DNA of 64,000 nt from positions 9,538,722 through 9,602,721 of the forward strand of contig OZ037766.1 in assembly GCA_964035545.1 (NCBI GenBank), given 5' to 3'. This DNA comes from Bugula neritina. Its lineage: Eukaryota; Animalia; Bryozoa. Positions 1 to 64,000 of this stretch are shown here, one piece after another (position 1 is the first letter of the stretch; the number at the start of each line of letters is the position of its first letter). The position numbers and the translations under genes are program-made. Below the pieces are notes generated by a model. It searched no databases. It was not told the DNA's origin and saw only the letters and a list, made by a program, of their open reading frames with translations.

Positions 1-71
1 CATAGTAAAACCAAGTTAGTTTACTTTAGTTACACCATTGATAATGAAGATGTCACCAAGCCTGTTCATAC

Positions 72-3000
72 CTGTAAAAGTCGAGCCAAGCTGCTCCAAT
101 CTGCCCTTGAAGTATCACTACGACTGCTATCTGTGACAAATGACATAGAATCTGGGCAGGCAACAACCAGCTCTGAATTAAGTTTTATAGCATAAAAGAA
201 TGCAGCAAATCCACTTGTTTCCGTCATGTGTTCGTGAAGCTGCGTCTACAATTGTAAATACATCACTGTACGAGTAAGCTTTGATGATGACATACTGTCC
301 AACTAATTTCAACTACTATCAGAGACTGTTTTTATAAGATACCACAATTCAACAGTGTTTTCATTAGTAAACTATAGCAACTAGGCTGCAATAAAAAATA
401 AACATATTACTAACACCCGGCAATACATTACTAACACCCTACAATATATTACTAACACCCTGCAATATATAACTAACACCCTGTGACATATTACTAATAC
501 CCTGCAATATATTACAAAAACCTTGAAATATAAAAAAAATCATTACCCGGTCTGGTATTATAAAGTCCTGTTCTTGTAGAGTACATATTTTACTGCAAAC
601 CAGACCACTAAAGTATTAATTCAACAACAACATAACCTAGATATTGCTATACTTAGATTTATACTTGGCAAATATTCTTTAGGAGCAGCACCAGCAACTA
701 ACATTACACAGACACAGGTTACCTTCACTCCCTAATGCATCATCAACTGTCATCTTTTATCTTATGTATGAAACATTGTAATAGTTTTCTATGCTATTAC
801 AAAGTATATAATTGATACTTTCTCCTAGCTATTTTTTGTTACTGCAATAGAACATATGGTTATACTCTAGATTTTGCATATGAGCAAAGCATGTGTCATT
901 CCAGTCTTTTGCTCATCGGTTTTTCATTTTTCATAGATAATAGAGTGCAGCAACACAACAGTTTGACCAGCTTGAAATATTCTCTAATTCATGTACTCTT
1001 CAACAGACTATACTAAACCCTTTACCTACCAGCTATTAACTAACAGTGTCTAGTCAACTGAACATAATAAAGTTATTACTTGAATACATTCAATGTATAT
1101 GAAACTTTTTAAGTAACTATATATTGCCAGATCCTATTACTATTACCTTTGTGAAAAGCTCAGTTTTAGTGACAAATGGCCCATGTACGTGGTCACATTT
1201 TAGGCATTCTTCCATAGACCTATGATAGCCATGTCTATATACTAGAGTATAGTCATTCACTATCGTCTGGTCACAACCATTGCTCCACTAAAGCAGCATA
1301 AGAAGCACTTTTAAACACAGATAGCAACATTTCATACTCATGTGAGTAATTGCATTACAATTCCAAGTCAGATAAATGGATTAACATAGCCATGATGTTT
1401 ATGATATAAGTGGGTAAAATGCTTTAAATTTTACTTAAAAGTATCGGTAATTTGACTTAATAAAAAGGCATACAAGGGGCTAAAGTACAACAGAATAATA
1501 GTTTCAACTCACGTGACCACTGCGAAGTGTGCGGAATGCGGCAGCCACAACAACAGCATTGAGGTTATTAATCTCACGGACTAACCTCTCTAGTCTATCA
1601 AACCATGTAAAATGAATAACATTTCTTCCGATGTACACATATTTGGTCTGAACTTTTGAAATTATGTCTCTCCACACATCTGTAGCTGCAGAGCTGCAAA
1701 ACCAGTTAAAATAGACAAGTATTGCTATACTAATATTTTTGCATAATAGTATTTTCAACTCCATAAAGCGTTTGCCTAGTAAACACATGGGTTTGGGCCC
1801 GACAAAGGCCATTGTTGATGTTAGGAAGAGCAACCAGTCATAATTGCTTTTGTGCCCCATCTAAATAAGTCCTTAACCGATTTAACAAAAAACCCTTCCA
1901 TCAGGGGTTCCTGACAGAGATGGTGACTATAAACTTGCTTGAGTGATTGTTTTCAACTCCAACCCCGCAGAAATGGCCAAGTGTGCCCGAATATTTATTA
2001 ATCAACCAGTTCATGTTTCAAAATAAGTGACCCAACATAGCGCAAGCAATATACTCGTACTAACACAGTAATAGCAAACATACCTGCTATCATATCTATA
2101 AAGCTGAAGGTCACGAAAATCCATTTCTGCCAAAGTAAAACTTGTTGGTATAGCAGCTATGATTTTAATATGAGGGTAAACCTTGTTGATATCAGCTAAC
2201 AGAGTTGGGATGAGCTTGAGGTTGTCATTGGAGTAGTGAACAAAGTTGTAGGTCAAGGTGAGAAGAGTGTGGAACTTTGGCACACCAGAGCAGTTCAACA
2301 TATTGAAACCTGCGGAAAAACAATCACCAAATAAAGACGTGCTGGAATTGGACTTTTAAAAGGAAGTTCCAGGCATAACGATGGATCATTAGTAAATGAG
2401 ACAAAGATTATTGAAATTTAACAATTATTAAAATTTCACATATATATCTTGTGGGTGAAGGGTGAAAAAAGTGACATGCTTCTAGTGAGGTTTGGTGTCA
2501 AGTTAGTTGAGGTTTCAGCACCTACTTACTTAGCAGTGTGCATCATATATGAACGGAGAGACCAGCTTTCCCCACCCCATAAAAAGGGAAGTGAATAATA
2601 AGAGCTCACTCCACACTATTAGTAGGTAGGTGCAATTGGCAAAATAATTGCTTGATCCGGCACTGAGTGCATAGGTTGGTGTTTGGAAATCGGATTTTGA
2701 CTTTGGACAACAATGCGTATACAAATATTCTACTTAGCCCTCCTAATTGGTGCTGCTTCTAGTAATATTCTAATTAACATGCTATAAATTACATCTGAAA
2801 ACATGGCCGCAATGATTACAAAGTATTTAGATAAATAAAAATGTTAAATAAAATAACATATTACGTCATCCTAGGTTTTTCTTCATCTTTTAGAAAGTCT
2901 AATCTAACAGGCCTTGAGCTTACACAAAGCTATTCCAAGACATGTATTCAAAATGGTAATACAGTAAAATTAATGATTTCCCAGTGCAATGGATAATTAA

Positions 3001-4428
3001 GAAAGTTTAGTATATTGTTTAATCGGCCAGATTATAATTGCTTAAAAAAACAGATAGAGTTTAGGATATCACACCAAACTTTACATATTTTCAAATTTGT
3101 CAAATACAGAAAAATTTTCTCTATACCTTTGTAGAAATGAGGATAATCTCCACTTAGTTTATCATAGGCATACTTTTCCTGACAGATATCTGCATTGACT
3201 ACAGCATAACTCTTATGGTCAACGGATTGTCTTTTAGAGTTAGTTGGAGGTGGTAAACCACTGATGGCATCATCCAGCTAAGAAATAATGTGATAAAAAC
3301 CTGCATAGGAAATATAGTACAATACATGATTGAATATTAGTTGCCAACTTTTAACAAATGTACTTCAATTTTTTCAAAACAAATTCTTGTTTTAATAAGC
3401 AACTCGCCATAAAACTCCTGTTCACACTTCACATAAAGATAAATAATAACAAAATGTCTCAACACAAATGAGAAATTAACATTATACAAGCTGGTAGTTG
3501 TAGCAACATAAGCAAACAATACCTACATTATCAAATACTACTTTCAATTCTTGCCTCGGAACTTGGAATATTGATGAGTGAGCCAGTTGCTCGACCTCTG
3601 CATATACTTCATCTAGCTGATCTGCTATCAACTGCTTTGTAGGTTTACTAAATTCATTATTTGGGTCATTTCTGTAGAAAATTATTAAATGACCTGTTAC
3701 TGATTGTTTCAGTACTTGATTTAACACATTCCACAACTAATCTGCTATAGTACCATTAGGCTGCGTAGTGGCAAACACTTTTATATCATTAGAAAGCTCT
3801 CATCTAACTCAGTCATTTTAACATAAAATGCAAAAGTGAAAAGCGGATTTTAATAAAAAAACATAATTTTTTTTACTGACTTCATTAAGAAAGTAAACCA
3901 AATATTGTAATAAAACAATTAAGAGATGTTTCTTTTCCATGTCACAGTATCTATTTTTACTTTGCATATAGTTTTACTTTTTGTATAGTATTTTATAAAA
4001 ATAGGCAAGTTTTCTACTACCTATACCACCACTACTACTAACACTACCACCACTACTACTAACACTACCACCACTACTACTAACACTACCACCACTACTA
4101 CTAACACTACCACCACTACTACTAACACTACCACCACTACTACTAACACTACCACCACTACTACTAACACTACCACCACTACTACTAACACTACCACCAC
4201 GACTAATACAAAATATTAAAAAATAACATAAACATATTTGGAGTATCGTGTTTGATACCAAGTTATTTAATAAAACATGCTTTATTATAAACAAGGAGCG
4301 ACTTACATAGACACTACAGGATTGAAAGAAGGTGGCGCAGGCTTATAAAACAGCTTGTAGAGACAAAGCATTAATATTGGGACAATTACACAAAATAAAT
4401 AACATGTTTTTTTAGTCCGCACATCCAT
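72..4428 (-). CDS. Fukutin-related protein (FKRP)-like / LicD-family type II Golgi membrane protein, paralog A (3' part lies beyond the left edge)
   Basis: Phase-consistent GT-AG exons (minus): 4428-4307 (MDVRTKKTCYLFCVIVPILMLCLYKLFY, signal-anchor), 3671-3527, 3277-3127 (DICQEKYAYDKLSGDYPHFYKG), 2309-2084, 1693-1513, 1287-1147 (WSNGCDQ...CDHVHGPFVTKT), 245-72 (ACPDSMSFV). The last four exon lengths (226/181/141/174) and phases match the paralog at 9206-19396, which carries the LicD motif. Confidence 0.85.
403..515. repeat. Degenerate 21-bp tandem repeat (~5 copies, ATATTACTAACACCCTGCAAT-like), intronic
   Basis: Repeated tactaacaccc units at 21-bp spacing. Confidence 0.8.
4024..4200. repeat. 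21-bp minisatellite (TACCACCACTACTACTAACAC)x~8, intronic
   Basis: Near-perfect tandem units; produces the spurious (SSSGGSV)n ORF. Confidence 0.95.
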
Positions 4429-5054
4429 TCAGTCCTTTATACAACAATTAACTTTTTTCTTCTTAAATTTATGAATCTACAAAATAAACACAAAAGTAAG
4501 AAAACTAAAATAATAAACAGTTAAAGACTACAAGCTGAAAAAGCTAAATATACATGACTAAATATAGACTGGCTTCAAAGCTAATTCAGTTTTAAGAAAA
4601 AATATTTGAGTATGAAATATGTTATTTACTCAAGCACTTACTAAATTGAGTATTGGAAATTAGTTTATTTGAACCAACTTGGTAAAATCATTCACTTGAC
4701 TTACTGCCAGCTAATTGAAAAATTTAAACCATATATTGTATATTATAGCTCAACAATTCCATTCAACACATTTTTACTATGTTGGAATCAAAAGTGAAAG
4801 TGGATTTACAGCTCAAAAACTTTCTAGCTTTCTACCAACATAATGATAATAATCTGGCTAATTATTTACTTAGATTTACCCTCAATATATATTAGTTGCA
4901 TTGGTGCTTGCTAAAAGAATAAAAAAATTGAACAAATTAAGGTTTTAAATTGCTAAACTTGAATAGTTACTTTAATAGCAAATGTTCAAACAAATTAATT
5001 AACTCATACTAATTTAATTGCTGTTATTATCTTTTCAACAAAAGCCACAAAAAC

Positions 5055-5230
5055 GGGTGTCATCCCAGCCAGACGCTAGGCTAAATTTCCCACTTGGACG
5101 CTTTCCAGTTAGATGTTATTTATTTATATTCGTACAATATATATTTTATGTGCAATTTATTTGAATATTATCTAAATATATGTATATTTAAATAAAGCAC
5201 GTATTGAGCACATAAATAAATTTCTTTGAT
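5055..5230 (+). mobile_element. Partial second copy of the left end of the Mutator-like element at 5836
   Basis: ggtgtcatcccag...gctaggctaaatttcccactt...acgctttcc...agttagatg...cataaataaatt resembles 5836-6035. Confidence 0.6.
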
Positions 5231-5835
5231 CTGCATTAACATATTAATTTTACATATATTTTGCTTCTATCTGAGATGAAACCCAAAAATGAGTCCAACA
5301 TTCCTGCCTGCCGCCATTACAGAAGTTAGGTTTAACCATATATTTGTAATGCATTTAAATTTCAATTGATTCAAGTTAACTCAATTCATTTCTTAATTTG
5401 GAGGTTTTTGTCTGAGCCATGAATTTATTTGGTTAGGTAAAAATTTGATTTGACATGTTGACTTCAGAATTAGTTTCGGCATAGGTCTGTAATTCAAAGT
5501 GACATTAAGTTTTACATCATAAATGGACCTTATCATATTGATATTCATAATCATCATGACTATGATTGTTGCTAAACTTAATTACTATCCTAATGGCAAT
5601 CAATTCAAATTCATGATTATCGTTATAATTATAATTACCATGATCATCATTATGGCTATCACTGTGACTTAGACTATCAATATCATAATGGTAATGCAAA
5701 TGATAAACTCAAAGTAAAAGAAATGAAAATAATTATAAACTTGAGCTTATACTTAGAGTTGGTCATAAACATGAATTTCAACTCTTTAACTTTTACTGCA
5801 CGTGATACATTTACAATTATTGTTATTGCTAAACT

Positions 5836-6797
5836 GGTGTCATTCCAGATAGAGGCTAGGCTAAATTTCTCACTTAAACGCTTTCCACATAGACTTTTTT
5901 CAGTTAGATGCAAATTATTTAATTTGGTGAAATATATGTATTATATACAAGCAAATTTATTCGAATATTAATGAAATATATGTATATTCAAATAAATTTG
6001 TATCAATTGTTTGTTACTTAGCATATAAATAAATTCCTTCTATTTCTTTTACTCATCAATTTTGCACTTTCTATACTTCTTGTTGTTTGAAAAAATGTTT
6101 TAATAATGAGCGTTCATTAAAAACAATGACTACTATTATTGTATTACTGTTATTTTTGTTTCACACAAATACGTGAAAACTGGAATATTGTAGTTTTTAG
6201 AACTACGATTTGTAGGTCTGCTTGTATGTTATCAATTACCGCATCACGTATTGAGGTTATGTAATAAACCGAACGAGTGATCAAGAACGTGAGAAAATAT
6301 ATTTAGAAAACAAGACATAAGTAGAAAAGAATGTACATCAGTCGATAAAAGGAATAAGAGTTACAACGTTACATTAGTTATTGGTTAGTTACTAACATAA
6401 TCCTCCTCTGACTGTTGGCGCTGAAAGGTGTTGTTTATAAGTATGAGGTCGGTCCTGATTGGTTGACTTCTCCACTTGTTATTGTCAGTGTTAATTGGCA
6501 GGTATTATAATGTGTTTATTCATCAGCCCACGTTGCCTGTCGCATGAGTAATGGGATGACTGGGGTGGAAACGTTATGACTGGCCATAAACTATAATCTA
6601 TGTTTCGCAGGGGAGAGAAAGGTTCCCACTTCCGCTAACCATTACAATATCATTTCAAATAATTTATATTAACTATTATTTCATGCTTAGCAATCAACAC
6701 AACAGTTATTTAGGTATATATATATACACATTGTATGAAATAAAAATGGCGTCTAACTGAGAAGCGTCTAACTGGGAAGGTCTATCTGGAATGAAAC
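5836..6797. mobile_element. Non-autonomous TIR DNA transposon, Mutator (MULE)-like, with 9-bp target-site duplication
   Basis: Left end (G)GTGTCATTCCAGATAGA and right end TCTATCTGGAATGAAAC form an inverted repeat; subterminal CAGTTAGA(T/C)G motifs at both ends; direct repeat TGCTAAACT at 5827-5835 and 6798-6806; no ORF. Confidence 0.7.
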
Positions 6798-7565
6798 TGC
6801 TAAACTATAGCCGCCAACGCGGGTAACATTAACCGTGTTGATCTAATTGTATCAATTAATTAGATGCAACTAATACTATTGCTAGTAGTAGTACCACAAT
6901 TTCAGTAGTCAGTAAAAATACATGTGACTATATAATAGATCAAGATTATGATGAATTTATTCTGATTTTCAAACTATAACTGCTATTTCAATGACAATTT
7001 GAATATCAACATCAATATGATTATCATTATCATTATGTGTCTACTGTTTAGCCTCTAGCGGCTCTAGCACGAAGGGCGAAGAGTATGTTTTTGAGTTGGT
7101 CTATTCGATGATCATGATCTACTAGTACTAGTAGTGGTAGTGAGTGGTCTATTCAAATTAAAAATTGTTTCTATGAGTGTGGCTAAAATAAAAATTAAAA
7201 ATTAAATGGATGCCTTGGGTCACCCAATTTGGGTGGTCACACAAGTTCAAGTAGTGAGATGCTATAAGTATAACTATAACTTATACTTATAGTTATAGTA
7301 TTACTATTAGTATTACTATTAGTTATACTTATAGTTATAGTATAAGTTAATGTATAAGTATAAGTATAAGTTCAACACAATATTTGTCATTGCGTTCAAC
7401 TTTGAATGGACTGCCAGCAATTACAGAAAAAGTAATACTTTTAATGTAAAAACTTGATTTGAGCTGTTTTTTATAAACCAACACTAACAGTAATTGAGTT
7501 AATATTATCTTTAAGAAATAAACACCAACAGCCTAGTGAAGTCTGAAGAACTACCTTGACCTTAC

Positions 7566-7720
7566 CTTAGTTTAGAAACAGACCTACAACGACACTGGGC
7601 TGGAAAAGACCTTATTGAGTTCGATGTACAACGACTTGTACCGCTGAACTGTAAACGGGCTATCAATATAACATTCCCTATCGCATTATATAAACGTCGA
7701 GTAGGAATTCAGCCATGTTT
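7566..7720 (-). other. Probable non-coding first exon of FKRP-like paralog A
   Basis: Strong minus-strand donor AAG|GTAAGG at 7566/7565; an acceptor (ttttgtag) precedes the ATG exon at ~4476; 5' boundary approximate. Confidence 0.4.
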
Positions 7721-7899
7721 TATGGTTTTCTAAAATACTCTCTAAAAGCAGCACTAAGTTGAGAACTCAGAGTTCGGATAACAATATCGATACAAACTTT
7801 GCACTCAATCACACCCAACTTGGTGCTACTTCTTCTACCGATTCTATAAAACTCTAACGTTTCAGTTTAGATCTGGTCCATTCAAGTTGAAATTTGTGA

Positions 7900-8660
7900 C
7901 TTACCACTATTAGTAATTCTAAAAGTAAATCTAATTTTAGTGATTGTGAAATACTATTAGTATTAGTATACTATTGGCATAGTCTTAGACTTGCTATTAA
8001 CATTACCATTTGTATAAGTATTACTCACTATACTTATACTTATAGTTATAGTTATAGTTATACTAACTTATAGTTATTCTTAGTCTTGCTCTTAGGTTTT
8101 AGGCTTTTAGTTTTACTTTTACTAGTTTTACTTTTAGCCAATCGACAATTGCCATTGTGATTGTGAATTACTATTAGTATTACTGAATTAGTGAAATTGC
8201 TATAACTATAAGTGTAACTATAAATATTACCATTAGTATAAGTATAACTATTAGTATTACTATTAGTATTACTGTATTAGTATTACTATTGCCTATTGGA
8301 CTTAGCAATCGTCAATGGTTAATGATTAAGATAAGTTTCAATATGAAGATGATCTTTAATCATGGTATTAGCCTTAGTATTACTATTAGTATTACTATTA
8401 GTATTAATATTATAATTATACTTAGTCTTGCAGTGTTAGTATTACTATTTTTAGTTGTCATTATGACCATCATTATGATAATGATTATGATGATCATTAT
8501 GCTTATGAGTATGTCTAACTCTGTCCTATAGCCAATGCTATCACTATGGCTATCCGCTATTGTAATTCCAAGCTTAGGCTTGTAGTTATTATCTTAATCT
8601 ATAAGCATCAGTTTAATTTAGGCCAAAGGGGGCTTACCTTTGGCCTAAATTAAATTAAAT
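7900..8660. promoter_or_regulatory. Putative bidirectional promoter region between the FKRP-like paralogs; 3-periodic (TATTAG/TATTAC/TATAGT) low-complexity tract
   Basis: Lies between the inferred 5' ends of two head-to-head genes; the low-complexity composition is directly visible, the promoter role is inferred. Confidence 0.45.
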
Positions 8661-9205
8661 TTGGCCTTATCTCATCGCATCACAAAAACTGACAGTTGCA
8701 TTCAGAAATCAGACAGTTGTGATGTCACAGAGGTCAACCCTTAGCCTTAGCCTTACCCTTAGTTCACAGTCAGTTTCGACTGTAGTGTGTCAGCCCCATT
8801 ATAGAAAATCTTATCAAGAAAAGTGCTTATTTTCGAATAAATACAGAATTTTGAACCTGCATAACCATGGTAGTATGCCAGTTTGAAAAAAATCATTCCA
8901 GTGTTTTAGATATGCAAGATTCATTGTTATTTGAATTTCATTAATATTTTAAAGTGGGTGATGACATAAAACAGCTGTGTTTTCCATCAAAGCGTCCTAA
9001 TGTAGACATGGCTTGAAACAGTGCTTTAGGACAATGTAACATCAATGTACTAGTATGCATTATTTAATATTTATGTATATATTTAGGCTACACAGACACA
9101 TGCTATCAACACCGGCGCAGCACATGATTTTGAGTCTAGTGATGATAGTCATTCAACCTTGTTAATATTTCTTTTAGCAAATTATTCAAAGAACAGAAGA
9201 CATAA

Positions 9206-12200
9206 ATGGCGTCTATCCATTGGAACAAAAAGATAGTATGTAGGTAAGAAATTCTATGGTCAAGGAAAATTATGTGCATATCAACGTGTTTCTCTTATTT
9301 ATTGAAGCAATTTCACTTTTATTAGAAATGCTAAATTTGGTGTTCTAATTGCACGGTTTTTATTGTTAATATTCATGCATTTGGGTAACTGTGTAGTAAG
9401 TGTAAAGATATGCTTTCAACTGTGCATATAGCATTTTATTATTGTATTCATACTTTTAGGGAATGGAAAATAATGTTATTTATTTGAGCTGAGTTTATAT
9501 GGATTAAGAAGTGTGGATTGTTTGCTAAGTTACAAACAATATTTTCATGTTTAATATATTTCTATGGAATTTAAATAAGTATGAGATTGCAGAAATATGT
9601 CTTAGGTTAATGTACTGATAGGCTTATAATTTTCCAGATTGAAAATTGCTATTTCAATCGTTTTGGATAAGGTATGATCTCCAGTAAAACTTTATGCTTT
9701 GTAAAGTTTTATAGCATAGCTATCCCGGGCTGCTTTGGTAGGCCGGGTTTGCATTTTGTGTGGGGTTTATGATCAGTTATCAATCTATATAGCAAAATTA
9801 CTTGTAATTATTAAGCTACATCGCAAGCTCAGCTATAACACCCAGGCTTCATAGCCAGCTTGACTAAGCTATTCTAACATATTTCTAAATATAAACAGTG
9901 CAAATGAGGATGTATACAATACAAAGTAGTACTTCCACAGTAAGACGCTGCTATGTACGGAATCACAAGGTTTCAGGTCGAATTTGGAGCCAGTTTGAAT
10001 TATTAATCATCAAATGGAGTAGGGCAGCAGCCAGCAACTATAACAGAGCAACATTAGAGTAAAACTCTACTTGCTTCATATGCCCATTGTTTGAGTAAAT
10101 GCATTCCCATCTAGTTGTCCAATTAATATTATATATTGAAAGCAAATTTCTTAACATCAATTCTCAAAAGTACTTGTGTGTAGAAGTTTTTATGAAATTT
10201 AAATTCTCAAATGGTCTATTTTATTATCAATCTCATCATATGATACTCAAAGTTTTCTAGTATGTAGTTCTTGTAAATGTATGTATATATTAAAGCTATA
10301 AATAAAAACTGGTTAGGTATTTATGAGCCTCGTTTTGATAGCTTGTTAGGTAATCACTAAACCAACATGGATCAATTTTATAATTCCATGGGCTATGAAG
10401 CTTAGTTATTTTGTTTCTTTTTAATGCCTCAGTAAATTATTCTTATTGGTCTGAAAAATACACTGCAAAAAGATGCTATTAAATACTGGTCTGGTCTATT
10501 TAGCTAACCTAACCTAACCCATAATATATACTACTTGACAATGTAGTAACACATTTACAGGTTTTCGTAATTTGAGCTACTGTTTAATAAAATATAGAAA
10601 GGTAACTTACTCCAGGTGATGGTTTTACCACGGGCACCTAATAACATGCAGATGAAACCCTTAACGCTACAATACCAAAATAACTCCGCTATGATTGTTA
10701 ACTAGAGCTTCCATTATACAGGCTATTAAGGGATATTCGAAAGTGCTACCTCACCCCTCCTTTTGCATCAGCTCAAAGAACACACCAATGCTTCCAATTT
10801 CTAATTTTTGTATAATATTTACTTGCCTTCAGTTTTCCCTCTGTCTAATGCATGCAACATCTCTTATTACACCCATGGTCTTTCCTTATTTCACACTACT
10901 TATACTACAAACATTTTTTCTCATACATGTAGAATTAATTCCCTTGCAGTTTTACTTCACATGCCCTCATTTCATGCTTTTCAAATCATTGTCACTTGTT
11001 TAGCTTTTAGGTATATTTGCTGTATGTGTACAAAAAGTAACCTCAGTTTAGACTGTAGAGTGTAGAAGATACTTTTGCCTAATCTTGCCACCTATTTTCA
11101 ACAGTTCTAAATCTGTTTCACTATTTTGCTAGACAACCTCTTTTTTCAATTCACCAGCATTATTCTAATTTAGTAGTAGCCAGTAATTCAATAAAATTAA
11201 TATAGCCATACTTTTATTAACCTTTAGCCTAACATCTTTCAAATAATCAAACCAATTTCTATTTTGGTTGGGTCATAATTATGCTTATGTAGTTGCAACC
11301 CCAAACTGTGGTTAGGCCTACTATAAGTTAACCAAAACAGATACAAAAATAAGATGAAGGAGCTTTGTGAATTAAATTTAAGTGTCTAACATAGAAAAAT
11401 GTATTTCAAAACTTGATCAACTAAACTAAAATTAATAGTCAGTGATTATCTAAACATGGTTTGTGCAAATTGGTTGGAGTAAAAAAATTCAAGTGCTTAG
11501 AATTTACAAGCTGAGACAAGGCCTAGCTTGTAAATTTGTGCAAAAAGTCCATAAAGCTTCAATCCTTTTTTTGCAGCTTTTCAACAATCTTTCAACAATC
11601 TTAATAAATTTCATAAGTACACTTTTTACCATAATCTGCTTTCTATACACTTTTGCTAAGTTATATTTGCATTTTATGTAATGAATGTTGAAATATTCTT
11701 GTAACTTCACAGTGGCAAATGTCAACAAGCAAACAGGAAATGGGTACAGATATTGGCATTTCTTTTGTGTTTTATTGCTGTTGTCGGAGCATGTTGGTTT
11801 TTCAACATCAAGTGAGTCTCAGTAAACATATTTATCTACATATGTAAGTTAATATTATGATTGCGGTAATAATCTAGCAGCTTTTTTTTCTCAAAATGCT
11901 TACAAGTTTTCTACTGTTTTATTAGTTATATATTAGTTATAATAAACAATGTATCTAGCACAACGGTCTGCTTTCAACTTTAGCTTGCTATGATCAATAT
12001 TGCTGATAATGGTAATGACAATCTGGAATAATTCTCATATACAATGTATCTGTATTTATTTATTGTTTTGTAGTCCCCTGCATTCTAAAGTAAATCTAGA
12101 TAATTTGGATGAAAGTTTAAAAGGCCAACTAATCGAAGGGCTGTTGAAACTATCAGATATAGTTGCTGAGAGGAGTAAGCCATCTCTAGGAGATACATCT

Positions 12201-15200
12201 AAAGTGTATGACATAGAATCATATATTGAAGTAAGCTTAAACACCCTCTTCTTGTGCAATGATTAGCACCAGTATAACATTGATCAAAAAGTATATAATG
12301 ATATTTTTTCTAAAATTTAAGCCTTTATTTGTTGTTTATTGCACTTTCTACTGTTTGCAGATAAACAAATTATTGTTAAAATTAAGACATGCTGGTATTG
12401 AACCTTCTTCTGTACAAAGCAAACCTGCCTATGAGGGAAGTTTTGTTAACCCAGATATATGTCAGGAAAAATATGCTTATAATAAACTAAATGGTGATTA
12501 CCCTTACTTTTACAAAGGTTAGTATTTACTTAAATCTTATGCATCCTTATAGCATTATTTGTAAATTTTATTCTCACCTATCTCCGCTTTGTCCTGTTTG
12601 GGTAGCGGGGTTATTTGTAAATCTTATAGTTGATGGTAAACAGTAGCCACTCTAAAGGCTGTTGATACTAGAGTACTAAGTCGCTTTCATTCAGGCAGTA
12701 TTATCACCTTAGTGTGTAATTGGTGCCATGGTTTGAAATTCTAGAAATTTGAGCTTATTTCTATAAGTTATAAAATTTTGTTTTTATAAAATGGTGATGT
12801 TTCAGACTATTTTGTGTGTTTGCAGGGTTCAATATTGTCAACTGTACAGAAGCGCCTCCCTTTTATACAGTACTAACAGTTGTATATAATTTTGTTCACT
12901 ATAATGAAAAGTATTATAAGAATATTCCACAAATACTGCATGAAGTCAACAAGGTGTACCCTAAACTCAATATAATAGCTGCGGTACCTTCTAAATTATC
13001 TCTCAACTCTAAAGATTTTAAAGATGTTCAGCTGGTTTCCCTGTCTACTGGGTGAGAAAGTATTTCTGTTTGTCTAGATTGAGTTGTTTTAAACCTTATC
13101 AAACTTACGATAATTTAAAATGCTCCTGAATTGCATCATCATATCTTCAACCTGAATCACTCCTTACACTCTGATGGTAATCTATTCGAACAATGAACAA
13201 ATCAGCTGCTTTTGCCATATTTTTTGTCATTATTTTTTTGTTATTTAAATAAACTGCTTTGAAAAATTATTGTATCTGTGTTTTACAATACACAGATACT
13301 CGGAGATGGCAGTGTGGAATAAAGTTATTAATCGTGTTCAAACCAAATACGTGTACATCGGAAGAAATGTTATTCATTTCACATGGTTTGATAGACTAGA
13401 GAGGTTAGTTCGTGAGATTAATAACCTCAATGCTGTTGTTGTGGCTGCCGCATTCCGCACACTCCGCAGTGGTCACGTGAGTTGAAACTATTATTCTGTT
13501 GTGTATCAAATTAAAACATTCTTATGATTAATTTAAATTCATTCATCATGTTGGTCTTTAAAACAAAATATTTAGGTACTTTCATTGAACTTCTCACTGG
13601 TATGTTTATTAACTGTATATAGTAATTATTGTGTTGTTTGAACTTCATTCCAAGGTCAACATGATGTTGAATCCTTAAATAGCTGCAACTGGCCTTGACC
13701 TAAATGTTTAGTATATCTTTGCATGGTATTTGACTCAATCTTTTCTAATAACTTACTATAATGCAGAAGCCATTATTATGTTCGAAATTTTTCCATGTCA
13801 GGGTGTATGATGTTACATTGGTTCTCCAGTCATAGTCCATTACTTCTTTTAGTTTGCAGCTGCTTCTGTTGCTCAGATACTTATACTATTCACTATTTTA
13901 ATGCAAATTTAGCAGTAAAACATAAAGAGGAAGTTGAGCGATCCATTTTAAAAGATGAAATTGTTTGCATTACAATAATTTAGTGTTTTATGTTATGTTT
14001 AAATATTGTAGTGGTCAATAAAGCGTACTAGTATACACATGTAGTTAAGCCAATCACCAGGAGGCATGTGATTACCACCCCCCCCCCCACCCAGGCGAAG
14101 CAGAATGCTTCCTGACAATTATATAGTGTTTAGTTTTAAGTAGTATGTGAAGGCAGAGAGTAGACTCGTATATGTGTTGTAGAATTTAAATGTATTTTGT
14201 TATCATTTGTACATATTGGACTAACTATAGACTTTATCTCTTACCACCTGTAGAGTGCTTAGAACTATAAGTCAAATAAGATACGGCTGCATTTAGAATC
14301 CACTCTAAGTACGAGGGTCAGTCAATAAGTAGTGGGAATTTTGTTATAACTTTTTATTAGAATAAGATAGAGCTTTACAACTTTTTTCCCTTCTCAACAT
14401 AATCCCCTTCTTTCTCTATGCACTTGTTCTACCTTCCTACAAGGTTCTCAATTCCTGCAAAATAGAATTCCGTCGGCTGGGTTCTGAACCAGTTGCGCGC
14501 AGCTTCAATGACGGCTGCATCAGTAGTGAAGTGCTTGCCTCTTATGTGGCTCTTTAATGGTCCAAAAAGATGGAAATCACTTGGTGCCAAATCTGGACTA
14601 TAAGGAGGGTGTACTAACACCTTCCAACCCAGTTCATCAATTTTTCTGAGTCTTCTCATGCACTCTCTGGCAGCCATAAGACGCTGCGCTTTGTGCACAT
14701 CAGTCAGCATCTTGGCTACCCAGCGTGCGCTGACTTTGTGGGCAATTCCATGTGAAATGCCCATGATCTCAGCAACATCATCAATAGTGAGTCTTCTATC
14801 AGGTTTAACCAGCTTTTCCACTTTAGCTACCGTGTCAGGAGCTGAAACATCCACTGGCCTACCACTTCTTGGCTCATCAGTAATGTCTTCTCGCCCATTC
14901 TTGAATTCATGAACCTACCTATAGCAGCTTGTTTGTGATATAGAGTTTTCCCCATATTGTTCTTTCATTCTACTGTGTATAAGACTTGCTCTGACACCCT
15001 CAGCTGTCAAAAATCTTATAACAGCTCTTTGCTCTATGAGTGCGCATTTTTTCAGCTTGGCGGCCATTTTGAATTTAAATAATATAAAAAGTTGAATCAC
15101 TTGAACGATCAAATTTTGGATATGTTATGGCAACTCCCATTTATAGAAGTCTTGGAAATATTAAATCGCTAGGTAAAATAGAACAACAGCTATGACAAAA

Positions 15201-18200
15201 TTCCCACTACTTATTGACTGACCCTCGTATTATAGTTTGGGAAAATTATAACAATATGATAGTTTGCATACATTTTCTCAAATGATTGAATTACCAAATT
15301 TATCAAATTGCTGTAATTTTGAAGCGTGTCATTTTTTTCACTTGTAAATATTTATAAAGACTGCTATTTTTAAGCGAATTGTTTTAAGTCAAGGATGAAG
15401 CTTGTTGGAATTAAGCAAAGGGTATGATCTGATCTGTTTCGGCTTTGAGCCCCTTACTTTTACACATCAAGCTCAATAATTTAAGGAGAATAGTAACAAA
15501 AAGAGTAGAACCTGTCTGTCTTGGTCATTAGCCTGTTACATAATTGATTGCATAAACAACATCGCAGTTTTAATACAAATCTGATGACTCTTGATGTAAT
15601 ATATTTGGTGTGTTGTAAACCTGTCGCCTACCTTTCCTGTGGTTTTCTTTCTATGATAATAGGCTAGCCTAAACTTGTTTTGTTTTTTATTTCTTGAAAT
15701 ATTTTAGTGGAGTAATGGCTGTGAACAGTCTGTATTTCGAAACTATACTCTGGCGTACCAATACGGCTACTCTGTCTCAGCTCAAGAGTGTTTGCTCTGC
15801 CATCATGTACACGGGCCATTTGTCACCAAGACGCAGCTATTTAAACATGTAAGTTTTCTGTAGATCTGTTATTATAAGTGCGTTGTCTGTGTCTAACAAG
15901 ATTTGTGAGTACGGTTGGTCAATACATATTAATTACAGGTTACCCAATACTACTGTCACTTTGAAATGGGTATGTAGTAATATGAAAAAATGGTAGATTA
16001 TAATAATTTGATAACCAACTCTACATCAAGTAAACATATGTTTTTAGAAACTTATTTATATTCAAGTGAAGTACTTTATGTAGTAAAATATTAGCTGATG
16101 TTAAGTGTTACAGATATTTTAGAGGAAGTTTGCAGCTATAAATATAGTGTTGGGATTTTACATAAGCTGGGAAAGCTTTTCTCTAATTCATTATAGCGTT
16201 CATTTATCATCACAGCTATGCCAGCTATATTATGCTTTTTCCACACTCATTATGGCTACTACACAATAGCAAATCTTTTTTAACTGATATAAAACCCCAG
16301 CATTTTCACTTATCTTTACACTTGTAACTTGCAACTACACTTATAACTTATATCTTATAATGTAATCTTTTTGACATTGCCATATTCTTTCAGTCTGCGA
16401 CAATAAATATTCCTATATACTAAAACAACATATGGGCCTGTATATTCCTAAAAGGCTAGAAACGTATCCATCTACAAAGTTTTACTTTTAACTTAATTTG
16501 TAAAATAGAAAGATGTGTTTTTTACAAAATTTTCACAACCTGGCTGTTTACCTCTTCAACCAATACTTGTATATAAACATTAAATTTATATTTATAATAA
16601 CAAGCATGTGTATTAGCACAATATTTCTATTTTAGATATCCTTGGATTCTTCCATCTCCGCCACAAGTGCATTTGCCGCATTTTTCTTGGATATCAAGAA
16701 GTATGGCAAGATGATTGTGAGTTGTCCCGATGCTATGGCCTTTGTAACAGATGAAAGTCAGCAAGCAACCTCTAGAGCAGATTGGAAAGACTTGGCTTAC
16801 CGAAATCAAGTATGCAAATTTTATTTTTATTGGTTGGTTTTTTTGGCAAGAATTGCAAAACTATTATACAAACACAATTTTTTTTATTCTATAAGTAAGA
16901 CTGTAATTATTTTACTGTTTTCAAAAGATAGGTTTTAAGATTAAGCAGTATTTTTATAAATATAAAGGTTTACGGCATTCAAAGTTGATGGTTATAAAAC
17001 TATCACTTAAAGTAGGTTAAAGTGGTTCATTATGAGATAATCACACTAGCAATATCAGTGGCAGTCTTTTCTATTACCAATTAGGTAGTTTGCAAAATTA
17101 CAATAAATTGGTATTTCTATATGTTTTCAGTTGAATTTTATTCATAGTATTCAACATCTGAAGACTAGTCACACCATCTCTGCTATAATTTAATATTTAC
17201 TGGGGATAGATGCAAAATCATACAGAATAGTTTAACGGTCAAATTTAAGCTAGCAAAAAATAAATTTTTGATCATAGCAAAAGGTTATCCATTATTTTAA
17301 TTAAAAAAAAGTTACAATTGGTTATCATTACTCATGAAATCAGAGTAATGTTTATTGTGTGTGGGCAGTTGCAAGTTGGGAAAGTGTTTTCCAGTCAACT
17401 GCTGTCTCATCTCATCTTAATAACTTTTAGATTGAGAAGATTATGCTAAATTCTGGTGAGCTATTTGAGTTTAACTGTGATGAAGCTAAATCACATTGTC
17501 ATAAAGTTGCCGGTCTCGCTCTTTCCCACTGCTGTCTGAAAGAGTTAGCTGACTTTGTAAAGCTGGTGTTACTAAAGTGCGAGGTGGGTCTGCATTGTTA
17601 GCTGAATTTTATGTTTGCATAACATAAATATTTATACATACATGTATTTATATAGCCTACATGTATACATATATTTATATGTACTTATATTTATACATAC
17701 ATGTATGTATAGGTATATATATTATTTATACATACATATATGTACATTTATTTATACATGCATACATATACACAGAATAGACTATACTATTATATTAAAT
17801 AATTCAGAGTTTCACCTGCATCTGATCCAATCAGAGAGCAGGTTAGTTAGATCGATTTTAGTGCGATAATACTCATAGTTTTCTCACTCCCAATAATCAA
17901 GTTTCATCAGCTGAATACAACACAGTAGTCTGCCTGTTCAATGCAGCCAAATATATGCTTCCCTTGTAAAACTATAATATACAGCGCTTGTCTACAAATT
18001 AGACGATTTTAAAGAGTAGGTATTAGCCATGGTTTGAATGAGTTGATTGCATAATGTTATCTGCCATCTATTTTATCTTCACATCAGTAAAGTATTCTAA
18101 ATATAGATTATTGATTTTGTGAGAGAAACCCGAAGCATGACTAACTATTGTTGACTAATGGGATAAGTTTTCACAAAAAATATGAAGAAACTCTTTCAGC

Positions 18201-19396
18201 CCTCATTGCATATGTTCTTAGAGTGAATACGCTCTCTTCATTATATAATTACTATTTTGTGTTTATTTTAAGGACTTGTTAGATGTACATACATTATATG
18301 CAAAGCTTGGTTACACTATCTAGCCTGGTATTCCTTAGGAAGGAGGTATGCTTTGTGAGATACAAGAGGGAACGTTGATCGGGACCCTCAAATTTAATGG
18401 CATTCTTCCCTGGGAATTGGATGCGGATTTGGCTCTTCACCAGAACAACTACACGGCATTTGCCGAGAAGCTTAAACCTTATTTCACTGGAATGGGCTAC
18501 AAATGGGTGAGCATTGCTTTAGCAAATTATGTATAATTTCAGTTTTGTTGTTGATGTGCTTAAAAATATTTGCAGGTTTCAGAACTTACATACAAGCTTT
18601 ATTGAAACTCGAAAAGTTTGTTTCTTTCACTCAATATGGAATCTCGTTGTTGAGTATTGCTGCTTTAAACTCGAGCGTTAATCTATGTCTGTTTGATTGG
18701 TTTGCCAGAGTAGCGAGGAGCCTCGCATGCACCAAATATTCTCTAAGAACTGGAAAGTTGAACTTTTCACTCAAAAAAGGATGGACACACAGCTTCTGAA
18801 GAATCAAGGAATATCCGGAACCAGAATAAATTTAGATGGAGAGTTTGTGCCCACAAGTGAGAGCCCGGGGTTGATGGGGAGAAACAGGTATACAGTAAAT
18901 TTATGTGCATATACAAGTAGTAGGCAACTGTACATATTAATTGTTACTGTATGTACTAAATGTTTGCACACATAAATACATTTATTTTAGTTTTCATTTT
19001 ATAATTGATATGCTTGTATTATGTGCGTATTTTACTTATTTTTGTTTTATACTACTTGTCACTAATATAACCTGTTCATATAAATGTTTATAATTCAGGA
19101 TTTAGACATGAAACATTTCTAATACAATCTTAACCTGGCTAATGGTTGAAGGATTCCTAGTAGGATATTCAAATTGCACTTTTTATTTTGTTATTTAATT
19201 CTTGATTGTTATTTTATGTAGATATGGTGCTGAAATATACCAGCATGCCTTGCACTGGTCTCAAACAGGCAAACCTTCTAGTTGGGATTTCTATGGAGCT
19301 AAAAAGTTTCCTCCGTGCAAGACACCTGGCCACTCGGGGTGTTTAGATCAATACATTCCTGATGGAAATATCATGTTTAAAGTTCCAAGACCTTAA
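9206..19396 (+). CDS. FKRP-like LicD-family nucleotidyltransferase-fold (phosphoryl-transfer) protein, paralog B, ~615 aa
   Basis: 12 phase-consistent exons: 9206-9243, 11713-11811 (TM: RKWVQILAFLLCFIAVVGACWFF), 12074-12230, 12361-12517, 12826-13051, 13296-13476, 15708-15848, 16636-16809, 17431-17583 (FNCDEAKSHC...HCCLKEL, FKRP-type Zn finger), 18339-18506 (EGTLIGTLKFNGILPWELDAD, LicD motif), 18709-18887, 19222-19396 (TAA); total 1848 nt. Confidence 0.9.
14312..15227 (-). mobile_element. Mariner (Tc1/mariner) transposon, internally deleted, in an intron of FKRP-like paralog B
   Basis: 33-bp perfect TIRs (CGAGGGTCAGTCAATAAGTAGTGGGAATTTTGT), TA duplication at 14310-14311 and 15228-15229, transposase remnant inside. 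Confidence 0.95.
14429..15067 (-). pseudogene. Mariner transposase pseudogene
   Basis: QRAVIRF HTH start, DEPRSGRP, KVSARWV and HPPYSPDLAPSDFHLF motifs; in-frame TAG at 14915-14917; the region with the first two catalytic Asp residues is missing. Confidence 0.9.
17630..17772. repeat. (TA/TACA/TATG) low-complexity microsatellite
   Basis: Directly visible. Confidence 0.8.
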
Positions 19397-20960
19397 CATG
19401 TTCTACTTAAAGTTTAATTAACTTTTTTCTTCTAAGGCTCCGCTCATTAACTTTTTGTCAGTTTATACTTTTTGCTATTTTGCTTATTACAAGAATATGT
19501 AATGTTTTTAAATAATTTTTTCAAACTTTATTTAAAATTGTGTTTTTTATTAATGCTTTGAGTTTTTCAATAATGCTACATCATTTTTGTTGATTTGTAA
19601 TTGCCTTAGCAGTATGATTATTTGAATTGTGTATACACTGTTGATAATCAAATTTTGCTAGCTTTTATCTAGTCTTTAAATTTAACATATGAAACTATTG
19701 TATAGGTTGTGAGTGAATAAAATAGTTTTAATGCAGCTGTTGGTGAACCACCAAATCTCTACATTCATATATCTCACCATCATACTGATTGTGTATTATA
19801 TTGGGGGACACAATTCTGTAAGCTACTGAAAGCTTTACTTTTAATATGGATTTTTGTAATGCTTGAGCATAACTTCTTGTTGAAATGTTAAATTGTGAAG
19901 GTTACTTAATAGTACTCAACATCATGTACTACACATTAAAGGTAAAGTACAAATTTATCCCTATATAAACTATGCAATTGTAATTTATGCATGTATATCA
20001 TATTACCTGATATATAAAATTTAGTGTTTCAGAGGTTTTCTATGTTCAATGTATATTTTGTAATAAATTGTGTTTATATGAGGGGGCAAATCCTAAAATA
20101 GCTAGTGTTTGCATATATTGATTTTTATGGTATATTATTTTGCATACAATAATCAGGTAAATTAAATCTAAAGGGCATGTAAGATTCTATAGAAATAGAG
20201 ATAATAAGCATTAAATCCTTGTGGTGAAAGTATAGAGTGACGGAATTCAAGCATTAATTTTAATAAACTTAGGAAGTGATAGCGTTTCGGCTGTGTACAA
20301 TATTCTTATCTATGTGAGTCTGCATTTTCCAGGATAAACCTCCTCAAATCTAAGCAAGGGTCTGTCCTTACACAAGACCACTTTCATGTAAAATAATAAT
20401 GTAGATAAAAAAGCGAAAAACTTCTACCCCACCTAGCAGCTTGATTTATGCAATTAAGCCAGCTTGTAAAAAAGTTTGGGATATTATGTTGGATGCAGAT
20501 ATAGTTTGGGGTCAATGAATGCTGTAATTAGGGAGGATCTCGTGCGAAGGGTTTAGGACATTGAACTATAACATTAAACTATAGTTTCAGTTCAGTGGTT
20601 TAGAATTTAAACTTAGTGCTGCATTTAGCGGTTCATAAACAGTTTGGCTACAGGTCATGAACTGCGATTATATCCCGTCCTATTGTCATAGGTATTATTC
20701 TCCGCCTCTTTTTAAACAGCTGGCCTTGACATTTTTTTTCATATGCAAAGCAATGAAATTTGTCGCTTCATTACAAAATGAAAATAATCAAGATTTATAG
20801 TTCAGATATCAAGGGCATTTGTTACTAAACATCATCGCTGTATAAATTAAAATTGTTGCAACTAACAAAATTGTCAAGTCAAATTGAAGTTCAAATTTAA
20901 AATAAAAATACGTATTGTAATTGTTATGATGAAAGTTTAGTTATACTACTAGTACTACTA

Positions 20961-21551
20961 CTACTCCAGTTACCTCCAGTTACCTCCAGATTACGATCAT
21001 GCTAGACCACTAGGTAGCAGAAGCGGCATGCCTCATATGTTTATGGTTGGTCAGAAAGTAAAATGCATACAATAGTCCATAAATTGGTTGCAGTGTGTGT
21101 TGCAATATTGTTCATTAGTACAGGTAAGTTAACCTGTCAATGTTTAGATTATTCTGTGTGTAAATTAGTCTTGCAAGGATTGTTCCCTTTAAGGTCACGG
21201 ATTGTTCGTGGCAAGAAGCTGTTATAATAGCAATTATTATTGGTGCTGACTGATCTTGGCTGTCCTAGTGTTTGGGCCCTAGTTTGGATAAAACTTTCCG
21301 GGGTATTTATTAGTTCGTCATACGCTGCAGAGAGTGCTGGGTGATATTCTTCCTTTTGGAGTATCCTCATAAGGAGTCTTAGCCGTTGAGCTCTTCTTCT
21401 TTCATCGAGGGGGGCCAGCTCCAGTCTTTCTTTTGCTTCTCGCACTCCTCTTCTACCCTTGATGTTAGCTATGGCTCTTACTGCCCGTGTTTGTACCTCT
21501 TCGATGGAATTTATTTCTTTTGTAGTATAGGGGTCCCAAACAGCAGAAGCA
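20961..21551 (-). mobile_element. 5'-truncated non-LTR retrotransposon (LINE) 3' end
   Basis: ORF2 C-terminus (LELAPLDERRRAQRL...NSFLPRTIRDL), 3' UTR and tandem tail (CTGGAGGTAA)n; candidate TSD TAGTACTACTA at 20950-20960 and 21552-21562. Confidence 0.8.
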
Positions 21552-22358
21552 TAGTACTACTAGTAGTACTAGTACTAGTACTAGCGTAAAACTAAATAGT
21601 AAATAAATATAACTAATATTGTAATATATTTTCACATTGATATTGAATTTCACTCATATAGTGATATTGCAAATAACTGAATTGGAATATCAATATGAAT
21701 ATGAAATTCAAATTGAATATCATTATGAGTAAAAATAAAATAGTAATACAAATAGGCCCAGTTAATCATTACAGCATCCATGCTGTTACAGTTTTGTCAT
21801 TTCTAGACTAGTGCTACGCCTAAAGGTCTGAAATATGAATATACTATTAGTATTACTATTAGTAATACTAATTATATACACATAAATGATTGACGTGCTC
21901 TTAACATTTTTTCTCAAATTTCGAACTCAATGGCTCTGAAGGTCAATCCAACTGCGGCTATAAGTATAAGCAGTACTGTCTTGCTTTTGGCAAAGCCGAA
22001 AGTGCAACAACTTGAAACAGTTTTTCTTCTATTTTTCGCTATAACTTTTCAAATGCTATCTTGAGTTTACGTGTGACCGTTTATGTATAGGACTTAAAGT
22101 AATCATCTTCAACAGTTGTGGTGACTAATTCTTAGGAAATTTTCTAGGAATGCAATTTGAATGCAGAATCGTGCAATCATAGAGTTGCTAATGCTAACAA
22201 GTCATGATATTTTTAGAGCCGCATAGGTGAAAGTATTTCATTCTTATTATGATTATCTTAGACCTGCTAATTGAAATAAGACAAAAGTTCAAATCTGTTA
22301 TATATTTAAGAAGTTTGTTGTATTTTTAGAAGTGACAGCTATAACAGATTCGGTGATA

Positions 22359-25300
22359 ATGACTGAACCAGAAAAAACAGAGTTTCACTGCATCAATTTT
22401 TCAAAAATTGGTAGAGTTGAGCAATTCTTTATAACCACTCTTCTTGTGTTTATATTCTTTGTCATCAATGGTTTCTTTCTGGTAAGTTTTATATTAAGAC
22501 TTTACAATTCATATACCTAAAAGTATTTAAATTTAGTATTTATATTAACAAATGCATTATATGGCTGGTATTTTTATACCTTTGAATTGAACCCAGTTAT
22601 AACAAGTGGAAAGAATAGCAACCCTTTTGTTGAATTTGTGACTAAATTGATTAAAAGTTCATTAAATATTAATTGCAAAGAATTACTTTGTAGTATTTAT
22701 AGTTATTGCCGGTTAGTATTATAACAGAACTTTTACATAATTTTAGGTATATAATGCTCACTCTAAGCATTCAAAACTAGGCAATACTTTTCATTGCTTT
22801 GGCAAAGTAGCTTACCACTTATTTTAATCTTGTGGTGTAATTTTGTTAACTTTTTCACAAAACAAATTGAAATTTTGCAAAATAATTATTGTTCTGTTTA
22901 AACACATATAGTGAATTAATTAATTTAAACTGAATACTACAAATAAAACTTGGGTGGGTTTGTAGCTGCCATACCTGTGATAATCCTTGATAAAAAGGGT
23001 TTTTTTTAAGCCGGCTAAGGATTTGTTTTCTATTGTGGCAAAGAAGGAATTATGATTCAATGCCTTTCCTAGCATCACAAATGGTCCTTACTGGGAACCA
23101 CTGACCTTGTGTTTTCTATGCTACTAGATTACAGCTGCTTCATACTATACTTGCAACTACCTATTTGATAGCTATTCGATGTACTGTAGACTGTAGTTGA
23201 ACAATGAAAACAGTGAACTTGTGATTTTGTGTACAATTTTTAAAGACATTAAGAATCAATACTATGAAAGCATGTATTTACTTTAGACAATTAAAAAGAG
23301 GGAAGGCAGGATTCCTATTTGTTGCAGACTCCATCATACTTGCACATATATTAATATTTTAGGAGTTATATGATTATGTTGTAGGAGTTGATCTATAGAC
23401 TAGATGGGATGAGAGATCATAGTTGGTATTTGACTATGATGCAATTTCTATGCTATGCTTTATTTAGTTTATTGAATCAAGTTTTCTTTGCCGGCAATGT
23501 AGCTAGAAGGTAGGTCAGTGTATTAAAAATAAAGTCAGTTATTCTACTACATTTTTCCAGTTGGTTTTTTTCTAGAAGTGCTGACGAAAGTATTTTTCTC
23601 ATTTCATTATGTGAAACATATCACTATGCTTGCACAAATTAATCCTACCATCTTAACTTTTAAATGTAATTTTAAAATGTACATTAAATGTTTGTCCAAG
23701 AACCGTAATTCATACGTGATTTTTAATCTAATGAGTTAATATTACAATACTACATTTTACTCTAATAAATAATATGCTAAAAGACTAATGTATTTTGTAG
23801 TGACAGCTTAAATACGACACTAAAGAAAATATATTTAAAAATTATTTTAAAGCATACTTAGCAGAGAAGTTTCTATGAATTGCTGGTTATAGTAGCTTTT
23901 CAAAAAGCTTCACCTGGCTACATAGATTTTTCACAGCGGCCTTTTAATCACAATATTTTCCAGTATGAAAAAATATTTATTTGACTATGTAGTAATATTA
24001 ATTAAACAATTTATTTCATCAGGAAAAACTTCCAATTTGCTGATAAGCAATGTGTTTGATTTTAGCTGTTCAGTGTATCTTGCAAAAATATTTTGAAGAA
24101 TTTGTTATTTTGTTTGTTTAGAGGTGAGATGAGAGTTTACCTGTTGTTGGCTGTGTTGACTGTTGCTACAATGGGGCTGTCAAACATGGCTGTTGGGTAT
24201 CTCAATTACCCTACTCAAGTTATATTTAAATGCTGCAAGCTTATACCGGTGTTGGTTGGTGGCATCTTAATTCAAGGTAAACATTTATCAAACTAATATT
24301 CTTGTTATGAAATTATTTTTACCAATAGGTAATACGTATTCAATTGTCAGACTGTTTTCTCTCTTGCTTAACTGATTTCAAATGTACTATAATTAGTTCA
24401 TTATTTAACAAATTTATCTTAAATTTAGTAAAGCTTTAGTAAATTTGCTCATTTCACTTTGTCATTTAATGGATGATATTCAATGAATATGATGCATTTG
24501 TAACAGTCTAGAAGGTTAAAGGAAAAAAAATCATTGTAGCTTCAACTGTAAACTCATGTGCCCGAGTTTGCTTATATAACCCTTATTTATATTTGCTAAT
24601 TTATTTGAAATAGAAATTTCTTTACTCAAGTAGTTAGGTTAGTATATACTGGTTAGTAACGATATGAATATATTGTATACCAGAAGTCCAGAACATTAAT
24701 ATTTTATGCTAGAAAATAAATATCTTTTTTAACTTTATTTGTTGTCACCTTTCAATGATAATATTTCACCACTTTTTTACCAGGAAAGAAATATGGATGG
24801 GTGGATTTCCTAGCGTGTGCCTGTATGAGTATTGGGTTAATTATGTTTACATTAGCAGATAGTAAAGTGCAACCAAACTTCAATTTATATGGTAAGTACT
24901 TATATTATACAGTAATGTGGAGTTTTTTATGAAAAAGCTATTGAAATTTTTTGCGCCACAGTTTTTAGTAATGAATTAGCAGTTTTTGATTTTAACACTT
25001 GGGTAGTATTAATATCTGCAGAATTTCTTGCATGGCTACAACTCAAATACAACTGATTTTATGGTAAATTCGCTTGCTGGATGTCTTAAATTAATTCATC
25101 CACTTGGACATGCTAATGTGATGTCAAAATCCAGCAGAGGCGAAAAATATTATAGCCAGCTAGAACTATAGAGCTTTTTTTTGTGTCACTTAACGACACT
25201 CATTCCTATTCTTTTAATTGGATCTGAGGTGATACTACAATATCTAATTTTCTAATGAACCGTCATGCTTATAATAAGAGTTATAATCGTTATTATTTAT

Positions 25301-28300
25301 TAGTTTACAGGTGTGAGTGAACAATAGCAATACAATAATACATCATAAATATTGTATATATTGAATCGCCTCTTATCACAGATAGGCTGAGTGTTTTTTT
25401 AAACAATTCAAAATGCAGCTTAATGTCTTTATTCAAGTTGAAAAATAGGCTCTTTTAATTTTCTCATGTTCAAAAGTTTAATCAATAGCAATTTTGACTA
25501 TTGGTATTTGTGATGTGCAACTTCACTTAGCAGTATACTTAGCCTGGGTTTCAAATTTTAACTCTCTGTATTGCAACACCTATGAATAAAATGCAGTAAA
25601 AGTGAGCCAAGATATATAATACTGATGACACTAAGCTAGGCCAAGCATCATCAAAACTAAGTGTTGATGCAAAATTGATTATAAAACCAACTTCTTTGGC
25701 ATTTAATCCTGAAGTTTTAGTTGACGGATTGCTAAGATATTTCTGGGTATTTTAATGCTGAATGAATGCAACTGGGAAACCCTGCTTTGTAGATCTTCGC
25801 TGCCTACACAAAGTTAGCATTATTATAAACCTTGTAAGATAACACTGGAAGATAAACTTGCATTAGTTTGATTAGCTTTCTTAAAGTATACAAACTTTCA
25901 GGTTTAATTTTTTTCAATTCAAGTATTGTATTTGGTTCTTCAGAATAATCAAACTATATGAAGATATGAAGGTTATTATACTATATGATGGTCTGTTTAA
26001 GGGCTGAAATGTTTGAAAAGAATTTCTGTTTGACAACATTTAGTAAATGTTGAAGGTGTTGTTGTGATATCTGGGGCCCTCGTTGCTGATGCAGCTATTG
26101 GAAATGTACAAGAGAAAACTATGAAGAAAAACGAAGTTCATAATAATGAAATGGTTTGTGTCTAACACAATTTACTAAATCTGTTACATCACATATCATA
26201 GATACTACACATCTGTATAATATGCACTAATTTTGAATACAAATGTAATATCTTCAGTAAGTTTACAGTAAAACCTACATGATAATATTTTCCTGGAATT
26301 GGTTTCATGTGAATTAAATATGAAAGCTGATAAAAAGGTATATAATTTGTAGATTCTATATTCCTACAGTCTTGGGTTTGTGTATATATTTCTGGGGTTA
26401 GTTGCAGCAGGACAGTTTCTACCAGCATTTAACTTCTTCTCCCAGGTATGTATGATATTACTATCAAGGTATTAGTTATGATAGCAATAGTAGTGCCAGT
26501 GTTACCAGCATCCATGACTATAGCATCACTAGTAACTCTAGTGTTTGTACTTATAGTAGTTGATAGCAATACTAATAGTGGCAGCAGTAGTAGTGTCAGC
26601 AGGGGTAGCAGCTATAACTTACAGTTAATAAAAATGAATTTATTGATAGAGTCGCTAATATAGCACCTTATAGTAATTGTTAACACTTTTGCTGATAAGT
26701 TATATCATACCAACAGCCCAGTGAATTATGTTGGAAGTATTTAATTTTTTTTTTATATTTTCAACATAGGAAACTTTTTTGATAATTAACTCAGCTTGTA
26801 ACATTATATATCAACCATTGTAAGCTAATTACATTTATGCTTTCTTTATATACATTACTCTATTTTATTCTTGCAAATTAAATATTTTACAAATTATAAT
26901 ATCATTTTCAACAATGCTTCTAGTCATTTTAATATAAAGCTTTAATAATATATAAAAGATAAATTTGCATAAGTTTTTATGTTTTATTCAACAATGTTTT
27001 ACTATTCATCATAAGAAGGACTAAATACAGCATATAATTTGATGTGATATTGTTTACCAAAAAATAGGCTATCATGCAGGTTTTCTTACTCTTATTCATA
27101 AAAGGATTATCTCGAGGAGCAAAGTTGGCTCTCTAAAATATAGAATGCAAGTTTTTAACCTGTGATAGTTGTTTAGTTCCTCCTATACTCTATCACTCAG
27201 CTCAATAGTACCATGACATCTTGTATACCATCATACATACACTACCTCAAACACCTTACTCTTCATAGATTTTCCAATTCCCTCCAATAGTAACTTATCT
27301 CAGATCTATTATAACCTCCAACAGAAATACAATTCTTCCAAACCTTTAACAATTGTTGAGGTTTGTTGATCAAAAATTTATCAGAGTGAATCAAGTTTAA
27401 ACCACCCTTTTGGCGACACACTCCGGTCACATACACATCATCTCTACTCAGATAATCTGTCTGATAAACTGCAGTCACCAGCTTATTCACTGCTTGTTTT
27501 GAGATCACATAAGCATTTCCAGTAGCATATGCGGGATAGTTAGATTGATCGTATAACTCTACTGGCACAAACTGTTCTGATGATGGATTTCTGTTTGGTT
27601 GACTCTCTTCCTGATGTCCTATTATGATTTCACCTGTTTCAGCTGCTATAGATGTATTTCGTATCATTCTATGCATGTTTTCTAAATTTAGAAGTGTGTC
27701 GCTGTGACATTTAATCAGAAAAGATGCATTTGTATACTGTGCAAACCATTTCATCATACTTACTGTCTTTAGTGTGAAATTCCTCTCCGATTCTAAGAAA
27801 TTAAATATTAATAAGTCATTTCTTGATAGGATTTCTTTAGTCAGCTCATCTGTAAAACTACTTCTTAAAGGAGGACTCCTTTGACCTAGTACAAACGTCA
27901 AGGATATGTTATAATCACTGAGTATCTTTCTGTTTGCCCAGGTTTGTCTAATGACTCGTCTAGTCAGCATTGCGTCTCTAGTATTTGAGCTGGGTATATA
28001 CAAGATTGTTTCAGCATGTGGCTTTATTATTGGACTATATAAAGCTCTATAGTTGAGTCTGTGATAACCTTTCATTTGATGTTCGTGTAACTCACTTATG
28101 AGCTCATCTGTTGCCTTCTTTCTTGTTTTTGGATTATATGTCGCATGGTTGAACTCCTCACTTTGTGTTTTGGTAGTTGGAACTCGTAAATTATACTCCA
28201 TACCTTTCATTGAAGCTACTGCTTTAAGTTCAGTGTTCTTTTTAAGTTTATTAATCAGCATTCCTGTTACTAGAATATATGCCAATAGACTTACCAACAG

Positions 28301-30008
28301 CAGCCCTACTAGCTTTTTCCGGTTCCTGGTAACAGCAAGCTGAATTGTTAATACAGTCCTACTTTTCATCCAACACAACCACATTGTATTCTATCAACTT
28401 CTACACTTGTTGTGTGGTAACTATGCATGTGCTGGTATGTCTAGTACAGTACAGTATAGAAACAGTGGTGAGCTGCACGACCATTTTATCATAGTGCTTA
28501 CTGCTGCTGTTAGTACGTTATCATCGTTGGATGTCAATATTTGCTTTGTGTATCTCTAACCAGCATACATTTGCATCTGTATGCTTATGTTATGGTGTGC
28601 TGGATGTTTAGGTTCCCTAGCTTTTTTGGTATCAACTTTTTCCAACAAAGTTCTAGTTTTGCTAGAAATAAACATGTATGTGATCGGGTCAAAAAACAAC
28701 AGTTTTCCATAAGCAATGGCTGAATAGTCTTAAGTAATAAGCATGTCTTAACTCTAAGTATAAAAATATTTTCTTCTCTTGCAGCATCCTGTACAGACAT
28801 ATGGATATGGAGTTGTGTTCTCAATCTCTGGATATTTAGGTGTCAATGCAGTCCTTTACCAAGTTAAAGCATTTGGCGCCTTAACAGCCGTCACAGGTAT
28901 ATTTTGTGATTTTCCTACTTTATAATGGTTACAATAGGAGATTGTTTGTGTCAGCACATTCCAACTGCATAGTTTGCATAGATTATTAAATGGTTTTTAA
29001 ATTATTTGTAAAAGTTTTATGAGGAACAAAAACAGCCATGATTTGGTGCTCTGCGGCTCCATTATTATACTATCTCTCTGCATACAATATCATGATAAAT
29101 TATTTTATAATAGCAGCCTATTTATGATTTTCTTAATGGTTGCTGCAGTTTTGTTCGTAAAAAGTGTAAATAAAGTTGGAAGAGGGAATTCAAAATGCAA
29201 TTTATGAACACTAAATACTAATTTACCAGAAATGTGGAGTAAATCATACAGCTTTCTTCTAAGCTGTAATGATGTTCTTGTTCTGGTTTATTTTGTAGTC
29301 ACTACATTCCGAAAGATGGTGTCTGTAATAGTCTCGTTTATTATGTTTTCAAAGCCATTTACAATCGGGTGAGTTACTTTTTAGTGGAGCTCTTGCATAC
29401 CATATTGGTGTTGACCATTATCAATTTTTGTTATTTGAAAATAGGAAAAACCCTTAATTAGATTTTAAAGTTTCCAATCATGCAATAATATCTGCTGCCT
29501 AATTTGTTGAATGTCAGTCAACTCTGAAGTAGAATTTTTCTATGACCATTTAAATCTGTTGAGGTGTACGTTAGGTTTTGTAAAAAAAGTGTATATGGTT
29601 TTTTACCTTTATAGAGTAAGATATGCTTCTTTTACGAAACTAGTTTACCATTATTAGCAACAATGTTCATTTTATGATCAAATATTTTATTAATGACAAC
29701 TAAATTTTCGTTTTGTTTGTCAGTGACTACCTTCAATGCTCAACAAAATACCCTTTCAGGATAAAACATTGACATGTGTGTGTCATAAGAATTAGAATCT
29801 ATTTTTTCAGTATTTGAAGTTGTGTCAGCTTCTCTGATGATTGTATATTTTCAGTTATATTTGGGGTGGATTAGTGGTTACATTTGGTATATACCTCAAT
29901 CTGTACAGCAATAATAAAGACTACATGCATTCACTACTCTATAGAATACTACAACATAGGATTAATAAGCAGAAGCAAGTCAAATTGGAGCATGGTGATA
30001 TAGTGTAG
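22359..30008 (+). CDS. SLC35B3: Adenosine 3'-phospho 5'-phosphosulfate (PAPS) transporter 2, ~345 aa
   Basis: 9 phase-consistent exons: 22359-22481, 23385-23509, 24122-24276, 24784-24891, 26056-26153, 26353-26445, 28785-28896, 29299-29368, 29855-30008. Signatures TMGLSN..GYLNYPTQVIFKCCKLIPV, ADAAIGNVQEK, TVTTFRK..SFIMFSKPFT. Confidence 0.93.
27263..28384 (-). CDS. Beta-1,3-galactosyltransferase-like (GT31) type II membrane protein, intronless CDS nested in a SLC35B3 intron
   Basis: 373-aa ORF; N-terminal TM (LVGLLLVSLLAYILVTGMLI); GT31 motifs RRVIRQTW, FVLG, NFTLKT, YPAYATGNAYVIS, DDVYVTG; DxD position reads KCHSD. Confidence 0.9.
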   Translation of the reverse strand: MWLCWMKSRTVLTIQLAVTRNRKKLVGLLLVSLLAYILVTGMLINKLKKNTELKAVASMKGMEYNLRVPTTKTQSEEFNHATYNPKTRKKATDELISELHEHQMKGYHRLNYRALYSPIIKPHAETILYIPSSNTRDAMLTRRVIRQTWANRKILSDYNISLTFVLGQRSPPLRSSFTDELTKEILSRNDLLIFNFLESERNFTLKTVSMMKWFAQYTNASFLIKCHSDTLLNLENMHRMIRNTSIAAETGEIIIGHQEESQPNRNPSSEQFVPVELYDQSNYPAYATGNAYVISKQAVNKLVTAVYQTDYLSRDDVYVTGVCRQKGGLNLIHSDKFLINKPQQLLKVWKNCISVGGYNRSEISYYWRELENL

Positions 30009-30973
30009 TGTTAGCTTGGTATGGCAACTCTTTTATTGAACTATATGCGGTTATTTATTTATTTATATATATTTAGTTGTTTGTATTTCAACTATAATGT
30101 CCACTTATTTAAAAATCTCACAGTTAGAAGTAGGTCTGATAATTATTTTTAGAATTACTGTCCTGGATAGAATGCTAACCGTTTTTTATTGCCATTGTTA
30201 CACCGTAACAAGTATTGCTACATAATCATTCCATTCAGTGATTTCAGTTTCATCACATATATAATTTTAATTTCAGAATATCTGTCCTGTGATACATATA
30301 CTAAACAATAATTTAATATTTTGGGGGACTACATTTGCTTTTGGTTTTGTAAATACACTCACAAGTATAACAATGCTCATTGTTTTTGCTCCATATCTGA
30401 GTTTTTTTGTCCTGCTATGCTTGCCAAAAAATACTCACAAATAACCTCTGATATAGATATTTATCCCAATAGTTCATTTGTCTATTTCATCGGTAATAAC
30501 TCTATAAGTAGCGCTATTGTTCTATCTATTCATCAAATGCATAATACTTACGTATATAATTTATGCATAGTATGATCACAGTTTTAAGGTTAAGGCTGTA
30601 TATTATTTTTCTTTATACTAATTTATTTGTTGTCTATAGAACTGATTTTCTAGCCAATTGCTCAACCAACACCCAAAAATATATATAATTGATTTTAATT
30701 TGTAGTAGGAAATGTTTATTAACAGCATTATGCCATTTCAAGATATTAAAAAGTTGTGATGATTTTCTCCAAGATTATTAAATGGTATACAAAAATCTAC
30801 TAATTTAAGAATGTAAATCCCAAATTTTAGCTCTATTCTATATAATAATCTCATAAAGCAAAATAAATAAACTATACTAACATGCAATAAATGTTTCGAG
30901 TTTCCTGTATTGTGTGTTTATGGGCTTCTCATTTAGTAGCTATCTTCTTTTTGAAAAACTGGCATTTTCTTCA

Positions 30974-33900
30974 TTAATACTGCAAAATATAATAAATGGT
31001 ACTAATAAAAATATATGTCTAATCCATGTTGCAAGCCTATGATGAAGTTGGTAAAATAAATAAATTTAGCTATAGTTAGTAGTTAAACCACATGTTAGAA
31101 GATAGAGATAAACTGTTATAGCTTCAGGCAAAGTTATTTTACCAACGAATAGTTTTCACATCTAATCAGGAAAATTTTAATTCTGATTAATTTATATAAA
31201 GAAAATAAAAAACTAAAACTTTATCAACAGCCCAACAAAAGTCTGAACATGGCGATGGCATGCAAGAGTGCAAGACATGTCCATGAGATATAATTGATTT
31301 ATAATTTTCTAACCCAATACTTACAACACTCTGCGCTCTTAGAGCTCGCTGTGATTTTATTCGTCGTAATTCAGCATCTGCTTCCATATTGTCTTTATCA
31401 ACGTAATATCTATCTATCATGGCACTCTGTTTTGCTAATGAATTTTGAGCCTCTTTTACTCTCATCTTTAAAGCAAGAGTAGCAGATGGGCTGGTGAGGT
31501 CTACTAATTCTTTAGCACACATTCTCTCCTGACATAGAAAACACCCAAAGCAGATGTTAGTGCTGCATGCTTGACGATATTTCACTATTAAAATTATTTT
31601 ATAAAGGAATTTAGAAGTGTTTACTTTGTGACTGCATCATTTCTGACAAGAAATCTGCAGTTAGCAAATTAGAAATTACTCAGTTATTAAAAAGTTAGCT
31701 GCAAAGGCCAGTTACATTGGATATTTTTCAAGTAAATTAACCCCCAATAAACTTTAAAGTTGAGTAAACTTCAGTGTCTAAAGTTGCCTATAATCCTTTT
31801 TTACTGTCCCTAAAACTAATATTTCGTTTTAATAGTACCTTCACGAATAATGGTCTAATCCGGACAAGAGTATAACATTGCAAGATAGAGAACTGATAAA
31901 TTGCATCAAAAATTCAATTCTATCATTATAATTTCGTGATTGAGTCTGCAGAAACGGTAGTAAAATATAAATCAGGTTAGCAAGAAGCTTAGCAGTAGCT
32001 CTTTTCTGATGTTACATCAGAAATACAAATTAGTTATGCATGCTTCTAGCGGATGATTAACTGACAGCAGAAAAAAATTTATTCAAAATTTCTAAAGCAC
32101 CATCATGCTACTAAAAATGGTACATTTGTGTGAAAGACGTTGCAAACTAGAAGTAATAATTGCACTATAATCAGATAAAGAGCTGTTTAACAAGAAATAC
32201 AACAAACATACAATTTTCAATAGCCTAATAATATTTTGACGACAAGGAAATATTGTGAAAACATGAATTGTTGCCTAGTGACAAGATTATGCAGCTGACT
32301 CACCTTCACCGATAGGATATCAGGCTTCTTGATAGTTATGTCCAGCGTATAATGACTTCTATCTGATGGTAGTCTGTAACGTCTAGTTGTGACATGTTTA
32401 GGAACAGGTCTAGATTTTACTGAGGTCTTGCTCACCTGATCATAAAACGATTGATGCTTAGAATACAACAGGTCGCACCAAGCACGTGTAAAATAAAAAT
32501 GAGTCTTGTTTTGTCAATAAGTGCACTACATGAGTTTTCAAACCTTGCAGTCACATTCCTTCAACTATTAAAGATCAAATTGACCAAGCTTACAGTAAAA
32601 GACAAATATACAGCAGTTACTTATCTATGAAGTCACAAACTATGCACAGCTTTAATTACTCATTTGAACTTTACTTCCTAAAAACTTGTGTTTTTAAATA
32701 AAACAATTTCCGTTATATAACTCAAATACTGTTAATGAGCTTATATCAGTTATTGGTTTGATGTTTCAACAGGCATTGTTTGACACTAGAGGTTTGGATC
32801 AGTTCTTGGTACAAAAATATTCAAAAAAATTGGGAGCAAAAACTGCAGCAAGGGTTTATGAGCTTTTAACAAAAACTAAAATGATGCCATCCTAAGTCAT
32901 CACCTCATTCAAATTAGCTATTTTATCAATGTAAAATAACTTACCTTAGAAATCTTAGCAGCAGGTAAACCTTTGTGATAGGTTTCAGAAGATGTTTTCA
33001 CAACAGTCGCTGGTCTAATCAAAGGAGGCAAATTTGAAACCTCAGCCTGCAGCCAAGAGAACAAAGGTACTTACGGTACAGGATATAGCGTACTAGAAGC
33101 AACAGGAGTTGTGCTCTCAATACAATAAACTTCAGTAGTTTATACCAATTACAGTAGAATAAAAGTAGTCCTTAATTAGATTTTAATAAAAGCACTTGAA
33201 ATGGTTGCTTTGTATTGTATATGTTTCATAACAACTCAGTTTATTACAAGATTGTGGCTTAAAATAATTACATACAATAAAGTCAGTGGAAAAATACATG
33301 GGAGCTGCATGTTACTTAATTTGATTTTTATTAGTGTTATTATTACTATTATAAAACCTACTCATTAAAAGAACTCCTTAAGCCCTCACTAGTAAATCTG
33401 ATAGTCCATTCATATGGCAAAAAATATATTCAACTGCTGTGAGCTTACAAAATATTACGGTTAAAATACAAAAAAAGAGAACTGTGAATGAGCTAATTAA
33501 ACTGAAGTTTACATAATTAAGTTGTTGCCTTGGCCAAATTGATGTGGCCCTAAATCTATGCAAGAGTCTATGTGAATGGTCTCCCATCTCTTACCAAGAC
33601 ACAAATCTTCATACAACACTGGTTAGTTAGTTAGTTTTAGCTTAGTTGGCAAACTGATATAAGAAAAACCAATGCAATGCTCTGCACAAGATACTGTGAA
33701 GTAATAAACAATGCAGCTTTTGCGTTACCTTTGCTTTAGCTTTAGCATGCAAAATACAAGCAGCAGCAGAAGGCAATATATCATGAAGTATTCTGGAAAC
33801 AGGCCAGTCAACTTCTTCTATTACAACAGAACTTGAAGATGGAGGAACAGAAGAGGCCCGAGCTCTATGTTGAGATTTTATAGATGAAGAGTGGCGTCTA

Positions 33901-36058
33901 TCAGGAACAATCTTCGCACATTTTGCTCTTCGCTAAATTATGCACAACAAGTACAACCACAAGATGCTACAACCAAATCAACTGTCATTCTTGTTTCTTT
34001 GTGACACAAATGTTAGCAGTTGAAGGTATCTTCACTTCTGCTAAAGATAATTTGAGTTGGAGCTAGTCAGGACTAAGGCAGTAATGATATCCAAACTTAT
34101 TTTTTGAGCACAAGCCCAATCAGAATAGTGTTAACACATTCTTATATTTCTATGAGCCAATAACCAAGTATATAAGTACATATGATTGTAAAATAAGATG
34201 CATCGAGTGTTTGCTATTACAGTTTAGGTAGCAACTAATTAATACCACCTGTCATTACCATCAATATAGGAGTTTAGATCTTTCAACAGATAATATTACT
34301 AATAACAGTGATAGCAGCTATGTAAGAGAAGGGCAAAGCATGACGGCGTGTAGGATGTGTAATGCAAGGAAGAACACTGTGGTGTGCATGTACATGTAAG
34401 GAGCTAGCACATACAGGAAGAATATAAAAAGAGACATGACTGTGTGGCTTCGATTCATTGAGACTTGTTTAGAGTCCACAGAGTTCAGAAGAGCAAGAAC
34501 TAGTTTAGCCACAGAGTCAGATACGCCATGTGATGCTTTTCAATAGATCTATTAATTTTCTATATTAACTAAGCAACAAAAATTGCCATGTTTGAAACAC
34601 GGTGACCCCATATTTCTTTTATTTTATTATTGTTATATAAATGAAATTCACAAATCCCATCACAGCAGCCAGTTCGATCAACATAAAACTAGCAGGCAGC
34701 ATTCTAAAACTATACATAGCCCAGGTTTAAAAGATATTTCAATACAGAACTACATGCATTAGTTTCAGCCTTTGCACACATAATAATTTATGGTTAACCA
34801 TTATTTATATCTAATTCTACAAAATTGGGATATGAAAGTGTGTAGACCAGAATCTCTCTTTAGTATATCTGGTTCTACTAACTTTTACCACTCTTTGCCC
34901 CTTCATTATTAGAAATAACCATAAAAGTAAACAAAGCCAAGGTCATGCTATAGGACTAGGTCTACTGCATGCACACAACTCCATCAGCTCACCATAGTCC
35001 TCTCAACATCTTGCATCACAGCAGTATCCCTCTTCAGTGATGCCGAGACTATATCATCAGCATCGTCAAAAGTGGCATCAGCAATTTTATAAGCGCTATA
35101 GCTGTCTCTCCCAAATCCAGGGAGAAATGACTCCCCATACGCTTGTTCTAGATTGAGAAATATTAAAAATCTGAAATGGCTATTTCTAGTTCATTTATTA
35201 TTAAGTAAAACAATATATAGTGAAACTAGTAATCAAAATGTTAGAGTACAAAGAAGTAACAAGTTGTAGGCAACATGTTAGATGAAGAATTATTAATCAA
35301 ATAAAATTGTAGCCTTAGAGTACATGATTCCAAAAAACATAAATTGATTTTATTATAATTGTTTTTAAAAAAAAAAACAGTTTACTTGTATTAAATTCCT
35401 GTAAAACTTTTATAATAGAGTTAGCTGTATTAGTCTAAATGACCTATATTGGACTAGTTGTTATATAATAAGTATATGATAAAGACAGATTGTTCTGAAT
35501 TTAATTGAGAATAGAGGAAATTATACTATTTTCAGCTCTACTTGAATCATTCTTTTTTGAGCTGCAAGATTAATTAATTTTAGTAACTAATGTAAATGCA
35601 AGAGGGCTTGTGCCAGCTGACAAGTAGAGTACAGAAAACAGTTTCAGGTACTGCATTTTTTTTCATAACTGGTTTATACTAACTATTCTTCAAATATAGC
35701 ATGATCTGTTTGTTTAATTGCTCATTTCTATTGAATTTAAATTATTATTTAGCTCATTTCATAATACGAGTGTGAAAGGTACAGATTTCATTAAATTCTC
35801 ACCATACAGTTCAGGTCGAAAGTTCACGCTGGAAGAATATCCTTTGCTGAGTCTAGTACCGAACTGGCGAGAAGGATAGAGCGGGTCAAAATACTTGGTG
35901 GAAGACGAGGCTAGAGATGGTTTACAAGACACTCTGACTGCTGTGGTGGTGTTCGGCTTCTTTGGCTGAGTTGTGGAAATCCCGTAGTACTTTCCATGAG
36001 GTGGACAGTACGACGGCATCCGTTTGACTTTGGTAGCACTCTGGTATACACCAGGAGG
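30974..36058 (-). CDS. Uncharacterised basic Ser/Pro/Arg-rich protein (~340-350 aa); start uncertain (ATG at 36019 or an upstream exon)
   Basis: Phase-consistent GT-AG exons: 36058-35803, 35147-34993, 33932-33729, 33046-32945, 32435-32304, 31528-31325, 30979-30974 (TAT TAA); contains RARASSVPP and RALRAQSV; no domain recognised. Confidence 0.75.
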
Positions 36059-38357
36059 CTAACATGTAATCATACAAATTAATTTAGAATTAAATATTTT
36101 TTTGAGCAAAATGAAAATTTATCAGCTTGAAGAGGTAAGTGCAGTAATTGAGAAATTGAAAAAAAGCATATGTTCTAAACTAGAAATATAGCAAAAAAGT
36201 TATTTTCTCTCCAAAATTTTAGCCTGCACCCTATAAACCAAAATTTATTAATAAAATTGAAAAACTTGGGTTATCAAATTTTTCTACTACTGCACCTAAA
36301 TGAGCCTGCATATCCGCATCAGCAACTATTTGGTAAAGAAATAAGTAACAACGAATGGTTAACTAGACAACACTAAGTTCCTCTAGTAAAATCAACTATC
36401 GCTAAAACTCTCAACAAAGAGCTATATTCCAACAACGTCTTTAAAAAATTATTCATTTATGCAAACTTTATGTTTAGATTTTAGTTCATGATATATCGGC
36501 TACACATTACACATGACTAGTTACAGTCCTTATTTTAAACACCTCTTATAACAGAAAAACAGAACGAGTAAATGTCAGGTAATCAGGCTAGAGTCCTTTC
36601 TACAATTTTATATATTTAAGTCAGTATAAGATGAAAACAAAACATTATGTTATATAATGTATAATTATATAATATATGAATTTCTTATCAACAGTCTGTA
36701 CTACAAATTTAAAACCGTGAAATATACTATTAACTAAGCAAGGCTTAATATAAGTTATCCAAATTTACGCCAAAAAAGATTAATGTTGACAAAATAAAAT
36801 AAATGGTTCTTTTCTTCCATTTTATCAATTGTAACTAAGTATTGGCTTTATCCAAATACCAAAAAAAATTGTTTGTATTTTATGGTCTATTCATTACATC
36901 ACATGATCTACATGTACTAAATTATGTTTGATCAAGTTTAAGGTAAAGAACCCAGATTAATTAGAAGAATAAACTGATTAGTCTAAACTCTAGAATCTAT
37001 AATAACTGCAAGCTTGAAGGCAAGAAACAATTTAATGGAGTAGCCTCATCAAAAAGTACAGCAAACATTTTTTTGGCAATAATGCTTTGCTCAAAATGTT
37101 TACTGCCATATATATATAGATATATCTTCTAATTTTGTAAAATTTTGTTACAAATTTCTGCTATACACCCGAGTATATGGGTGCGCATATATAAGTTTAT
37201 ATAAGAGTACAAACCACAGAGCTAGCCCTATATCCTTTGTACATGATGAATGTAATCCGAGCTACTACTCAGTACAGCAACTCATTCTCTCACTCAGCTC
37301 TACAGCACTAAAGCTGTAATAGGATAATTAATAATTAGTATATTTTTTCAAGTACCTTAAACTACAATTAGCACATAACTGCAGCATAGTTTTCCAATAC
37401 AGATATGCTACACTAAGAAATAACCTGATACTAAATAAAGGTCAACTGGATACCAAGTCTAGTTAGCGGGAATAGGGGGCTATTGTAGACCCTCCCTAGC
37501 ACTGGCTTTGCACTGGTGATAAAGCTGTCTAGTAAACAACGCCTTTAATGCAATACTTGTTTTATTATTATAGTTTAGGTTGCGTTGGCTTAAGTTGTTT
37601 AAATTGAAGCTACCACGCATTTTCATCTTAGACAGACTCATGCTAATCATCATCTGGCTTAAGCAAATAAATTCAAGTAAAAATACCAGCTTAGAATATT
37701 ATAATTTGTCATATAAATAAGTGTAGAGTTACAAAATAAAAATTAAATAGCAATTAGTTATGAAACTTGTATGTTATACAATTTTTAGAATACGTCAACT
37801 AAATCAGATAAATATAATTTGGTAGATAGAAGGATCATACCAAACCAGAACAAATGTCTACCAGTTATTGAATCATTAGAGTTGTATCAACATATTACAT
37901 AAAATTAAATAATTCTGATAATTCTATCATGCATACTTGTTACTTGTTACGTAGAGTAGCCCATATTAAAAGAGCTAGTATGTGAGCAGCAGCAACAAAA
38001 TATTCCGAGAAATAAATTACTGCATTCCATCCTTAATTGCAGGCAGAATTACTCTGCAATTATGACCTCTCCATAAAAGGTAAGACATATAAAACAATAA
38101 CAAAGATAAGAGCAGAGATATGGCTTATAATTATATTATAACTGTACAGCCTTAAATTCATAACACGTGTAATAAGTGAGTAGGCACTGTAGTGATATCA
38201 TGTTGAAATGTCTATATATCATACTGAGTCTGCCCTTCGCATATAAGACATGTATAGCAGTACAATAAACAGTGTGTCTTGAAAGACTAAACAGTTAGAA
38301 TATATATAATAAGTACGAGAGAGAACTATCCAATAGAATGTGTACCAAATTTTCCAA

Positions 38358-40127
38358 CTAAGTATACTCAGTGTCTACCATAAAAGATATTACAATTTGT
38401 AAGAAATTATTTTCTGATATTGTCTTAGTTGTTACTCTATCTAATCTTTCAGCAATGGCAGCGGCTAACAGGTGCTGACAGTAAGAGGAGGGTATAGACG
38501 TAGGGTTACTCTTAGTCATGTTGTTCTTGAATACAGCACAGCTGCAGCATGGTACGTCAACATTGAAAATATAGAAGAGCTGCCCACCATTTCCAACAAC
38601 CTGCCAATATAACAGCAGAGTAGCAGAAAGAAATAAAGTACTGGCAGTTATATTGCTAACTAAATTATATCAAACAGAACAAAACTGTTAAAAGCAGAAA
38701 TATACTACCAACAATAAATAAAAATGATACTTGAATGCAAAAACATACATTAATTGATAACTTTAAAACACAAGAATATAAATACATGTATTTTATTGTA
38801 CTGTATATAGATATTCATATTTGTGCGTATAATTGCAATGTAGTTTTTACATAAATGCGCCTTATGTAATTTATTATAAGTATACAACAGGTATATATTC
38901 ATAATCTTATAGCATTTAAATTTTAAATGCTAAATACTAAATACACAGACCTGGTGAATATGGCGTCCCAAATTAGTTTGTAACTTAAATACGTGTCCTT
39001 TATCCAAAATATCCAGTGCTCCAACTGAGATGCCAGGAAACAAAATGTTTAGACTAGAAATTCATAAAGAGATGTTAGTTTAGAAGGATTGCAAGAGTAA
39101 ACTTTGTTTCGCAACACTTTATATGTAGTGTATGGAGTGCACAGAAAAACTTATTTAAGCTTTTTCCCTGCAATTGTAACATAATATACTTGAAGATTAT
39201 ACTAACGAGACCATAAGCATAGGTTTATCAACAAAATATTGGAGAGCTACATCTTGCCCTTCGAACCGGGAAAAAGAAAAATTGAATCAATTCTACCAAA
39301 GTCATTGATGACGTTAAGAAGGGTATGGAGGAAAGTTGCTACTGTGCTATTTGTACACCATGATATATGCTGCTGAGGACAAAAAGAGGTTGACAGGATT
39401 TGTTAGAGACTAGTGTTATGATTGTTGTTCAGCAGTGGACAATTGGAGATGTTCTCTCTTGATTTATAGTATCCCATGTTATCAATATGACTTAATTTAA
39501 CGTATATAATACTTTTTATATCATAACAAGGTGTGCATCTCTTAACATAAGGATGTGTGCATCAGAAAAACTTGTGTGATATAGGGAAGGAAAAAATGTT
39601 ACATAAATGCATTACGTAAAGTTAAATAATACCTAAAAGATAACTATTCATAGATGAAAACAAATGACTTGGCAGTATTTTTCATTCCATGTTTTTACTA
39701 CCATCGTTTCAACCATTTCAATATTCTCACCTTGATAGTGCATTGATGTATTCTAAAAAATTAGGTAAATACACAACATGTAGATAATGCAACACAATAA
39801 AATGCAATATAAACTCAAGAAAATGAAATGATCTTGGACACCAAATTAATCAACTGCAGATAAAAGGTTATTCTAGCATCTAATGCGGTTCATCCACACA
39901 AGATAATTCAACATCAATATAAATCAGCCGTGCACTAAAAACAAATTGTTGCAAAATATGGCCGAAAACACACACTATGGAGCAGAAAAAAATTTCCAAA
40001 TTCTATTTTATACAATATGCTTACCTTCAGTCATCATTTTATTAGGAAATGATTTCTTCAAGACTTCACACAACTCATCGAGTAAAACTTTTTTGGGATT
40101 ATATGGCTTAGCAACTTTACTGGCCAT
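38358..40127 (-). CDS. ZSWIM7: SWIM-type zinc finger protein 7 (SWS1; Shu complex, homologous recombination) homolog, 156 aa
   Basis: Exons 40127-40025, 39752-39731 (22 nt), 39053-38951, 38600-38358. Product ...SLNILF..GALDILDKG..GRHIHQVVG..CSC(x19)CQHLLA has the SWIM CxC..CxH motif and aligns with recalled human ZSWIM7 (SLKFLF..ALDLVD..GRRVYQVLG..CSC..CKHLLA). Confidence 0.85.
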
Positions 40128-40850
40128 CAAGTGAAGTATATGTCTGTTCAATATACAATACTGTATTACTTTTACTATTTCACTATATAGTATATATAAT
40201 ATGTGTGCGTTCGTGTGTGTTACATATTCAACATCTTGCAACATTAGTTAAATTGCAGCCAGCACAGCTGAGTGAGTATGATAAATTTAATTATTGTCTA
40301 CGAGCCATGCTCCTAATAATACAAATTTTGTATTTGTCACCAAACCTAAGAAGCAGATTCTAAATTTAAAACTGCATTAAACTTGCATTAAAAGTTATCA
40401 CCCAGATTAGACTTAGTTTCCCATATTTTTCCACTCCTACAACTCTTAATTGCCCCAAAATAAACACGAAGCTTGACTTTTTTGTTCAATAGTAATGAAA
40501 TCAAACTGTCATTACATTTAAAAAGATATGTAATAATTATTGCAATAGTAATAATGTCGATGATGGATTGCTTTATGATAAATATATGTGTTTAATAGTT
40601 ATAGTGCTATATATATATTCAACTGATGAATGAATGTTTTTGAATACCAGGATATAACAATGATAAAATATATTTCTCTCGATGCTTAATTGGTTATGAT
40701 TTTGTGGGTAAGGCCTTGTTTTTTGCATTAATGTTCACATCACTTAGAACTATAGCTGATGCTCAAAGCCTTTGACAAATTGAGTCTACTTTCACCACGA
40801 GCAATTAATTAATAAAGTAAGTATTTTGAATATTGCATGAAATTCAATAA

Positions 40851-41274
40851 GCGTAGGGCCACATGAAGCGTTTTACATGCGCTTGACGTGCAAGAAAACC
40901 CATTTAGACCTGTCACACACATTGCGTGAATTGCAAGTGTGGAAATTTATTAGCTCATCATCTTGGAGTTTAACTTTACTGCTCGCCTACGTTTGTTTTT
41001 AAACTACGTCGTCGGTAAGATATTATTATAAAAGCGGAAATGCAAACTATATGAAATTGTTTTAATTCAGGTCGCTAAAAGCTAAAACGTGAATTAAAAT
41101 AAGTGTGCTCGCCAAATAATAATAAGCCAATTAGATCAAACACGCATGAGCTCTCTGCCCTTCTCGCTCAGCATGTTAGACGCATGAAAATCTCGCACAC
41201 AACGTCCCATTTTTGGGCTACACGGGTTTTCTGGCATGTCACGTGCGTGTAAAACGCTTCGTGTGGCCCTACGC
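40851..41274. mobile_element. MITE-like element with ~50-bp imperfect terminal inverted repeats
   Basis: Left GCGTAGGGCCACATGAAGCGTTTTACATGCGCTTGACGTGCAAGAAAACCC versus reverse complement of right GCGTAGGGCCACACGAAGCGTTTTACACGCACGTGACATGCCAGAAAACCC; TSD ambiguous. Confidence 0.8.
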
Positions 41275-41816
41275 ATAGTAGTTTACAGAAACTAATAATT
41301 CATATTCTACTTTGATCTCAAAAACTAAGTATGTAATAGGGCCTAGTATGAAAATTATTATCATTTACTATATTATTGCCTATAGCTTCAGTTTTACCTA
41401 GGTGCATGAAAAAACTATGAACGCTAAACTAAACAATGATCATCATTTGACCAATAGCAAACTCATGATTGGCTTCGTCATAGCTTTGTTTATTATAATA
41501 ATACGTTGATAGTATGGCCATGACACTCACTGTTAATATAACTATTGATGATACCCCTAGTCCTAGACATAGAACATCAGTATCATTATCAAGAATCAGG
41601 GATTAGTAATGAATAAAGAGTATAACCATAAAATATAGTCATAGTGACGATCACTGTAAGTCTGACTATGATTATCGTAGTGATACTGATAGTGATACTG
41701 ATAGTTCATGGGTGCAGCCATTACAATATTAATTATTGTTGAGCCTAAATTTAAATACTACTTAGTAGTTACTATACTTGAAATAATTATAAAGTTATTT
41801 AAAATAATAATTACTT

Positions 41817-43831
41817 ACTCAAACTTACTCGAAGTGATCATCACACTGGACCGCCCTAGAGGGAGGAAGGGGTGTGCCGCATATGGGTAATGTGTTGGAC
41901 AGTCATTGGTCAATAGTCATACAGTTAGTACTGTTTGGGCTGTATTTACTGAACAGGAACTTAATCCTGTCTATGTAGAGATCTCTGAATTATTGCTTTG
42001 GTTGTGACCAATTTTCAGGTCCCAGATAGTCCTTGGGAGAAAACTGTTCAGGTACTTGGTAGTGTTAGCATCCACTGACTGGTGCTGTCCCCCTGCTTAG
42101 GAGTGAGTCTGTATGGTGCTGTATGTTGATTTGTTCAGCAGCTCACCATAGGCAAAGCTGAGAGCCTGAGAGCCACGCGCTAAGAGAATCTAGATTTCGT
42201 TGAAACCTGCTGCAGTCATTAAATGAAGCTATCTCCTGGTAGACTAGGGTGTCATCAGCAAACAAGGCACATGAGCAGTCAAAACAGTCAGGTAGGTCAT
42301 TAATAAAAATGAGAAAAAATACTGGCCCTAAAACCGATCCTTCTGGCACACCTGAGGTAACTGGTAACAGATCCAAGGTATGACTTTGTAGAACCACTCT
42401 TTGTGTACAATTGGTTAGGAAGTTACTTATCCAGTGTAGAATTTATTCATCCAAATCTGCCATCTCTGAAAGCTTTTTCATTAGAAGGGCATGAGGAACT
42501 CCATCAAATGCTTTAGTGAAGTCTAAAACAGCTGTATGAACAGTTTGGTGGGTATCTGTAGAATGGAGTATATCGTGCATAGTTGCACAGATTTGTGTTT
42601 CACAAGAGAGGCTTTTTCTAAACACGCGCTGCCTATTGTTTAGTTTAGTGTCAGTTTTTTTCCAGCAAGTTTCTCAATACTAAATGCTCTAACATCTTAA
42701 AAGAAATACTTGTTTGTGAAATGGGCCGATAGTTATTGACATTGTTTGTGGACCCCGACTTGTGAAGAGGTGAGATGTTGGCTGTCCTCTATTCTGATGG
42801 AAGCTTTCCAGTGGTAAGAGAAACCTGAAAGATGTAACTAAGACAAACAGCAGTTTGTTCTATGTCTATACTGAGGTCAGCTTTTCGGAGGCCATCCCGT
42901 CCTGGAGCCTTTTCGTATTTTCAGTTGTGAATCCTTGTCGTTACCCCAGAGGCTGATACATTAGGAACTCCTGTGTGGGTACTAGAGCTATGTATGAATA
43001 GTTGATGATCTGTGGCAAACTGTCTGTGAAAATGATGGTTGATCATGTCTGCACATTCCTTAGGGTGAAAGGTGAGTTGGCCATTTTCCTTGACAAGCCT
43101 TACTTGACTCCTTGAGCTTGTACCTTTCAGATGCCTGTAGAAGGGCCTGCTTTTGCCTTCTTGCAGTGGTCTGCACACCCGAGTTTCAACATATTGCTTT
43201 TTAATTTGTTTGAAGATTTTCTGTGAAGATCTGCGATGTGAAGCAGCAAGTTGTTTATCATTTGTATCTTTGCTCTTTTTATATTTATTGTAGAGCTTTC
43301 TTTGCTTGCAGGCCAGTTTCCTTGCTTCCTTGCTAAACCAAACAGGTTCATTTACATTCAGCCTGTTTTGTCGTACAACAATTGGAACAAAGTCACTGAT
43401 TGCTTGTCGTAAACCCCTAGAAAAAACATCCACATTGCTTCCACATCGTCCATGGTTTTTAGCTTAAACTTTATTTCTTGTAGTACTTTCTGGAAGTTGT
43501 TCATATTTACCTTGTGGTATTGCTTAAATAGTGTCTTGAGCACAGAGTTATGGATGTCAGCTAAAACAAATATGTCAACTGAGATGATGGCATGATCACT
43601 CAGTCCTGGAAACACAACATTATGGCTGGCTATTTCTGGGATGTGGTGCAAATTAAATCTAGAGTATTTCCATGAATATGAGTTAGTTCAGCAATCAGCT
43701 GTTGCATGTTCACCTCTGCAAGAATATCAAGGGGATCTAGTTGCAGGGATCGGTCGAGTGTGTAGTGTCCTGGTAACATTAGGTTCCAATCTATTCCCGG
43801 CATGTTCATGTCACCCGATACTCAATTTCTC
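41817..43831 (-). mobile_element. Degenerate 5'-truncated LINE (APE endonuclease C-terminus + reverse transcriptase)
   Basis: Fragments PGLSDHAII (APE SDH), NYRPISQT, AVLDFTKAFDGVPH, SGVPEGSVLGP..FINDL, LFADDT, NSFLPRTI; several frameshifts/stops and an internal deletion; tail (GAGTAAGTTT)n; candidate TSD AATTACTT at 41809-41816 and 43832-43839. Confidence 0.92.
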
Positions 43832-46800
43832 AATTACTTCAATTTACTAATGTGATAATGATAATCGTAACGTCATGATTAATTTCATTAATATTCACAT
43901 TCATATTGTAAGAAGTAAATAGTGAATTGCCATTGACCATTAGTGATTTAGATGGGGCATGACTCATGAGTGTGGTGACTTGCACTATCACTAGAATTAA
44001 ATAAAAATTGAATGCAAACCCCAATTATTATTAACACAAGTGCCAGTGATGTTATCAACTGTAACCAAAAACAATCACAATCACAATGACTATGAATATG
44101 ATTATGACATTTTTTTTATTTTTTAACGATAATCATAATCATAATGATATTCATATTGATAAAAATTCAATTTTGTACTTGCAGTTGCACCTGTTAGGCT
44201 GTTAGTGTTAGTGCTACGCCTACTGTGCTAGGTTACAAAATAGGTGACGAGAGGAAGCTGGTAAGACGATATACTTTACTGAAAGACATTGCAATAAAAT
44301 TTATCACATTTCTCATTATGTGCCATATATTAATATTATTATTGCAGTATGAGTATTGGTGTAATTACAGTTAGTGAGTTACTGAAAAAAAATGTAATCA
44401 GTAATGTGAATGATCTACTTCATTGAGCGGAAGTTCTGAAATATAGCTCAATTGGGATCACTAAAATCGTATTCGCAAATTTAACCCAATGGAGTTCAGG
44501 CCCGGCCACACACTCGTGAGAATCACACAAAATCGTCTATTTCAAACGTATATTTCACATTATCGTAATAATTATTATTTTGAAAGCTTGTAGACGAGCC
44601 ATCCAAATCTACTTTAACTTACTTTTTTTAAAGTGAAAGAAAAATATACTGTATACCACAATCCAGATATGTTCTCATTTGCAGACCTTGCAATTCACGA
44701 TTGGACTTCATTTGTTTGTTATTGGCCAGTTGAGAGGATGTTGTCTTGCAGCAGAACATTATCATATTCTATGTGTTCTAAGACAATTCTTTTTGTCATT
44801 TATTAATTTTAAATTTTATTAGCAGAATTATATTGATATTCATGCTCATATTGTAAAATTACAGTCTTTTACTGGTATAAAAGTTATAGGTATAATGTGG
44901 AATGGTCTATCTTGGCTACAGATTTCATAATTTTGATCCTATTAGCTTTGCACCATAAATTAGAGGATGAATAAAAATACATTAAACAAGCAGTAATCAT
45001 TGGATCTAATGCATGATAATAGAATAGGTATATATTAATTTTGCAAAATTTAAGCGATTATAACAGCAACCATACAAAACGGGCTACATTCAGTTATTTG
45101 CATGAACTAAGCTAATTTTATTCAGTTTCAACAGACTTCTTCAATTTAATTTTGAGAGTTGCCAGGAAAATCAAAGAAAATGTTGCAGAAATTTTATGTA
45201 ATTAGCATACAGTTGGAACAATTGATGTCACGGTTATTTCACTGATAATGCAGGTAAAATTGTTTTAATAGTACCAAAAGATGCACTAGATGTATATAAA
45301 TTATTTTCTCTGTAGGCTCTAAACTAAACCAACACTATAAAAATAATTATTGTTTCATTCATTAGTTGCTAACTTAAAATAGAATATTTATGTATTAAAA
45401 GCATATTATTTCCTTTTGCTACTGGTCAATAAAACAATTTCCAGGTAATGCAAAGTATTTTACCACCAATACTATAAACTTTAAATAATATTATTGCCAT
45501 TTTTATTAATTCATAGACTTATATAATTAACTGCAAGTGTTCTATATGAAAAGCAGTTAATAAAAATATGGAATATAATACTTTGTAATTTTATGTAGTA
45601 GCAGCAATGGTAGTGGTAACTGTACATATACAAGCTTGTGAAAACTATTGTAATAAATATTCAAATATTTCATTTCTGAAAAAGTACTTTATTAATTTTA
45701 GATATATTTCATACATGTAATTTGTGCTGAAAACATTGATAAATAGAATCAAGTTAGTGATGTAACTTAATTTTCATCATATTTCTCTACGGTGATCATA
45801 TATAGTTCAATTTTTACTGAACTTCAACCTGGTTTAGATACTAAATATTATGCTTTATATGGCATTAAACACACCATCAAGTAGCAATTCTTCAGAGATC
45901 ATGGAAATGTTAGCATAGTATGCTATGAGCGCATGAATCTCTCTCATCGGTGATTATATTAACACTTCTATAGTTTTTTACTACTGCAAGTTTTTAAATC
46001 CGTGATTATAATATAATGTTACAAGTCAACTAACGTATACATGGAGTTATCCCCTCTAAGCATAATTCGCTTTTAGGAAGGCCTACTGAACCAGAGTGAT
46101 ATATACCTTTAACTCTTTGGTTTGAACTGATAGTAATTATAGGGATAACATTTAATGGTCAATAATTGGTGTCATTACATTGGTTATGAGTTGTGGGTAA
46201 CAGAATTTAAAAACTGCTGCAGTGCTTTCAATGGAGGGATAACCAGGCCTATTAATTGTAAAATTGTTGGTTATATAACTGGGTGAAGTTTTATAGCCTT
46301 GCAACTAAAAAAGGAAGTAGCCCACGGTATCTACTCAAATAGTTTGTTTCAGTGTAGTTTAGTATTGAAGTGAAATAAAGAAGTCTGATTTTTGTGCTCT
46401 TGCACTTTTTGAAACTCATGTGGTGTATGGGCGTGGTAGAATAGTCACGTGTTACACCAATCAACCACACACAAAGCACCTGCTTTGTATATAGGCATCG
46501 GACGCTTGTATTTGACAACCCCGCTATACAATTATTGCACATTAATCGTTATAATACTATTTATTAGATTGTGCAGTTATACGAAGTTTACACGTTAGTA
46601 ATTCTAGTTCTACAGTTGCACTGTAACGTCAACGTGATCTTGTACGCTTGCATCATCAATGGTAAAGTATAGCTAGTAAAATGTGTGAACTATGTTGTCG
46701 AGATTATTTAGTGGCGACAAAAACAGTCTGCAATCATTACATGACATTGTCATTCACATTTTGATTGCAAGCTCAGATAATCGCTAAGCCTAAGAGCACG

Positions 46801-46929
46801 ACTGCCTACTCCTAGCTCGGGACTTATGCAGATGCCGATGGTAATGATACATGTTTGAGTTTGTAGTTTTGCCCATAACAATAAATGTAATATTATGTTC
46901 TAGTCACCACCTTGACTACCTGAGGGTGA

Positions 46930-47900
46930 ATAGTAAAAGTAATATTATTAGTAATAGCTGTGCTTATTTGATGTATATTAATGTTTTAATTTATTATAAT
47001 TGTTGCATGTATACTATAGGTATAAGTATAAATCAATGTCACTTTTAGTTTACAGTGTGAGTTTAGTAAATGTAATAGTACTAGACCTAAGGCTAGTACT
47101 TGTACTAGTACTACTACTAGTAGTAGTAGTAATACTAATAGTAATACTAAACTAATGCTAAGAGTAATAGTAATACTAATAGCAATAGTATTACTATAAC
47201 TATTAGTATTACCAATAGTACTACTAGTACTATTAGTATTACTATTAGTGATACTGATGGTGATAGTCTTGGTGATAGTAAAAGTACAATGTAATTGTAA
47301 TACTAATGCTAATAGTAATAGTAATAATTAGAACGTAATAGTGATAGTCATACTGATAGTAATAATGATTATGGTGTTCATACTGATACTGATAGTGATA
47401 GTAATACTCATAGTCATACTACTACTATTAGTACGAAGTACTAGTAGTAGTAATACTGATAATCATAATGATAATGATGCTCTAACTCTGATTATGATAA
47501 GCAATATCAAATAATATTAATTCTGTAAACTTTAATAGTATTTAATTGTAAATAATTTAATATTAGAAGCTTCTACTACAAGTTGAAGCTAACTTCAACT
47601 TGTAGTAAACTCTTAGCTCAATCACTATCAGACCCAAGATCAATGATCAATACATGAGTATGAGTATGAGTGAGAATGTGAATCTTTACTAACTTTTACT
47701 TAGTTATAGTCCACTCAGTGATGATTTTAGGCGGTTCAAGTTTTAATTTTATAGTGATTTCTATAAAAATTAGCTTAGCTTTAGCCTTCAACTCTCAAGT
47801 TCAATTGATAATCGTAATGCTGGTCTTTTATGCCATTCTGATCATTAATGTTGATGGTCATAATCATATTGAATCTTAATCATAATGTAATAGGTTTTTT
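46930..47900. repeat. 3-periodic low-complexity tract (AGT/AAT/ACT/GAT triplets) upstream of the CYLD-like gene
   Basis: e.g. agtaatagtaatactaatagcaatagtattactataactattagtatt... Confidence 0.8.
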
Positions 47901-48736
47901 TCTGCTTTGTTGATTTATAATGGAAATAGGGTAATAAATAATTACTATAAAACGATTTGGATGCTCTAATAATTAATTTAATGCTTTATTTTAGACTTGA
48001 AGTAATTCTGCTTAACTAACTAAACATTGTCCAAAAACATTGACCAGCTCACCAAAGTGCTTTTTAGATGTATCAGCTAACTAGATAATTTGATAAGTAA
48101 CCATATGCAAGTCCATAAGTCTAGTCAGTTGTAGATCTGGGTCCTTCAACTCTTAGTTTAATGTAGTTTTGTTACCAAATTTTGTTTACTTGAATTTTTC
48201 ATTTATACTCCTGACATTTGAGATTCATAACTTTTGTTATATATGTTCTTTTTTATTGCTACTGGGCTTGTAAATTGCAAACACTACTCCGGTGACTATT
48301 TTAGTTTAAAAGTTGTTGGTGCATTAAAGCATTTTGAGGTAATTTAGATTCTCATATATCTTTTAATGGCTAGCATACTTTGACTGAAACAAATCTGGAA
48401 ATTTGAGATACTGGAAATTTGAAAACATCTTTTCTATTAAGCAATATGATGTGGAATTTGAAATTGTAAAAGCAAATTACCAAGTGCTTAAAATCTTTCA
48501 GATCACATTTGATAGTTTACGGACGTAGGCAAGGTAATTTTCATGGTTACAACTTGTTAATTAGCTAAATACCTATTTAAATCCATAAGATAGCTAGTGA
48601 TAAATGGTCTTTTAGATCATATACTAAATTTTTAATTTTTGAAATTTGAAATTTGTATTTGAATCGAAATTTGTTTAGTTAGTAATTGAGTGAGAAGCAA
48701 ATTTTGTGTAGCCATATTAGTCTACTAATAGTAATA

Positions 48737-48794
48737 AATATTGTAGCTATAATATTGTAGCTATAATATTGTAGCTATAATATTGTAGCTATAA
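48737..48794. repeat. 14-bp tandem repeat (AATATTGTAGCTAT)x4
   Basis: Four perfect units. Confidence 0.9.
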
Positions 48795-49794
48795 AAGAAC
48801 AAATGATATTAAATGGGATGTGTTAGCCAGCTACTTTGTTGTACAGTTAACATGCATTTGCAAATTTAAATCTCATCCTCTGAGGCAGCAGCAAAAAAAT
48901 CTTGTATTTTTTAAAATGCATAAAATTTTTTATCAAAATCTTACTACGTACAACTTACACTGCTTCCAAAGCTGCTATTATATGCATACGAGAATGTCAC
49001 TCAAGACGGCTCTTTTTGACACTAGGATAAACTATTAACAGTTGAGTGAAAACTAATTAGGAAGGTTAAAGGGTTCCACTTAGTTCAATCTTTGTTTTAG
49101 TTTAATTCAATTGTACATACTGAATTCAAGTGCTCACTCCTATAAATGTTGGGTATTGAATAATCTACATAAATTATTGTCAATATTTATGTTTCCTTCA
49201 ACAGCCATTTGTTAAAATATATCCAGGTATTCATGCAACTTTGCTAATACGTTGGTCAAAAAAACAAGGAAAAATGTATCATAGTCATACAAGTTGAGGA
49301 AGTTTTTTTACCAGTATTATGAGCTTTTCTATTCAGCAGCTTCATTCCATTTGTTCAAAATAAAACTTGCTGATGAATCTTCAATCTTCATAGCCTAAAA
49401 TTTGGCTAATGGACCTGGCATTTGTGTTATACTTGCTATATCAGATAGGTATGACATTTAAATTATTTTTTAAAGCTTTGTAGATGATGGTTTTGTAAAC
49501 GATAGCTTTTATAATGACATTTCTCATCGTCTTGCAGTACTAGCAAATGTCCTGAAGGAGATTGAAGTCTCTAAAAATAAGTTACTGTTGAAGTTGAACT
49601 TTTACTACTATATAGTCGTCTGATAGAAGTATTGACATATTAAACTCACCAACTACATCACCCCTGTGCCTGTAACTTAATTTGTTCTACTAATTGAAGC
49701 CGTATGAATTGATGGCTGATGTAGGCCTTGCCTAGGCCGCTGCTGGCTAACTTTCCAGTTTACACACGTGCAGTATTTTGTTTATTTTTGCAGG

Positions 49795-49862
49795 GTCTGG
49801 ACTGCCCAAGCCTTCAGTTAATGTAATACTCAAATCAGCCAAAAGTCTTAGTTCATACGAAG
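49795..49862 (+). other. Probable 5' UTR exon of the CYLD-like gene
   Basis: tttttgcag| acceptor and AAG|GTAAGA donor; has a stop in the frame of the downstream ATG exon. Confidence 0.55.
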
Positions 49863-50148
49863 GTAAGACTGATGAGCTAGATTGGTAGTCGGCTGTTAAC
49901 AGAACAATTTATTCTACAGTCACTGGAAATGCTATCATTTTTAAGTATTCATAAATTTGAACTAAAATTGGAAATATATAACATTTCATGGATTTTTTAT
50001 TTCCACCTCTCAAAAGCTATATTTAAAATGTAACACTTATTTTTGGTTATTCTTTATTAAAAAGGCGGTGAAAGGTGACCATTTATTAAAAATCTAAAAT
50101 CGTTCAAGATCTGATTGACAAAAAGAATTGTTGAATTGTAGACACACC

Positions 50149-53100
50149 ATGACGACGTCTGCTAACAGTATGAGCCTATCTAGCCATGACAGCTTGCAGG
50201 GATCAGATGTTCAAGAGACTAGGAAGTATATATTACTCCGTGACACTGTAGCTAAGGCCAGGTGGTCACATGGTGGCACCAGACTACTCTCCAAGCGAAG
50301 TGAGCAACGTGTGCTAAAAGGAAGTTTATGGCAAGAAGCCGACATGTTAGGAGCTGCCTGTCCTCCATCCAACAGATCTTACAGCAGATCCAGCTCTGTT
50401 TCGTCTCCTCACGCTAACCTCCAGTATAAGCAGACTGTTGAGAGTCTGGAGATCGAGGATTTATCTTTGCAATGTGCTTCCGCCTTTCTGGATGAAATAT
50501 CTAACGAAACGTGTCGACTGTTGCTGGCTATTCCAACTAGTGAAGAGAGGTTTTACATTCACTCTGACACCTTGCGTATGCAACATGCTCAGTTTATTAA
50601 CGTTGGAGCAGACGTCATTGTAACCAAACGGAATATTCCGCCGTGCAGGGCTACTGTCAAGTGGAAAGGCCGGCTTGTTGGGAAACAGGGAGTTTGGTTT
50701 GGTGTGCAAATAATTGTAAGCAGCATAAATAAGACTTTACACATCAGTATAATGAGTTGTATTTGTTATGTTAGAAGTTTATTTGAATTTACCAAATGAT
50801 GCCACCTTGTTGTAATTGATGAGTTAATGTTTTGAGCTATGTCACACTAATTTTCTAAACGTTGGGGGAAATGAGTGAAATTCGAATTCAAAATATGTAT
50901 TATTACATTGGGGCACAAGTATTTATGCCCAATTAAATTAAATCTGATGAAATCTATCCTACATTATTTATAATTGTGCAAGAACTGTCTACCAAATAGG
51001 CCTGGCTCTGCAGGTAACTAAGGTGAAAATAGGGCCAGAATGGGTAAGGCAAGGTTGGGCTGGGGCAACTGCACAATTATGTTATAGGTGGAGAGTTGCT
51101 AGCATATTGGCAGCTGCTGTAATCATATAAAGGGTCATCGCATTTACTTATTGGATAAGTTATGGGATCTTCCTAGTGCTGTATTGATTAGCTAGCATAC
51201 AATGTATCAGAGTGTAGGTTATTCTCCCATACTTGTAGTTCTCCTTATGCTGGTTTCCATATTACTAGCTGTGTGTACAATAATTTAGAAGTACTCTAAG
51301 AATATGGATTATTCTCTGTATTTCAACGTATAAATTACTTACTTTTCCTCTCAGCTGCTTGCATAAGTGCTACAAGATGTAAACATTTTACTTTCCTCTC
51401 TATGTCTAATCTAAACCATTGGTGTAAGGGAAGGCAATTGTAACCTGGAAAGTTGCTGTTTTATTTAATCATTTAACCATTAGTAAGTGAAAACTTGCAC
51501 ATGTTTTATTATTTAGTATTGACTATTTACAAAATATTCTTAGGACGAAGAAAGCAAAGGCACAGGAGATAGTGATGGTTCAGTGAACAATATTCGATTG
51601 TTTACATGTGAAAAAAACAATGGTATGTTTGTAAATATTGCTCAGTTGATGCTAGTTCCACCAAAGAAGCCCCTAAGAAGGCCAAAGAAGAAAGCTCCGT
51701 CTACCCCGAGTCAGAGAAGTTACAACATGACCAACGGTAGTCAGACTAGCGGAGATCAGTATCTGAATGACTTAGTGAGTCAAACTGAATCAGAGCTCTC
51801 CTTTATGGATGACGTAGCCAGCGCAGAAACTGTGCCGTTGATTGATCTGCAAGTTAACGATAGAGTGGCATGGCCTTCCGATAAAGGATATGAAAAGGCA
51901 CTTGTCAGATGGATAGGCACTCTGCCTGAAGATGATTCACTTCATGGAGAGATTCTAGTTGGGGTAGAATTTGTAAGTTGAACCTAAATGTCACTGCTTA
52001 TACTTTTAAATATTATATACAATAAATGCATGCTGTAGGCTAAGTTTCACCTAAGTAAAGTTTCATCCACTGCTTTTGTTTCTACTATAATGGGTTACGC
52101 TTCTTTAATTGAGCTTAGAAAGTGTCAGTCAGAAGTGATTACATAAATTAAGGTATAATCTTAGTTAGGAATGACCTCATAGTCGCCTAATCATAGGTTA
52201 AATTATCTGGTAGATGTACGTTTTTTGAGAAAACAAGATTGCTGTCAATAACTGGGCTTTACTCTAAAGGAGTGGAGCCCTGCATGCCAAGCTTGTAGAT
52301 AGCCTCTCACAGTATGCGAGCAACATATATTATTTTTAAATTACAAGCATGGGGAATCATGCAAAAATGCTGATATGGATATTCCATTTAAGCACACACC
52401 CTGTGAAACTGCAGCAGCAAGCTGCTATACTGCCGTTGTTACTACCAAAAGTTCTGGCTAGGCAGAAAGCATCTATATTTGTGTGCAGATGGTGGGAATT
52501 AGTGATAGAACTCTACCCTACATATTTCATTAGAATAACTTGTAGAATTTGATCAACTGTCCAGCTAATTCAATAAATTGAGGAGGAACTTCAACATCCC
52601 ACATTCTCTGATTTTCTGTAAAAGTTTTCGTTGGCAGAATTGGCCGTTCAAGCTTTTCTGAAGATGGCCCGTCAACCAATTTTTTTAACTTGTAATCTAT
52701 GAGGCTACCGATGCTGATTATTTTTATCATCTGTTTCTCATTAGTTTAATGGCTTTTGTAATACTATTTTACTAAATAAAATCCATTTCTTTCAGATGCT
52801 AAAACTTCAAAATGTAACTATGATTTTGTTCTCAATAATTGGTTTACTCATAAAAAACCATAATTGACGTAACGCAAGGCTGCCGGCAGCTTAAAGAAGC
52901 ACAGCTTAGCTCATGCTGTGTAGTTGCGTTTTAAGTCAGCACTTTCGCCAGATCTTTCTATTCATTAAACATCTGGGCTATTTATGATTTCCCCCCAACT
53001 CCTAAAACCATTTAGTAGCCATAATCATAATGGAAATAAATATATTTTATGCTTCTAAGCAGGAAAGGTATTGATTCAAAAGCTAAGAAAGAAATTGCAA

Positions 53101-56100
53101 CTAATTATGCAACTAATTTCATGCGATGCATATGTGCTGAAGCTGATGATATATTTGCATAGAGTACTGTGCTCTCCGTGTTTGGTATTTTCAAACTGTG
53201 CTGTAGTAGCACGCCTAGTATTCAGTTGATAATCAGATTTACTGCTGGTAACATAAGTTGCCTTCAAATGTAGAAAGAAAACACTAAAAAAGCTTGTAAT
53301 TTAGTGCAGTACTATTGGTATTATTTGATGCATAATGGTGGTGGTCGATATATGCAGTAGCGTGCTGCCTTTATTTTAGCTTTGGTTTGCTGACTATTGA
53401 ATCTTTAGTGTCACTTTATGGTTATAAACTTACATGTTTTAAATATGAAATTACGTAACTTGAGAAAGTTCCTAATTGGCAACTAATTTCTCTTGAACTG
53501 GAGGTTTCAGCAAAGAGCTGATTGCTACTTAACTAGCTCAACTGTGCTAATGATTATTATTGTGATGGGAATAATACTTGAAAGTGGTAATTTCAGCTTG
53601 CCTTACAGTATCCAGCTTATTGAATAGCCAGTAAATACAGTATTTGGCTAATTTGTGCTTTCTGCCCTGGTGTAGAACATCCTACGGTTAGTTGAACACC
53701 AACAGAACAGCAGCTAGAACAAAGCAATTTCACTTAAAGTCATTTTATGAAATAATTTTTTGTAGGCTTTTGCAGTTTTGAATAAAATACTTGTGTATGA
53801 TTGGTTTTTTGCACTACTGCAATAAATCTTATATAACACTGTAGTGCACTACTTATCCTAAACTTAGCCATTACGCCATTTGACCATTTCAAGTAAATTA
53901 TAATAGTTGCATGTGGAAGCCACTACTCTAGTGTTGTATTGAATACTAGTAATAGTGGACAGCAGAGACAAAAGGGTGTGAAACAAATTAATCAATATAC
54001 TATAATACTGGGAGTAATAACGCACATATTAATGTGTTTATTTAGCGTTGACCTGAACGCTGTGTTTATATATAGAGTTCTCTAGCCACTCAAATAAATA
54101 TGATGTAAATTAATTGATCAGCAGGTGATAAAGAAGGCTCCCAATTGAATGTTTCAACATTTTAATATTTTGATAAAGTTAATTGTTTATTTCTAAATGA
54201 TAAACTTTTACGTAATAGCTGGTGGTAAATAAATATTATTTTATGTATATCATGGTGTTTTGTTGTAACTATTCAAGCTAGTGAAAGTAAACTGTTGTTA
54301 TACAAATGCCCAGCTGCCTGCGATGGCTGCCTGAAGGGTTAACAACATGCAGTTTATGTTCTTAATATTTTTGTTCCTATAGTTGTGTCACTCTGCATAA
54401 TGACACCCTATTAGCCACAAACAATGGAATAATGGAGGTCTTTGGGAATAATATTTGCTGTTTTGTCTCTGTTCATTTGTATTTGTCTGTAGCTCATGAG
54501 GCATTCACTGCTCAGTTACCCCAGTCTTTCATATATCGGGGTTCTGTTATTATATACACAAGGCATAAAGAAAACTTTATTTTAATTACAGGCTGTGTGT
54601 ATTTTACAACCTGGATGCTAATTAAATGCAATTTGATTCAATAAGCATACCCACTCAACCAACGCCATATTTATTTTAAATCAGTGGCAGTAATACTGGA
54701 AGTCAGCAGGATTTGCTGGCAGATCTCCTTTCATATTTAGTATATTTACCTTTCATCATACCAAATAGCAAATCTACTTCACTTTCAAGTGTTGATCAAT
54801 TCTATTTTATTTTGACTGTCACGAGCCATCAAGAGGGTTGGCTATGGCTTCACAACTCATACTCTAGACTTATCCTAATCAGGCATTAACGCTCTATTGA
54901 AATATCAGTATAATGTATGGAAGTTAGACAAGTTCTAAAGTGTCCACTAGTGTTTCACTGCTACCTAAGGGTCAGTATGTTGGTCGGGCAGCAGGCTCTA
55001 GTATTGCTGGAAAACATGCAAAATAACATCATTTTACAAAGTTGATTTCATCTCTTTGCATATTAATATCTGTATCCTAAATATCAGTTTGAGGGTTGTC
55101 TGTTACCCAAGATTATATCTGAGCTGGGCCAAAGTTTGGGCGAAATAATACTAATCCAAGTTCAATTCAAGTAAAGCAAAAACAATGACTTGGTGTAAAT
55201 GTGAAACACTTTGACCCGAATCAACAAGGCATGTAGGGGTAAAATTAAGTAATTTAGAACTTTTGGCTTGTTTTAAATTCTTAAGTTTTGCGCTGAGTGT
55301 ATATGAAATTTCAAGTCGAAAGAATCGAGAGGAGGATTTATGGCCATATAGGGGGAGGGGAGGATTCGTCTACATAATAAGGGTAGGGGTAAGCTATGAG
55401 TCACTTGGCGAACTGTGACATCACTGGATTCAACATAGTTATGTCACAGTTGGGTTTCTTCAATACTTACACTTACTTGCTGGATCAATCAATCTAAGCT
55501 ACTTATGATATGTGGAAATATATGGAACTACTTTGTGTTTGAGTTACTGCCCCTACAGCTGGCTGTGTCTACAGCCATGCAGCTGTACATATAGAACTGT
55601 TCTTTCCCCAATTATTACATTCAGCTAAATAGACTTTCCTTCACCCCTCCTGTAGGGTGCAAGAGAGTGCAAGTAAATAACCTGCGCTGCCTGCCAGTGG
55701 TTGAGTTTTTTATTAGCTATCAATTGTTGCCTCTAGACTTTTATTAGGAGTCAGGGAACTAGTGGTTTTCGCAGACAGAAAGGGCGGGTTGGGAGGTTTT
55801 GTCTTACCGCCCCACCCTGTATTTCTTGCTGCTCGGCTGGTTAGCCAAGCAGCTCTTCTACATAGTGTTGCCAGTTTAATATTATATTGATGGCTGTACT
55901 TGCTTGGTGTAATCTGGTACTGGTTTAACCTTTGCCGTAGTCTGCTATGTACTCTGTGCTATGTACTCTATACCACAACCTATACAATAGCATGTATGTA
56001 TATATATTCTACTCAGTCTACAGTGCTAGGCTACTGTTTTTGGTTTAGCCGCTTTGAAAATTAATTAGTTTCAGTATAATATTAATTTTTACCACTCAAA

Positions 56101-59100
56101 TACTATATACAAACCTCATGTTATTTATCAATAATATATTTCAATAATAATAATACGACATAGGTGAATAAAATTTGTATTAAGCCTACATGATTGAGCA
56201 GAATAATCAAATTTTTATACTATTCAGCGATTAAAGCTGTTGATAAAGTGCTCTCACCTTCTTGTTATAATTACTTATTTATCTTAAGGCTTAGAAGCAA
56301 TAATTTTATGAGAAGTGTTTTATGCACGCCAGCCTTCTTTTATAAGTTAGAACGGCTTAAACTCTCTTCTCCAGATTAAACTTAATAATACCGTCTGCCT
56401 GCTCAGCTCTATAGACTGTATTCTGTACTTTATGTAACCATACTCCTTCCAAATATTTACAAGTATTTACACTGCGGAATATCATTGCAGCTGCCAATAT
56501 TATGAGCATCTGGTGCATGCCATAACAATGATAATGTATTTAGTGCATTGCAATATACCACAACCAGATCCAGCTTAACAGTCTTAAAAATAGCACTCAG
56601 TAGCTCAAAAGGTTTCACTCCAATTATATAAAATTAATTTGATAGAAATAAGTAGGATGCCATGTTATTTGATTAAGGTTTCTTTTCATCGCGGTGTCAA
56701 TCATTTTCAACACTGCATTTCAAATATATACAAGTCTAGCTTGCTGTATTCAACATTGACCCGCGGTCTTGGTTCAAGTAGAACCTGCTGCGCTTGGAAT
56801 TTCTCTCTTGGGACTCGTTCTAAATCGTATCAGTATCAACGTAGACCTAAACCTGTTGAACACTATAACTACTGGCCGTTACTGGACCATCCAGTCCCAA
56901 AACACACTCATAGTTTGTGTTCGGTAAACTAAACGTGTTGGCAGTTGTTTACTCATTTCTAATTATAGCCTAATAAAAAATTTGAGACAAAATATAGCAT
57001 ATAAGCATTTTCAGATGTATGTGATCTATACATATCTAACCATTTTCAGTACAACAGCTCTACCTATAGTTATTGTCACTTAAGCCCCTGTTTGACAAAG
57101 CCTTTGTAACTATATTCCTTATTTTAATGTAGGCAATGTTTTCCCTGATAATTTTTAATTCTCTGAATGTTTTTTTACATTTTACTAAACAAAAGCAATT
57201 TATTTTTACTAAACAAAATATAATTAAAGCAATTAAAGTACTTCATCTTTTGAGTAAAGGGCAGTATTTTCAGAGTTGAACTTTTTGTGTGCTGTTATCA
57301 CTTCTGAATGTTGAAGTGCTTGTTGTAATTTAACAAGTAGCTGATATATTATCTTGGGCCAGCTATTCGTTGCATTTTATATAACACATCTTCTTATCAT
57401 TACAGGATAACCCCATAGGTAAAGGTACTGGTGTTTATAAAAACAAAAGATTGTTTGAGGCCAAGAAAGGTCACGCGTCTTTAGTGCCTGTTGATGGGCT
57501 ACTCAAGATATCCTCATCAACATCCTCTCTGCGGAACCCATCTGATTCCAGTAGCCAACTCTCCCTATCAAATCCAGCTCGAACTGAAGGTAATGGCTTA
57601 CAGCATCAGTAGATACTATACATTACGTTATGTCACATTTAATAGCTAATGTGGGAAATTTTCATCTGTCCCTGGCTTGTAGTTCATATTTCATACCTGT
57701 GTTATGTAATATTTTTTTTAGTCAAGTGATGATGAAATAAGACATGAATTTTATATTTTTAGTAAGATAGTTACTATATGATATACATGGCGATATCGTG
57801 TTGCAGTGACTGCTATGCTGTTACAGGTACTAGTAGGTCACTACACAGACAGAGAACTGCTGCCGATGTGCTAGAGTCTATAGGTATTGGCGACCTTGAA
57901 CCCTCAGACCTAAATAACAACAGCGGAGGAATGAGTCCAGAAATTAATGATCAAGCTTTTCCTTCCCCCAATGAGGATATGCTGTCTTCCCAGAAACCAA
58001 ACCTTGCCAGTGCTGATAAATCTGCAGACCAAGGTATATCTGTGGCCATTTCTTACCTGCAGTCAGTCTATTATATCATAAAAACGTATTCAATGCTCCC
58101 ATTAATACATCTGCACATCACTGAAGTAGCAATCGGCGTGTTGGAAGATCCCATGTGGTCAGAAACATTCTATCAAAGAGGTTCCAAAATTAAGTAAATT
58201 TGAAACTTTACAGTTGAGTAAACTGGTGCTGTTTGTCCTGCACTGAAAGTTTAATACTCAAATACTTCTGTTTCCATTGATATGTTAGACTTTATTTGAA
58301 GATAGATTTAAATCAACACATTACTCATACATCTTGTTAGTCTTGCTGTAGCTCTGTTGTATGCTTAAACTTGGTCCCCAGTGAGTTATCTCCCCTGCTA
58401 ATAGTTTGTCTTGGATCTAATAGTTTGGTATTTGGTACATACTCTGATTAGTAAAGTTAATTTAAACAGCTTAAACCCTAAGTGATAAGTAGACTAGTGG
58501 AAATATAATTTTTCTAGTCGACACTTTATGAAACTGTAAAGTCACTTGTACAGTTTTTTCAAGAACACTTGACTAGAATGAAGTGAATATTGAGTTAACA
58601 TTTCATTGGCTGAAAAGTTGACTTTTTGTTTGGCATATCTTTATAATGAGTTGATCAGAGAAGAATCCTTGAGTATATAAGTATGACCTTGACATTGTGT
58701 TCTTTCAGCAGGTTGACTAAGAAGTAATTGGCCATAAGTCCAATAAAAGTGCTTTTATATTTCTCGACAAATAATAAATGTTTATGTCCGTATGAAAAAA
58801 CAAATTTTACACTTTTTACATTTATTTTAGATGTTCTAAATTCAGCTGCAAAACCAAGTATTCCTGTAAATACTTTGGTTAATGGAAGTCTGGCCCACAG
58901 TGCCTGTTCACTCAGTTCGACTAGTTCCCCTCACAATCACAGTCTCTACGATTCCCCAGCCGCCAGACTTCCTGTTAATGGAGATAGTGTAGTCCCACCC
59001 CTACACACAGCTGACTGCAACGGTCCCTCAACTGACACTATGAACTCTGCGTTACACTCATCTGGTGCTACCAATAGCCATGCCAATTCTCGACTGGATG

Positions 59101-62100
59101 ACAATAGTTGGAGTGACAGTACGAGCAGTTTGCCCGAGTATGCTACTCCCTCTGTAGTTCCTCAATCAGTCAAGTATTTACCCGACAAGGTCGCTGTTCT
59201 GTCTCGTCAAATGCCAAAGCTGCACAAGTTTGCTAAACAAAATTCTTTCACTCGGAAAAAAATAGCAAGAGCTAAAAATGGACTAGTGAAGATACACCAC
59301 ACACCATCTTTGGATGTTAGAGAAATGCATGATATTGTTGATGAACTTTCATTAAATTCTTCTATGAATGTTTCTTCGATTGACTCTTTTTCTCAGAATA
59401 AACTTCTAGAAGATTCTGTAAGATTGCAGCCATCTCCAGAGCCTCAATTGGCTCATTCACGCAGCTCTGAGCTACTTGCAGAGGAGAATAAATATGCACA
59501 TGAAATAGCTCACGGTCTGTCTGTGAAAACTTCTCAAAGCTCCGAGACAGATCGCATGACGTCACCCTCTTCTTCGGAAGGAAGTTATTCACCGCAGTTA
59601 GAGTACCTGTCAGCGTTTTCTCACAGGATGCCATCTTCGTGTTTAGAAACAGACGTTGATGCAGGTATACTCAGCACGCCTGTCTGTGCGGTGCCTGCTC
59701 CATTCACAACGTCACATTCACAAGACAGCGCTGACAATGCTGACAGCGCATACTGCATCATACCAGACCCACCTCTCGAGTTTATGAACGACACGACTGA
59801 CGTTAGCTTGCATGTAGGGTTGTGGAAAGGCATTGCGGGTACTGTCTCTCCTGGAGCTAATGCTAACTTTGTGGAAGCTGTTCTATTTCTTCTTAGTGTA
59901 TCTACTGATATACTATGTGACACTGATCAGGAATCGTCTTACCCTACTCTCAAATCTTATCTCATGGAACACATTACTCTTCCACTGAGAAGGTATTGTA
60001 GCTTGTTATTAGAATTATTTTCTACTTTTAGTTTAAAATCACTATTACAAAGTCTACACCTTTACATATTATATACATACACACAGACGTCAGCAAACAC
60101 ACACACGCACACATGTCTGTATGTATATATATTTGCAGTGGAAGATTTATCGATGTGGATGTTATGAAGAAATGGCGGCAAGAACTGAACGAGATTTCGA
60201 CTGGACAACTGCTGCCGGTAAGCAGTGGCCGGGAGATGCAGAAGTTCCTCACGCTGCTGCTGCAACACATTTGCAATTTACACCCACTGCACGAGTTCAA
60301 GTGAGATATTCTATCAGCTAGTATTTAACTTGAAGCTGTTTTGATCTCCAGGAGATTCGAAAACTTTTTTCATAGAAGCTTTTTGAGATTTATTGAGTCT
60401 ACTTAGAATAAAGATGATATATGTTAATCAGAAAAAGTCAGTCACCTAATATAAAAGGGTAGCTGTTAAATAATTGTATTCTGTAGGGTTAAATGATCCT
60501 TTTTCTAGAATAGTGTGTGCCCCATGTTTGTTGGTATCAGTGCGTGTCATGAGTCTTAACGTTACACAGAGACTGCTATGCGGATTGGTCTCTGTGCGAC
60601 AAACTGTAATATTTACCTGATTGTTTACCTGTAAAGGCAGCAATTGTTGCAGCAACCTGAAAGCTGACTATACGATGACTCTGTTTGCTCACAAAGATGC
60701 CAGAGTAGGATTCCCTACTGTTCAAAAGTTGTTAGAGAAAACTTGTATACAGGAGAAAGTTAAATTCAACAAGGTATGTCGATGTATCACACTGAGGACT
60801 GGGTGTTAGTGCAGTGTGTGCCTTGCTTGTGTATAGCGTACTAAAATATTTTTACAAATAATACATGAATGACAAAATGAATGAAATTGATTATCCCAAG
60901 TGTGAGAAGTATGCACTCTGTGTTGGAGTTGTTCACACCTTTATTTTTCTCTCTATTGAGCTACAACTGGTAACTAAGGGTCCTAAATGCACTTGTTTGC
61001 ATTAGGTATTATGAAAATAGCACTGCTAATGTACTTTTTCAATAATATTCAATTGGCAGTGTTGTTTTGTTCCTTGATTTTAGAAAGGTCAGACTAATAA
61101 ACCTGTTGGTTGGAGCTGAAATCTCTTTTAATGCTTAATATATAGAATTAATTGTTTCATGTTTTTAAGAACGTTTGTTCTAAATTTCTCCTATGAACAA
61201 TTAATTTATTATAATGTAAGCAGAGACTGACAAGGTATAGCAACAGGAACAATCATAATATTATTTCTAATAACATTTTATTATCTAGTAAACAATATTG
61301 TAGATAATATCTCTGAACAGTGTAGTTAGACAGATTATTCTTTGAAGTTGTTGATTCAAACTATTTGAGAAAAGTTTTAAACTAAACAGCTATTGACCTC
61401 TTGACCTATGACTTTGACTTGCAGGTGCCAGATAATTTAATACTTATTTTGCCAAGATGGAGTCTGGGTGAAGAAAAAATATTTCCAAACCTTCACATTG
61501 ACTTGACAGATGTGTTAGAATATGGTTAGTGTGAGATGCAGTTTTTTATCTGACCATGTTATAAGCTCTAAAATAATCAACTTTTACGATGTGAATAATT
61601 TTATATGCAGTGAAATGTTAACATAGAAATTATAAACTAAAACTTTTAAGCCAACTAATTGATAAAGTTTATTTCATGCAGTGTTATTGAGGATACAAAA
61701 AAGTATTGGGTTGCTTCCAATAATCATCCAATGATATTCCGTAAGACAAAATAGTTGCTGTGAGTCTTAGGCTCACTACAGAACTATTTAATAATTGGGA
61801 ATTGTGTTTTGTGAATGTTAAATAAACAATATTAGTTGGTAATTGTGTTGATTAGTTGGGAAAAACTCTTGCTTGCAAATTGTAAGCAATTTTGTGAATT
61901 TTTTAAATAATTTTCTAAAACTTGTGTAGATATGCAATACTGCATAACACAACTTTTCCATTTTAATTTAGTTTATTCCAACTGTTTGTTTTATTAGGTT
62001 AAATAAATTGTGTATGTCACTGCAAAAAGTTTTTTCCTAAAGAATAGCACCTTTATAGGTTTTGGTTACATTGAAGATGAATGTTCTCTCTAGCTATTTT

Positions 62101-63635
62101 AAAAGTTGCCTATAATAAGACAACCCAATCGGATAAATTTCTAATTTTCCTTAGCTTTTTTGTGTAAATTCATCTTTACAAAGTATAGAGAATATTGGTT
62201 ACCCTCCCCCTAACATGTGGTATAACTTTGAGACTGACTGTGTTGTAGCTAAGAGAGTGTGCCACATGTGTGGAGACCAGGCAGTGTTTGAGTGTCCAGA
62301 GTGTTATGAACAAGAACACACAGATCTATCTTCAGCAGCTTTCTGTCAGCCATGTTCACAAACCGTAAGTTTTAATTAATTGTCTTTTTATAACTTCTTC
62401 CTCTAATTAAGTTCATATAAATGTATGTGTGAATTGCCAGTGTAATTCGAAATGCAGCAAAGCAAAGTGTTCGTATCTGGTTAAAGTTAGTTATTACCGA
62501 ACTATTTTAATCAGGACTTTTAATATTCAGTTACCTGTGTTTCCGGTTTTCTGTTTTGCGTTGATTTTCCTTTAATCCCAGAGAAATTCGCACATCTTTT
62601 AATATCAAGGTCGGTGGTAACTTTACTTCGGTTTTGTAGATTCACAAACACTCAAAAAGACTGAAGCATATGCCCGTAGAGTTGAAGATGGTAACACAGC
62701 TGGGAGATGAAGAGAGTTCTATACTAATACTGAAGGGTATACTGTCTGTACACGGCAGCAACTACACTACTCTGTCTCAGCCACCCAGGACATCTAGGAA
62801 TTCACTTCACAACTCCACTCTTCCGAACTGGCTCTCTTTCAACCCAAGAGCTGCTACTAATGGTACAATATATACTCTTTATATCTATACTCTGTAGGAG
62901 CGAATAGTCTTATATCTTGTTTGAACTACAAGAACTTTAGTAATTATGTTGTTGAATTGTTTTGGAGTTATCTTTTCAAGAGCCAAAGTTTCAGTTTTCT
63001 TTGAGTGTTGAATTACTGCTACAACTAAATGTATGTCGGCTACGTTCAACTTTTTCAGTGTTTTGGTTTTATGTGGATTTTTAATTGTTTTAAAACTTGA
63101 ATTTTGGGTTGGAGCATTTAAGCTGTCTATGATTACTTTTCCCAGGCCTCAGAATTATAAAGTTGTGCTGAAAAAGAGATTATATTTTAGCTCAAAATAA
63201 ATTTTCTACTTTTTGTGTATTGTCTACTAATAACTCTTAAATCAACAGCCATTTCTCAAACTTTTTTCTAGTAATCTTGTAATCGTCCAAATATTTTAAG
63301 TTTATAATTGAAAAAGTTCCTACCTTTTTATCAACCTTATAAATTCCTAAATCCAATCTCAAGTATGTTTAACCTGTATATATTTTGCAATTGTAATAAA
63401 TTAGATAGATGTCAATTTTCTCCCTTAACATTAAATGCTATGTTCTGAATATTTTATAGATTTCACTGGAACAGAGTCTGTATCTCACATACCAGAAGTC
63501 ATGCTAGTGGAGTCGGTGCCCAACTGGTTGTCTATGGATGCATATGATTGCATGGCTAAAGACATCAACACTATACCAGACAATATTAGACAGTTACTTC
63601 ATAGCTGCTGCATGTGTGTATATAGCAAGTCATGA
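50149..63635 (+). CDS. CYLD-like protein (2 CAP-Gly domains, long Ser/Pro linker, USP domain with B-box insertion), ~1148 aa, predicted catalytically dead
   Basis: 11 phase-consistent exons: 50149-50715, 51544-51972, 57406-57589, 57827-58033, 58831-59992, 60139-60300, 60653(or 60641)-60773, 61425-61524, 62249-62364, 62640-62862, 63460-63635. CAP-Gly motifs (WFGVQI..GDSDGSV..LFTC; VGVEFDNPIGKGTG). CYLD-type segments GFPTVQKLLE, ILPR..KIFP, CHMCGDQAVFECPEC..FCQPC..IHKHSKR, IPEV, CCMCVY. Confidence 0.9.
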
Positions 63636-64000
63636 GTTGAGCATGCAACTTTATTCAGAGCCTATCCATGAGATTTGATTGAGGCATAATAGAAGCAATT
63701 TTCTAGTTTTTGTTGGGGTGAAACAGATTTTGTCACTGAAAGTTCAGTATTATTTACTTGATTGTTTACACATAATTAAAAAGATTATTTCGTTGAAATT
63801 GTCATGATTTATACACTGTATGCTATAATAGCAACTTAGAAGTAATGAAGAATCTCAGAAAATTCATTTTTCAATTATCAGTCATATTATGACTGATACT
63901 TTCAAAGTTTCTGCATGACAGATTGCATACACAACTGCTATATTGAAGTTAGTACACTCTATGCAGCTTGTGGATAGACTTTTTATATACTTATGTATAT

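What the first reader, a model, noticed from the sequence alone, without database searches (positions are those of the whole stretch)
50149..63635. CYLD-like pseudo-deubiquitinase: all three catalytic-triad positions are Asn
Seen: an intact 11-exon frame whose Cys box reads KGIAGTVSPGANA-N-FVEAVLF (AAC at 59865-59867), His box LSVHGS-N-YTT (AAC at 62760-62762) and Asp box WLSF-N-PRA (AAC at 62841-62843). Known (recalled): human CYLD has KGIQGHYNS-C-YLDSTLF, CIETS-H-YVA and WLFF-D-SMAD (C601/H871/D889). The Gln of GIQG is also Ala, with a ~4-aa insertion. Asn at the third position occurs in some active USPs, but loss of both Cys and His should abolish activity. The B-box Cys/His ligands, two CAP-Gly domains and the rest of the fold are retained without frame disruption. 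Inference: a selected pseudoenzyme that may bind K63/M1 ubiquitin chains, scaffold on microtubules, or antagonise an active CYLD in NF-kB/JNK signalling.
Basis: partly seen in the sequence, partly recalled or inferred. Interest (0 to 1): 0.85.

Follow-up and report, generated by a model that had tools for sequence, protein, structure and literature searches.

The report
Bryozoan catalytically dead CYLD paralogue
The bryozoan Bugula neritina keeps an intact, strongly conserved copy of the deubiquitinase CYLD that has lost its whole active site; in this genome both CAP-Gly-bearing CYLD copies look dead and the only active-looking copy has no CAP-Gly domains, as if the enzyme's jobs had been split between genes.

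Summary
Observation confirmed. An 11-exon, stop-free 1,148-aa gene has in-frame Asn at the positions of CYLD C601, H871 and D889. In 112 other animal CYLDs, Cys, His and the oxyanion Gln are invariant. The genome matches Bugula neritina tzBugNeri2.1. A second B. neritina assembly has the same three Asn, and a far-diverged relative keeps the Cys-site Asn. The USP domain has dN/dS 0.06 (p 4e-11) and still folds as CYLD (Z 32.9), so this is a selected pseudo-deubiquitinase, not a decaying gene. New here: the genome has three CYLD genes. A (this one) and B (Cys to Ser) carry CAP-Gly domains and lack the nucleophile. C keeps the triad but has no CAP-Gly. A and B orthologue fragments occur in several other marine samples. 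A CAP-Gly/B-box scaffold, possibly partnering C, fits better (inferred). No literature report found, and no earlier scan note on CYLD.

The parts
50149..50715 (+). Exon 1: ATG, CYLD-type N-terminal region and first half of CAP-Gly1
   Evidence: 61-72% identical to orthologue fragments from five other samples
51544..51972 (+). Exon 2: second half of CAP-Gly1, linker, first half of CAP-Gly2
   Evidence: Pfam CAP_GLY E 8.4e-11; 0 non-synonymous vs 16 synonymous changes against L070
57406..57589 (+). Exon 3: second half of CAP-Gly2
   Evidence: Pfam CAP_GLY E 2.3e-4
57827..58033 (+). Exon 4: Ser-rich linker
   Evidence: partly conserved in L054
58831..59992 (+). Exon 5: long Ser-rich linker in place of CAP-Gly3, then start of the USP domain (Cys box)
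   Evidence: no CAP-Gly3 profile hit in 57590-59850; linker dN/dS about 0.27-0.30
59271..59381 (+). Short linker motif (aa about 610-646) conserved in A orthologues; candidate binding motif
   Evidence: alignment with P0181, P0183 and L054
59835..59837 (+). Ala798 at the oxyanion-hole Gln position
   Evidence: Gln in 112/112 canonical CYLDs; Ala also in P0182 and P0183
59865..59867 (+). Asn808 at the catalytic Cys position (human C601)
   Evidence: AAC also in L070 and in distant L068; lies just before the helix that starts at residue 29 of the P0182 model
60139..60300 (+). Exon 6: USP thumb; the EEKDPEEF loop is degenerate (about 60221-60250)
60653..60773 (+). Exon 7: USP domain
   Evidence: identical to L070
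61425..61524 (+). Exon 8: USP domain; QMPRFGK motif altered
62249..62364 (+). Exon 9: B-box zinc module, all Cys kept, Met at the human Ile790 dimer position
   Evidence: PMC5031558 for I790
62640..62862 (+). Exon 10: end of B-box, His box and Asp box
62760..62762 (+). Asn1057 at the catalytic His position (human H871)
   Evidence: AAC in L070
62841..62843 (+). Asn1084 at the third triad position (human D889)
   Evidence: AAC in L070
63460..63635 (+). Exon 11: USP C-terminus and stop codon
   Evidence: 3 synonymous, 0 non-synonymous changes vs L070

Best explanation
A lineage-specific CYLD paralogue ('A') kept by selection as a non-catalytic scaffold. Shown: the active site lacks nucleophile, base and oxyanion residue; the gene is intact and under strong purifying selection; the USP/B-box fold is kept; CAP-Gly1 and 2 are the most conserved part. 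Inferred history: a three-CAP-Gly active CYLD duplicated within the lineage, giving active but CAP-Gly-less C and a Cys-to-Ser copy that split into B and A. A then went Ser to Asn, His to Asn and Asp to Asn (each one base change from a neighbouring codon) and lost CAP-Gly3. Inferred mechanism: A binds microtubules or other partners through CAP-Gly1/2 and a conserved linker motif, and uses its dead USP/B-box module as an interaction surface. The most obvious partner is another CYLD-family USP domain via the B-box dimer face, which would position or regulate the active gene C product.
For: Triad and oxyanion loss against an invariant background. USP domain vs GCA_010799875.2: 22 synonymous, 5 non-synonymous, dN/dS 0.06, Fisher p 4e-11; exons 1-3 dN/dS 0.026. 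Cys-site Asn, Ala and the 4-aa insert shared with a relative at saturated dS (P0183). AlphaFold model pLDDT 79.8, pTM 0.84; best match CYLD 2VHF, Z 32.9, rmsd 2.5 A over 317 residues. The Atlas's own model also matches CYLD clusters at TM 0.80-0.82. Three CYLD loci in G000 found by three queries. B has Ser/His/Arg, the B-type gene in L057 has Ser/His/Asp, C has Cys/His/Asp. C lacks CAP-Gly. Trees: A and B clades sister, active P0005 outside; USP tree groups A, B and C (98/95); the AU test rejects C lying outside that group (p 0.006). Human CYLD has catalysis-independent CAP-Gly and adaptor roles (PMC10919355) and dimerises through the B-box (PMC5031558).
Against: No expression, localisation or binding data. 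No partner is shown, and B-box heterodimerisation rests on one kept hydrophobic residue plus the zinc ligands. A, B and C are long branches, so their grouping may be partly attraction. His- and Asp-site Asn were seen only in the two Bugula assemblies; the distant contig covers the Cys box alone. The AlphaFold model was built on an alignment of active CYLDs. The surface around human L622 (SPATA2 site) is altered in A, and no SPATA2 above cut-off was found, so the human LUBAC pathway should not be assumed.
Confidence: 0.65

Rival explanations
1. Ubiquitin-chain reader or dominant-negative trap: the dead USP domain still binds K63/M1 chains and shields them from active CYLD.
For: Fold is retained. 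Cys-to-Ser CYLD is the form crystallised with di-ubiquitin (3WXE/3WXF titles), so loss of the nucleophile does not by itself stop binding. Human CAP-Gly2 binds ubiquitin weakly (PMC8511506), and A keeps CAP-Gly2.
Against: In A the EEKDPEEF loop, QMPRFGK and DSMADR..GYNIP segments, all at least 90% conserved in canonical CYLDs, are degenerate. CYLD shifts recognition to a proximal-site insertion and Gln2 of ubiquitin contacts the catalytic His (PMC4822132), which A lacks. CAP-Gly3 is absent. The B-type gene in L057 keeps far more of these features (100 of 153 columns vs 66), so it is the better trap candidate. I had no residue-level interface list to test against.
Confidence: 0.2
2. An active protease with a relocated or non-canonical catalytic site.
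For: USP53/54 were wrongly called pseudo-enzymes (10.1101/2024.07.07.602376), and activity has been claimed for USP39 and USP52 (PMC10919355). A has several Cys and His outside the B-box.
Against: USP54 has a canonical triad; A has none. Candidates next to the boxes are not conserved between the two Bugula assemblies: His1054 is Gln in P0182, the His-box Cys is Ser in the window, and the two Ser before the Asn are Ala in the window. The oxyanion Gln is also lost. Distances in the model could not be measured because coordinates are not returned.
Confidence: 0.04
3. Only the N-terminal CAP-Gly half matters; the USP part is a passenger slowly decaying, or the gene is really two genes as in the NCBI draft annotation.
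For: NCBI splits the orthologue in two models. The Cys-box region diverges faster than the N-terminus (52% vs 76% identity to contigs of the same sample).
Against: dN/dS 0.06 in the USP domain; seven USP-coding exons with intact splice sites and frame. The NCBI split coincides with about 360 bp missing from exon 5 and a duplicated exon 7 in that draft, whereas the window and JGI contig L069 have one continuous exon 5.
Confidence: 0.08
4. Decaying pseudogene or sequencing artefact.
For: No transcript evidence was obtained.
Against: No stops or frameshifts; the same codons in an independent assembly; assembly QV 53.7 (PMC11480708); dN/dS far below 1 in every exon with changes; orthologue fragments at 68-78% identity with saturated synonymous sites.
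Confidence: 0.02

Closest known systems
CYLD (USP family; human 2VHF, zebrafish 3WXE-3WXG)
   Same: N-terminal region, CAP-Gly1 and 2, CYLD-type USP fold with B-box insertion; best sequence and structure match.
   Different: No Cys, His, Asp or oxyanion Gln; no CAP-Gly3; ubiquitin-site motifs degenerate; long Ser-rich linker; coexists with two paralogues.
USP-fold pseudo-DUBs USP39 (Sad1) and PAN2/USP52
   Same: USP fold kept without the catalytic set; described as scaffolds or allosteric partners (PMC10919355).
   Different: Those are ancient and work in splicing or deadenylation (own knowledge). This one derives from CYLD, carries CAP-Gly domains and a B-box, and is lineage-restricted.
Vertebrate CYLDL (CYLD duplicate lost in mammals, PMC5381560)
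   Same: A retained CYLD paralogue.
   Different: An independent vertebrate duplication; not described as catalytically dead in the passages read. I did not examine its sequence.
Engineered CYLD C601A / C596S
   Same: Loss of the nucleophile; C596S is what paralogue B has naturally.
   Different: The laboratory mutants keep the ubiquitin-binding surfaces; gene A does not.

Membership tests
CYLD subfamily (by descent and architecture) | USP domain closest to CYLD in sequence and fold | tested here: met
   2VHF E 2.9e-34; Z 32.9 vs 19.2 for the next USP
CYLD subfamily (by descent and architecture) | B-box inserted in the USP domain with zinc ligands | tested here: met
   C982, C985, C993, C996, C1010, C1013, H1018, H1026 match near-invariant columns
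CYLD subfamily (by descent and architecture) | N-terminal CAP-Gly domains | tested here: met
   two present
CYLD subfamily (by descent and architecture) | Third CAP-Gly directly before the USP domain | tested here: not met
   no profile hit in 57590-59850, while paralogue B and L057 give weak two-exon hits
Active CYLD deubiquitinase | Cys-His-Asp/Asn triad and oxyanion Gln | tested here: not met
   Asn/Asn/Asn and Ala
Active CYLD deubiquitinase | Conserved ubiquitin-site motifs | tested here: not met
   66 of 153 conserved columns kept; motifs degenerate; no Pfam UCH hit for P0182 at E up to 1
Active CYLD deubiquitinase | K63/M1 cleavage | not testable with these tools
   needs biochemistry
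Pseudo-DUB (USP fold) | DUB fold with catalytic residues missing | tested here: met
Pseudo-DUB (USP fold) | Maintained by selection as a protein | tested here: met
   dN/dS 0.06 in the USP domain; orthologues in other samples
Pseudo-DUB (USP fold) | Expressed, and inactive when assayed | not testable with these tools

The most novel reading that the evidence does not exclude
A naturally split CYLD: in these bryozoans catalysis (gene C, no CAP-Gly) and targeting (dead genes A and B, with CAP-Gly) sit on separate genes and are rejoined in trans through B-box heterodimers, so the pseudo-enzymes act as exchangeable targeting or regulatory subunits of the only active CYLD.
Probability: 0.25. Interest if true: 0.78.

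Novelty: new variant of a known kind. Interest (0 to 1): 0.56.

Why it matters
CYLD's triad is essentially invariant across the animals sampled, and I found no report of a natural CYLD pseudo-enzyme. Human CYLD has debated catalysis-independent roles (microtubule/HDAC6, NEMO-TRAF2 adaptor). An animal that keeps CAP-Gly-bearing CYLDs only as dead copies is a natural separation-of-function experiment. The series C (active), B-type (Cys to Ser only), B (Ser/His/Arg) and A (Asn/Asn/Asn) also gives graded steps of pseudo-enzyme evolution that can be expressed and compared directly.

Tried and rejected
Single USP exons found nothing useful in PDB or Pfam; they are too short and diverged. A full-length homologue search returned no complete A orthologue. 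A mixed alignment meant to reach orthologue exon 5 was swamped by canonical CYLDs, which then served as background. One script came back unrun because it held short typed anchors; it was rewritten with coordinates only. My first exon 7 boundary was off by one base (fixed). MAFFT misregistered the truncated P0183; the pairwise and four-way alignments place its Asn on Asn808. Literature searches for CYLD with bryozoan, Bugula or inactive homologues found nothing relevant. Sato 2015 was not held. AU tests could not settle branching among B, L057 and C. Sample accessions of the relatives could mostly not be tied to species.

Full report
Observation. The gene model was rebuilt from coordinates: 11 GT-AG exons from 50149 to 63635, 1,148 aa, no internal stop. 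A search with exon 5 returned KAF6023082.1, 'CYLD [Bugula neritina]' (P0182), a 368-aa model with the same splicing over the USP domain. It aligns to human CYLD 2VHF at E 2.9e-34 with Asn on C601, H871 and D889. Among 112 full CYLD USP domains fetched here (cnidarian, molluscs, annelids, brachiopod, nemertean, arthropods), Gln, Cys and His are invariant and Asp is present in 111.

Source. G000 has 216,009,554 bases in 321 pieces, and C1 is 35,640,107 bases. This matches Bugula neritina tzBugNeri2.1: 216.00 Mb, 320 scaffolds plus mitochondrion, longest 35.64 Mb, QV 53.7 (PMC11480708). The contig is not human. The older assembly GCA_010799875.2 (L070) differs at about 10-19% of synonymous sites. 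That would fit another member of the cryptic species complex described in that paper (inference).

Selection. Against L070, Nei-Gojobori counts give 22 synonymous and 5 non-synonymous changes in the USP domain (dN/dS 0.06, Fisher p 4e-11), 41 and 4 in exons 1-3 (0.026), and about 0.27 in the linker. All three triad codons are AAC in L070. Orthologue fragments from five other samples are 68-78% identical over the N-terminal exons, with saturated synonymous sites where tested. One of those samples also gave exon 5 (P0183), which shares the Ala, the 4-aa insertion and the Cys-site Asn. His- and Asp-site Asn could be checked only within Bugula.

Fold. AlphaFold on P0182 gave pLDDT 79.8 and pTM 0.84. 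The best matches are the CYLD structures (Foldseek E 3e-25; VIA Z 32.9, rmsd 2.5 A, 317 residues; next USP Z 19.2). The ESM Atlas's own model agrees (TM 0.80-0.82). The Cys-site Asn lies just before the first long helix, an N-cap position where Asn is favoured (own knowledge), which may explain why it is kept. No substitute nucleophile or base near the boxes is shared by the two Bugula assemblies. I could not measure distances in the model.

Paralogues. Three queries found the same three CYLD loci in G000. Gene B (C1 minus, about 14.019-14.027 Mb) has the same exon layout, two CAP-Gly plus a weak third, and Ser/His/Arg at the triad. Gene C (C1 minus, about 9.727-9.734 Mb) has Gln, Cys, His, Asp and the ubiquitin-site motifs. 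C has no CAP-Gly by Pfam, tblastn or a custom profile, and an eIF3m exon on the other strand lies about 6 kb upstream of its likely start. A metagenome contig from another sample (L057) holds a complete B-type gene with Ser/His/Asp. A transcript contig (P0005, SRR17902662) encodes a three-CAP-Gly CYLD with an intact triad. In the N-terminal tree, A (6 rows, 100/99) and B (5 rows) are sisters (98/92) with P0005 outside. In the USP tree, A, B and L057 group (100/93), C joins them (98/95) and P0005 is next (100/97). Forcing C outside is rejected (p-AU 0.006), with a long-branch caveat. The M13 peptidase gene next to the B-type gene in L057 has its best G000 match next to gene C, which suggests B and C came from one ancestral locus. 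Own-genome searches score only the best candidates and BUSCO completeness is 83%, so a missed fourth copy is unlikely but not excluded. The species behind the relatives' contigs are mostly unknown; that they are bryozoans is inferred.

Mechanism. Loss of catalysis follows from established USP chemistry and is the firm part. What the protein does is inferred. A keeps only 66 of 153 highly conserved USP columns (B 86, L057 100, C 103, canonical 129-153). The losses include the EEKDPEEF loop, QMPRFGK and the DSMADR..GYNIP segment, and CAP-Gly3, which binds ubiquitin and is needed for full human CYLD activity (PMC8511506). Chain binding is therefore the weaker reading for A and a better one for B-type genes. 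What A keeps best is CAP-Gly1/2, a short linker motif (aa about 610-646) and the B-box, including a hydrophobic residue at the I790 dimer position (PMC5031558). Human CYLD has non-catalytic roles through CAP-Gly1/2 and as an adaptor (PMC10919355). The best reading is a CAP-Gly scaffold whose dead USP/B-box module is an interaction surface. The most novel reading is that it supplies targeting in trans to the CAP-Gly-less active gene C.

Known and new. By descent this is a CYLD; by function it fails the test for an active CYLD and meets the sequence tests for a USP-fold pseudo-DUB. Pseudo-USPs are known (USP39, PAN2), but searches found no natural CYLD pseudo-enzyme and nothing on bryozoan CYLD; the library lacks most subscription papers. 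NCBI names the dead domain simply 'CYLD'. That all three residues became Asn is less mysterious than it looks: His, Asp and the Ser seen in B are each one base from an Asn codon.

Handling notes. The joined exon model was used only inside local scripts for frame checks, alignments and trees. Following its message to go on with other tools, I afterwards sent exon 5 (58833-59990) by reference to one protein search.

Verdict. Real, ordinary in kind (pseudo-DUB) but apparently new for CYLD, and made more interesting by the three-gene partition. Interest 0.56.

Noticed in passing
G000:C1:14019401-14027440 minus (L034, L035): Second dead CYLD paralogue B: Cys to Ser, His kept, Asp to Arg, weak CAP-Gly3.
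   Followed up: yes
G000:C1:9727401-9733860 minus (L050): Active-looking CYLD paralogue C without CAP-Gly; its N-terminal exon carries YxxGYxxG-like repeats with no Pfam hit.
   Followed up: partly
L057:1151-6570: Complete B-type gene from another sample with only Cys to Ser lost from the triad: a natural counterpart of the C596S substrate-trap mutant.
   Followed up: partly
L070:9916 and L070:10854-11397: Draft assembly GCA_010799875.2 lacks about 360 bp of exon 5 and has exon 7 twice; NCBI splits the gene in two models. Probably a local misassembly.
   Followed up: partly
G000:C1:9717055-9722908 plus; L057:8128-11394 minus: M13 peptidase gene lies tail-to-tail with gene C in G000 and with the B-type gene in L057.
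   Followed up: partly
G000:C2:30814150-30814281: Only a sub-threshold SPATA2 PUB-like hit (E 0.15) in the genome; SPATA2 may be absent or too diverged for an exon-wise search.
   Followed up: no
window 27263-28384 minus: 373-aa ORF with a galactosyltransferase domain (PF01762, E 9e-31).
   Followed up: no
window 14429-14854 minus: ORF that resembles a mariner-type transposase remnant (from memory; no Pfam hit at E 0.01).
   Followed up: no
G000:C1 about 9.747-9.754 Mb and about 14.008-14.014 Mb: Near-identical LTR-retrotransposon-like copies lie near both gene C and gene B; observed only.
   Followed up: no
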